Below, one piece after another: positions 1-56,042 of a stretch of DNA of 56,042 nt. Origin of the DNA: Gekko japonicus. Its lineage: Eukaryota. The position numbers and the translations under genes were made by a program. The stretch covers positions 284,049 to 340,090 of the forward strand of contig NW_015173123.1 of the NCBI RefSeq assembly GCF_001447785.1, read 5' to 3'. Positions within the stretch are counted from its first letter, which is position 1. Every line of letters begins with the position of its first letter. The notes below the pieces were generated by a model, which worked only from the letters and a program-made list of their open reading frames with translations, was not told the DNA's origin and made no database searches.

Positions 1-784
1 GGACGGGAGACAACAATGGTGTTAATGGCAGGGATCCGCGGGACAGCAGAGACAAGAAACAAGTATCTTCCTTTGCTGGCAGGTACGTGTGAAGAACGAG
101 GAGCTCTCCCACATTTGAGAGCAGCTTTCCAGGAAAGGGCTGGCTCACTCAGCAGCTCACCCCCATTAGCAACAGGAGCAGTAATGTGCAAAAATATGCA
201 GGTGTCAGCTAAGCAACCAGTGATATCCAGTATTTCACACATTTCTTTTGACCCCACAAAATCGCTGCAGTGATGACAGAAGAAACAATGGATGAAATCT
301 TAGCGAGAATTTATTAAAATATTTATATATTTATTTGTTTTTCTTCTCCCCAAAGGGGACACATCAACCTCCCCTCTTTCATTTTATTTTTACAACAACC
401 CTGTGAGGTAGGTGAGGATGAAAGAGGGCGATTGGCCCAAAGTGGCGAACCCAGGACCAAGCCTGTCCCTGGACAAACACTTTCTCCTTGTCTGTCGCTG
501 TCAACGGCTCCCAATCAGGAACTGCAGTTAGGAGGATTCCGTCCATTTACACCCTGCTTTTCTCCCCAGCAGTGACCCAAAGTGGCTTACAACACTCTCC
601 CCTTCTCCATTTTATCCACACAGCAACCCTGCGAGGGAAGATTCAAACCATGCCGTGTAGGTATTGCCCCGCTTGCTTGATTTCATTTGTCACATCCAAC
701 AGAGACGAGCAAACCTCCCTTGTAGATCAGGAAAATCCGCCAAGGAGGGCACTCGAGGCTCAGGGATGCGTTTCTGTGACCCCG

Positions 785-3530
785 GAACTTACCTGACGGT
801 TCCTCCTCTTCCGCGGGGGGAGGCCATCCCACGCCTCCTCTCGCTCCAGGCGGGGCTATGCAAATGTGTGTAGACGGCATTGGCTCAGAGCGAGGCTGAC
901 CCTCCAGTCTTAGTCTAGCCCAGCTCCATAACAGATTTTGCGTCCAACTAGACTTTATTCTCTTTTATTTTATTCTGGAGGGGTTGTGGATGACTCTGCC
1001 CAACTGAAGAGAAGACAACTTCAGGTAAGTCCCAGTGTTTCGTTCTCCTTCAGTGGGGGAAGTCATCCAAACCGGTTCGACGCCCAAAGCGACAGCCTGG
1101 GTGGGATCCTCATCCTTATTTTCATCCTGTTCCACCACTGTGCTGCACACCTCTCTACCAGATGACGTTTCCGCTGATTTTAACCGGTCCCCCCTACAGT
1201 GCCTCACGCAGGTGGTAAAAGGTGGACCAGGATGCGACTCGAACGATTTCCTCCACCCGGACGCCTGTGGGAAACGTTGCTCTGTCGCTACAGACCTGGT
1301 GTGTCGTGGAGAGAGAGAGACGCCTCTCAGACACATGCCTTGAGACTGTCACCCCTGTGAGACACAGACAGAAAGTCCTTTAGCCTAAACCAGTAAGCGG
1401 ACACACAGAGTTTGTGCCAGACTCTCTCTTTGGGATAACATGACATAGGACAAAAAGACGGAAGTATCAACTCTTGGTTAACATGATTGGGGGGGGGAGA
1501 CCTCTGGCACAAAGGACGGGTCCCTCCTGTGTACCACCGAGACCTTGTGAAACACACACACACACAGTTCCTTCCTCCCTGGCCAATGAAGCCCCTAATT
1601 CAGAAATCCTTCTTGCAGAAGTCATCTCTGCAAGGAAAAAAAGAAGTCTTCTGGGGAGGAGACTTTAGATTCTGATGATTTGAAAGGATCAAGTGGAAGT
1701 TTGCTCAAGGCCTGTGACACTTTAGAAAAGCTCCCAGTAAGCAACCCTATGCCAACTGTATGGTTCCTTCGAGGGAAACTTAATGTGCCCATGAGAAGGA
1801 AAATTAGGCAGTCTTATGCGGTCCCACATAGTGGCCAGTGCCGCAACAGGTCTTTTAAAGTATCCAGTCTTGGAACCTGATTCCAACCTCCACATAGAAA
1901 GGGAATGTTGTATTTGCAAGTAAGTTTCAGTGGATCCAGCTTTTTGGTACTGGCCCACTTTTCAGTGTTTGCCATGTACAATTACAGAGACGACTGGAAG
2001 CAGGTATTCTGGGCTGCAACATGGTGTCAACTACTGTCACTTGGAAGGCCCAATTCTACTCAATCCGCCAGTTACGAGTCAAATAGGGTCTGGGTGGTGA
2101 GTGGATTCTTGTACAAGGAGAATCCAGCGCTTAGCAATCTCCACGGTGGAGATACTGACATCTTCACTAGCTCTGAGACACAAAAAAAATCTGTGCCAGA
2201 AGGGAGATATGAAAATCACCTCTGTTGTCTCCTCTGACACTTTGTTCAGGCCTCAGCTGATCACTGTGGCCAGAGGAAAAGCAGACCACTGGGTCAACGA
2301 CAAGTGTGTGTGCCCTCGAACTCTGCCCTGTAATCGCAGAAACTGATTAGAAACCTGGCAACTTGGTTGTAGTCTGATGTTGTATAAAGATCCGAGATAG
2401 GGATCCTGAAAAAAGTGTGATTTTGCTAGAAGACCTTTTTGTGTAGACTCCATTCTCCTGGATCTAAATCCTTCCTGCTCAGCCAGTTGGCTTGGCAGTT
2501 TGCAAGACTGTAAAGATGTTATGCTTTTAGACCTACGGAATTTCCCCCCTGCCCAAACGAACAGGATTTTGGAATCGTGGAGGAGCACTACTGATCTGGT
2601 GCCTCCTTACCGATTGCTGTGCGCCTTTGCCGTAGTACTGACTGTGTGCCCTAGCACATACTTGTTCCTCAATAGGATTTGGAAAGCACGCAGTGCTAGT
2701 CTGATTGCCCCAAGTTCCAGCCAGTCCGTACTGTTTATATCTTCCAACGAGCTCTGTCTGCCTTGGACAATCTGATCCCTGTAGTGTGTTCCCCGTCCTC
2801 TACTGCTGGTGGCCAGACTGCCATCAGGTAAGGAGGCTAGAGGAAACTGACTCCCCCTGTCCAATCTGATCGTGAAGTCCACTAGTTTAGTGACTTCTTC
2901 CCGGGGGGGGGGGGGAGAGTACCTTGACTTATTTGTGCTCCCCTTTTGTGTGTGTGTGTGTGTGTGTCTTTCTGATAAGGGAGAAGAGTCCATTGTAAAG
3001 GCCTGGCATGGAAGCAGGCCTAAGGAATCAGATCTATGGATCCTCAGGCCCACTACTGGCAACCGGTGCATGAGGTCCACCGACCTCTGCCGGGTTTCTT
3101 TCACCCCTTCCAACAATCTTTCCTGCTTCTCTGCAGGTAGAAACTCTTTGGCCATCCTTGTTTGAATCTTGGCCCTGAAGTGGGCTATGTCCCTGGAGGG
3201 TGTGAGATTATTACTATTATTTTAGCACACTGACCAGGCGTCCAGGTGCCTGAAGAGATTGGTGTCCTAGCTCACCTCCGCTGCCTCCTAGGCTCTGTGG
3301 AGGATATCATCCAGGTGAGGATAAAGGTGGATTCATTGTTGTTGTAGGTAGGCTACTAGAACTACCAGGACCTTGGCAAACTCCCTTGGAGACGATGTCA
3401 GCCCAAAGGGCCTTGCATTGGAAATTCTGGCCCTGAGAAGTCAAAAAGGGAAGAGCTGTCTGGAAGGTGGAACACGCAGGCAAACATCTTGAAGGGAGGT
3501 CTAAGGACGTCATGTGGTCGTCCCACTGAA
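785..3530 (-). mobile_element. Highly degenerate DIRS1-type retrotransposon (tyrosine recombinase, RNaseH/MT and gag remnants) in TNFAIP1 intron
   Basis: Minus-strand fragments FFLAEMTSARRISELGA (~1590-1640, recombinase motif) and a recombinase C-terminus-like segment ending TTCVRHCR (~1195-1260); gag-like AKEFLPAEKQERLLEG (~3110-3155); complementary ACTTACCTGA (787) and TCAGGTAAGT (1021). Many stops and frameshifts; boundaries approximate. Confidence 0.65.
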
Positions 3531-3714
3531 TACGCTGCAGAATGCAGTGAAGTAATTTTAAACTGGAACTTGTGCTTCTTTACCCATAGATCAAGACGGG
3601 CCGCTGTGTCAGTCTGTCTGTAGCAGTAGAAAAGAGCAAGAGCCCAGAAGCGCCTTAAAGACTACCAAAATATGTGGCAGGGTGAGACACTCTCGCTTCT
3701 TCAGATACCCAGAG

Positions 3715-3955
3715 CTTCAATTCTTTCCGATTTAGGATTGCTCTCCAGTCCCTGGCTCTTTTGGGGACTACAAACAGAATGGAATAAATCCCATGGAAAT
3801 GCTGTTCTAAGGGCACTGGTTTCACTGCCCCTATGTGCATTAAATGTTGGATAGGTCACAACAGAAGAAAAGGTGCCTCTGTTCTGTCTTGGGAAGTGGG
3901 GAAACACAAAAGCGAGGAAACAACTGGAATTGACCCCCAACCATATAGGCAGCTG
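3715..3955 (-). mobile_element. DIRS1 reverse-transcriptase N-terminal fragment
   Basis: Translation IGAVKPVPLEQHFHGIYSILFVVPKRARDWRAILNRKEL resembles the DIRS RT start seen at 23450-23600 (GAIEQVP..GFYSRYFTVPK..GVRPILDLREL). Confidence 0.7.
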
Positions 3956-3959
3956 GTTA

Positions 3960-5438
3960 CCTGATACTGGGTAAATTGGTGGAAACCATTATTAGGGAAA
4001 GAATTAGTAGGCACATAGATGAACAAAACCTATTGAGGCAGACTCAGCATGGGTTCGGTAAGGGAAGATCTTGTCTCACTAAACTGTTAGTGTCCTTTGA
4101 GGGGGTGAACAAACATGTGGACAAGGGGGACCCAATAGATGTTGTTTACCTTGACTTCCAGAAAGCTTTTGATAAGGTTCCTCATCAAAGGCTCCTAAGA
4201 AAGCTCATAAATCATGGGATAAAAGGACAAGTCCTTTTATGGATCAAAAACTGGCTAATTAATAGAAAACAGAGAGTGAGTATAAATGGGCAGTTCTCTC
4301 AGTGGAGGGGGGTAAGCAGTGGGGTACCGCAGGGATCAGTACTTGGTCCACTGCTTTTTAACTTGTTCATTAATGATTTGGAGATGGGAGTAAGCAGTGA
4401 AGTGGCTAAATTTGCGGATGATACAAAGTTGTTCAGGGTGGTGAAAACCAGTGAGGATTGTGAAGCACTCCAAGGGGATCTGTCAAGGATGGGCGAGTGG
4501 GCGTCAACATGGCAAATGGGGTTCAATGTGGCCAAGTGCAAGGTGATGCACATTGGAGCCAAAAATCCTAAATATAAATACACATTGATGGGGTCTGAAC
4601 TGGCAGAGACAGATCAAGAGAGAGATCTTGGAGTTGTAGTAGATAACTCACTGAAAATGTCGAGACAGTGTGTGACTGCAATAAAGAAGGCCAATGCTAT
4701 GCTGGGGATTATTAGGAAGGGTATTGTAAACAGATCAGCCAATATCATAATGCCCCTATATAAATCAATGGTGAGACCTCATTTGGAATACTGTGTGCAG
4801 TTCTGGGCACCACACCTTAAAAAGGATATTATAGCTTTGGAAAAAGTGCAGAAAAGGGCAACTCGAATGATAAAAGGGTTGGAACACTTTCCCTATGAGG
4901 AACGGTTAAGGCGCTTAGGGCTCTTTAGCTTGGAGAAAAGACGACTGAGGGGTGACATGATCGAGGTTTATAAGATTATGCATGGGAAAGAGCAGGTAGA
5001 GAAAGAGGTACTTTTCTCCCTTTCTCACAATACAAGAACTCGTGGGCACTCCATGAAATTGCTGAGTGGTTGGGTTAGAACGGATAAAAGGAAGTACTTC
5101 TTCACCCAAAGAGTGATTAACACTTGGAATTCACTGCCACAGGAAGTGGTGGCGGCTACAAGCATGGACGGCTTCAAAAGGGAATTAGATAAGCATATGG
5201 AGCAGAGGTCCATCAGTGCGTATTAGCCACAAGGTATAGATAGGGGCTCTGGGGCAAGTGATGCTCTGTCTTCTTGGTGCTTGGGGGGGGGGTCAACAGT
5301 GGGAGGGCTTCTAATGTCCTGGCCCCACTGGTGGACCTCCTGATGGCACCTGGTATTTCTGGCCACTGTGTGACACAGAGTGTTGGACTGGATGGGCCTT
5401 TGGCCTGATCCAACATTGGCGTCTCTTATGTTCTTATG
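3960..5438 (+). mobile_element. CR1 LINE, 5'-truncated; uninterrupted ORF2 RT/C-terminus (3976-5226) plus 3' UTR
   Basis: 416-codon ORF with QHGF, YLDFQKAFDKVPH, SGVPQGSVLGP, KFADDTKL and RPHLEYCVQFWAP; ends in a TCTTATG-repeat tail. Confidence 0.95.
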
Positions 5439-6134
5439 GTCTTTGTTTTGTTGGTTCCTGTCCTGTTTGTTAGGAGGGAGCTGTCTCTGTTGGAATCTGG
5501 ACCCATAGCCAAAGGTGCAAGAGCACCTAAAGTCCTTTAGTTCCCATTCTTTTTAAAATGCTGATGAATCCAAAATAGACAGAGGATCCACCTTCAAATG
5601 ATTTAGCCATAGGTTCATTCTAACCACCATATTGGTGGCCCGTGCTCCGGATTGCATTGCCTTCCAAAGCAATAAGTCAAGAGTCTCCAAGAAAGCAGAG
5701 CATGGCTCAAGCGTCCTGCTGGAGCGGCAAAGCTACTGAAACGGGAGGGTCAGCCTCACTCTGAGCCAATAGAGTCTGCACAAATCTGCATAGCCTCGCC
5801 TGGAGCAAGAGGAGGCGTGGCCTAACCAGTGTGGATGACTTCACCCCACTGAAGGAGAACAATGGCGAGAGAGATCTACATGGGAGTAACTCCCCCAAGC
5901 ACAGACGACGACCCCACCCCAAGCAAAAATGTGGCCAAAAAATAGAGCCCAATCAACTAAGGAGCTAACCTGGAACTATGTCCAGGTATGAATCCTCACA
6001 GACCTAACTTCAAAAGATGCCCTTAGCCTCTCCAGCACAACTACTGGACTTTGCCTTGAGGAAACCTGCCAGGCACACAGGAATGTCTGCGTCAGCATCT
6101 CCCCACAGGAAGCTGGAGACCAAAGTCCCCGTAC

Positions 6135-6330
6135 CTTGGTCTGCTTCTTCTCGGTAGCATAGACGATCGACGTGCAGCAGACTTCGGCCAGTTTCCGCCC
6201 CTGCCCGTAGAAGGACCAGCAGCAGATCTCATCGCCAATCACATCCTTGATGAAGAGGACCCGCCCGTTGAAGCGGAGGGAGAGCTTATCAAACAGTTCA
6301 ATGTTCTTCAGCAGGTTGTCATCAGAGTTG
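6135..6330 (-). CDS. TNFAIP1: TNFAIP1 (BACURD2) coding exon 5
   Basis: 196 nt, tttcag| ... |gtacgg; [65 protein letters not shown]. The final exon was not found in the window. Confidence 0.95.
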
Positions 6331-7974
6331 CTGAAATGCAAGGGGAAGAAAACAGAAGTGAAGGAAGGGGGAGACCCAAATGCCCCCCCCCCCGGACCAT
6401 TTTATCTATCATGTCTATGCTCTTCTGCACGAGAACCAAAGAGGCGCCCAGCCAAATTAGACCCAAGGCATCCCATTTCCCAGAACAGACACACCAAAGC
6501 TTCCAAGAAGCCCCCCCCCCGAACGTGAAAGCAATAGCTAGGGTTGACAGCCTCCAGGTGGGGCCTGGAGTTTCCCCAGAAGATCTCTTCAGAGATCTGG
6601 AGCTTTGGAAGGTGGACTCAACGGCACCCCTGCTGAGCTTTCTGCTCTCCCCAAGGCCCCCCCTCCAAATCTGTAGAAATGTCCCTGGCTGGTCTTCACA
6701 TTCCTCAGAACAGGCCCCCCCCCGCACTTCTGACCATGTACAATTGCCTGTACCAACGATCCTCTTTTAAAACAATGTGAGCCAGGAACCAGCACTCCAT
6801 CCTGCCTGTCCCCAAAAAACTGCACAGCGGATTCCCTGGGCACCCCCCTCTAAGTTCTAGAATTATGAAGGTGGGAGAAAGGGTCCAATCCACCCACTTT
6901 CTCCACATCACACGCCCCTCAGTCATCATCTATGGTTTAAAAAACCCTCAAGCTCCCAAATCATTTCACTCTTTCTCATGAGGACAGCGCTCCAACCATG
7001 CTGACTGTTTTTAGTTTATTTTCGATTTTTAAAATATAGAGATAAAACGAATACAGGTAAAGTTCTGAAGTACAAACCACAAAGCTATTATAAAACATCA
7101 ATTATATAAGCTCGTAATTAATTTCTCATTCTAGACAGGAAAGCATTCCATTTTCACCCAGGGGAACGGCGATCCCCCGAATCGACCTCTGATCACAAGT
7201 CTGCAACAGACACAACGTGGGGTGGGAATGATGCATGCAGCCCTGGCTCCTTGGAAGGAGGGTGGGTTAACAATGTACTGGATGTCGTTTGAAAACCTGC
7301 AGGCAGAGGTTTGTTCCATAATAACAGCCACCTCCTACTCAGTTTTCGGTGGGATGCCCCCTCCTTCCCAACTTCTGGTCAGCTTCTTCTCCACTCCCGG
7401 GGCTAGACTGTCGGACAAGGAAACCCAGGCTGGAATCCCCACTTGTGCCATGCAAGCTTACCGGGGGGGGGGGGGGGGGCTTGGGCTAGTCATGCTCTCC
7501 GGGCTGACCCTACCTCACAGGGTTGTCGTGAGGTTAAAATTGAAAAAAGGGGAACCATGTAAGCTACTCTGAGGCCCCACTGGGGGGAAAGGCAGGGCAT
7601 AAATTAAGTGAATAAATAAATCTTCCCCATCCGACCAAGCCAAGCAAGTCGGCCGCCTCCCCACCTCCAAACCTTGTGGGGCTCAAGCATCATGACGATG
7701 GCCTTCCCAGGCCCTTCTGCCTGCAACAGCGCCTGCTGTGGGTTCCAGGGCTCCCTCTCCGTTGAGCGAGTGTCAGCTGGCTCATCGTTCTTTAGCCTCC
7801 GGCTCACACATTTTTGTCTTAGCTTGGGAAGGATGTGGCTCCGGAGCAAACTGATTGATGCAGCAGCCAAATCGCTCGCCCAAAACTTTAATGCCAGGAG
7901 CTCACAAAGCAGAGGTTTTGCTCACCAGACTCCATGGCTTACAGGGAGCACCAGTTGTGGCAGTTCTTCTAGAG

Positions 7975-8132
7975 CAGCGGTTCTCAACCTGTGGGTCGCA
8001 ACCCTTTCACAGGGGTCGCCTGAGACCATCAGAAAACACAAATTTCTTAGGAACCGAGACACCGCTGGGGGTCACCACAACATGAGGAACTGTATTAAAG
8101 GGTTGCGGCATTAGGAAGGTTGAGAACCACTG
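7975..8132. mobile_element. SPIN-like (URR1-type) non-autonomous hAT MITE
   Basis: TIRs CAGCGGTTCTCAACCT / AGGTTGAGAACCACTG; 8-bp TSD ttctagag/gtctagag; minus-strand end CAGTGGTTCTCAACCTTCCTAATGCCGCAACCCTTTAATACAGTTCCTCATGTTGTGGTGACCCCC matches the recalled SPIN/URR1 terminus. Confidence 0.85.
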
Positions 8133-8196
8133 GTCTAGAGTGTCTTTGGTACCAGACGCACCAGGATCATGCCGATTCAGAAAGCACAGATCTTAC

Positions 8197-8249
8197 CTTG
8201 TGTAGGAGTATTTGTTGTTACTTCTGTTGTAAAGCAGCTTCACCACAGG
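8197..8249 (-). CDS. TNFAIP1: TNFAIP1 coding exon 4
   Basis: 53 nt, ttctag| ... |gtaaga; PVVKLLYNRSNNKYSYT(S). Confidence 0.95.
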
Positions 8250-9404
8250 CTAGAAAGAGAGAGGAAGTGTCAGCTTAGAACAGGAGAGCGGCATTGTGGT
8301 GGACCACCAGCTCAGAGGCTGGGAGCCTCCCCGTGCAGAGCCCACCAGCAAGGGGAGGGCGTTTCCAGCACAGCCCACTTGTGAGCACCCCAGAGCGGCA
8401 TCCAGCGGCCACTACTGGGGGAGATCACGTGGACCTTGGTCTGATCCAGCACACCAATTTCCATGCGCTCTTTGGGCCCGCTTGACCATTCAGCAGAGTC
8501 CTGGGCAGGCTGCTTATCCCAGCCCTGGGTGCCTCGGCGCGCAATGGGGCCAAACCCCTGCCCAGCCTGGCTTCTGCAACCCTGGGAGAGAAAGCCACGG
8601 ACACCCGCTGCCTTGGTGGCAGCCCCGGGCACTTCCATCTGCACACCCCTCCAGCCCGAAGGCGTGCCCTGCGCGAGCAAGTCCCAGCCCCACGTGGCAA
8701 GAATGGAGCGCGGGGAGCAGCGGCCAGGCTCTGCGACTCGCCATGGATCTCGCACGGCCACGGACACAGCAAACGATCTAGCCGGCCCGGGACGCTTTCT
8801 GAGGAGAAACAGGACGGACGCAATTAAGCTGCACCAAGCTCAAAGACAAAGACCTTCCCCCTGCACAGTCTTTTAGGTGATATGCGATCACTGGCCGTTA
8901 ACACAATCCAGACATTCAGTGTCCCGTGACAGCCCGGAACCTCCGATTCAGATCTTCCCATTGTCCCCAAAGCTCCCGTCAAATATGACTCTCCTTCGTG
9001 CCATCAGTTTTGTAATTCTGAATTGTAATTCCATCAATAGCGTCTCTTCCTGCTGCCCTTCCCTGATCATTTAGTCAGTTCTATGGTGAGATGCCCGACT
9101 CCCAAGCACTCCTTTATCCTGTGCTACGGCCTTTCGTTTCATGACAAAAACCCGTGTTGCCCTTCTGGCCCCAAACAGCCAAATCGGTCTGGCTTTAGGG
9201 CCCGTCATTTGAGTCTGAGCTGGGCCTCAACATGGACTGCAGCTCAGGAACTCAACACACGGACCCCTTCCGCCTTCTGCCTGATTTCTAGGCGTACCAG
9301 GGTGCCGGCAAGCCACCTGTGAACGTCTCTTGCCTGGAAAAGCTTACCGGGGTCGCCGTAGGTCAGCTGGGACCAGAGGGCACTCTCCACCCCCGCCCCC
9401 ATGC

Positions 9405-9590
9405 CCAGTGTCTGACCTGGAAAGCCCGGGCTTGTCAGATCTCGGGAGGTAAGCAGGGCCGACCCTGGTCAGGAGTTGGGTGGGAGACCACCAGGGAAGC
9501 CCAGGGCCGTGACATGGAGACAGGCAACAGCTCTTGCCTTGGAACCCCCACTAGGTTGCCATAAGTCAGCTGTGACTTGATGGCAAAATA
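9405..9590 (+). mobile_element. 5S rRNA-derived SINE, degenerate
   Basis: 5S-like segment tcagatctcgggaggtaagcagggccgaccctggtcaggagttgggtgggagaccaccagggaa followed by a non-5S tail shared with the copies at 10715, 12560, 18310 and 51015. Confidence 0.6.
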
Positions 9591-10395
9591 ATCACTGCCA
9601 CCACCACTGCCGCCACCACCACCGTGTCTGCTTAAGACACTCCCACTGTACCAAATCCCAATAAACGCCATATGCCTTTTTTACACCTTTAAATCAGGTC
9701 TCCGTCACCTTTTTCCTGCCAAAACTCGCTACTTGCAGTCACCTCCTCAGGTAAAAGACCCCGATCTTCTGCTCCTTGTGCAGACACACAAGCCCATTCC
9801 CCATGTTAGTCCCAAACGGTGTCCCTGTGCTGGGAACCAGGGAATGCTGGGAAAGGCTGCCGGGGGCAATGCGAGCAAACGCGGCTGCAGCTCCTTATCA
9901 GAGGTGCTTTGGCTCCCCGGCAGGCGCCCGGAGTGAGACCAGCCAGCTGCGCATCCCGTCCTCCTAGCAAGGAGGAAGAGCACAAGCAGGGCTTCCCTCC
10001 TCCATGTTAGCCTCATAACACCCCTGTGAGGTGGGTCAGGCTAGAAGTTCACAAAAACCACCAAGTCCAGCAAGTGAAATCCCTAGTTGCGTGGCTATCT
10101 GAACCAGTCCCAGCCCAGCCTTCTGACCACTCCACAGCACAGGCCCCCAAAGAGCACCACACCGAAAGAGGGCCGGGCCCAGCAGAGTGGCTCACCAGAA
10201 GCAGGCCTCCAGGGAAGGTGGCTTCTCTCCGCTTCATTTCCCCCGGCAAAAGACCAGGGCACAGGCGCCTCGTTCACCCGCGACACCCTCCAGGCTCCGA
10301 ACCCCCAGCCTCTGATGCAGCGGCCCAAAGCGGGAGTCCCAGGAAGCGCCTCCTCCCCTCCCCTCCCCTCCCCCCAGACACAGACAGACACCCAC

Positions 10396-10485
10396 CTTCA
10401 CGGAGGACTCTATGAGCCTTTCTTCTTCCTTGGGGGAGGTGATGACAGGGATGTTGCAGACTGCCTTGTAGGAATCCTTCTTGTC
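10396..10485 (-). CDS. TNFAIP1: TNFAIP1 coding exon 3
   Basis: 90 nt, tctcag| ... |gtgggt; [30 protein letters not shown]. Confidence 0.95.
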
Positions 10486-10714
10486 CTGAGAAAGGGCAGT
10501 GAAAGGAGAGAGAACGTGAGAGATTCCCCACGGGACCAGACCCCTGGCCCACCTAGCTCAGCGTCCCGTATCCCGCATTGGCCAATCAGATGTTTCCGGG
10601 AAGTCCCCAAAAGCAAGCCTTGTTCCCTTAACAGACCCTGGTATGCAGATGTAAATTGTGTCTGAACCTGGAGGGGCCACGTACCCATCACAGCAGCAGG
10701 GATGGCCCAGGCCG

Positions 10715-10840
10715 GCTTGACCTCAGCAGGGTCAGCTCCGGACAGTACTTGGACGGGAGACCTCCAAGGAAGACCAGGGTCACTGCACAGAGGCAGGCAA
10801 AGGCAAACCACCTCTGAAGGTCTCCTGCCTTGAAATCACC
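10715..10840 (+). mobile_element. 5S rRNA-derived SINE fragment
   Basis: cagcagggtcagctccggacagtacttggacgggagacctccaaggaagacc followed by the family tail. Confidence 0.55.
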
Positions 10841-11029
10841 ACATCCAAAGGCAAAACACTCCATAAGGAGAACTGATGTCTTTTCCCTCTTATTCTCATC
10901 AGCTTCATCCTTTCCACTCATCCAGCCCATTTTTACCTCACCTGTCCTTCAAGGAGCCTCAGAGCGGCATGTGTGGCTCTCCTTTTGAGATTTTATTCTA
11001 ACCGCCACCTCACCCGGACTGTCACTTTA

Positions 11030-11450
11030 AAGGTCTTAATGGCCGGGGACCCTCATGCCTGCAGGACCATCTCTCTTGCTACAACCCCCCCCCCATGCTC
11101 CCTCCAGTCATCCTCTAGGGGCCTCTGGCAGGGGCCTGGCCCCGGGATGGCTCGGTTAGCTGTCTCCAGGGGAAGGGTCTTCTCGGTTGTGGCCCCTATC
11201 CCGTGGAAGGCACTCTCGGGTGACACCCCTGCCCCGGATTGTTTAGGCTTGCCTTTGAAGGGTAATTCGCATGTTTGGCTTGTTTGATGCTATGGTGCTA
11301 TCCACAGATTTTAACTGTTTAATACTGTAATGTTAATATTTTATACTTGTTTTTATGTTTTTACCTTTTTATACCAGTTTAATGACGTAAGTCACTGCGA
11401 GACCCTTTGGGTGAGCAGCGACTTAAAAAAAATCTAATACATAAATAAAA
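11030..11450 (+). mobile_element. L2-type LINE 3' remnant
   Basis: ctttaaaggtcttaatggccgggga... and agggtcttctcggttgtggcccct motifs followed by an AT-rich tail; decayed. Confidence 0.5.
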
Positions 11451-12029
11451 TTGGGTGCCTCCCAATTCTAATGTCAGAGGGGAGGGAAAGATCTCTCTCT
11501 ACCCATTTTCTCTGTGCCATACGGAGTAATGCAAATCGTCCCTGGGCCCTCGTCACCACCTTGACCCGCCTTCCTTCCCTCTCAGCCCTCCTTCCCCTGC
11601 CTTGAAACTTCAGGCGGAGACCCTCCACTCTACGTGCAGCGGTTAAGGTCTCGTGCTGGGTTTGGGCACGGGAGCACCAGACTCTGAAATCTCCACTTGA
11701 AAATCTCTGCCAGAGGAAACAACAAGCGGGTCGCAGCGTGAAGAGCCCTGCTGGACCAGATGAAAGGTCCACCGACCCCAGCAGTGTTTTCCACAGTGGC
11801 CCGCCCAGTCCCTCCCCACGAGAACTGATAAAACGAGGCATGGCGGCAGCTGACTCCCTGCTGCCGCCGCTGCTGTCACATCCCCAGACAGGGCCTTCTG
11901 ACTGCACACGCCGGAGAGTGGAGGGTTCTCCCCCCGGAGCCTTCTGGTCCTGCAGTTCTCTGACGTGGAGTCTGAGAAAGGCTCACGCGCAGAGTGTCAT
12001 CCCCCTCCCACTGTCCCGCTTGCTCTTAC

Positions 12030-12199
12030 CTGCAGGGCAGCCTGGCAGAGGTCGACCAGCCCCTGGATTAGGTAATACTTGGCTTCCGCCATCAGTTCTT
12101 TGATCTCCTGCCGGTTTTTGGGCAGCGCAACTGTGTTGTCGCGGAGGTAGTTGAGAATGCTCCCAAAGTGCTTCCCGCAACGATCAATGAGGATCCAGC
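12030..12199 (-). CDS. TNFAIP1: TNFAIP1 coding exon 2
   Basis: 170 nt, ccccag| ... |gtaaga; (G)[56 protein letters not shown] (BTB domain). Confidence 0.96.
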
Positions 12200-12559
12200 C
12201 TGGGGGGTGGACAGAAGACACGGCCCTTCAACAGGAGTCGGCGTCCCACCCACCATGCCGGGGCTCCCACTGGGAAGGTCATGCAGCAGGCAAGACTGAG
12301 TCCAGGGAGGACAGGCCCTCTTCACCCACAGCAGCAAATGCACAGCAGGGGGGGCGACAGCAAAAACACTGTGCAAGACCTCAACACCTCCACGGGTGAC
12401 CCGAGGCAGGGAAACGTCGTGGCTGTGGAATCGCTACTGAGAACAGCTTTCCTACCCAGTGAGGAAAGTGAGGGCCAGAGAGACACCCAGAAGGCTTTGC
12501 AGCAAAGGAGAAATTTGAGCCTGGGCCTCCTTAGGCTAAGCCCTGACCGAGAAGGGCCA

Positions 12560-12725
12560 GGCCAGCCGGATCTCATCCAATCTCAGAAGCTCAGCAGGGC
12601 CGGCACTGGCCAGTGCCGGGAGGGGAGAGGCCACCCAGGCTATGGCAAACCACCTCCAAACACCCCTGGCCTTGAAAGCCTGACGGGGTGGGGGTCACCA
12701 CAGGTCGGCTGCGACTTGGTGGCAC
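12560..12725 (+). mobile_element. 5S rRNA-derived SINE, degenerate
   Basis: gccggatctcatccaatctcagaagctcagcagggccggcactggcc followed by the family tail. Confidence 0.55.
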
Positions 12726-13521
12726 TTCCTTCCTTTCTTCCTTCCCACCACCACCATTTAGTTGTTAGTTCCCATCAGGCAACCAGCCTGGAAGCCGACA
12801 GGCCCCCCGGCCCCACAGAGTTTGCAATCTGAAAACTGGCACAAGAAAACCAACTAAGAGAGGTGAAGGATGAACTCGGGAGGGATCGGGGCGCATCCTT
12901 TGCACACAGACTGCTGTTTCTGTAGGGAAGGGGCCACATGCCAGAGGCTTCACGGGAATGGTGGCTTTTGAGGAGCAGCTGGGAGGGAGAGAGAGAAGGG
13001 GCATCCTGCAGGAAGCAGTGCCAGGCCTGGGGGGAAGCAGGGGGGGGGAAGGTGGGGGCGCCGAAGGGGCTGCAGCCGGAAGAGCTGACGGGTGGGGAGA
13101 AGAGACTGGGATATGAGAGCAGAGGGAGAAGCGGGGGAGGGCTGGGCTTTGTTGCAGGTCAACTGCGGAGGAGCCGTGGCTCAGGGGCAGAGCATCTGCT
13201 TGGCATGCAGAAGCCTCCTGGCTCAAACCCCAACGGCATCGCCTGTTCAAATGACCTTACGGGCTGGGAAAAATCTCTTCCTGCGCAAGACTCTGGAGAG
13301 CAGCGGCCAGTCAGAGCACACATTTCTGGCTCCAGGGAGCAAAAGCCTGACTCAGCATAAGACAGTTTTGCACGGCTTTGACAGATTTTGTGTGCTGCCA
13401 TGCGCATCTGGTTACAAACAGGATGGGGGGGAGAGACAAGCGTTTCTCTCCCCCCCCAATCCCATTTTAACCACATGCTCGTGGCAGCAAGGAAAGACCC
13501 GCTTACCAGCCTGGCGCTCAC

Positions 13522-13735
13522 CTTCCTTGTCAGAGAGGACCTCCATCCTGCCGCTGAACATGGCCTTCAGCATGGTGTCGTGCCGCGTCAGCACAGGCAC
13601 GGTGGTGTAGTACAGGGAGCCGCCCACGTTGAGGCGCAGGTATTTGCTGCCCGGGCTGCCAGCTTTGACACTGCCGCTCCTGGGCTTGGCTCCCGGCAGG
13701 GGGTGGGCGGTGGTCAGGCAGGTGTCCCCGGACAT
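13522..13735 (-). CDS. TNFAIP1: TNFAIP1 coding exon 1 (start codon)
   Basis: ATG at 13735; [71 protein letters not shown](G); donor gtgagc; probable 5' UTR acceptor near 13871. Confidence 0.96.
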
Positions 13736-15696
13736 CTCCTTCTGCAGGTAGATGATGACTCTGCAGAGGGTGGGCTTGGCGGACTCCGCCGTGGTTGGAG
13801 GCGAGGCACGAGGGGTCACGGGCTGGGCAAGGGTGGCAACAGGACGCTTGTCAGCTGCTGGTTCCTGGGGGCTACAAACAACACAGACGGTTAGGAAACA
13901 GAAGAGCAGGCCCACCAGATCAGACCCCAAACCCGTCTGGGCCAGCCAAGGGACTCCAGGCAGGGATGCGGGTTTTAAGCGGGATATTTTCCAGAGCCTG
14001 AAACAGCAGGTCACCTGATCTAGCAGGCTTGTATTTATGGAAAAAACCAAGTGGGCAGCTGTGTTAGGCCATAGCAACAACACTTGCTACAGCATAAGCT
14101 CGTGTGAGTCACAGCTAGGGTTGCCAGGAACTGGTGGGAGGTAGTGCAGGGATATGTGAATTGCTGTTGCTCTGATGGCATGATGTCACTTCGTGCACAA
14201 GGCCATGCAACTCTATGGATTTACCATAGAGTTTTCAATGGAATCCTACAGCAGCCCCCTGACATGACGACACTCCTCCCAGCTCCACTCCAGAAGCAAT
14301 GCTGTGCCACTGGAACAACAGCAGTTTTCCCCGCCGCCCTACGGGACGGCACCGGGGAACTGGGGCTGCCGGGATCAGGTTCTCCCACTTTGGCAGCCCT
14401 CCTCAGAGCCCGCTCCATTAGAAGCACTGGAAGATAAGTCCATAAATACCCTTCTCCTGCCTTTCCATCATTTATAGAAACTGGCCTGAGGGATTGAGAA
14501 CTCCAGTGCATCTGATGAAGTGGACTCTGATTCACACTGGGATATATTTGTTGACTCTCAAGGTGCCCCTGGACTCTTACAGGGGAGGGGGTGAGGAGCA
14601 AAAGACACTGAAAATGGTTGGTGGCCTATTTCTAGACAGGAGATGGTTGCCCAGTCATCTGCTCCATCAGAATTTAACTCCCTTCCAGGGAGGAAACCGA
14701 GGCACCTCACTTTCACTGCCACGCTCCTAGGTGTCGCTTGCGTGACCTGTTAGCTTCCTACCAGGCTGAGACAAATCTGATTCAGAAGAATGTGAAACAC
14801 ATTTTCTTTTGCTACAGGCTGGCTTTACCCATGACTCGAGAGCAAGCTATCTCAATCCAGTGTCTTCACTAATTGCGCTTCATGCCTTCTATTAAGACCA
14901 AGCAAAACGACAGAGAGCTGTCGTGCACGCTTCCCAACTCAGAGGCCTGCACGCTGCCGGGTATCCTTGGGGCCGGTCCTAATGAAGAGGCTGGCGCGGA
15001 GTCTGTCCTCGCTTTGGGAGTCTGGGCTGGCTCCACCGTGAAGAACTCGCCTGTGACTGACTGAGGGAAACAGGAACAAGTTTAGTGGCACGGTCATTTC
15101 CTAATCTATTCCTCTTGCTTGCCCTGAGTCTCCCAGTTCTGTTCCCAGGAGTCTTGTACAAATATTTCCAGCAAGATGTTGCTCTGCTAAATCAACCACA
15201 GTTCTGGCTTTGCTTTCACTTGTCGTCAGAGATCAAATCAGAATTTTAGCTTGGTTGTGATTGGACTGGCATGGCCAGCCAGGTGAATTCATAATCTGAG
15301 TTTTTATTTAGACTGTTATGTGTATTGTGGTTTTATTCCCCCCCCCCAATATGCTCTCTCTCACAATTCCTTGAGGTTATCACCTGAAAAATATTAATTA
15401 CAGCTTTGAAACTGCCAAGCTTGCTCAATATTACATGGACACTGACAAGCCCAGGAAACGTGAGGAAACAAGAGCACTATGCAAAAAAATTATGCTTTGA
15501 GGGAAGAAACATGATGGTCAGAACAAATGAGTAATAACCGCCACCTGCAGCTTTAGATGCTAATCACCTAAAGAAGAAACCAACAATGCCTTCTCAAGGG
15601 ATCACACCTTTCCACGGGGTGGGGATATCTACTGACTCTCTGCCTGGATAATGGAGGGCACCTTTTTAGCTGACTGTAAGGCTTCTGAACCAATTA

Positions 15697-15905
15697 GCCA
15701 GTGTAGTCTAGGGGTAGAGTCTCAGACTATGATCTGAAAGACCCAGGTTCGAATCCCCACTCTGCCATGGAACCTTACAGGGTGACCTTGGGCCGGTTAC
15801 ATACTCTCGGCCTAACTTACCCCACAGAGCTGTTGTGAGGATAAAATGAGGGAAGGGAGAACCACACATGTTGCCCCAAGGGGCCTTGGCAGAAGGGCAG
15901 GATTA
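15697..15905 (+). mobile_element. tRNA-derived SINE (Squam-type, older copy)
   Basis: A/B-box-like head agccagtgtagtctaggggtagag...ccaggttcgaatcccc; body gtgaccttgggcc...ctgttgtgaggataaaa. Confidence 0.6.
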
Positions 15906-16231
15906 AAAAAGAATGCCCTCCGTAAGACAGGGAAACACCGCAGCACTTCATTGACTCAGAATGCTTATTTGCTTCATTCTCCAAGCAGTGTTCGAATCGG
16001 AGCGGCTTACAGTAACTTCCAAACGAAAAGCCATACCGGTAGTAGTTTAAAAAAACAGCAGCAGCAAAACAAAACAGCCGCTCAGAAAAGAACCGGAGCT
16101 AGAGCAGCTAATCAAATTAAACAGCACAATAAAGGGGATAAATAAAATCACACCATTCACAAAGGCTTGCGCAAATACAAAAGGTTTTGACCTGGTGCCT
16201 AAACCCTTAAAAAAAACAGGCCCCTGGACCA

Positions 16232-16332
16232 ACACTTGTCAGGCTGCTCTAGGCTGATCCTGCACTGAGCAGAGGGGGCTGGACTAGATGGCCTGGATGG
16301 CCCCTTCCAGCTCTGTGTGATTCTAAGATTCT
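16232..16332 (+). mobile_element. CR1 3' end fragment
   Basis: ggctgatcctgcactgagcag...ggactagatggcc...ccccttccagctct...gattctaagattct tail; same family as 27984-29085. Confidence 0.7.
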
Positions 16333-16417
16333 CAATGTGCTCCAGAGCCGAGGGGCCAACACTGGAAAGACCCCTCTCTCCGCCCCCCACCTGTGGGCAT
16401 ATACAGAGATGGGCCTT

Positions 16418-16695
16418 GAGAGCCAGTATGGTGTAGTGGTTAAGTGTGCGGACTCTAATCTGGGAGAACCGGGTTTGATTCCCCACTCCTCCACGTGCAC
16501 CTGCTGATGTGACCTTGGGTCAGCCACAAGCTCTGGCACAGCTGTCCTTGAAAAAGAGCCGTTTGTGTCAGAGTTCTCTCAGCCCCACCTACCTCACAGG
16601 GTGTCTGTTGTGGGGAGGGGAAGGAGTTTGTAAGTCGCTCTGAGACTCCAAGTGAAGGGCGGGGTATAAATCCAATCTCTTCTCTTCTTCTTCTT
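16418..16695 (+). mobile_element. Squam3-type tRNA SINE
   Basis: Head gagagccagtatggtgtagtggttaag...ccgggtttgattcccc and (CTT)n tail; highly similar to the copies at 30212 and 49745. Confidence 0.8.
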
Positions 16696-17894
16696 AGGTA
16701 CCAGTGTAAACTCAGCAGGCAAGCTGATAAGGAGCAGGTGGTTCTGCAGGTAGCCCAGGACTTGGCCGCTTAGGGCTTAATGAAAGTAAGACTTTCAGTT
16801 GTGCCTAGCACCCAGTTTGGTTCTTTTAAAATGGACAGAGTATGCCACATTCCGCATCATCTGAAATGTGGGGGAAGACAACCCGGTGCTTTCCGAGAGC
16901 CCCCTGCGCGTCAGAGTGCTGCAGCCACGAGAACCACCGAGCTGCTCCTTGGAGGAGACCCACGTTGTCCACTGGTTCACTGCACTGCCAAAGAGGGGCA
17001 GGGATTTGGGGGCTGTTCTCAGCCCTCCAGGATGACGTGATGGGTCTGACTCAGACTACCCCACACAATAGAAGCACTTCCTCCACTTCCCCCTCATCCG
17101 GGCTTCATGCTTTGTGCTGGGCTTTCAACTGGAAATACCCACCGGCTTAGCAGTGTTTCTATTTCCAACACCACAGCACAGATAGCCTAACCTGGTGCGC
17201 AGAAGCTATTCCGGGACAGGCGTGTGCAGCCGGCCAGTGAAACGGTCCGAGGGCCAGGAAACGCAAAGGCCACCCCCCCCAGGGGACGAGGGACAGGAAG
17301 CAGAGGTTCTCCAGCCTCTTGGATCTTACATCAGCTGAAGAACGCAGGTCCCACCATGACAGAAACATACAGCCCACTTTTCCAAGAAGGCCATGTACTC
17401 ATTTACAGGCATTGTGTTGATACATGAACCATTTCTGGAAAACTATAGGGCATATTAAAAAGGTTGCTACTAGCATGTCAGGTCACAGACGGATAACCCG
17501 TGGCAGGTCCCTCAGGTCTGGAGGGATTGAGGGAGAGCAAATTCGTAGGAGCTGCTATGAAGCCCCTGTGTCTTTCCAGTGGAGGACCACCGGTATAAAG
17601 ACCCTGCTCCATTTCTGGCATGTGTTTCACAACCGGAGTAGAACCACTGAGAGTTGGTGCATGTATCAGCCCTGGATCCGGGAGACCCAGGTTCAAACCA
17701 TCACTCAGACAACAAAGCTCACTGGGACAACCCCTCAGCCCAAGCAACCTCTCAGGCTGCTGTGTGAAAAAAGCAGAAGGGGAAACCACGGGGGAAGGGC
17801 AGGAGACAAATGGGGTCCCCCTGCACAGCCTGCTCCCCACCCCACTCGCAGGTGCCTGGCTGATCACAAGGCACCCTCTCTCTTGGCTAGCAGG

Positions 17895-17975
17895 CAGGGG
17901 CTGTGGCTCAGTGGCAGAGCATCTGTACTGCATGCCGAAGGCCCCGGATTCCATCCTCAGTACCTCCAGTTAAGA
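17895..17975 (+). mobile_element. tRNA-derived SINE head (similar copies near 13170 and 34095)
   Basis: ggggctgtggctcagtggcagagcatct...cccggattccatcctcagtacctcca; decayed cloverleaf. Confidence 0.55.
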
Positions 17976-18309
17976 GGACCGGGTAGAAAGACCTTGGCAG
18001 AAGAACCCGGAGACCCACCGCCAGCCAGAGTAGGCAGTACAGGCCAAGGGCAACAGAGGGAAGCTTCAGGTGCGCCACTCCAGTGCAACACACACTCCGT
18101 GGAGCTCTGCTCTTTCAAAAGGCCTGCAGCTCCAGCAGCATGTCTGCTCTTCTTCTGGAGCCTCAAGGCGGCCAGAGGCAGGAACCTGAGCAGTTTGTCT
18201 CCCAGGACAAGGGGCACGCGGTGGGCGTCCTCTCCTACAGCCCCCCAGACATTAAGAGTTGTCAAGGCATCCAAAGTTGGGAGCCGGGGACTCAACTGAG
18301 AGGGTGGGG

Positions 18310-18490
18310 CAGCATGGCATACAGCCCGATCTCATCAGATCTCAGATGCTAAGCAGGGTCGTACTTGGAAGGGAGACCACCAAGGAAGACTTCACAGAGG
18401 AAGGCAGTGGGAAAGCACCCTTGCATCTCGCTTGCCTTGAAAGCTCCTTGCTGGGGTCTCCATAAGTCGGATGCAACTTGACAGCACTTT
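18310..18490 (+). mobile_element. 5S rRNA-derived SINE
   Basis: cagcccgatctcatcagatctcagatgctaagcagggtcgtacttggaagggagaccacc followed by the family tail. Confidence 0.65.
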
Positions 18491-18954
18491 ACACATGTGC
18501 GCGCGGACACACACACACAGGGACTCAGTCAACTGGAACATAGGCTGGAAAACATGAATTCCGTGTAAAGCAGTAGCATTCCCTGCTTGGAAATGAACAC
18601 AAGGTTATGATTGAAACGCCTCATCATAAAACTGATGGCGTGACAACACTTCGTGCTTTGTGCTGGGCTTTCAACTGAAAATACCCACCGGCTTAGCAGC
18701 GCTTCTATTTCCAACACCACAGCACAGATATAGCCTAACCTAGTGCGCAGAAGCTATTCCGGGACAGGCGTGCCACCGGCCAGTGAAACGGTCTGAGGGC
18801 CGGGGAGCGCAAAGGTCACCCCCCCAGGGGACGAGGGACAGGAAGCAGAGGTTCTCCAGCCTCTTGGATCTTACATCAGTCAAAGAACGCAGGTCCCACC
18901 ATGACAGAAACATACAGCCCACTTTTCCAACCCCTATTCCAAAATGTAGAAGCT

Positions 18955-21900
18955 GACAGCAGCAGGGAAGGAGGGCGGGTGGTGTGAATGCACAGATGAC
19001 CACTCGAAGATCACCAGTTACTGGTAAGCAACCTGCTTATCTTCGACGTGGTCTCTGTGCTTCACACCCATGGGAGATTAGCGAGCAGTGGCCTACCTGG
19101 AGGAGGGTGCTGGCAGGTCCTTTACTGCGTAGCCGAAGATAGAATGTGACGGCCCATGCTGGTATTGGTGTTCATACGGACGTCTAGGGCGTAGTGCCTG
19201 ATGAAGGTGTTAGGCGTGGCCCACGTAGCAGCTTTGCAAATGTCCATCAGTGGCACTCCCTGGAGGAAGGCAGTGGAAGTCGCAACAACCCTGGTCGAAT
19301 GAGCCCTGATAGGGCCAGGCAATGGCTGTTTGGCGATCAGGTAACATAGACGGATGAGACCCACAATCCACTTTGACAGGCGCTGAGCTGTGATGCGAGT
19401 ACCCAGCTGTGCTGATGCGTAAGAGACAAACAGTTGTGAGTCTCATCTCGTTGGGTGTGTTCTACTGAGGTAGAACAGGAGAGCCCGCTTCACATCTAAA
19501 GTGTGTAATAGTTTGTCTTCTGGTGATGTTGAATTTGGGGGAAAATTAGGGAGGAAGACCTCTGCCTGCAGGTGGAACTCTGACATCACCTTCGGCAGGA
19601 AGGAGATGTCCGGGACGAGGCGGACTCCGTCCGGGACGAGGCGGACTCCGTCCGGGACGAGGCGGACTCCGTCCGGCAAAAACGACAGGTAAGGTGTATT
19701 GTGCTGGAAAGCCAATATTTCTCCCACTCGTCTAGCTGATGTGACAGCAATTAAAAAGGCCGTTTTCCGTGCTAGAAGTTTGAGGTCGCATGTTGCAAGG
19801 GGTTCAAAGGGCTTCCTTGTGAGCTGGCGGAGAACTAGAGGAAGGTCCCAGGGAGCGACTGGAGTTTTCACAGGAGGATAGAGATGCAATAAACCTTTTT
19901 TAAAAGTTTTGAAATCGGATGGGAAAACAAAGTGCATTCGTCAACTGGAACATGGTAGGCCGAAAGAGCGGCCAAATAAACTCTCAACGATGAATGGGAA
20001 AGTCCCGAGTCAGCTAGGGAGAGGAGGAATTGGAAAACTCTTTCGAGACCCACTGAGGTGGCTTGAGGAGTGTCATCACCAAGGGAAGAACAGAACCTTC
20101 GCCATTTATAATTGTAGGACCTCCGCGTAGTAGGTTTCCTAGAGTTCAAGAGAACGTTCACTACGCGGGTGAAGTCGGTTACATTATTCTCCATGCCGTC
20201 AGTTTCAGTTGTAGTATGTCGTGATGTAGGAGGGGGGAGTCAGAGAGGAGGAGGAGGTCTTGAGCCAGAGGAAATTGATGGTATATCACTTCTGATAACT
20301 CGAGGACTGTTGAAAACCAAGGTTGTCTCGGCCACCATGGGGTTATTAAGATGCAGTCCGCGGCGTCTCTGAGTATTTTGCGGACCACTCTCAGAAGCAG
20401 AGGTAAGGGAGGGAATAGGTAAAGAAGTCCCGTGGACCAAGGGAAAAGGAGACCGTCTCCCAGAGATTGTGGGTCCCTGCCTCCTCGACTGCAGAACAGA
20501 GGACACTTTTTGTTGTTTTTGGTGGCAAAGACATCGACTTGGGGAGCTCCCCACTTGTGGAAGAGTGGGAGGAGGTATGCTGGGTTCATCCCCCACTCGT
20601 GAAGGCTGAGTCCTGCTCGACTTAGATGGTCTGCCTGCACGTTCATGTGTCCGGGAATGTGAGTGGCTGCGAGGAAAATGTTGTTGGCGATGCAAAGCTC
20701 CCACAACTGGACGGCAAGGTTGCAGAGGTGTAGAGAAACAGTGTTTCCCTGTCTGTTGACATAAGAAAGGGCCGTGGTGTTGTCCGTGAGGACCGTGACA
20801 CATTTTCCCTTGATTAAAGGTAGGAAGCTGGTGACAGCGTGTTGTATAGCCAGGAATTTGAGGAAGTTTATGTGTCACTTCCTCATCTGCGCGTCCCATT
20901 TGTCTCCAACGGAATGGCCCATGGAGTGTGCACCCCATCCTGTCAAGGAAGCATCTGTCATTATGGTGACTTCGGGTGACGGAGGATGGAAGGGTGCTCC
21001 CTGGAGGATATTCGAAGGGGCAGTCCACCAAAGTCTCGTAAGCTGGGAAGAGGGGATAGGAGGACGATGTTTGCGTTTTTCGACAGATCGTAGTTGCGGA
21101 TAAACCAGAGCTGTAAAGGGCGCATTTTGAGTCTAGCAAAGACAAGAACCGACGTAGTTGCAGCCATCAGGCCAAGCAGCCTCTGAATTTGGAAGGCAGT
21201 GATGGAGGGTTGGGTACGGACAACGGTGGCTAAGGAAATGATATCTGCCGCCCTGTTGTGGGGCAGGTAAGCCATGCATGTCGTGGAATCCAGTATAGCA
21301 CCAATGTACTGTATTCTCTGGACCGGGCAGGATTGAGACTTTTGTTGATTGACCTGTAGGCCTAGATTCTCCAATAGTGCCAGAGTCTCTGTGATGTTTG
21401 AGACCAGGGCGTTCTTGGAAGGCGCTACCAGAAGCCAATCGTCGATATATGGGTAGATGGAGACACCCCGGAGATGGAGGAAGGCTGCAACCACAATCAT
21501 AGTCTTTGTGAAGACTCTTGGGGCGCTGGACAGGCCGAATGGAAGGGCCGTATACTGGTAATGATGTTGACTAATTGCAAAATATTGGCGGTGGGCGGGG
21601 TGGATGGTAAGGTGGAAGTACGCGTCATGGAGGTCGAGGGTGGCCATCCAGACGTGTCTCCGAAGCAATAGCATGATCTGTTGTAGAGACACCATGCGGA
21701 AGTGGTGGTAGGTCACAAAACGGTTCAGTTCCCTTAGATCTAATATGGGTTGAACGCCTCCATCTTGCTTCGGGACTGTGAAGTACCGGGAATAAAACCC
21801 CGTCCCGTGGAGATGTGGTGGTACATGTTTGATGTCTCCCTTCTGCAGAAGGACGGACACCTCCTCTAGGAGAGGTGGGGAAGGGTGTGTGGAGACGATG

Positions 21901-24449
21901 ACAGGAGTATTGGGGTTCTGGTGCAACTGGATTTGGTAGCCTCGGGTCAAGACGGATAGCACCCACTCGTCCGAGGTGATGTGACGCCAAGTGTGAAGAA
22001 AAGGTGACAAGACAGGTTTGAGCTGACTCGGTGACTGGGAAATCAAAAACCCTGCTTGGAGGGTTTGGTTTGTTTGGTGCGGGAAGATTGTTGCCTGGAA
22101 CCGAATCTTGGTTTCTGGAAGGTGGATTTTTGGCCTCCCGAAGATGTTCACGGTCTCCATTGTGCGTCCGGAGACTGACGAGTTGGGGTACGCCTCTGCC
22201 AGGATCTGAACCAGGTGCAGGACGGTATGGTTGCCTCGCAGAGGATGACACTCCTAGAGCTCGAGAAGTTTTTATTGCTTTTATCTAATTCCTGTAAAGT
22301 AGAATCAGTAGTGGCATTGAAAAGTCCCAGGCCATCAAATGGAAGGTTTTCCACATAAGATCTAGTATCCATAGGCAGATTAGTATTGCGGAGCCAGGAA
22401 TGTCTCCTGAGAGCTATTGCAGAGGCCATCGTTCTGGAGGATGCCTCAAGGACATGCTTAGTAGTGTTGAGCTGTTGTTTTGCCAACACCATGCCTTCCT
22501 TTTGGATGACTCTGGCTGCCTGGAGTTTGTCTTCTGGGAGGTGGGCCAGAAGTTCGGAGAACCNNNNNNNNNNNNNNNNNNNNNNNNNNNNNNNNNNNNN
22601 NNNNNNNNNNNNNNNNNNNNNNNNNNNNNNNNNNNNNNNNNNNNNNNNNNNNNNNNNNNNNNNNNNNNNNNNNNNNNNNNNNNNNNNNNNNNNNNNNNNN
22701 NNNNNNNNNNNNNNNNNNNNNNNNNNNNNNNNNNNNNNNNNNNNNNNNNNNNNNNNNNNNNNNNNNNNNNNNNNNNNNNNNNNNNNNNNNNNNNNNNNNN
22801 NNNNNNNNNNNNNNNNNNNNNNNNNNNNNNNNNNNNNNNNNNNNNNNNNNNNNNNNNNNNNNNNNNNNNNNNNNNNNNNNNNNNNNNNNNNNNNNNNNNN
22901 NNNNNNNNNNNNNNNNNNNNNNNNNNNNNNNNNNNNNNNNNNNNNNNNNNNNNNNNNNNNNNNNNNNNNNNNNNNNNNNNNNNNNNNNNNNNNNNNNNNN
23001 NNNNNNNNNNNNNNNNNNNNNNNNNNNNNNNNNNNNNNNNNNNNNNNNNNNNNNNNNNNNNNNNNNNNNNNNNNNNNNNNNNNNNNNNNNNNNNNNNNNN
23101 NNNNNNNNNNCCAGGGTCTCCGTGATGTTTGAGACCAGGGCATTCTTGGACGGCGCTACCAGAAGCCAATCGTCTATGTATGGATAGATGGAAACTCCCC
23201 AGAGACGGAGGAAAGCCGCAACCACAATCATAGTCTTTGTGAAGACCCTTGGGGCGCTGGATAGGCCGAATGGAAGGGCCGTATATTGGTAGTGCTGTTG
23301 ACCAATCGCAAAGCGTAGGTATTGGCGGTGGAAGGGGTGGATAGTAAAGTGGAAATATGCGTCTTGGAGGTCGAGGGTGGCCATCCAGACGTGTCTCCGA
23401 AGCAATGGCATGATCTGTTGTAGGGATACCATGCGGAAGTGGTGGTAGGTCACAAAACGGTTCAGTTCCCTTAGATCTAATATGGGTCGAACGCCTCCAT
23501 CTCTCTTCGGGACTGTGAAGTATCGGGAATAAAATCCCGTCCCTTGGAGGTGTGGTGGTACCTGTTCGATGGCTCCCTTCTGCAGAAGGACGGACACCTC
23601 CTCGAGGAGAGGTGGGGAAAGGGGCTTGGAGACAACGACAGGAATATTGGGGTTCTGGTGGAACTGAATTTTGTAACCTCGGGTCAAGATGGACAACACC
23701 CACTCGTCCGAGGTGATGAGACACCAGGCATGAAGAAAGGGAAACAGATGGGTAGGAGCTGACTTGGTGACAGGGAAGTCATAAACCCAGCTTGGAGGGT
23801 TTCGACTGTTTGGTGCGGAAAGCTTGTTGGCCTGAACTGATTTTTGGTTTCTGAAAAGCAGGTCTTTGGCCTCCCAAAGACACTTGTGGTCTCCATCGTG
23901 TGTCTGGAGACTGATGAGTTGGTATATGCCTCTGCCAGGACCTCGACCAGGTGCGGGAACGGTATTGTTGTTTTGCAGAGGAAGAGACTTCTAGAGCTCG
24001 AGAAGCTTTTATGCTTTTGTCTAACTCTTGTAGAGTAGTATCTGTGGTAGCATTGAAAAGCCCCAGGCCATCAAAAGGGAGATCTTCTAAGATCTAGTAT
24101 CTATCGGGAGATTAGTGTTGCGGAGCCAGGAATGTCTTCTGAGAGCTATTGCAGAAGCCATTGTCCTTGAAGACGCCTCGAGGACATGTTTAGTAGTGTT
24201 GAGCTGTGAGGTTGAGCTAACAGCGAACCGATCAGACTGATGAAGAAGAGGTCTACTCAACGCGGCGGTAAGAAAGGAACTGGTGGGATGTCCGCACCCA
24301 CCCCTCTAGGCATGCAGGGTGGGGTTCCTGCGCATGCCTGAGGGACTGGGCGTGAAAATCCGTTAAAAGAGCTTGCTACAGCACCGATCGATCCAGCGCG
24401 TGCGCACTAGATCCCATGGGTGTGAAGCACAGAGACCAGGTCGAAGATC
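18955..24449 (-). mobile_element. DIRS1-type tyrosine-recombinase retrotransposon (gag, RT/RNaseH/MT, YR), frameshifted; gag-RT region present twice across an N-gap
   Basis: YR at 19122-20194 (TSARRVGE, RAHSTR, TFIRHY); RH/MT at 20179-20706 (HIPGHMNVQADHLSR, YLFPP, PWWPRQPW); RT at 20961-22160 and 23111-23699 (LDLQDAYFH, ALPFGLSSAPRVF, YPYIDDWL); terminal sequence at 24412-24449 is the reverse complement of 19038-19075. Confidence 0.92.
19608..19676. repeat. 21-bp tandem repeat x3.3 inside the DIRS recombinase
   Basis: (gtccgggacgaggcggactcc)x3; in-frame (PDGVRLV)x3. Confidence 0.95.
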
Positions 24450-25555
24450 CACTGTTCTCCTTATCAGCTGTGAAAATGCCAACAGAAAAAGAGAGAGAGC
24501 AGAAACAGCAGATTCCAGCTGCAACTGAAGAGGCTGTAGCTGGCCAGGGGGGCACGGGGTGCTGGAACAGCTTGTCTGGGAACGACAGGTGGGACATGCC
24601 CTTAAGTGGCTTCATCAACCAAGTACAGTGAGGTCCTGAGTTCTAAGTCACTTGTTCAGTATTTTTTGTAATACAAGGACTCCCACTGGACATCAAGCCA
24701 TCGGAATGAAACTTGGTGAGCACGTTCAGAGCATGATTCTATGTTCCATATTTGAGCATCAACTTAGCACCCACCCACCTGTTTACAAAACAGAAGAAAA
24801 CACAACAACAGTGTCACCTCTGAAGATGCACATCAGGTTTAAAGCTGCAACCTCATGCCCAACTAAAAGGTGCCCCTGATTAGTGGGAGGACACATGTTC
24901 AAGGAAGTGTTAATTATTTTAAATAAACATTTGTAACAACTGCAGACAATCCACGCCAAGAGGGAATGCCTCTTCCTGCTATGACGCGCATGCACCATCT
25001 GTAACAAATGAAGATCTCCTGGTTTATTATGCTATTGTTTTAAACTATTGTTTTAATATGCTAATATATACAGATTAAGTCAATTTAATAATTAAAACTC
25101 ATTTAATTAAACTGATGAAGATTTCTTGACCTGAGTTGTGACAGCCTTCGTTCTTTGGATGACACTGATAAAAATCCATGCATGTGTTCATGCATTTCAA
25201 GCTGCAACCCCAGCTCACCCCTCTCCCACCAATTTCCAAATAGGGGGAGGGAAATCAAAACAGAGTGCAATGGTCCATCCGCAGGAATACCTACTGGACA
25301 GGGTGCTCTACTAGTTTTTCTGCCTCCAACACCTAGATTCCTTCTCTGCCAAGAGTGTTCATCAGCTGCAGCCTGGCAGATTAGTCAAGAAAAGTACCAG
25401 CTTCCCAACACATTCTTAATCATCCCTAGCATGAGACCAGACTAATAGCCACACCCACAAACACCTTTGTATGATAGAAAAAATGCATCTTGACTCTAAC
25501 TAGACCTTCCTGACAACTACACTACATGTAAAGCTTGAGGAAATCTGTTTCAACG

Positions 25556-25690
25556 TCTCTGAAGAAGTGTGCATGCAAATGAAAGCTTATATCTGGAGCT
25601 CAATTTTGTTGGTCTTAAAGGTGCCTCCACTGGACTCAAACTTTGTTCTATTGGTCCAGACCAACACAGCTACCCCCTGAATCTACATTT
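25556..25690 (+). mobile_element. Penelope-like pseudo-LTR fragment with degenerate hammerhead core
   Basis: ctgaagaagtgtgcatgcaaatgaaagctta...ttgttggtcttaaaggtgcctccactggactc; related fragments at ~3600, 14505, 31670, 34720 and 50250. Confidence 0.55.
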
Positions 25691-26744
25691 TTATGATATG
25701 ACTGTTGATGGGCTGAAGGCTACCATCTTTTCCACTGGCAAAAAGGGGAGGAGGGCTGCTGCTTTGATCTCCGAAAGGGCCACGCCAGGGATCATGAGAA
25801 CCAAATGCAAAAAAACCACATGGTGGCTGCAGTGAGAGGGAAATCAGAAGAGATTGAGCAGAAAAACTGGTAGAATCCAACCCAATATCTGTTGTGGTTT
25901 TATCTACAACACTACGGGAGCCAAACAAAGGGTATAAAACCACATCCTGTTTGTAAACAATACTTACTCAACTATTCAAAAAAGGGGACGGGGGGGGGGG
26001 AAATCCCAAAATTTTAATAAACAATTCTCCTTCCTGGTCAACTGGAGGCAATGAATTAGTCACCAGGGATGACCAGCTAAGCAGGTACAAAGGCACACAG
26101 TATTTTGACAAGCGCCACGTGCTACTGAAGACCCTTTCCTGACTCTGAGTCTGCCTTTCCCCAACACTGACTGTCCCAGCAAGGAAACCACCCATGTGAT
26201 AACAAACAAGGGCAGGCCTCTGGGTGTTGCCCCACTACAGACAAGCTCCAAGTCACAACACTGCCTGGCTCTTCTGGGACAGAAGCAAAACAAGAACAGA
26301 AGTGCAGCCTGGGTGTCTCTCCAGCATCCAACCCGTAGAGAAGTCAGCTCCACGCCAGACATCAGGAAACAATCTTCAAAATGACACCGTTCATCAGTGA
26401 TAAACCCTTCATTATTGTCGTTAGCATAATACGCATGGTGATATACAATGCTCTTCCCATGTTGCAAGGAAAAATCATAATAAACTATTTGAGGGCTCTG
26501 GCAGAGCATGCAGGGATTTACTGCTCCAGTGACTGCTGCAGGACCACCTGTGCCCTTTGGCACACTTGAGCTGGTGTGAAATCTCATTCCCACCTTCACT
26601 ATGCGCACACCCTGTCCCCTGGGAGGAGGCCCAGTTCACCATCCCAACTCTGCTGCCACTGGGAATCCCATTCCCCTGGCTAGCTCACATGCGTCTGTGC
26701 TCTGCCCTTCCACTGCTCTGCAGCCCACCGCTGGAGCCACAAAG

Positions 26745-27180
26745 CGTCCCTGAGCACTATAAAGGCATTCAGCAGAGTCCTTTGGGAATCTGCCTGACCA
26801 TCATGGTCATCTTTTAGGCGCCCTGGCCTTCTGAGATTAGGCGGGGCCTTCTTGGTCACAGCACCAAAGCTCTGGAACTCTCTCCCCAGGGAGATGTGCC
26901 TGTCCCCTTCTGCGGCCACGTTCACCAGCAGGTGGAGACTTTTTTCTTTCATGTGGCATTCCCTCAGTGACCTCTCCATTCCAACCAATGTCTCAGTGCT
27001 CCGTATTTTAACTCTGTCATAACTCTTTCTAAAGTTGTTTTAATGATGTATGTTTGCAAGCAGTGTTGATTTTAATACTTTTATAAATGTAATTTATCAT
27101 TTCTGTTTTAAATTGTCAGCCAGCTTGGTGGCCCTTGTAAAGACAGAAAATTATATACATATATGAAAATAAATAAGAAT
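26745..27180 (+). mobile_element. L2-type LINE 3' remnant
   Basis: gggccttcttggtcacagcaccaaagctctggaactctctcccc followed by an AT-rich tail with aataaa. Confidence 0.5.
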
Positions 27181-27983
27181 AGAGCTTATCTCTGAAGCAC
27201 TGCGAGTCTGGACCCAACCCACGCATGCCAGGAGCCGACTCAGCATCCACCACATAAGACCACGCAGAGCTCGTTCCGAAGGGAGAGGCATCCAGAGAAG
27301 GCGGCCCCAATACTCCTAGGAGATCAATTCATCCAAGACATCACAAGACCCAAATTCTCCTTCCATCCCACTTTTCAACATATTTGGTTCCTTCCTCAGT
27401 ATCCATCATGGGTGCCAGCCTAACATTGCTTTGCCCAAACAACACAGCCTAATTGCTGCCCGTGAGCATCGTGTGTACCACTGACTCTGTTGTCCAGTCA
27501 CCCCACTACTATGGTATTTGCCGTACTCTCCAAACGCTCAAGCAACATGTTTCACACTTTTTACACATACATGGAATTTTTTTTACAAGCCATAAGGATA
27601 TACAAGAGCACAACAGAAGTGAATGTCTGGACACAGGCAACATCAGAGCACAGGCACCGGGATGCGACAAGTGGTCGCGACTCTATACCATGCACCCGGC
27701 AACGCACACTTGCTGCGGAAAATACGTGAAGCAATCCTGATACAGGTTGAAAATGAAAACTTTTAAGCAAGTCAGGGAGGAAGACAACCACACCTCACCC
27801 ACCTCCAAGCAATTAAAAAACCCCTGATGACTCACCCAGTTCCCCAAACCTGTATGAACAGTCCATCCAACTCAGGGATCAGTTTCCCATAGAGGCCATC
27901 CACATCCCTAGAAGCCCAAAGTTTCCCCAGAATATTTAGAGGGAGAATACCTCTGAACATGGAGGTTCTATTTAGTCACTCAC

Positions 27984-29085
27984 AGAATCATAGAATCACA
28001 AAGAGCTGGAAGGGGCCATCCAGTCCAACCCCCTCTGCTCAATGCAGGATCAGCCTAGAGCATCCCTGGCAAGTGTTGGTCCAGCTGCTACGTAAAGACT
28101 GCCAGTGAGGAGGGGGAGCTCACCACCTCCCCAGGCAGCTGATTCCACTCTTGCACAACTCTGACTGTAAAACGTTTTCCCTCAGATCCAGCTGGTACCT
28201 TCCCGTCCTCTGCTGCCCACAGGAACAGCTCCCTGCCCTCCTCTAAGGGACAGCCCTTCAAAGACTTCAAGAGAGCAATCCTGTCCCCCCTCCACCTCCT
28301 CTTCTCCAGGCTGAACATTCCCAAGAAGTCCCTCAGCCTCTCCTCACAGGGCTTCTTGGTCTCCAGGCCCCCGATCCTCCTCGTCGCTCTCCTCTGCACC
28401 CGCTCCATTCTGTCCACATCCTTTTTGAGGTGAGGCCTCCAGAACTGCACACAATCAGGTGCAGCCTGACCAATGCAGTGTACAGCAGGACTATGACATC
28501 TTGCAATTAGGATGTTAAGCCTCTGTTGATACACCCCAAGAGCCCATTAGCGTTTCTGTTGCTGTGTCATACTGGCTGCTCACATTTAACTTTCGGTCCA
28601 CCCGTACCCCAAGATCTTGTTCACACACGCCACTACTCAGAAGTGTATCACCCATCTGGTATGCATGTTCCTCATTTTTGTTACCCAGATGTGGAACTCA
28701 GCATTTATCTTTGTTAAACTGCATCTTGTCCACATCCACCCTCTTTTCCAGCGTGTTCGGATCGCGTTAAATTCTACCTCTATCTTCTGGTGTGTTTGCT
28801 GCTCCTCCCAATTTGGTGTCATCTGCAAATAGATCTGGTCATGGACTGTAATATAATAATCAATTACAAATTACAATTACTGGGCCCAAAATCGAGCCCT
28901 CGTGGCCCCCCACTGGACGCCTCCCTCCGTTCAGGTGAAATGCCACTGACGTCTACTCTCTGAGTGTGGTTCTCCAACCACTTCCCTATCCACCTAACTT
29001 ATCCTACAATCCAATCCACAGTCCTTTAGTTTACCCATCAGAACATCATGGGGAACCCTGTCAAAAGCTTTACTGAAATCCAGTA
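27984..29085 (-). mobile_element. CR1 LINE ORF2 3' portion, degenerate
   Basis: CVQFWRPHLKKDVDRMERVQRRATR, FSLEKRR and WNQLPGEVVS; (AGAATCAT)n tail at 27984; LDFSKAFDRVPH near 29050-29083. Confidence 0.9.
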
Positions 29086-29749
29086 AACATGATTGCTTTA
29101 AGTATTACCCACTGCAGATAGTACCCACCAAGGGACCTGTCTGCCAAGAATTTGGCTAATCCCCTTTAAAAGCCAAGCAAACTAGTGGCTGTCAAAACAT
29201 CCTGTAGTGATGAATTCCACAAACTATTGACTCTTACTTCCTTTTCTCTCCCTGAACTGATTAGCCACCAACTTCACTGCCTTGTTCTGCCCAGCATCTA
29301 ACGCCATCTCTCCCCAATTTCCCCTGCAAAGCATCAACTGGCCATCAGTTTCCTAGTATATTTTCTTTATTTATTTGCACTGGCATTATTCATATTCCGC
29401 CTCTCTCACCTGGATCAAGGTCCTGCTGATCTACCACTCCACGGCAGAATGAAGCTTCCTCTCTCCCGAGGAAGGGCTGATTTCTCCGGAATGACCAGCT
29501 AGCAGAGATTCAACAGGTACAGCATTATGCAGCCGTGCTTGACCCGTGGCATTTCCTCCTACCCCAGAATTCTTCAAGGGGCATTACGGGAAACAGGGAA
29601 GAGGAAAGCGGCAACCCGCCCCCCAGCCACCCCGCCCCCAAGTGTTTCTCTGCCGTCCTAAAAAACAGCAAGCAGCAACCCAACAGGTACAGCTTCCCCC
29701 CACATAACACCGGGGACGCCCCACCTGGAGAGTTCTGACTTGCTCCAAT

Positions 29750-30100
29750 GTGCGGACTACCAAACGCCGCCCACCCCCCTCCAATGGTTACCTTCCCCCC
29801 CGTTAATGAAGCCCGCGGGCCACCCAGGCGCCCTCGGAGGCAGCCGCGGCGTCCGGGCCCACGTCGCCTCCCCCTCCTCGCCCCCCCGCCCCCCCTCACC
29901 GGTCTCCTCGTCCCGGCTCCCCGCGAGGCGGCAGGCACGCCCAAGCACACCGAATCCGGCCGAAGGGCGGGCGGGCCGGCGCCTCTGCCTACACCTCCCG
30001 GCATGCAACGGGCCTCGGCATCCGCTCGCACGCGTACAGACAGAAGCCGGCTAGGGACTGCATTTCCCAGCATGCCGTATCAAGTGCTCGCCAGGCCAAG
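29750..30100 (-). promoter_or_regulatory. TNFAIP1: CpG island: probable TNFAIP1 promoter and non-coding first exon
   Basis: CpG-rich; minus-strand donor AAG|GTAACC at 29792/29791; ZNF143/SBS motif GGACTGCATTTCCCAGCATGCC at ~30055-30076. Linkage to TNFAIP1 is inferred. Confidence 0.65.
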
Positions 30101-30211
30101 CCTTTCAAACCAGAGCTATCGAGATGGTAAAAAACGGTCTTGATCGAGGAGCAAAAGATTTTTTATTTTTGTCGTTGAAAAAAATCCCATTCTTAAACCT
30201 ATTCAGAATTA

Positions 30212-30495
30212 AGAAGAAGAAGAAGAAGAGATTGGATTTATACCCCGCTGCCCTTCACTACCCAAAGGAGTCTCAGAGCGGCTTACAAACTCCTTTCCCT
30301 TCCCCTCCCCACAACAGACACCCTGTGAGGTCGGTGGGGCTGAGAGAGCTCTGACACAAACTGCTCTTTTTCAAGAATAGCTCTTGTCAGAACTACAGCT
30401 TGCCCAAGGTCACCCAGCCAGGTGCAAGTGGAGGAGTGGGGAATCAGAGCCGGTTCTCCCAGATTAGAGTCCGTGCACTTAACCACGACACCAAA
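30212..30495 (-). mobile_element. Squam3-type tRNA SINE
   Basis: Reverse complement of the 16418 family; (AAG)n tail on the plus strand. Confidence 0.8.
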
Positions 30496-30659
30496 CAGAG
30501 TAATAACAAAAACTAAGGATAAGAAATATCAACATCCTACCGAAGTTATATCCTCCTTCTACATCCACTGACGTGAAGACCCCACTTGAAGGACAACTTC
30601 ATCTCATAAGCCCAGGGGCCCTTTGGCTTGTCAGGACCACGTAGGGCCTCACCAGAGAG

Positions 30660-30846
30660 CAGGGCTGCCAACCTCAGGCGGGGAGATTCCCGGACATTTG
30701 TCGGTGGAGCCTGGAAAAGGCCGAATCTGGGGGGAGGAGGAGGAGCTCTTCAGGGATACAGCCCGCCCTCCGAAGCGATCCTTTTCTCCAGACGTCTGTA
30801 GTCTGGAGATGAGTTGTGAGGCCCCACCTGGAGGCTGGCAACCCTA
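30660..30846. mobile_element. Non-autonomous DNA transposon with AGGGTTGCCA-type TIRs (other copies at ~6538, 52495-52730, 53110-53352, 53372-53585)
   Basis: Ends agggctgcca and tggcaaccct; shared internal gtgggacctgg and ctccagactacaga motifs. Confidence 0.6.
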
Positions 30847-31439
30847 CATGAGGCTATGAAGAAGAAGAAAATGATAAGTCCTACTAAGACCCAAGAGTAC
30901 TGAAAGGCAAGAAAGGCCAGGTGATGTGTAAGTCTGTAAGAAACCAGATGTAAGGAGGTCCATTCACAGGAGCAGGACAAGGTCTGGGTCCAGGGCCCCT
31001 GGAAGACCGACAGCGCTTTATTCCTGGCATGAGCGCCGCTCCTTTGCAAGCACACGTGCTCCCCCCCCCCCCNNNNNNNNNNNNNNNNNNNNNNNNNNNN
31101 NNNNNNNNNNNNNNNNNNNNNNNNNNNNNNNNNNNNNNNNNNNNNNNNNNNNCCCCCCGCCCCGCCGAATACTCCAGGCCGAGAGCAGCCAGCGGCTGGG
31201 GCTGACGCAGCTCCCCTTGTTTGGCCTGAGAGGCCCCCCAGCCCTGCAGTTGTGGGCCCAGAGGGACACGTGTCGACAGCAGCAAGCCACAGGCCGGGCT
31301 CTCTGCCCGCCATCGCCTCCGGGGCCTGATCAGTTGCAGTTTGCTGGGTGACCTTGGGATGATCACTCTCTTTCAGTCCAACCTACCCCACAGGGCTGCT
31401 GTGAGGATACGACGGAAGGAAAAGCGGGGATATTCTCCT

Positions 31440-32103
31440 GGAACCGCCTGGCGGGCATCTAAGCCCGAGACCGGAAAGGCCACCCCTTCCCCGGAAGCGC
31501 GGAAGCCTTGGGAGCGCTCGCGCTGCCATGGCAACGGAAAGATCTCGCGATAGCAGTCTATGTAGCGAGATCTGGTGGCCATGTTAAGGGTTGCCTAGCA
31601 ACCACAGTAAATAGGCCGTAGAAACAAATACTACAACTTCGTGTTCAGGCGGGCCGCCCTGTGGGCCGGAAGCAGCAGAAGAGAGCCTGGATCCAGTGAG
31701 CGACACCCTTAAGACCAGCAGAAGTTTTATTCTGGGCATGATGAGTCTTTGTGTGCACAGGAACGCTGACTCCCAGAGTTAAACTTTGCGGGTCTTGAAG
31801 GCTCCACTGGACTCGAACTTTGTTCTGTAGTTTGTGTGCTTGTGTGCTGAAAGTCACTTTAGCGCCCACAGTTAAATATGTCTGACGTCTGCCTACTCAG
31901 CCACGGCAGGAAATCATTCCCACAATCCCTCTCTCCCCCCCCCGCCCTTGAAGCGGGCTCTCTCGGCCTGCGGAAACTACAACTCCCACGGTGCAAAGCG
32001 AACGGGGCGGGGCGTGTTGCGGGCGCTGTCGCCGTGGCAGCGGAAGGCCGCGTCGGGGGAGGGGAGGGGGACACCGGCGGCGCGAGCTGGCAGGTGAGCG
32101 GGG
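31440..32103 (+). promoter_or_regulatory. IFT20: IFT20 CpG-island promoter and non-coding exon 1
   Basis: RFX X-boxes GCTGCCATGGCAAC (31522-31535) and GTTGCCTAGCAAC (31590-31602); ETS CCGGAAG sites; TCTCGCGA (31543-31550); ZNF143 motif ACTACAACTCCCA (~31976-31988); donor CAG|GTGAGC after 32093. Confidence 0.75.
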
Positions 32104-33524
32104 NNNNNNNNNNNNNNNNNNNNNNNNNNNNNNNNNNNNNNNNNNNNNNNNNNNNNNNNNNNNNNNNNNNNNNNNNNNNNNNNNNNNNNNNNNNNNNNNN
32201 NNNNNNNNNNNNNNNNNNNNNNNNNNNNNNNNNNNNNNNNNNNNNNNNNNNNNNNNNNNNNNNNNNNNNNNNNNNNNNNNNNNNNNNNNNNNNNNNNNNN
32301 NNNNNNNNNNNNNNNNNNNNNNNNNNNNNNNNNNNNNNNNNNNNNNNNNNNNNNNNNNNNNNNNNNNNNNNNNNNNNNNNNNNNNNNNNNNNNNNNNNNN
32401 NNNNNNNNNNNNNNNNNNNNNNNNNNNNNNNNNNNNNNNNNNNNNNNNNNNNNNNNNNNNNNNNNNNNNNNNNNNNNNNNNNNNNNNNNNNNNNNNNNNN
32501 NNNNNNNNNNNNNNNNNNNNNNNNNNNNNNNNNNNNNNNNNNNNNNNNNNNNNNNNNNNNNNNNNNNNNNNNNNNNNNNNNNNNNNNNNNNNNNNNNNNN
32601 NNNNNNNNNNNNNNNNNNNNNNNNNNNNNNNNNNNNNNNNNNNNNNNNNNNNNNNNNNNNNNNNNNNNNNNNNNNNNNNNNNNNNNNNNNNNNNNNNNNN
32701 NNNNNNNNNNNNNNNNNNNNNNNNNNNNNNNNNNNNNNNNNNNNNNNNNNNNNNNNNNNNNNNNNNNNNNNNNNNNNNNNNNNNNNNNNNNNNNNNNNNN
32801 NNNNNNNNNNNNNNNNNNNNNNNNNNNNNNNNNNNNNNNNNNNNNNNNNNNNNNNNNNNNNNNNNNNNNNNNNNNNNNNNNNNNNNNNNNNNNNNNNNNN
32901 NNNNNNNNNNNNNNNNNNNNNNNNNNNNNNNNNNNNNNNNNNNNNNNNNNNNNNNNNNNNNNNNNNNNNNNNNNNNNNNNGAGTCCCGGGGGGGGGGGTC
33001 GGGCCCGCTTCTTCCTCCTCCTCCTCCTCCGCCGCGCAGGGGGTGGGAAGAACCCGCCAGGTCCCTCTGGAGGCACAGCGGGGAAGCGGCCCGCGAAGGG
33101 AGCCTCCGGGGTCACGGCCGGGGCTCCGGTCTGGCTTTGCCGCTAGAGGGTTTGGGGGGTTTTGCTGCCACATCTCAGCCAGTTTATGAGGTTTTCAAAC
33201 CCAGGTTAAGATCCCCCCCCCCTCCACCAAGGATGGCTCTGATGCAGTTATTCTCTCCCCGCCTAGGCTGGCTCCCTCACGGAGCTGTCAAGATAAAACG
33301 GGGAGGGGGAGCCATCTACAGCCACCATGAGGTCCCTGAAAAACGCATGGCAATAAAACGTTGGAAAAAAACCCCAAACTGTTACTGTGGATGCCCCTAA
33401 ATGAACTGAATATTTTCCCATGGAGCACTAGGACAGAGCGCTGCCTTCGCTGTGTCCTTCCAGGTTATGTTTTGATCTTTTTTATATCTCACGCTTTTGC
33501 ACAGGCGTCTGAAAGGTGTCCACT

Positions 33525-33651
33525 ATGTCCAAAGGCATTCTGGGGGAAGCCGGTCTCCATTTTGATGAGCTGAATAAACTGAGGGTTTTGGACCCAGAGG
33601 TGTCTCAGCAAACAGCCGAGCTGAAAGAAGAATGCAAAGCGTTCGTGGACA
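33525..33651 (+). CDS. IFT20: IFT20 coding exon 1
   Basis: [42 protein letters not shown]; 127 nt; donor gtaagt. Not listed in the ORF track. Confidence 0.95.
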
Positions 33652-34286
33652 GTAAGTTCTCTCCCTCAGCCAGTGTCCTTCATGCTTTGTGACTGTAAGA
33701 GCAGCCATACTGGATCACGGGAGCCGTCTGTGTAATCCGGCATCAATCAGGTGCCTGCCGGGAGGTCCCGATGGAGGCACGGAAGCCAGAGCCTCCCTCT
33801 TTTGCGGCGTCACAGCTCAGTAGAACCTCCACATCTAGAGGAAGTTTACCATCACTGTCCAGAAGAAGTTTGTCCTCCACAATATAGTGGGAAGGGGTGG
33901 GTAGACCTGTTCTCCAGAGGCCAGGTCTACCAATGTAGTGGGAAGGGGCGGGTAGACTGCTGCCTCTATGTCTGGCTTGAGGGATTCTGCAGGGCCATCT
34001 GTCTGGCTGTTGTGTGATACTGGCCTGGTGGGACTGGTGGTCTCTCCAAACGAGGCTGGTGTTTTGTTATGAACCCATCAGCGGTTCCTGGGAAGGAGCT
34101 GTGGCTCTGTGGTGGAGCACCTGCTTGGCATGCCGGGGACAGTGAGAGCAGGAGGCTGATCCCAGGCGTCGTCAGGGGATGGATCGCGGGCAGTGGAGAT
34201 GGGGAAAGGCCTTTCTCTGCCTGAGGCCCCGTCCTAATAAACTCAGCTGCACAGAATATAAATATCGTTTTCTGCCTCTTTTACAG

Positions 34287-34372
34287 AAATCGCAGAATTT
34301 AAAAAAACTGTGGGTAGCTTCATTGAGCTGGTTGATCAACAAGCAAAAGCAGCGGAAAATGAGAAGATTAAG
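34287..34372 (+). CDS. IFT20: IFT20 coding exon 2
   Basis: 86 nt, ttacag| ... |gtaact; (K)IAEFKKTVGSFIELVDQQAKAAENEKIK. Confidence 0.93.
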
Positions 34373-34717
34373 GTAACTAGCCCTGAGTGTCAACACCCCA
34401 GTTTGCCTTTTCCCAGGAAAACAGGGGGTTCCCAGGAGCCTGGCCTGCTGCTAGAGCTAAGCTGAACATTGGCCCTGGAATCCTCTTGCACCATGTCAGC
34501 AAGAGGCAGATATAAGAGACTTCAAGAATTTGTAAGGCTACAATGCAGAGTTGGTTCCTCAGTTAAGCATCTGTTAACAGATTAAAAGGTTCCCCATATA
34601 ACTGGGCAGTAGATTTAATCACCAGTTATTTGTCTTATTGACTGAATTTTTATCCCAAAGGAATTCAGAGCGATTCACCCTTCCCTTTTATCCCCACAAC
34701 CCTGTGAGGTAGTTCCA

Positions 34718-35190
34718 GGTGGTCAGCCGTGTCGGTGTGAAGCAGTAGAACAAATTTAGAGTCCAGTGGCACCTTTAAGACCAACAAAGGTTTATTCAAG
34801 GTATGAACTTTCGTGTGCGTAGACTTAACAGCATTTTGTTAAGTTACCTCCATGCCTGAGAGGAGACAAATGGAGAGTCTCAGTTTATTTCCCACAATTA
34901 GAAAAGATACCTTTACACATTTATCTCCTATTTTAACATATTTAGCGCTTTACTGTTTTCCCTCCACGTCACTAAATCAAATCAACCTTAGCTTGTTATT
35001 TAGTTTTGTCTTCATATATCTTAAAACATCTTCATCGTGTGACATGTTAATTTGCTGTTCAGCCTCTGTCTATATGTTTGAATTCTTACCTTCCATTCCA
35101 ATGTATTTGAAAAAGTGTGCCTGCACACCAAAGCTCATACCTTGAGTAACCCTTTGTTGATCTTAAAGGTGCCCCCCCCCCCGGCTGGAC
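34718..35190. mobile_element. Penelope-like non-autonomous element with inverted pseudo-LTR ends
   Basis: gcacctttaagaccaacaaaggtttattcaaggtatgaactttcgtgtgc (~34770-34818) is inverted relative to gcacaccaaagctcataccttgagtaaccctttgttgatcttaaaggtgc (~35123-35172). Confidence 0.6.
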
Positions 35191-35725
35191 CCTGTTTCCT
35201 GCGAGATAGATTAGATTGACTGTGTGTGACTGGCACAAGTTCAGCTAGCAAGATTCCTGACCAATATGGAGACTTGAATCCAGGTTCTAGTCCAACATTC
35301 TTACCCTTACCATGCAATTTTTAATGTACATGATGTACAAAAATCTTTTTGATTGCATTGTTTCGGTTGGTGGCTTGTTAAAAAAAGACATGGAGTCAAT
35401 GAATAAATAAATCTAAAGCGATTATGGGTGTTCCTCCTTCTCCCAAATGCAAAATAGAATGACTTCACTTTCTTAGGAGGCAGGTCCCTCTCCTCTCAGA
35501 CTCAGCAGGGAATATGCCTCTTCTGAAATGATGCCTTCTCTGATGCATGCATTATCTTTAAAAAAATGCTCTTTTCCACAACCGTGAAAATATATGCAGA
35601 TTTGAAGGTCATAGGATTGTCTCGTTAATTTAGTAATACTCCTAATTATATTGTTACTCCCTTGGGACAATTGCTACAAAACCAAACATGTTGAACCTAA
35701 GGACCCCCCCCCCCTTTTCCCACAG

Positions 35726-35829
35726 GCAATAGGGGCCCGAAACTTGCTGAAATCGATCACAAAGCAGAGAGAGGCTCAGCAGCAGCAGCTTCAGGCTCTG
35801 ATAGCTGAGAAGACAACCCAACTGGAAAG
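35726..35829 (+). CDS. IFT20: IFT20 coding exon 3
   Basis: 104 nt, ccacag| ... |gtgagg; [34 protein letters not shown](R). Confidence 0.96.
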
Positions 35830-36367
35830 GTGAGGAGGGGCCTGAGGGTCGGGTGGAAGAAGTCCTCAAGCTCATTTTTGATAAGTCCCCCCTGTGCAGT
35901 CCTACTCAACTCCTACCCCCCCCCCCCAGTTCTGGCGTACCGGGTGAGCTAACAGCCAGATTCTTTGCCTGGCCAAGGAGTGGCTCCCAAGTTGCAGCCA
36001 GCCTTCCGTGCCCTGTCCAACTCTGAGGAAGCAGACGGAGAATCACGGCAGTGGTTCAAGAGTCCAAAGCTGCTTCCAAGCTCCGTCATAACCGGTATCC
36101 ACCTCCAAGCGGAGGAGCCAAGGCCGAAAGCCTGCCCTTGCTGCTGCCCTCCGCCAAGGGCTCTGCTGCCTCCACACGGAGCAGCTCCTCTTGGGCACCA
36201 CAGCTGATAGCGACTGATGGGCTTCTCCTCCTTGGATGTTGTCTAATCTCCTTTTACATCCATTAGTATGCCTGAAATAAACAACGAGTTCCCTCTGCAG
36301 TTATTCGTCTCCCCTGCTCAGAGTCGCTGTCAATGCAGCCTGCTGTCATGTCCCGTCCCCCCCACAG

Positions 36368-36449
36368 GTTTCGTGTGGAATACGAAACACTTTGCAAAAC
36401 AGAAGTGGACCAGAATGAATTCATCGACCAGTTCATATTCCAGAAATAA
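36368..36449 (+). CDS. IFT20: IFT20 coding exon 4 (stop)
   Basis: 82 nt; [26 protein letters not shown]; total CDS 399 nt (132 aa); AATAAA signals at ~36739-36752. Confidence 0.95.
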
Positions 36450-38692
36450 AAAGAAGCAAAAATCAACAACAATACACTGGGAAAACTTGAACCATTCCAG
36501 CACCCTGATGGTTCCACAAGGAGCCATTTCCAGTGGTCATGAAATGACCCCAGGGTCACACCTAGGAAGGCGGACAATTCAGAGCTTCACTGTCAAATTA
36601 TTTCCATAGAGGGAGGAAGAATTATCCTAGTTTTAAAGATTTTTTTTGACAGCTTGAAATATCCAGACCATGTTGCTGCAGTTGATATTGCTCCTGAACA
36701 TTGGGGGATTTTTTAAAAAATGTGACAGAATTCAGGGAAATAAAGAAATAAATGTTTTTAGAAATGCCCAGTTTCTTTTCAAATGAGACCCGGAAGGTGT
36801 CACTTGGAATTCCTACTCTGGGACACACTCAACTGCATCCTTTCGCTCTGGAGTCACTGCCCTCTCCCCTTTTTCTGGAGCCACGCCATTCACCGATTCT
36901 TCTCTGCCAGTAGGAGTCTCGAATGCGTCTCCATTCCTGTTTTGTACCAGCCTTTGCCTTTGGGAGTGCCTTGCAGGATGTTTCCGTGTCAGTGGAGATG
37001 GAGCTGTCCTTTCCCTGGCTTCGGTCCCCTTTTGGGTCATGGGCAGGCAACGGATGGCTCGAATGCAGAAAAGTGGCACTCTAAAGCTGTTCGCCCAGCA
37101 ACAACAGGGCTGGCTCTTCAGCCAAGAAGTCTAGGGTTTGGCAGTGCTGATGAGGCCACAAGCACGGGGAAGGGTGAAGAGCGTAGCTTATGTCTCTCCA
37201 GTAAACCCACAGGGCTTCCACTGGGCCCAAAGCAGCATCAGGGGATTCAGCTTGCGCTCCGGGTGTCCCACCTGAAGCTGAAAACACCCCCCCCCCTTAC
37301 ATTGTGTTGAGTGGGGATCAGGTGCATGTCCTCTCTTGTTCACATGAGCCCCTGTGCATGGATGAGGCCACCAGGCAGGCAGCAGCTCCTGGGGCATACT
37401 TCAAACTGTTAGAGAATGAACTTGATATTTTACTTTATGAACTATATTTATTGCTTCACACAATGAACTGTGCACACACAAACACAGGCTCAGAGAACTG
37501 TACACTCCAAGTCACCTGTTGTGATGCAACACATAGGTGCCTGCACAAGCCTTACATGTGGAATGAGGTTTCCGTTACACAGTTGACAGCCTGGTGAAGG
37601 AGCACACACCTCCATTATTGTGAGCAGTAAGAAACAGCAGCTTTGAGAAGAGACAGACCCCATTGCAGATGTCGTTGTGATCACGTACAATACAGCCATG
37701 CTTTGTTCTACTTTAGTATTTCCTGCCAAATGGACATTTGTTTCACAAAGATGGCCAGCTTCATCTACACTTCAAGGAAGCATCCTGACGCCAGGGTTTC
37801 ACACCTGCCCAGATGTCCTTCCTTGAGTAAGGTATTAGATTTCAATATTGACCACTCCTTTAGGCAACCTCCCACTCCTATAGGCAACCAATAGGATTGT
37901 TTTTGGGACGGGCTAACAGGAAGGTGGGCCAGGAGGTTGGCACCGTCAACACCCATCTCCTGGATCTCCGATAAAAGAAGAGAACCAGTCACATGGTCTC
38001 TCTCTCTCCTACTTGATCAACTAGCATCTCCCCTGCAACAACCCGTCTGCTTTTTACTACTCTTAAGTCCCACTTGCTATCCCCAAACCCTTGCCTCTAC
38101 TGCCCACACATTCTGGCTGGTTGTGTGTGAATTTCCTTAGTTTTCCATTTCTTCCCCTCTATTCTTCATTGGAACAACCAAAGTAGCGAAGACAGATAAG
38201 TATAGCCCATCATCACCCTACCTAATGCAACTGTATTTCTAAGGAACTTGATTGAATGTGTGAGTGCATCAGTATTGTTTGTATGAGATTTATTTTCTTA
38301 AGTAAAAGACATTTATTTTAACAACACCAGCCTCGACTCCTTCTCTGGTAACCCTTGGTGGGAACAAGACCTTGGTATAGTTGACAAGAACCAGTTTATA
38401 AATTGCCAATTGCTGTAAATAAAGCAATTCGGCTAACAAAACGGCTGGTAAACCATTTCAGATTCTTGGTGGAGACTCCTTGAAGACTGACAGAGGGCAA
38501 AAGGGAAAAGTCAGCCCTCCCCCCTCCAGTTTGCCATTCCCTTTTGGCCCAGGAAATAAATACATACCGATAGGCAGAAGAAAAGTCCTTCTTGCACAGA
38601 TCACAACTCCCTTGGTTGAAAGAACTCTCATTCTTTATTCTCTTTACCCACCATATGGTTACAGACTACAGCAGAAGATACAGGATGTGCAG

Positions 38693-38698
38693 TTTATT
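38693..38698 (-). terminator. Candidate polyadenylation signal for the NCBP2-like gene
   Basis: AATAAA on the minus strand about 370 nt after the stop codon. Confidence 0.45.
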
Positions 38699-39067
38699 TA
38701 GGAATCTTTAAAAAGGAGGAAAATGAAGGATTCAGAACAGAGACAAACTAGGGCACTAAAGTCACTACACTGGAAAAGCCAGGAGAGCAAAGAGCCAGTC
38801 AAATTCCACAGCATCTCCTGTCCTAATCCAGCTAGGCCAGAGATTCTGACAACGTTGGGATTCCTCAGCTCCGCGGCTCAGGGACTGCCAGACAAGCACA
38901 TAACCCTGGAAGACTTCCCCTGCATTAGCCGGAGCGAGAAGTCCTCAAGGGCCGCTAGAGCTGCAGGTTGCCAAGAATGCTGTCAAGCCATCACTCTCCT
39001 CCCCTCCGAGTCCAGGGACACTCCTGGAAGAATCTAGACTTCCTCTTGCCCTCAGTCCAAGAAGCTG

Positions 39068-39166
39068 CTAGTAGATCACCGTCTGTTGATTCAACTTCTG
39101 CATCTGAATAATCTTGCCAAAGCCACCTCTCCCAACATCATAGTCTGTCCGGTATTCATCCCGAAT
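39068..39166 (-). CDS. NCBP2 (CBP20)-like exon 4 (stop)
   Basis: 99 nt; acceptor tttgtag|; [32 protein letters not shown]. Confidence 0.92.
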
Positions 39167-39471
39167 CTACAAAGGAAGAAAAACGAGATAAAAACAGAGA
39201 GCAACGAAGGTACAGGAACGTGCCCAGAACGATCAATCTTAGTTGGTGTCACAAGGGTTTTTTAAACCTCACCAAAGCCACAGGATGATATGGATGATAA
39301 CCTGGAATTTTTAATAATGAATTTGTCCAAGCTCAAATTGACACTGCTTTAAAACTACGGTTCCCAACAAACTGGAGAAAAGTGCCCTATTCCTTTCGCA
39401 GAAGTTTAATGAGTAGACATGAGTGGTGGAAACTTTTCATGGCATGCAGGCAAGTGACTTCACCTAGTAAA

Positions 39472-40091
39472 CTGTTGTAGTTCAGTCGCAACCCCGTGGA
39501 CCACATCACGCCAGGCCCTCCTGTCTTCCGTCGTCCTCCGGAATTTGCTCAATTTCACGTTCATTGCATCGATAACACTGTCTGACCATCTCATCCTTTG
39601 CCGTCCCCTTCTTCTTTGACCTTCAATCTTTCCCAGCATCAGGGTCTTCTCCAGTGAGTGCTCCCTGCTCATTGGGTGGCCAAAGTATTTGAGCTTCAGT
39701 TTCATTATCTGGCCTCCCAGGGAACAGAAAGGGTTGATTTCTTTTAGGATTGACTGATTTGATCTCCTTGCAGCCCAAGGGGCTCTCCTCCAACACCATA
39801 ATTCAAAAGAATCTATTATTTGGCACTTGGCCTTCCTTATAGTCCAACTCTCCCAGCCATACATGACTACTGGGAATACCATCGCTTTGACCACGACTTT
39901 TGTTGGCAGGGTAATGTCTCTGCTTTGTATTATGCTGTCTAGGTTTGCCATCACTTTCCTCCCAAGGAGCAGGCGTCTTTTAATTCCATGGCTGCCGTCA
40001 CTGTCTGCAGTGATCCTGGATCCGAGGAACGTGAAGTCTGTCACTGCTCCCACGACTTCGCCTTCTGCTTGCCAAGGAGTGATGGGGCCAG
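39472..40091 (-). mobile_element. RTE-BovB LINE 3' fragment in NCBP2-like intron 3
   Basis: FTFLGSRIT..IKRRLLLGRK..VFPVVMYGWESWT..LMLGKIEGQRRRGRQRMRW. Confidence 0.92.
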
Positions 40092-40415
40092 CCGAAGGAA
40101 CAGAACATTTTCCAGCAGGCTGTCGACAAGCCGACTTTAAATTCCCCTGATACAGTTCTGCAGCGGAGAGGGTTCACTCTTTGGCCTGGAAGAACTAGGA
40201 CTCACAGCCATGTCATTGCACCCTCTTGTTTCTGGTGCAGCATCCAACCCAGGTATTCCTTCTCACTGGATGTGCTGCACCAGCTGGACATTCACTGGCA
40301 TACCTTAGTAGGCAGCCCCAGCCTGAGCACGGGGGGCACAGCAAATATCCACACCAAAATCAGGCCCAGCCCAGCGCAATATCTCCAAGCATCCCACAAA
40401 CCTTATGCTCCTTAC

Positions 40416-40554
40416 CTGGCCACCGGTCTTCCCACGGCCATACTGCCGTCCTTCCGTGAACCCGGTATCCCAGTCTGTTCGGATCACGCGGTCATCCAGC
40501 CGGGTTCCGTTGATGAACCGCATAGAATGCTCAGCATCCGTTCTTGTGTAGTAT
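40416..40554 (-). CDS. NCBP2-like exon 3
   Basis: 139 nt, ctccag| ... |gtaagg; (E)[46 protein letters not shown]. Confidence 0.94.
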
Positions 40555-42601
40555 CTGGAGCGTTACTATAAGGAAAGACTCAGAGGACCATTTGACGAGC
40601 TGATGCTGGCTGGCCCCAAGGTAAAGAGAAGACAGGAAGAAAACTGGAGGTCTCCAAGGCTCCCAACCCCCAATAAAAAGTGAAGTAGTTCACAGCGTTA
40701 TCACCATTTGGAGAATACTAAGCGCAGTATAATGCTGAAGCTAAGCAAGTCTCTCAGCCCGGTCAGTAGGAAACGACTTCAATATCCAGTTTTACAGGAG
40801 GGATGCAGCCAGAATAAGTCACCAGATTCAAGTTCAATAAATCTTTACTTAAACATGCTAGTTCATGGGTGGCCAAACTAGTTCATGGGTGGCCATATGC
40901 AGCTCTTGGAGCTCGGAAACTTGCCACCCCCCTGCATTCCCCCCCCTTTGAAAGCCACTCCCTTCCCCTCCCCTGCCTCCTGCTGCTGGAAGAGAGTGCA
41001 GAAAAGAGAGGAGGAGAAGCAGCAGTCGTCCCAGCCGCCAGGGGAGGGATCAGCTAAGAGAGCCACCGGGCACGTTTCTGTGCGCCCTGCTCGTCGCCAG
41101 GCTACATGGTTGCCTTACCCCCCTCCATGTGCATGGGGTAACCCTAACCCTACATGGGCGTTAAACAGGAACGTGGCAAAAGGCTCTTCATGGGCCTCTT
41201 GCTGCCAGCGCCATGGGTGGTGGTGGTGTAAGGGATGCTCTGTTAGGGGGAGGGGGCCCCCCGCCAGGGTACACGGTTGCCTTCCCCCCCTCCATTTACA
41301 GTGTGATGCATATCTCAACTACAATATCCAAATATAATATAATTTGCCACTGAATAATTCTGCTCCCATTCTCTATGGACTTAATCCTCAATTTGTAATA
41401 GTTGGCTGAGCATCCTAAAACCTCCTAACAAACAGGACATTAAAAAAGTTATTAAATTCAGCTGTAGTATGGATACAGTTAACAGCTGGATTTTGTAATT
41501 TTGTAAAAGCTATATATACAAATTGATTTTCCTATATCATAGGATTCTTTGAAGTAACATTATTTATTTATATATTCTTTGGGTTAAAATTTGAAAAGAA
41601 AAAAATACATACACCTTAGTGTTTTTTAAATAAAAGTAGTCTTCATTAGTCTACAGTGTCATATTGATACAGTTTTCTGGTTGTATCTTATTGAACCGTG
41701 ACCCCTCCTGTGGTTGAAGACACAGCTGATGTACACCAAATGCCCTGGTGGGTCACAATCAGCCAAAGCGCCCCCCCCACACACACACACAGAGTAGCCT
41801 TGCATGCCCTGTGGAACTGGGGAAGGAAGGTCCCGCAAGGCACGCACCTCTTCAGGCAGCTGGTTCCACGGGACAGGAGTCACTAGTGAGAAGGCCCTCA
41901 CCCTTCTTGACACAAGGTGGAAAGTTCTTGGACCAGGGACCTTCAATAAATGCCAAGGTGAAGACTGGAGACGATGGGGAGGATCATGTCGGTATGAGGG
42001 TCCCAGGCCATTTAGGGCTTTAAAGGACAGTACCAACACTTTGAATTGGCACTGTTGCTTGGAGTGTGTCCATGGGACCATATCACTCCAGTCTTGTTCC
42101 ACCTATACTGGCTTACAGTTTGCTTCTGGCTCAATTCAAGATGCAGGTTTTGACCTTTGAAGCCCTGTTGGCCCTGGGACCCACATGCCTTAAGGACTGC
42201 CTTCTCCCATATGGACCTACCCACTCACTCTGATCATCCTTGGAGGCCCTGCCATCTGAGACTGGACAGGCGCCAACCTGGAATGGGCCTTTTTTGTCAT
42301 GGCACCAAAACGCTGGGACTCCCGCCCCAGGGAGATTTATCTCCTTCTCTCTCTCTCTTGTCTTTTGTGAGCAGCTGAAGACTTGCGTTTGCTCTGGCAT
42401 ACCCCAATAATGGTTTTTGGCCCTCCTTCTAGTGTTGTTTATTTATGTGTTTTTGATTGAATTTTAAATTCTAAACGGTACCTTAACTGCTTAAATGTTT
42501 CTATGTTCAGCACCTTGAGGACCCCAACTGGGTGGAAAGGCAGCATTAAAGTTTTAAATAATAATAACAAGTAGTTCATTCAATCCAAAGGCCAAGGATA
42601 C
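40555..42601 (-). other. U12-type (minor spliceosome) GT-AG intron
   Basis: 5' site GTATCCTT; branch-like TTTCCTTATAG shortly upstream of the CAG acceptor, with no long polypyrimidine tract. Confidence 0.85.
41730..42560. mobile_element. Two L2-type 3' remnants in opposite orientation
   Basis: Minus-strand FKVLVLSFKALNGLGPSY..RAFS..PWNQLP (41800-42050); the analogous plus-strand piece (42100-42560) ends in an AT-rich tail. Confidence 0.6.
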
Positions 42602-42783
42602 TCCACAAAGCAGAAGCCACAAGGGGTTTTCTTCACCCTGTCCAGGCCCATGACGATGCGCTTGACATCCCCACACTTGGAAAAGAGCTCATGGATTTGC
42701 TCCTCGGTGGTGTAGAAGGACAGGTTGCCCACGTAGAGGGTGGTGGAGTTCTTCAGGGATTTCAGCCGCTGGTCCCGGATGCC
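42602..42783 (-). CDS. NCBP2-like exon 2 (RRM)
   Basis: 182 nt, cctcag| ... |gtatcc; [60 protein letters not shown](E). Confidence 0.95.
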
Positions 42784-43261
42784 CTGAGGGAGGGAGGGGG
42801 GTGGACCGCGTGCCACAGACTTTCCATTCGCAGCATCATTTAACACCCAAAGCAGACATAACCCAGGGGGCGACCCGGGTCAGAAACGCCGGCCATGGCG
42901 AGGGGGGGGGGGGGGGGGGGGGGGGGTGACCCTTTGCCGGCCTCCGTCTTTCAGTCCCGCAGAAGCCAAACGGGTGAGGGCCCCGAGACGTCTCCTGGCG
43001 CTCCCGCCTGGCGCCATTCCCCAGGAAGGCCAGGGCACGAGGCCGCCCGAGGGAGACGCCTGGCCAGGCAGGCAGGCAAGGGGCGCCCCGCAGCCCCGAG
43101 GGGAGGGGCGCCCCCCAGGCGCCCTCACGCCGACCCGGCCCCGCCTTCCCCGCGCGAGGGGCCCGGCAGCACGTCCCGCCCGGGAGCGCCGGACGAAGGC
43201 CCTCCGAGAGGCCCGCCCGTCCGTCCGTCCCCCCGGAGGGCGCCCCCGCCCGCCCGCCCAC

Positions 43262-43348
43262 CTTGAAGCGCTGGTCCCAGTAGTCGCCGATCTCGCAGTA
43301 CGAGTCGCTGCTCAGGCCCCGCAGCGTCGTGCTCAGGACGGCCGACAT
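43262..43348 (-). CDS. NCBP2-like exon 1 (start)
   Basis: ATG at 43348 in context GCCGAGATG; MSAVLSTTLRGLSSDSYCEIGDYWDQRFK; donor gtgggc. Confidence 0.9.
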
Positions 43349-43616
43349 CTCGGCCCTCCGCCTCCGCGCCACGCACGCGCGCCCGAGCGGCTCACTGGCC
43401 CCGCCCCCTCCGGCGTCACACCGCGAGGCCCGAGAAGAGCCAATCCGGGGTCGCCTCCCGCGCAGGGGCGGGTCGCTTTGTCGCAGGGCATGCTGGGAGC
43501 CGTAGTCCCCCCTCGCCTTCTCGGGGAATCAGGGGCGGGGCCCGCCGGCGCCCAGAGGGCCGGGGGGGGGGGGTGTCCTCGCTGCTGCCTCCCCTTATCC
43601 CCCCCCCCCCCCCCCT
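43349..43616 (-). promoter_or_regulatory. CpG-island promoter of the NCBP2-like gene
   Basis: GC boxes; CCAAT (~43440); ZNF143 SBS GGACTACGGCTCCCAGCATGCCC on the minus strand at ~43486-43508. Confidence 0.75.
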
Positions 43617-43701
43617 NNNNNNNNNNNNNNNNNNNNNNNNNNNNNNNNNNNNNNNNNNNNNNNNNNNNNNNNNNNNNNNNNNNNNNNNNNNNNNNNNNNN
43701 N

Positions 43702-43915
43702 CTATTAGCCACAAGGTAGGGGCTCTGGGGCAAGGGATGCTCTGTCATCTTGGTGCTGGGGGGGGGGTCAACAGTGGGAGGGGGCTTCTAGTGTCCTGGC
43801 CCCACTGGTGGACCTCCTGATGGCCCCTGATATTTCTGGCCGCTGTGTGACACGGAGTGTTGGACTGGATGGGCCTTTGGCCTGATCCAACATTGGCATC
43901 TCTTATGTTCTTATG
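43702..43915 (+). mobile_element. CR1 3' UTR, same subfamily as 3960-5438
   Basis: Near-identical to 5220-5438; ends tcttatgttcttatg; abuts an N-gap. Confidence 0.9.
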
Positions 43916-44052
43916 AATTCAATTAAGACTGAGGCAATGCCTTGGAAATGAGGACGGGGTAAAACTCGGATCTAGGTGATTTTAAACGGATCTTCAAATT
44001 CACTACCAAATCTTCATAGATCCAGGGGATTTTTTCACTTAGGTCACCCCAA

Positions 44053-44384
44053 GGTAAAGGTTTCCCTTGCCCAAAAGCCAGTCAAATCTGACTCTAGGGT
44101 CATCTGCGTTTCCAAGCCAAAGAACCAACACTGTCCGAAGACTTCTCCGGGGTCATGTGGCGGGCATGACTAAATGTGGAGGCGCACGGAGCGCTGTTAC
44201 CTTCCCACCGAAGTGGTCCCTGTTTATCTACTTGCAATTTCTTGCTTTCGAACTGCTAGGCTGGCAGGAGCTGGGGCCAGAGAAGGAGCTGACTCCCTCA
44301 GGCGGCATTAGGGTCTCCCAACTGCCGAGCTACCGACCTTCCAGTCTGCAGCTCAGCATCTTAACCTCTCAGCCACTGTGGCCC
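44053..44384 (-). mobile_element. Sauria SINE
   Basis: ggtaaaggtttccc...gtcatgtggc..catgact...gctgttaccttcccaccgaagtggtccct...tgctttcgaactgctagg; 13-bp TSD taggtcaccccaa (44040-44052 and 44385-44397). Confidence 0.85.
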
Positions 44385-46530
44385 TAGGTCACCCCAACCT
44401 CATAATCAAATCACATATCATGTCCATAGCCACAGATTTCACCACAAAGATCAGTCATCCACTGCTTTGTGGTACTGCAATGGTGCAAAAACATGGTTCC
44501 GAGGCACGGATCCCCATGTATCCTCAGGATTTTTTGATTGGGTCACCCCAAACGCACCATCAAATCACATATCTTGTACATAGCCACAGACTGCACCACA
44601 AAAATCACACATCTACCACTTTGTGGCACTGCCATATCACAAAAATATGGTTCTGAAGCACAGATTCTCAGAGATCCCCGGATGTTTGCATTCCATCACC
44701 CTCAACTCACCATCAGATCACTACAAAAATAATGGACCCATTACTTTGTGGTACCTGCAGTAGTGCAAAAACATTGTTCCAAAGCACGGGTCCTCATGGA
44801 TCCCTAGGATTTTTGCATTGGGACATCCCCAAACTCACCATCAAATCACATATGAAAGTTTTTACTGTTGTTCACCACCCTGAGCCTTGTGTACTCAGGT
44901 CTGCTGGTTTGTGGTGCCGCCCCAGCACCAAAATGTAGTTCCAAAGCACGGATCCCCGTGGATACTATGGATTTTTACTTCCAGTTACCCCAGATCATTA
45001 TCCAATCACATAGCCATGGCCACATTTAACACCACAGAAATCTCTGAATCTACATCTCTGTGGCTCCGCCATGGAACAAAAATGTGGTTCCAAACAAACT
45101 GATCCTCATGGATTCTCAGAATTTGTGCATTTGGTCACCTTCAACTCATGACCAATTTACATATAATGTCTGTAGCCACAGATCTTTCATGGATCCATTT
45201 CTTTGTGGTGTTGCCATGGTGCAAATCCATGGTTCCAAAGCATGGATCCTCAGGATTTTTGTGTTGGTTTAGCCCAGACTCACCATCAATTTGTTGTTGT
45301 TCAGTCGCACAGTCGAGTCCGACTCTTCGCGACCCCATGGACTAGATCCCGCCAGGCCCTCCTGTCTTCCGCTGTCCTCTGAAGTTTGCTCAGTTTCATG
45401 TTTGTTGCATCTCTGACACTGTCTAACCATCTCATCCTTTGCCGTCCCGTCTTCTTTGACCTTCAGTCTTTCCCAGCATCAGGGTCTTCTCCAGTGAGTG
45501 CTCCCTTCTCATTTGGTGGCCAAAGTATTTGAGCTTCATTTTCATTATCTGGCCTTCCAGGGAACAGTCAGGGTTGATTTCTTTTAGGATTGACTGATTT
45601 GATCTTCTTGCAGTCCAAGGGACTCTCAAGAGTCTTCTCCAGCACCATAGTTCAAAAGAATCTATTCTTCGGCGCTCGGCCTTCCTTATAGTCCAACTCT
45701 CGGAGCCATACATGACTACTGGGAATACCATTGCTTTGACCATGCGGACTTTTGTTGGCAGGGTGATGTCTCTACTTTTTATCATGCTGTTTAGGTTCGC
45801 CATCGCTTTCCTCCCAAGTAGCAGGCGTCTTTTAATTTCATGGCTGCAGTCACAGTCTGCGGTGATTTGGGATCCCAGGAACGTGAAGTCTGTCACTACT
45901 TCCACAACCCCCTTCTATTTGCCAAGGAGTGATGGGACCGGATGCCATGATCTTAGTTTTTTTGATGTTGAGCTTCAAGCCCACTTTTGCGCTCTCCTCT
46001 TTTACCCTGAGCAAGAGGCTCTTTAGGTCCTCTTCACTTTCTGCCATTAGAGTGGTATCGTCTGCATATCTGAGGTTGTTGATCTTTTCCCCAGCAATCT
46101 TAATTCCCGCTTGTGATTCATCCAGGCCAGCATTTCGCATGATGTACTCTGCATATATATTAAATAAGCAAGGTGACAATATACATCCTTGTCGTACTCC
46201 TTTTCCTATGCTAAACCAATCAGTTGTTCCATATCCGGTTCTAACTGTTGCTTCTTGACCCTTATACAGGTTTCTCAAGAGACATGTGAGGTGGTCTGGT
46301 ACTCCCATCTCTTTAAGGACCTGCCATAGTTTGTTGTGATCCACACAGTCAAAGGCTTTAGCATAGTCAATGAAGCAGAAGCACCATCAATTACTTATCT
46401 CCATACCAACAGATTACAACACAAAAATAATGAATCCACTGTTTTATGGCAGTGCCACGGCACAAAAATATGGTTTTGAAGCACAGATCCTCACGGATCC
46501 TAATGATTTTTGCATTTTGTCACTCATATT
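44385..46530. repeat. Diverged ~150-bp tandem array, about 7 units, interrupted by BovB
   Basis: Recurring ggtcacccca..catcaaatcacata..agccacaga..ctttgtgg..aaaa..tggttcc..agcacggatcc..ggatttt; first two units start at ~44387 and ~44541. Confidence 0.8.
45292..46381 (-). mobile_element. RTE-BovB LINE, 5'-truncated
   Basis: GVRQGCILSPCLFN, NLRYADDTTL and VFPVVMYGSESWT; (CAA)n tail; 11-bp TSD caccatcaatt (45281-45291 and 46382-46392). Confidence 0.93.
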
Positions 46531-46531
46531 C

Positions 46532-49500
46532 ACTGTCCCTCATGGATCATTGCCTTGACGTGGTGAGGGGGTTTGTGTGGTTCGATGAGGCTGTGAGCTA
46601 TGCCGTGGAGGGCCACCCAGGACAGACAGGCCACAGCAGAGAACTCAGACAAAGCGTGATCCACTGGAGAAGGAAATGGCAACTGTAACGATTTCATGTT
46701 TATTTGTGTGTGTGTCTTTAAAAGTTTGGTTGGTATGGCTGTGATGATACTCTAGAGTGCTGGAAACAGGCAAGTGATATGATTGGTGAGTGACAGAGAG
46801 GGGGAGGGGTTTTGGAATGGATGCTGTGTGGATGATTTGAATGTCTATCAGGAGTGTCTGTTAGGAGATATGACTGTTGATGCAGACAGTGGAAGTTAGT
46901 TAAGCAGTTTTGTCCTGAGGTCTCTGTGAGAGACGTTTTTCTGTGTGGAATATAAGAGTAAAAGTCTCTGTGTTAAGCAGACGGTTAAGTTCTGTGTAAG
47001 AGAGGAGAGACCCATCCCTGTGTAGGACNNNNNNNNNNNNNNNNNNNNNNNNNNNNNNNNNNNNNNNNNNNNNNNNNNNNNNNNNNNNNNNNNNNNNNNN
47101 NNNNNNNNNNNNNNNNNNNNNNNNNNNNNNNNNNNNNNNNNNNNNNNNNNNNNNNNNNNNNNNNNNNNNNNNNNNNNNNNNNNNNNNNNNNNAAAGTTAT
47201 ATGCATAAATCCCTGAGAGATAACTGAAAGTGCTGTGCCATGACAGTGTGAGAGAGAAAGGAGCTTATATCTGTAAAGTGAATCTACAGTTCTTAAAAAG
47301 AGTCAAAGTTACAAAGAGTGTGATACAGTTGACCTAAAGTACTTACAAATACCTATTTCCAAAACAGTTACAGTTTAAACAACTTCTTACTCTGTTCTTC
47401 AAATAAATCCTTTTTATTTAAGTTTATCCCAGAAGCCTGATCCATTTTTCCTCAGGAAACACATAGTTCCTCGAAAGCCCAGACCCTGGGTCACAATACC
47501 AAAACCAGAAGAAGAAAGTATAAAGGTTTGGAAAGCCTAAAATTTCCTGGTGGCAGCCAGATTACCCAGTAGAGCAAAATATAAAGAACGGTTTAAAGTA
47601 AAACCAGACCTCCCCAGAGAAGAGGTCGTCACAGCAACCCACTCCAGTATCTTTGCCAAGGAAACCCCATGGACAGCAACAAAAGGCTAAAAGATATGAC
47701 GGCGGAAGATGAGCCCCTCAGGTTGGAAGCTGTCCAATATGCTACTGGGGAAGAGCAGAGGGCAAGTATAAGTAACCCCAGAACGAGTGAGGCGGCTGGG
47801 GCAAAGCCCAAAGGACGGTCAGCTGTGGATGTGTCTGACGGTGAAAGGAAAGTCCGATGCTGCAAAGAGTAATACTGCATAGGAACCTGGAATGTAAGAT
47901 CTATGAATCAAGGGAAGCTTGATGTGGTCAAAAATGAGTTGGCAAGACTGAACATCGACATCTTGGGAATCAGTGAACTAAAGTAGATGGTAATGGGCAG
48001 ATTTAACTTAGAAGACCATTATATCTACTACTGTAGCCAAGAATCCCATAGAAAAAATGGTGTGGCCTTTACAGTCAACAAAGGAGTGCAGAAGGCAGTA
48101 ATGGGATACAATCTCAAAAATGACAGAATGATCTCGGTCCGAATTCAAGGCATCCTCATCATAGGGGACTGTAATGCTAACGTAGGAAGACAAAAGGTAA
48201 CCAGAATAACAGACAAGTTTGGCCTTGGAGAACAAAATGAAGCAGGGCAAAGGCTAACAGAGTTTTGTGAAGAGAACACGCTGGTCATAGCGAACACCCT
48301 CTTCCAACAACCTAAGAGGCGACTCTACACGTGGACATCACCAGGTGGGCAACACCGAAATCAGATTGACTATATCATTTGCAGTCAAAGATGGAGAAGC
48401 TCTATCCAGTCAGTAAAAACAAGACCTGGAGCTGACTGTGGCTCAGATCATGAGCTACTCATTGCAAAATTCAGACTTAAACTGAAGAAAGTTGGGAAAA
48501 CCACTAGACCATTGAGGTTTGACCTAGATCGCATCCCTGATAAATATACAGTGGAGGTGAAGAATAGGTTTAAGGGACTAGATTTGATAGACAGAGTGCC
48601 TGAAGAACTATGGACGGAGGTTTGTGACATTGTACAGGAGGCAGCAATCAGCACCATCCCAAAGAAAAAGAAATGCAAGAAAGCATCTGATGAGGTTTTA
48701 CAAATAGCAAAGGAAAGAAGGAAAGCGAAAGGCAAAGGTGAAAAGGAAAGATTTACCCAACTGAATGCAGATTTCCAGAGAACAGCAAGGAGAAATAAGG
48801 AGGCTTTCCTGAATGAACAATGCAAAGTAATAGAAGAAAACAATAGAATGGGAAGGACTAGAGAGGTCTTCAAGAAAATTGGAGAAATCAAGGGAACTTT
48901 TCCATGCAAAGCTGGCCATGATAAAGGACAAAAACAGTAGGGACCTAACAGAAGCAGAAGAGATTAGGAAAAGATGGCAAGAATACACAGAAGAACAATA
49001 CAAGAAGGACCTCAATGTCCTTGACAACCACGATGGTGTAATCACTGCCCTTAAGCCAGATATCCTGGAATGCAACGTCAAATGGGCCTTAGAAAGCATT
49101 ACTAACAACAAAGCTAGTGGAGGTGATGGTATCCCAGCTGAGTTACAAGTCCTTAAAGAGATGGGAGTACCAGACCACCTCACATGTCTCTTGAGAAACC
49201 TGTATAAGGGTCAAGATATGGAACACCTGATTGGTTTAGCATCGGAAAAGGAGTAGGACAAGGATGTATATTGTCACCTTGCCGGCCTGGATGAATCACA
49301 AATGGGAATTAAGATTGCTGGGGAAAACATCAACAACCTCCGATATGCAGACAATACCACTCTAATGACAGAAAGTGAAGAGGACTTAGAGCGTATTGCT
49401 GAGGGTCAAAGAGGAGAGCGCAAAAGTTGGCTTGAAACTCAACATCACAAAAACTAAGATCATGGCATCCGGCCCCATCACTCCTTGGCAAATGTGGAAG

Positions 49501-49720
49501 CAATGAGAGACTTCACATTCCTGGGATCCAAGATCACTGCAGACGGTGACTGCAGCCATGAAATTAAAAGACGCCTGCTCCTTGGGAGGAAAGCGATGAC
49601 AAACCTGGACGGCATAATGAAAAGGAATAGATCCTTTTGAATTATGGTGCTGGAGAAGACTTTTGAGAGTCCCTTGGACTGCAAGGAGATTGAATCAGTC
49701 AATCCTAAAGGAAATCAACA
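46532..49720 (+). mobile_element. RTE-BovB LINE, near full length with internal deletions, interrupted by a solo LTR
   Basis: BovB 5' UTR (gagctatgccgtggagggccaccc...atccactggagaaggaaatggcaa|cccactccagtat); endonuclease IGTWNVRSM, YTWTSP and GADCGSDHELL; RT remnants. Confidence 0.92.
46684..47633. mobile_element. Solo LTR
   Basis: Termini TGTAACGA...TCGTCACA; 5-bp TSD GCAAC (46679-46683 and 47634-47638); internal AATAAA; splits the BovB 5' UTR exactly. Confidence 0.85.
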
Positions 49721-49744
49721 CTTAACTAGCATTTTTACTTTCTT

Positions 49745-50013
49745 TTGGTGTAGTGGTTAAGTGCCGGACTCTAATCTGGGAGAGCCGGGTTTGATTCCCC
49801 ACTCCTCCACTGCACCTGCTGGATGACCTTGGGCAAGCTGTAGTTCTGATAAGAGCTGTCCTTGAAAAAGCGCCGTTTCTGTCAGAGCTCTCTCGGCCCC
49901 ACCTGCCTCCCAGGGTGTCTGTTGTGGGGAAGGGAAAGGAGATTTTGAGCCGCTCTGAGACACCTTTGGGTAGTGAAGGGCCATGGGGGTATAAGTCCAG
50001 TCTCTTCTTCTTC
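49745..50013 (+). mobile_element. Squam3-type tRNA SINE
   Basis: ttggtgtagtggttaag...ccgggtttgattcccc head and (CTT)n tail. Confidence 0.8.
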
Positions 50014-50099
50014 GAGGCGGGAGCCCCGCAGGTCAGTCAAACATCCGACTATTCCCTGCCTTCCATTCAGTATTCTGAGAGAGTATTCTGAAAAGGGGA

Positions 50100-50546
50100 G
50101 ACACTAAAGCGCCACAGAGGCGCCACAGCCCCCCTGCGCGAGACTACCTCCCTGAGGAGTGGCTGGCTGGCTGGCTGGCTGGCGGCCTTCTTCCATCCAG
50201 ACCAAGGCGGGCAGCCGCGCGGCGGGCGGCGTTAAGCGCCCAGCGGCACCCAGTCAAGACCCACAGAGTTTTATTCCGGAGGGGAGCTTTCCTGCGCGCG
50301 CGCACGAGGGGAAGAAGACGGGGCCGGTCTGAAAGGTGCCGCCGGGCGCTTAGCTGTGTGGGACGCTCGATTCTGCGCGCTCACCTACGTGGCCGCCCCG
50401 CCCCCTCCCCGCCCCCTGCTGCGCGCCTGCGCACTCCCAGGCGCACCGACCGCGCGAGGCTCGGCGAGGCCGCCTTCAGGGCCCGGCGGCGGGGTGGTGG
50501 CCGGGGCAGCCCCGCCCCCTCGCTGTAGGGGAGCCGAGGGGGCGCG
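50100..50546 (+). promoter_or_regulatory. TMEM97: TMEM97 CpG-island promoter
   Basis: CpG-rich; NRF1-like GCGCCTGCGCA (~50423-50433); GC boxes. Confidence 0.7.
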
Positions 50547-50666
50547 ATGGCGGCGGCGGCGACGCGGGCGCTGGAGCGGCTCTTCGCGCTCTACTTCCTC
50601 AGCCACATCCCCGTCACGCTGCTGCTGGACGCCCAGGCGGTCTCGTCGCGCTTCCACCCGCGGGCC
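50547..50666 (+). CDS. TMEM97: TMEM97 (sigma-2 receptor) exon 1
   Basis: MAAAATRALERLFALYFLSHIPVTLLLDAQAVSSRFHPRA; donor gtgagt. Confidence 0.93.
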
Positions 50667-51014
50667 GTGAGTCTCCGCGCCGGCGCCCGTCGCTCTCCTC
50701 GATGTTTAAGACGTTCCGGGCCCTGCCTGGCCTGCCTCTTCCGCAGCAGGGGATTCCAGCGGGTCCTGCAAGGCCAAAGCTAGCCCCACCCATTTCCAGG
50801 CCTGGGGGGAGGGAGGAGGGAGGGGGGGGTATCTCTTAGAAAGCCCTTGGCCGGACAGTCTTCCCCAGAAAACTAGCTTTCCTGAGCCACCTGGCCCGGG
50901 CACTTCAGGCCAACCCAATCTCCTCAGCTCTTGGAAGAGAAGTGGGGTCAGCCGTGGCTAGGATGTGGACGGGGAAGCCCCGAGGCAGCCCGGGGTCTCT
51001 CCGACAGTGGCAGA

Positions 51015-51200
51015 GCAGGGCTGCCTCAGCTCTTGAGACTCTCGGGTGCTAAGCAGGGTCCCTCCGGGCTAGGACGTGACCGGGAGAGCACCAAGGAAGT
51101 CCAGCGTTGCTGTGCAGAGGCTGGCAAGGGGAAGCCAACACTGAACGACTCTTGCTTTGAGAACCCTTTGAGGCCACCATCCCTGGGCTGCGACTCGAGG
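51015..51200 (+). mobile_element. 5S rRNA-derived SINE, degenerate
   Basis: gctaagcagggtccctccgggctaggacgtgaccgggagagcaccaaggaagtcc followed by the family tail. Confidence 0.55.
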
Positions 51201-51416
51201 CCACTTTCCTGGGGCCATTCCAGGGGCAGCCTGCATACAAGCCATGGCTGGAGACATCTTGGGACGGGTGGTGGTGGTGGGGATGAATGGAAGCAGGAAC
51301 CGGCTGAGGGAATAAACGAGGTTGCTGTGTGACTCACACAACTAGCCGATGAGTGGGAGAAAGGCGGGGGGTATAAATGGAGTAAATACATTTTCTGACC
51401 TTTTGTGTCCCCTCAG

Positions 51417-51561
51417 CTGACAGACTTGCTCAAGTGGTACACGACTTCATTCAAGGACCCCTTGATGGCACAGTGCCCTGCTTGGTTTCAGTCGTTCGTC
51501 TACTGTGAAGTCTTCCTGCAACTGCCTTTCTTTCCTGTGGCGGCTTATGCATTCTGGAAAG
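51417..51561 (+). CDS. TMEM97: TMEM97 exon 2
   Basis: 145 nt, cctcag| ... |gttcgt; [48 protein letters not shown](G). Exon 3 was not found in the window. Confidence 0.94.
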
Positions 51562-53767
51562 GTTCGTGCACAAGGTTGGATGGATGGGGTAGCTCTGTTC
51601 CTGGCCCTAGGAGAAAGCCCTGCCTGTTCCCCCCAACACAGCAAGCAGTAGCCACTTGTTTCCAGGCATGTGAAAAGCCCAGCTGTGAGCTGTGGTCAGC
51701 CCAGGCATTGGGGGTTCCTCTCCTCCTCGGCTGCAGTGGTCTTAGAAAAGTGCCACTTCCTGCTTCCTTTTGGAAGGAATGGCCCTGTCAAGAGGGAGGG
51801 CCCTGAATCTGGCCCCTGCACCCTGTGTGCACTGATCTCCTGGGCTCAGGGTCCAACATCCTGGATAGCTGAATTTTTAAACGCTTGTTTCTAGTCCATC
51901 TGGATGCCAATCTCCACTGGGTGGGAGCACAGGTGGAAGCAAGGATGATGATATTTCAGTAACGAGGGAAGGTGGGAAGAACACCTGGGCTGCTTCAATG
52001 CAGCAGGAAGGGGGTATCCATGGTGGTCGTGATGAATGATCTCTCTAATCTGTCAACGGCGGTGAGCAAAAATTGTGAGCCAAAAAATCTACGAGGCTAA
52101 AAGTTGTGAGCGAGCCTGAATTTTTTTAAATTTAAATTTACAAACATACAAAACACAAGTGGAAACCCACAAGAAACTTGTGGGATGGTTATCCCATTCC
52201 TCACACCTTTCCTTCCTCCCCTCTCCCCCTACCTCTCTGACACTCTTTCTCCCTTCCGCCCCTCCTTTCTTAATCTCTCTCTCTCCCCTCCATGGATGTT
52301 ACTTCCTCTCTCTTTCTGACCTGTTGTTTTTCCGCCTCCCTACCTCATCACTGTTTCTCTCTCTTTCTGTCCCCATCACTCTCTGCCCCCATCACTCTCC
52401 CAGCCTCCGGCCTGCTTCCTCTTCCCCCCAGAACAGCAGTGGCAGCACTCTGGGAATCACAGTGGATCTCCCAGCTACAGTGATCAATTCAGCTTAGGGC
52501 TGCCAGCTGCAGTTTGGGATATTCCTGCAGATTTGGGAGTGGAGCCTTGGGACAGTGAGGCTTGGGGAGGCAAGCCGCCTCAGCAGGGTATAATGCCACA
52601 AACCTCCTGGTGTGGAGGGTGGAGTCTGTGGCATCATACTGGTCTGTAGTTCCTTCCCTCCTCAAATCCCACCCTCCCCAGGATCCACCCCTCAAATGTC
52701 CAGGAATTTCCCAGCTTGGAGTTGGCAGCACAATTTCCTTCCCACCCAGCAGCCAACCTCTCTGTCTTCAGCTGTCCGTCTCCACGCTCCTCCCCCACAG
52801 CCTTTACCTAGGAAAATTACAGTCTTTCTCCACACTGGGGACCAAAGCAGCTTCCATTATTCTCACCTCCTTTTTATCTGCACAACAATCCCGTGAGGTT
52901 GGTTAGTGGGAAAGTATATGACTGGTCCAAAATCACCCAGTCAGCTTCCATTGCAAGATGGGGATTTGAACCTGGGTCCTGCAGACTCTACTTTGAAGCT
53001 CTAACTGCGGCACCTCACTGGCTTTCATAGGGTGGCTGCTGTTGAAGAGTAGCAAGGCCTAGTTGAGTCATGCAAGTCAGGTGGTATCAAGTCACCCAGA
53101 GGGTGCTGCCTAGGGATGCCAGCCTCCAGGTGGGACCTGGGGATCCCCTGGAATTACAGCTAATCTCCAGACTACAGAGATAACTTCACATGGAGAAAAT
53201 GGATGATTTAGAGGGTGGACTCTATAGCATTGTACCTGAGGTCCCTGTTCTCCCCAGGGTCCACCCCCAAACCTCCAGGAATTTCCTAGCCTGGATCTAG
53301 CAACCTGACACCCCCCGGTCCCCTGCCAGGGGCCAGGGGGGACCTGGCAACCTTAGACTGCTGCCAGGCCTCGGGTTGCAAACCTCCAAGTGGGACCTGG
53401 AGACCGCCCAGAATTACAACTGGACTCTAGACAGCAGAGATCTGTCTCCCTGGAGAAAATGGCTGCTTTGGAGGGTGGACTCTGGCATTGTACCCAGCTG
53501 AGGCCTCTCCCTTCCCCAAACCCAGCCCTCCCTAGAGTCCATCCCAAAATCTCTAGGAATTCCCCAGCCTGGCACTGGCAACCCTTGTCAAGCCTGGTCC
53601 CAAGGCTCCCTCCCTAAAAGGGCAAAATAGGCCTTTAAGACAGGTGCATCAAGTCAAAAGTCCAAACTGGGAAGGCATCTGCCTGAGACTAGGGAGAGTT
53701 CCTGCCAGCCATGGCAGATTTATTCATCATCATCATCAATCATCACTACTGTCACCACACTCATTAC

Positions 53768-54140
53768 TGTTGGATCCCCAAGCATCGAGAATAAATCCAC
53801 GTTTCAAAGAAAGTAAAGTTTATTTCAAAGCATTGGAAAGATACTCAAACACGTTCCTTGTTAGAACTGAGTACAAAATGGATAACGTTCCCGCCGGCGG
53901 GCAGGAGAAAACGGTTGCTTGCTCAGGTCCTGGGAACCAGGCGAACAGTAGACATAACACAGGTGCAGTTCTCAGGCTAGATAAGTAACAAGCTAGCAGC
54001 GAAGCATACTCTCCCCCTCACATCCTCCAGTTGTTTTACTTTGGCATTACAGCAGGAAAACACATAGGCCAGCTGGCAGGGACAGGGATCACATATGTAC
54101 AACCAGAAGTTACACAGAACACCATGGCAGCTTGCTGACA
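53768..54140 (-). mobile_element. 3' LTR of Gypsy element (~373 bp)
   Basis: Minus strand TGTCAG...CCAACA, preceded by the polypurine tract GAGGGGGCAGTA (54141-54152); AATAAA on the minus strand near 53819-53824. Confidence 0.85.
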
Positions 54141-54163
54141 TACTGCCCCCTCAAAAACACACT

Positions 54164-56042
54164 TTAACCGTCACCTCCCAGGTCGGGCGGGAGACCTCCC
54201 GGGTTGGGCGGGAGACCTCCCGGGCTGGGCGGGAGACCTCCCGGTTTGTCCGGGAACTTCCTGTGGAAACAACGAAGCAGGTAAGGGGCCCGAATATCCC
54301 CTTCTTCCACCCATTCGCGGTGCTGGGGACCGAAATCAACCCATTCAATGAGGTACCAGAGTTTACCACGTTTCAGCTTGGAATCAAGGATATCAGCGAT
54401 TTCAAAATGCTCATCCCCCTCAAGGATGATCGGAGGCGGGGGAGAAACAGTTGGCCTCCATGGAGAGGTGCCAGGATCCTTCTTCAGCAAACTCATGTGA
54501 AATACAGAATGCAGAGAACGCAAATTCTTAGGCAATACAACATCAACAGCAACATCATTAATCACCTTGCGCACCTTGAACGGCCCAATAAATTTCCAAC
54601 CCAGTTTCCTGCTAGGGCGCAACATTTTTATGTTTTTGGTAGAAACATACACAAGGTCCCCAGGTTTCAGATCAAATCCCACCACCCTACCCTTGTCTGC
54701 CTGGGCCTTATAAGCTGCTTTAGCAGCATCGAGAGTTTGACACAAAAGTGGCCATGCAGTTCTCAGAGAAGAACACCAGGTATTAGCATCACCCACGGGA
54801 CGGTCAGAGACCCCCTCCAGGAAAGGAAGGGGGGGGCTGTCATACCCAGAGACAGCCTTGTATGGAGACATGCCAGTCGAACTATGCACAGTGTTATTGT
54901 AACAATATTCAGCCAGGGGTAACAAATCAGCCCAATCATTTTGTTGGTAATTAGTGAAGCAACGAAGGTACTGCTCCAAAGTTTGATTAACCCTTTCTGT
55001 TTGGCCGTCAGTCTCGGGATGATAAGCGCTGCTGAGCCCCTGCTCCACCCCCAAAATAGCGAGGAGTTCCTTCCAAAATTTAGAAACAAACTGGGTCCCC
55101 CTGTCAGAAATTAACTTAGTAGGCAATTGGTGGATTTTCACCACATGAGACATGAACGCCGCAGCCAACTTCTGTGCGGTAGGCAACGAAGGGAAAGGAA
55201 TGAAATGGGCTTGCTTAGAAAACAGATCAACCACCACCCAAATAACAGTGTTCCCCTTGCTCACAGGGAGATCAGTGATAAAGTCCATAGAAACCACTTC
55301 CCACGGCCTGGAAGGAGTAGGCAAAGGATGCAAAAGTCCAGGAGGTTCCCCCCCCCTAACAGATCAACCACCACCCAAATAACAGTGTTCCCCTTGCTCA
55401 CAGGGAGATCAGTGATAAAGTCCATAGAAACCACTTCCCACGGCCTGGAAGGAGTAGGCAAAGGATGCAAAAGTCCAGGAGGCTTCCCCCCCCTAGNNNN
55501 NNNNNNNNNNNNNNNNNNNNNNNNNNNNNNNNNNNNNNNNNNNNNNNNNNNNNNNNNNNNNNNNNNNNNNNNNNNNNNNGATACAGTCAGGTAATCCCAG
55601 AATATAATCATCATCTTCCTTGGAGAAAGCAGAAACATACTTGTGGACCCACGCCCCCCCCCCCGCAGGGAGCGGTGAGAGCGGAGAAACGTCCGGCCGG
55701 GAAGAGGCGCGCGCTTGCGCGCGANNNNNNNNNNNNNNNNNNNNNNNNNNNNNNNNNNNNNNNNNNNNNNNNNNNNNNNNNNNNNNNNNNNNNNNNNNNN
55801 NNNNNNNNNNNNNNNNNNNNNNNNNNNNNNNNNNNNNNNNNNNNNNNNNNNNNNNNNNNNNNNNNNNNNNNNNNNNNNNNNNAACTTAGCGAAGAAATCA
55901 GCCCATCGGAGTTGCTTTGCATTGAGAGAACGGGGCGATTTCAGCATCTCCAGATTTTTATGATCAGTCCAAACCTCAAAAGGAAGTTGGGCCCCCTCCA
56001 ACCACTGTCTCCAAGAGGAGAGGGCAAGCCGGATAGCTGACG
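54164..56042 (-). mobile_element. Ty3/Gypsy chromovirus pol (RNaseH, integrase, chromodomain) in TMEM97 intron 2
   Basis: RNaseH WTDHKNL..RW; integrase [16 protein letters not shown] and SAYHPETDGQTER; GPF/Y motif; chromodomain FEIADILDSK..YLIEWVDFGPQHREW. Confidence 0.93.

Follow-up and report, generated by a model that had tools for sequence, protein, structure and literature searches.

An intact CBP20 gene of the type B lineage between IFT20 and TMEM97 in Gekko japonicus

A 56,042-nucleotide stretch of the Gekko japonicus genome (contig NW_015173123.1, positions 284,049 to 340,090; hereafter, the window) contains an intact, four-exon gene for the cap-binding protein CBP20. The gene belongs to a vertebrate lineage, here called type B, that is distinct from the type A lineage of mammalian NCBP2, and, judged by its sequence, it is not an ortholog of mammalian NCBP2. 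Gene structure, family, clade, residue conservation, and neighbours were established directly. The explanation we favor, and consider probable, is that the window gene is the G1 gecko copy of a working type B CBP20, and that squamates are without type A and have duplicated type B repeatedly.

Gene structure and encoded protein

Four coding exons on the minus strand join into 507 nt (168 codons plus stop), and local translation of the join revealed no internal stop. All three introns run from GT to AG, and each acceptor is pyrimidine-rich. An earlier note on this DNA had described an intact, intron-containing CBP20/NCBP2 gene, and its exons of 87, 182, 139, and 99 nt, GT-AG introns, and 168-residue open frame were all recovered. 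Searches were run exon by exon, and the 168-residue join was used only for the frame check and for alignment to relatives. The gene and its surroundings comprise the following features.

43488..43506, minus strand: ZNF143-like site, ACTACG..TCCCAGCATGC, at -150/-158 from the ATG; a sequence match only
43440..43444, minus strand: CCAAT box in inverted orientation, 96 nt before the ATG
43349..43616, minus strand: CpG-island promoter region, its upstream end an assembly gap
43262..43348, minus strand: coding exon 1, 87 nt, ATG at 43348, 29-residue N-terminal tail
42784..43261, minus strand: intron 1, GT-AG, GC-rich, containing a G25 run
42602..42783, minus strand: coding exon 2, 182 nt, encoding IRDQRL followed by the RRM motifs RNP2 and RNP1
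40555..42601, minus strand: intron 2, GT-AG, rich in repeats
40416..40554, minus strand: coding exon 3, 139 nt, completing the RRM and holding the cap-contact loop RTDWD
39167..40415, minus strand: intron 3, GT-AG, containing a 197-residue stop-free frame
39068..39166, minus strand: coding exon 4, 99 nt with its TAG, encoding the cap contacts near the C terminus and a type B tail that ends in IY
38634..38698, minus strand: two candidate AATAAA signals, 369 and 428 nt past the stop codon
33513..36446, plus strand: IFT20, tail to tail with the CBP20 gene; its first and last coding exons lie in stop-free segments
47987-48940: LINE endonuclease remnant, between the CBP20 gene and the TMEM97-like exon
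51399..51803, plus strand: exon of a TMEM97-like (EXPERA) gene, which lies head to head with the CBP20 gene

Over 43200-43616, the promoter has a GC content of 0.77 and a CpG observed/expected ratio of 0.88. The CpG/ZNF143/CCAAT promoter and candidate poly(A) signal proposed earlier are all present, the ZNF143-like site as a match to the consensus. A Pfam search returned no match for the stop-free frame in intron 3, which is probably a transposon remnant. The gene sits between IFT20 and TMEM97, and TNFAIP1-like BTB_2 exons were confirmed on the minus strand of the window; IFT20 and the TMEM97-like gene adjoin it instead of the SENP5-PIGZ-DLG1-type neighbours of type A. The human TNFAIP1-IFT20-TMEM97 region at 17q11.2 is presumed, following the earlier note, to carry no CBP20 gene.

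Exon 2 matched Pfam RRM_1 (E 9.6e-12), and the RNP motifs LYVGNL and CGFCFV aligned in the window protein. The best solved chain was human CBP20 (1h2t_Z), with E values of 3e-25 for exon 2 and 2e-21 for exon 3, ahead of the nearest non-CBP20 chain at 2e-13. Human CBP20 (PDB 1H2T and 1N52) likewise consists of an RRM with N- and C-terminal extensions, and it shares three intron positions and all examined cap contacts with the window gene. Identity to the human protein had been estimated by hand at ~72%; the computed figure was 107/154 (69.5%), obtained with dog type A NCBP2, which agrees with the human chain over the stretches displayed in the structure-chain matches. Equivalents of the cap-stacking tyrosines Y20 and Y43 and of R112, D114, W115, D116, R123, R127, and Y138, reported earlier as retained, are identical in the alignment, as are those of F83, F85, Q133, and R135.

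The alignment also bore out both substitutions, R21→W and V134→I, as well as IRDQRL and the long tail at the C terminus; exon 1 encodes the first cap-stacking Tyr, then Trp. KTPCGF, GKTGGQ, and RTDYD, previously likened to invertebrate CBP20, are indeed ancestral states, common to invertebrates and hagfish. R21W and the changed helix had been presented as features of an old paralog, but alignments with other type B proteins place the origin of both in the gecko lineage.

Two vertebrate lineages of CBP20

In maximum-likelihood trees, the type B clade contained lungfish, salamanders, caecilians, turtles, alligator, birds, and squamates, with the window protein inside it (support 98/96 and 94/93 in two trees). 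Type A comprised mammalian NCBP2, a further gene in birds, turtles, and salamanders, and the genes of frogs and fishes; with skate and ray-finned fishes included, type A had clade support of 97/92 and 97/88 in two trees. Type B retains the ancestral states Cys63, Pro80, KTGGQ, RTDYD, and a long tail with an aromatic end, and has Cys16 and Phe149 as states of its own. The window protein carries Cys16, Cys63, Pro80, and Phe149 together with the tail QMQK..Q..IY, which is the type B pattern. Human CBP20 is type A: its diagnostic Ser63 and Ala80 are replaced by Cys and Pro in the window protein, which has RTDYD in place of RQDYD and, unlike the short-tailed human protein, Phe149, a 14-residue tail after GFGK, and a gecko-specific Trp after the first cap tyrosine.

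Both types are carried by duck (XP_027320952 and XP_027324467), chicken (NP_001006430 and NP_001264378), snapping turtle (Chelydra), and axolotl, and this coexistence indicates that the split between them is old and was made at the DNA level. Intron positions, inferred from read-through models of both types, are common to type A and type B. A retrogene reading of the window gene was ruled out by its three GT-AG introns at the positions implied for both types. Together, the distinct clade at 94-98% support, the joint presence of both types in four species, and the shared introns uphold the earlier proposal of an ancient DNA-level duplicate.

The gene has known counterparts: type B is already listed in databases, being annotated in dozens of species, and the Swiss-Prot entries NCBP2_CHICK and NCBP2_TAEGU are type B. 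These proteins (chicken NP_001006430) have 168 residues and the tail pattern of the window protein, and duck type B shares 79.8% identity with the latter. In bird type B the residue following the cap tyrosine is Arg, against Trp in the window protein, and the helix segment is a conventional QEK one. Logan contigs measuring 937 and 1318 bp carried full-length bird type B open reading frames; these contigs are probably spliced transcripts if bird introns resemble those of the window gene. A literature search covering NCBP2L, NCBP2 paralogs and ohnologs, and squamates found no paper on the type B lineage, and the main text of a squamate gene-loss paper (PMC13005343) makes no mention of NCBP2.

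Genomic position and squamate copies

Birds retain a type A gene as well, and their type B gene apparently lies on a different chromosome: on a 90.86-Mb contig in chicken and on 19-24-Mb contigs in other birds. We take these sizes to be those of chromosomes 4 and 4A, and IFT20 to lie on chicken chromosome 19, of roughly 10 Mb. Because bird type B is on chromosome 4/4A-sized rather than chromosome 19-sized contigs, we infer that the IFT20-TMEM97 site may be secondary, a lineage-specific relocation of type B. Alternatively, this site could be the original home of type B, within an ohnolog block, with the gene lost there in mammals and the other gecko copy having moved. Such a history agrees with the trees, which put type B outside skate, ray-finned fish, and tetrapod type A, as a pre-gnathostome duplication predicts, and with the different chromosome-sized contigs of axolotl type A and type B. 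However, the bird contig sizes speak against it, both types lie on the same contig in turtle, and a later duplication was not rejected by AU tests (p 0.076 and 0.135); we therefore regard an original home at this site as doubtful. Neither these AU values nor the bird contigs support the earlier suggestion of a possible ohnolog at this locus that mammals lost. One turtle type A model was fused to DLG1-like PDZ domains.

When annotated proteomes were queried with bird type A, the squamate proteins among the matches listed (the best 120 at most) were all type B (75-78% identity), and frogs, fishes, and mammals outranked them there. Squamate type A was likewise absent from the ~125 members listed for nine type A clusters (90% clusters) and from the Logan matches, which were mammal-like. 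Since no squamate type A appeared among the matches listed, gecko probably lacks this type. A separate canonical NCBP2 had been expected elsewhere in the genome, but the other Gekko copy proved to be another type B gene.

Gekkonids have two type B groups, G1 and G2 (support 94/83 and 95/88), whose sister relationship has a lower support of 83/70. The window gene is a G1 copy, and G1 and G2 occur together in G. kuhli, Heteronotia, and Paroedura. G2 copies are XP_015264486 in Gekko japonicus and KAL8180751 in G. kuhli, where G2 is on a different chromosome-sized contig from G1 (83 Mb versus 51 Mb). Like the window copy, gecko G2 is type B, has the gecko Trp and Thr120, and is of equal length, but it has Arg or Lys for the otherwise invariant Gly of INGTR, which the window copy retains. 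Squamates that appear to have re-duplicated type B are gekkotans, lacertids, Elgaria, Rhineura (four genes), and Vipera.

In the reading of the earlier note, the window gene would be an accessory CBP20 whose product makes up a second kind of cap-binding complex, with canonical type A NCBP2 also present in gecko. Both types are kept in birds, turtles, and salamanders, and a GC-rich, badly assembled type A could escape annotation, as bird type A models have GC-rich 5' ends. Nevertheless, many chromosome-level squamate annotations did yield type B proteins, both genes are type B in lizards with two, and neither the listed matches to bird type A nor the listed cluster members include a squamate type A; we judge an accessory role of this kind unlikely. 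A few changes are private to the window copy (K123T and A95T), as would fit a recently silenced or never-expressed duplicate with its frame still open. That reading is highly improbable given the open frame, intact splice sites, and CpG-island promoter, the orthologs retained in G. kuhli, Paroedura, and Heteronotia, and the 45/46 residues identical to a cordylid lizard over the RRM part of exon 2; type B proteins of Hemicordylus and Chrysemys are 92.9% identical, which we take as constraint. Although NCBI labels many squamate proteins "nuclear cap-binding protein subunit 2," we give almost no credence to a sole, relocated, fast-evolving ortholog of mammalian NCBP2, which is contradicted by the trees, where the window protein falls with the type B genes of birds, turtles, and salamanders and not with their type A, by Cys63/Pro80 versus Ser63/Ala80, and by the additional type B copy in Gekko.

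Function and implications

CBP20 is the 20-kDa subunit that holds the m7G cap between two tyrosines once paired with CBP80/NCBP1. As a working type B CBP20, the window gene product would pair with CBP80/NCBP1 in the nuclear cap-binding complex and, so paired, would bind the cap between its own two tyrosines, as its conserved residues suggest. Given a CpG-island promoter and intact cap contacts throughout, G1 most likely serves as a cap-binding subunit with broad expression. Type A would have been lost in squamates, which would depend solely on type B, duplicated in them several times over, gekkonids holding G1 in the window and G2 on another chromosome. The effect that the gecko Trp beside the cap-stacking Tyr and the rewritten segment after exon 1 may have on the protein counts against this explanation. 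That NCBP1 can have more than one such partner has a precedent in NCBP3, which forms an alternative cap-binding complex with it and is unrelated in sequence to CBP20.

The earlier note took human NCBP2L to be an intronless retrogene, an assumption we carry over from it. NCBP2L, at Xq22.3, is flanked by FRMPD3 and PRPS1 (PMC10048180). As in gecko, it is a second CBP20-like gene in a vertebrate genome, and as a lead only, it could descend from type B instead of being a retrogene. The part of human X that holds it presumably matches chicken 4p, the apparent location of bird type B. We see about an even chance that two old lineages were sorted reciprocally, with mammals and frogs keeping type A and squamates only type B, re-duplicated independently at least six times, and with NCBP2L possibly a type B leftover.

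CBP20 has been treated as a single-copy, near-invariant housekeeping protein, with one name used across vertebrates. Taken alone, the window gives a modest result, a normal intact member of an already annotated lineage. If such reciprocal sorting took place, lizard and snake "NCBP2" and Swiss-Prot chicken NCBP2 are not orthologs of human NCBP2, and if the two lineages were differently retained, cross-species comparisons of NCBP2 mix paralogs. Repeated re-duplication would then be a hint that two CBP20 genes are persistently needed, and the repeated duplications, together with the gecko change from Arg to Trp by the cap-stacking tyrosine, would supply testable cap-binding variants. Squamates would then serve as a natural experiment in which the entire cap-binding function is carried by type B.

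The CBP20 gene of the window and its surroundings

The window carries a CBP20/NCBP2 gene encoded by four exons:

43348..43262, minus strand, exon 1 (87 nt)
42783..42602, minus strand, exon 2 (182 nt)
40554..40416, minus strand, exon 3 (139 nt)
39166..39068, minus strand, exon 4 (99 nt)

All introns have GT-AG borders, and the joined exons give 507 nt of uninterrupted reading frame (168 codons and a terminal TAG), confirming the valid splice sites and 168-aa open frame described in an earlier note. The joined protein was assembled locally for the frame check, alignment and trees only; database searches were conducted with single exons. Pfam RRM_1 was detected in exon 2 (E 9.6e-12), and human CBP20 was the top solved chain for exons 2 (E 3e-25) and 3 (E 2e-21), searched separately. 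A CpG island (GC 0.77, o/e 0.88) forms the 5' flank as far as an assembly gap and includes an inverted CCAAT box at -96 and, at -150/-158, a putative ZNF143-like site; candidate AATAAA signals lie 369 and 428 nt past the stop; features matching the proposed CpG/ZNF143/CCAAT promoter and poly(A) signal are thus present as candidate sites. TNFAIP1-like BTB exons, IFT20 exons and a TMEM97-like EXPERA exon also occur in the window, with the 3' end of the CBP20 gene facing that of IFT20 and its 5' end facing that of TMEM97. Because exon structure, RRM, human CBP20 matches, flanking signals and neighbours were confirmed, the earlier observation is correct in all parts that could be checked. The gene is a real and intact CBP20 gene, ordinary in appearance, and its lineage is one that databases already annotate.

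Intron 1 contains a G25 run (42902-42926) and intron 2 a perfect 20-bp tandem duplication (40858-40895), and a poly-C tract adjoins the assembly gap at 43617-43701. Among the TNFAIP1-like exons, a tRNA match at 13170-13241 (plus strand; 34.3 bits against an Rfam gathering score of 29) could represent a tRNA gene or a tRNA-derived SINE. Retrotransposon remnants, each with a reverse-transcriptase or LINE endonuclease domain, were also found:

3976-5226, plus strand, long stop-free frame
20961-22160, minus strand, long stop-free frame
47987-48940, plus strand, long stop-free frame, between the CBP20 promoter and TMEM97

Two types of vertebrate CBP20

A search with exon 2 set in its 99-codon stop-free frame, which let full-length proteins pass the length filter, retrieved full-length 168-aa relatives from many squamates (best matches across exon 2: Gekko kuhli, 98%, and Paroedura picta, 93%) and the same kind of protein from birds, turtles, axolotl, a caecilian and a lungfish. 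When the lungfish protein and a canonical protein from a penguin served as queries in two more searches, the vertebrate proteins fell into two types. Type A includes mammalian NCBP2, bird, turtle and salamander genes, frogs, ray-finned fishes and a skate, while type B includes the window protein, all squamate matches, alligator, salamanders, caecilians, lungfish, and a second gene of birds and of turtles; both types, with one gene each, occur together in duck, chicken, Chelydra and axolotl. Type B is already annotated: Swiss-Prot NCBP2_TAEGU belongs to it, and so does NCBP2_CHICK (NP_001006430), whereas the type A protein of chicken is NP_001264378. A literature search found no paper discussing two CBP20 lineages. 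Full-length type B ORFs of birds were found on Logan contigs of just 937 and 1318 bp, which are probably spliced transcripts if bird introns are comparable in size to those of the window gene.

In maximum-likelihood trees, support was 98/96 and 94/93 for the type B clade, and 97/92 and 97/88 for a type A clade including skate and fishes. The topology places the split before the gnathostome radiation; in AU tests, however, duplication on the stem of the sarcopterygians (p 0.076) or of the bony vertebrates (p 0.135) was not rejected. A minimum age is firm: the split goes back to the common ancestor of lungfish and tetrapods or further. The duplication was firmly DNA-level, because read-through models of both types break at three positions that match the window introns. 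Two earlier proposals are therefore borne out: the gene is not orthologous to mammalian NCBP2, as its protein falls in the separate type B clade, and it is an old DNA-level duplicate, as indicated by the trees, the species with both types and the common intron positions.

The cap-contact positions of human structures that were compared are all identical in the window protein, in agreement with their proposed retention. Only three alignment columns cleanly separate the types (63, 80 and 149). Ser63 and Ala80 mark type A; the corresponding residues are Cys and Pro in type B, in hagfish and in most of the invertebrates sampled, with Ser at 63 in a hemichordate. Position 149 is Phe in type B and Tyr in type A and outgroups, except for Phe in skate. 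The long tail with a terminal aromatic residue is of equal length in fishes, skate, lamprey and hagfish; it too is ancestral and was lost by tetrapod type A. The reported likeness to invertebrate CBP20, which stands, therefore reflects retained ancestral states.

Genomic positions of types A and B

Chicken type B lies on a 90,861,225-bp contig and that of other birds on contigs of 19-24 Mb, sizes that fit chicken chromosome 4 and 4A of other birds and do not fit chromosome 19, which carries IFT20 and TNFAIP1. In turtles, types A and B share a contig (Mauremys mutica locus tags 18 apart), and in axolotl they occupy different contigs. Indirect as they are, these hints speak against rather than for an ancestral type B locus between IFT20 and TMEM97, and the suggestion that the gene's position marks an ancient locus is probably wrong, given bird type B on contigs of chromosome 4/4A size. 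Incidentally, a 500-aa chimeric model of M. mutica (KAH1165571), in which type A CBP20 exons 1-3 are fused to DLG1-like PDZ domains, places type A beside DLG1 in turtle. The part of the human X that carries NCBP2L corresponds to chicken 4p, and bird chromosome 4/4A is X-homologous; human NCBP2L is possibly orthologous to bird type B. It is located at Xq22.3 between FRMPD3 and PRPS1 (PMC10048180). As a lead, NCBP2L may be what is left of type B, or it may be a retrogene.

CBP20 copies of geckos and other squamates

A squamate-focused tree recovered two gekkonid groups. G1 (94/83) contains the window gene, G. kuhli KAL8199277 (51-Mb contig) and one Paroedura and one Heteronotia gene; G2 (95/88) contains G. 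japonicus XP_015264486, G. kuhli KAL8180751 (83-Mb contig) and the other Paroedura and Heteronotia genes. The window gene is thus a second CBP20 gene in Gekko, but its partner is also type B. The window copy seems to be unannotated for G. japonicus, as no database protein was flagged as its own product. Trp follows the first cap tyrosine in Gekko, Paroedura, one Heteronotia copy and one Eublepharis copy, with Phe in the other Heteronotia copy; of the 14 residues in the altered stretch that follows exon 1, 12 match Paroedura and only 6 match turtle type B; and Ile at Val134 is also lineage-specific. The three changes (R21->W, V134->I and the rewritten helix) are thus present as reported, but as changes of the gecko lineage rather than features of an old paralog. 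In G2, Arg or Lys replaces the INGTR Gly, which is invariant from Drosophila to human in this alignment. Because one Eublepharis copy has the same replacement, the G1/G2 duplication may predate the eublepharid-gekkonid split, as these sequences suggest.

The probable absence of type A in squamates was judged from database proteins and from the cluster members listed. A bird type A query listed frogs, fishes, mammals and turtles, and the only squamates among the matches listed were type B (75-78% identity). Nine type A clusters, for which about 125 members were listed, showed turtles, salamanders and marsupials among these members but no squamate, and unnamed Logan assembly matches were mammal-like. 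The canonical NCBP2 expected alongside the window gene is therefore probably not there, with no squamate type A listed and the Gekko partner being type B. Wherever squamates have two or more CBP20 genes, all copies are type B: two on different chromosome-sized contigs in lacertids, two on one contig in Elgaria and in Eublepharis, two in Vipera latastei, and four on one 39.4-Mb contig in Rhineura floridana, forming two pairs in the tree. It thus appears fairly likely that squamates lost type A and duplicated type B repeatedly.
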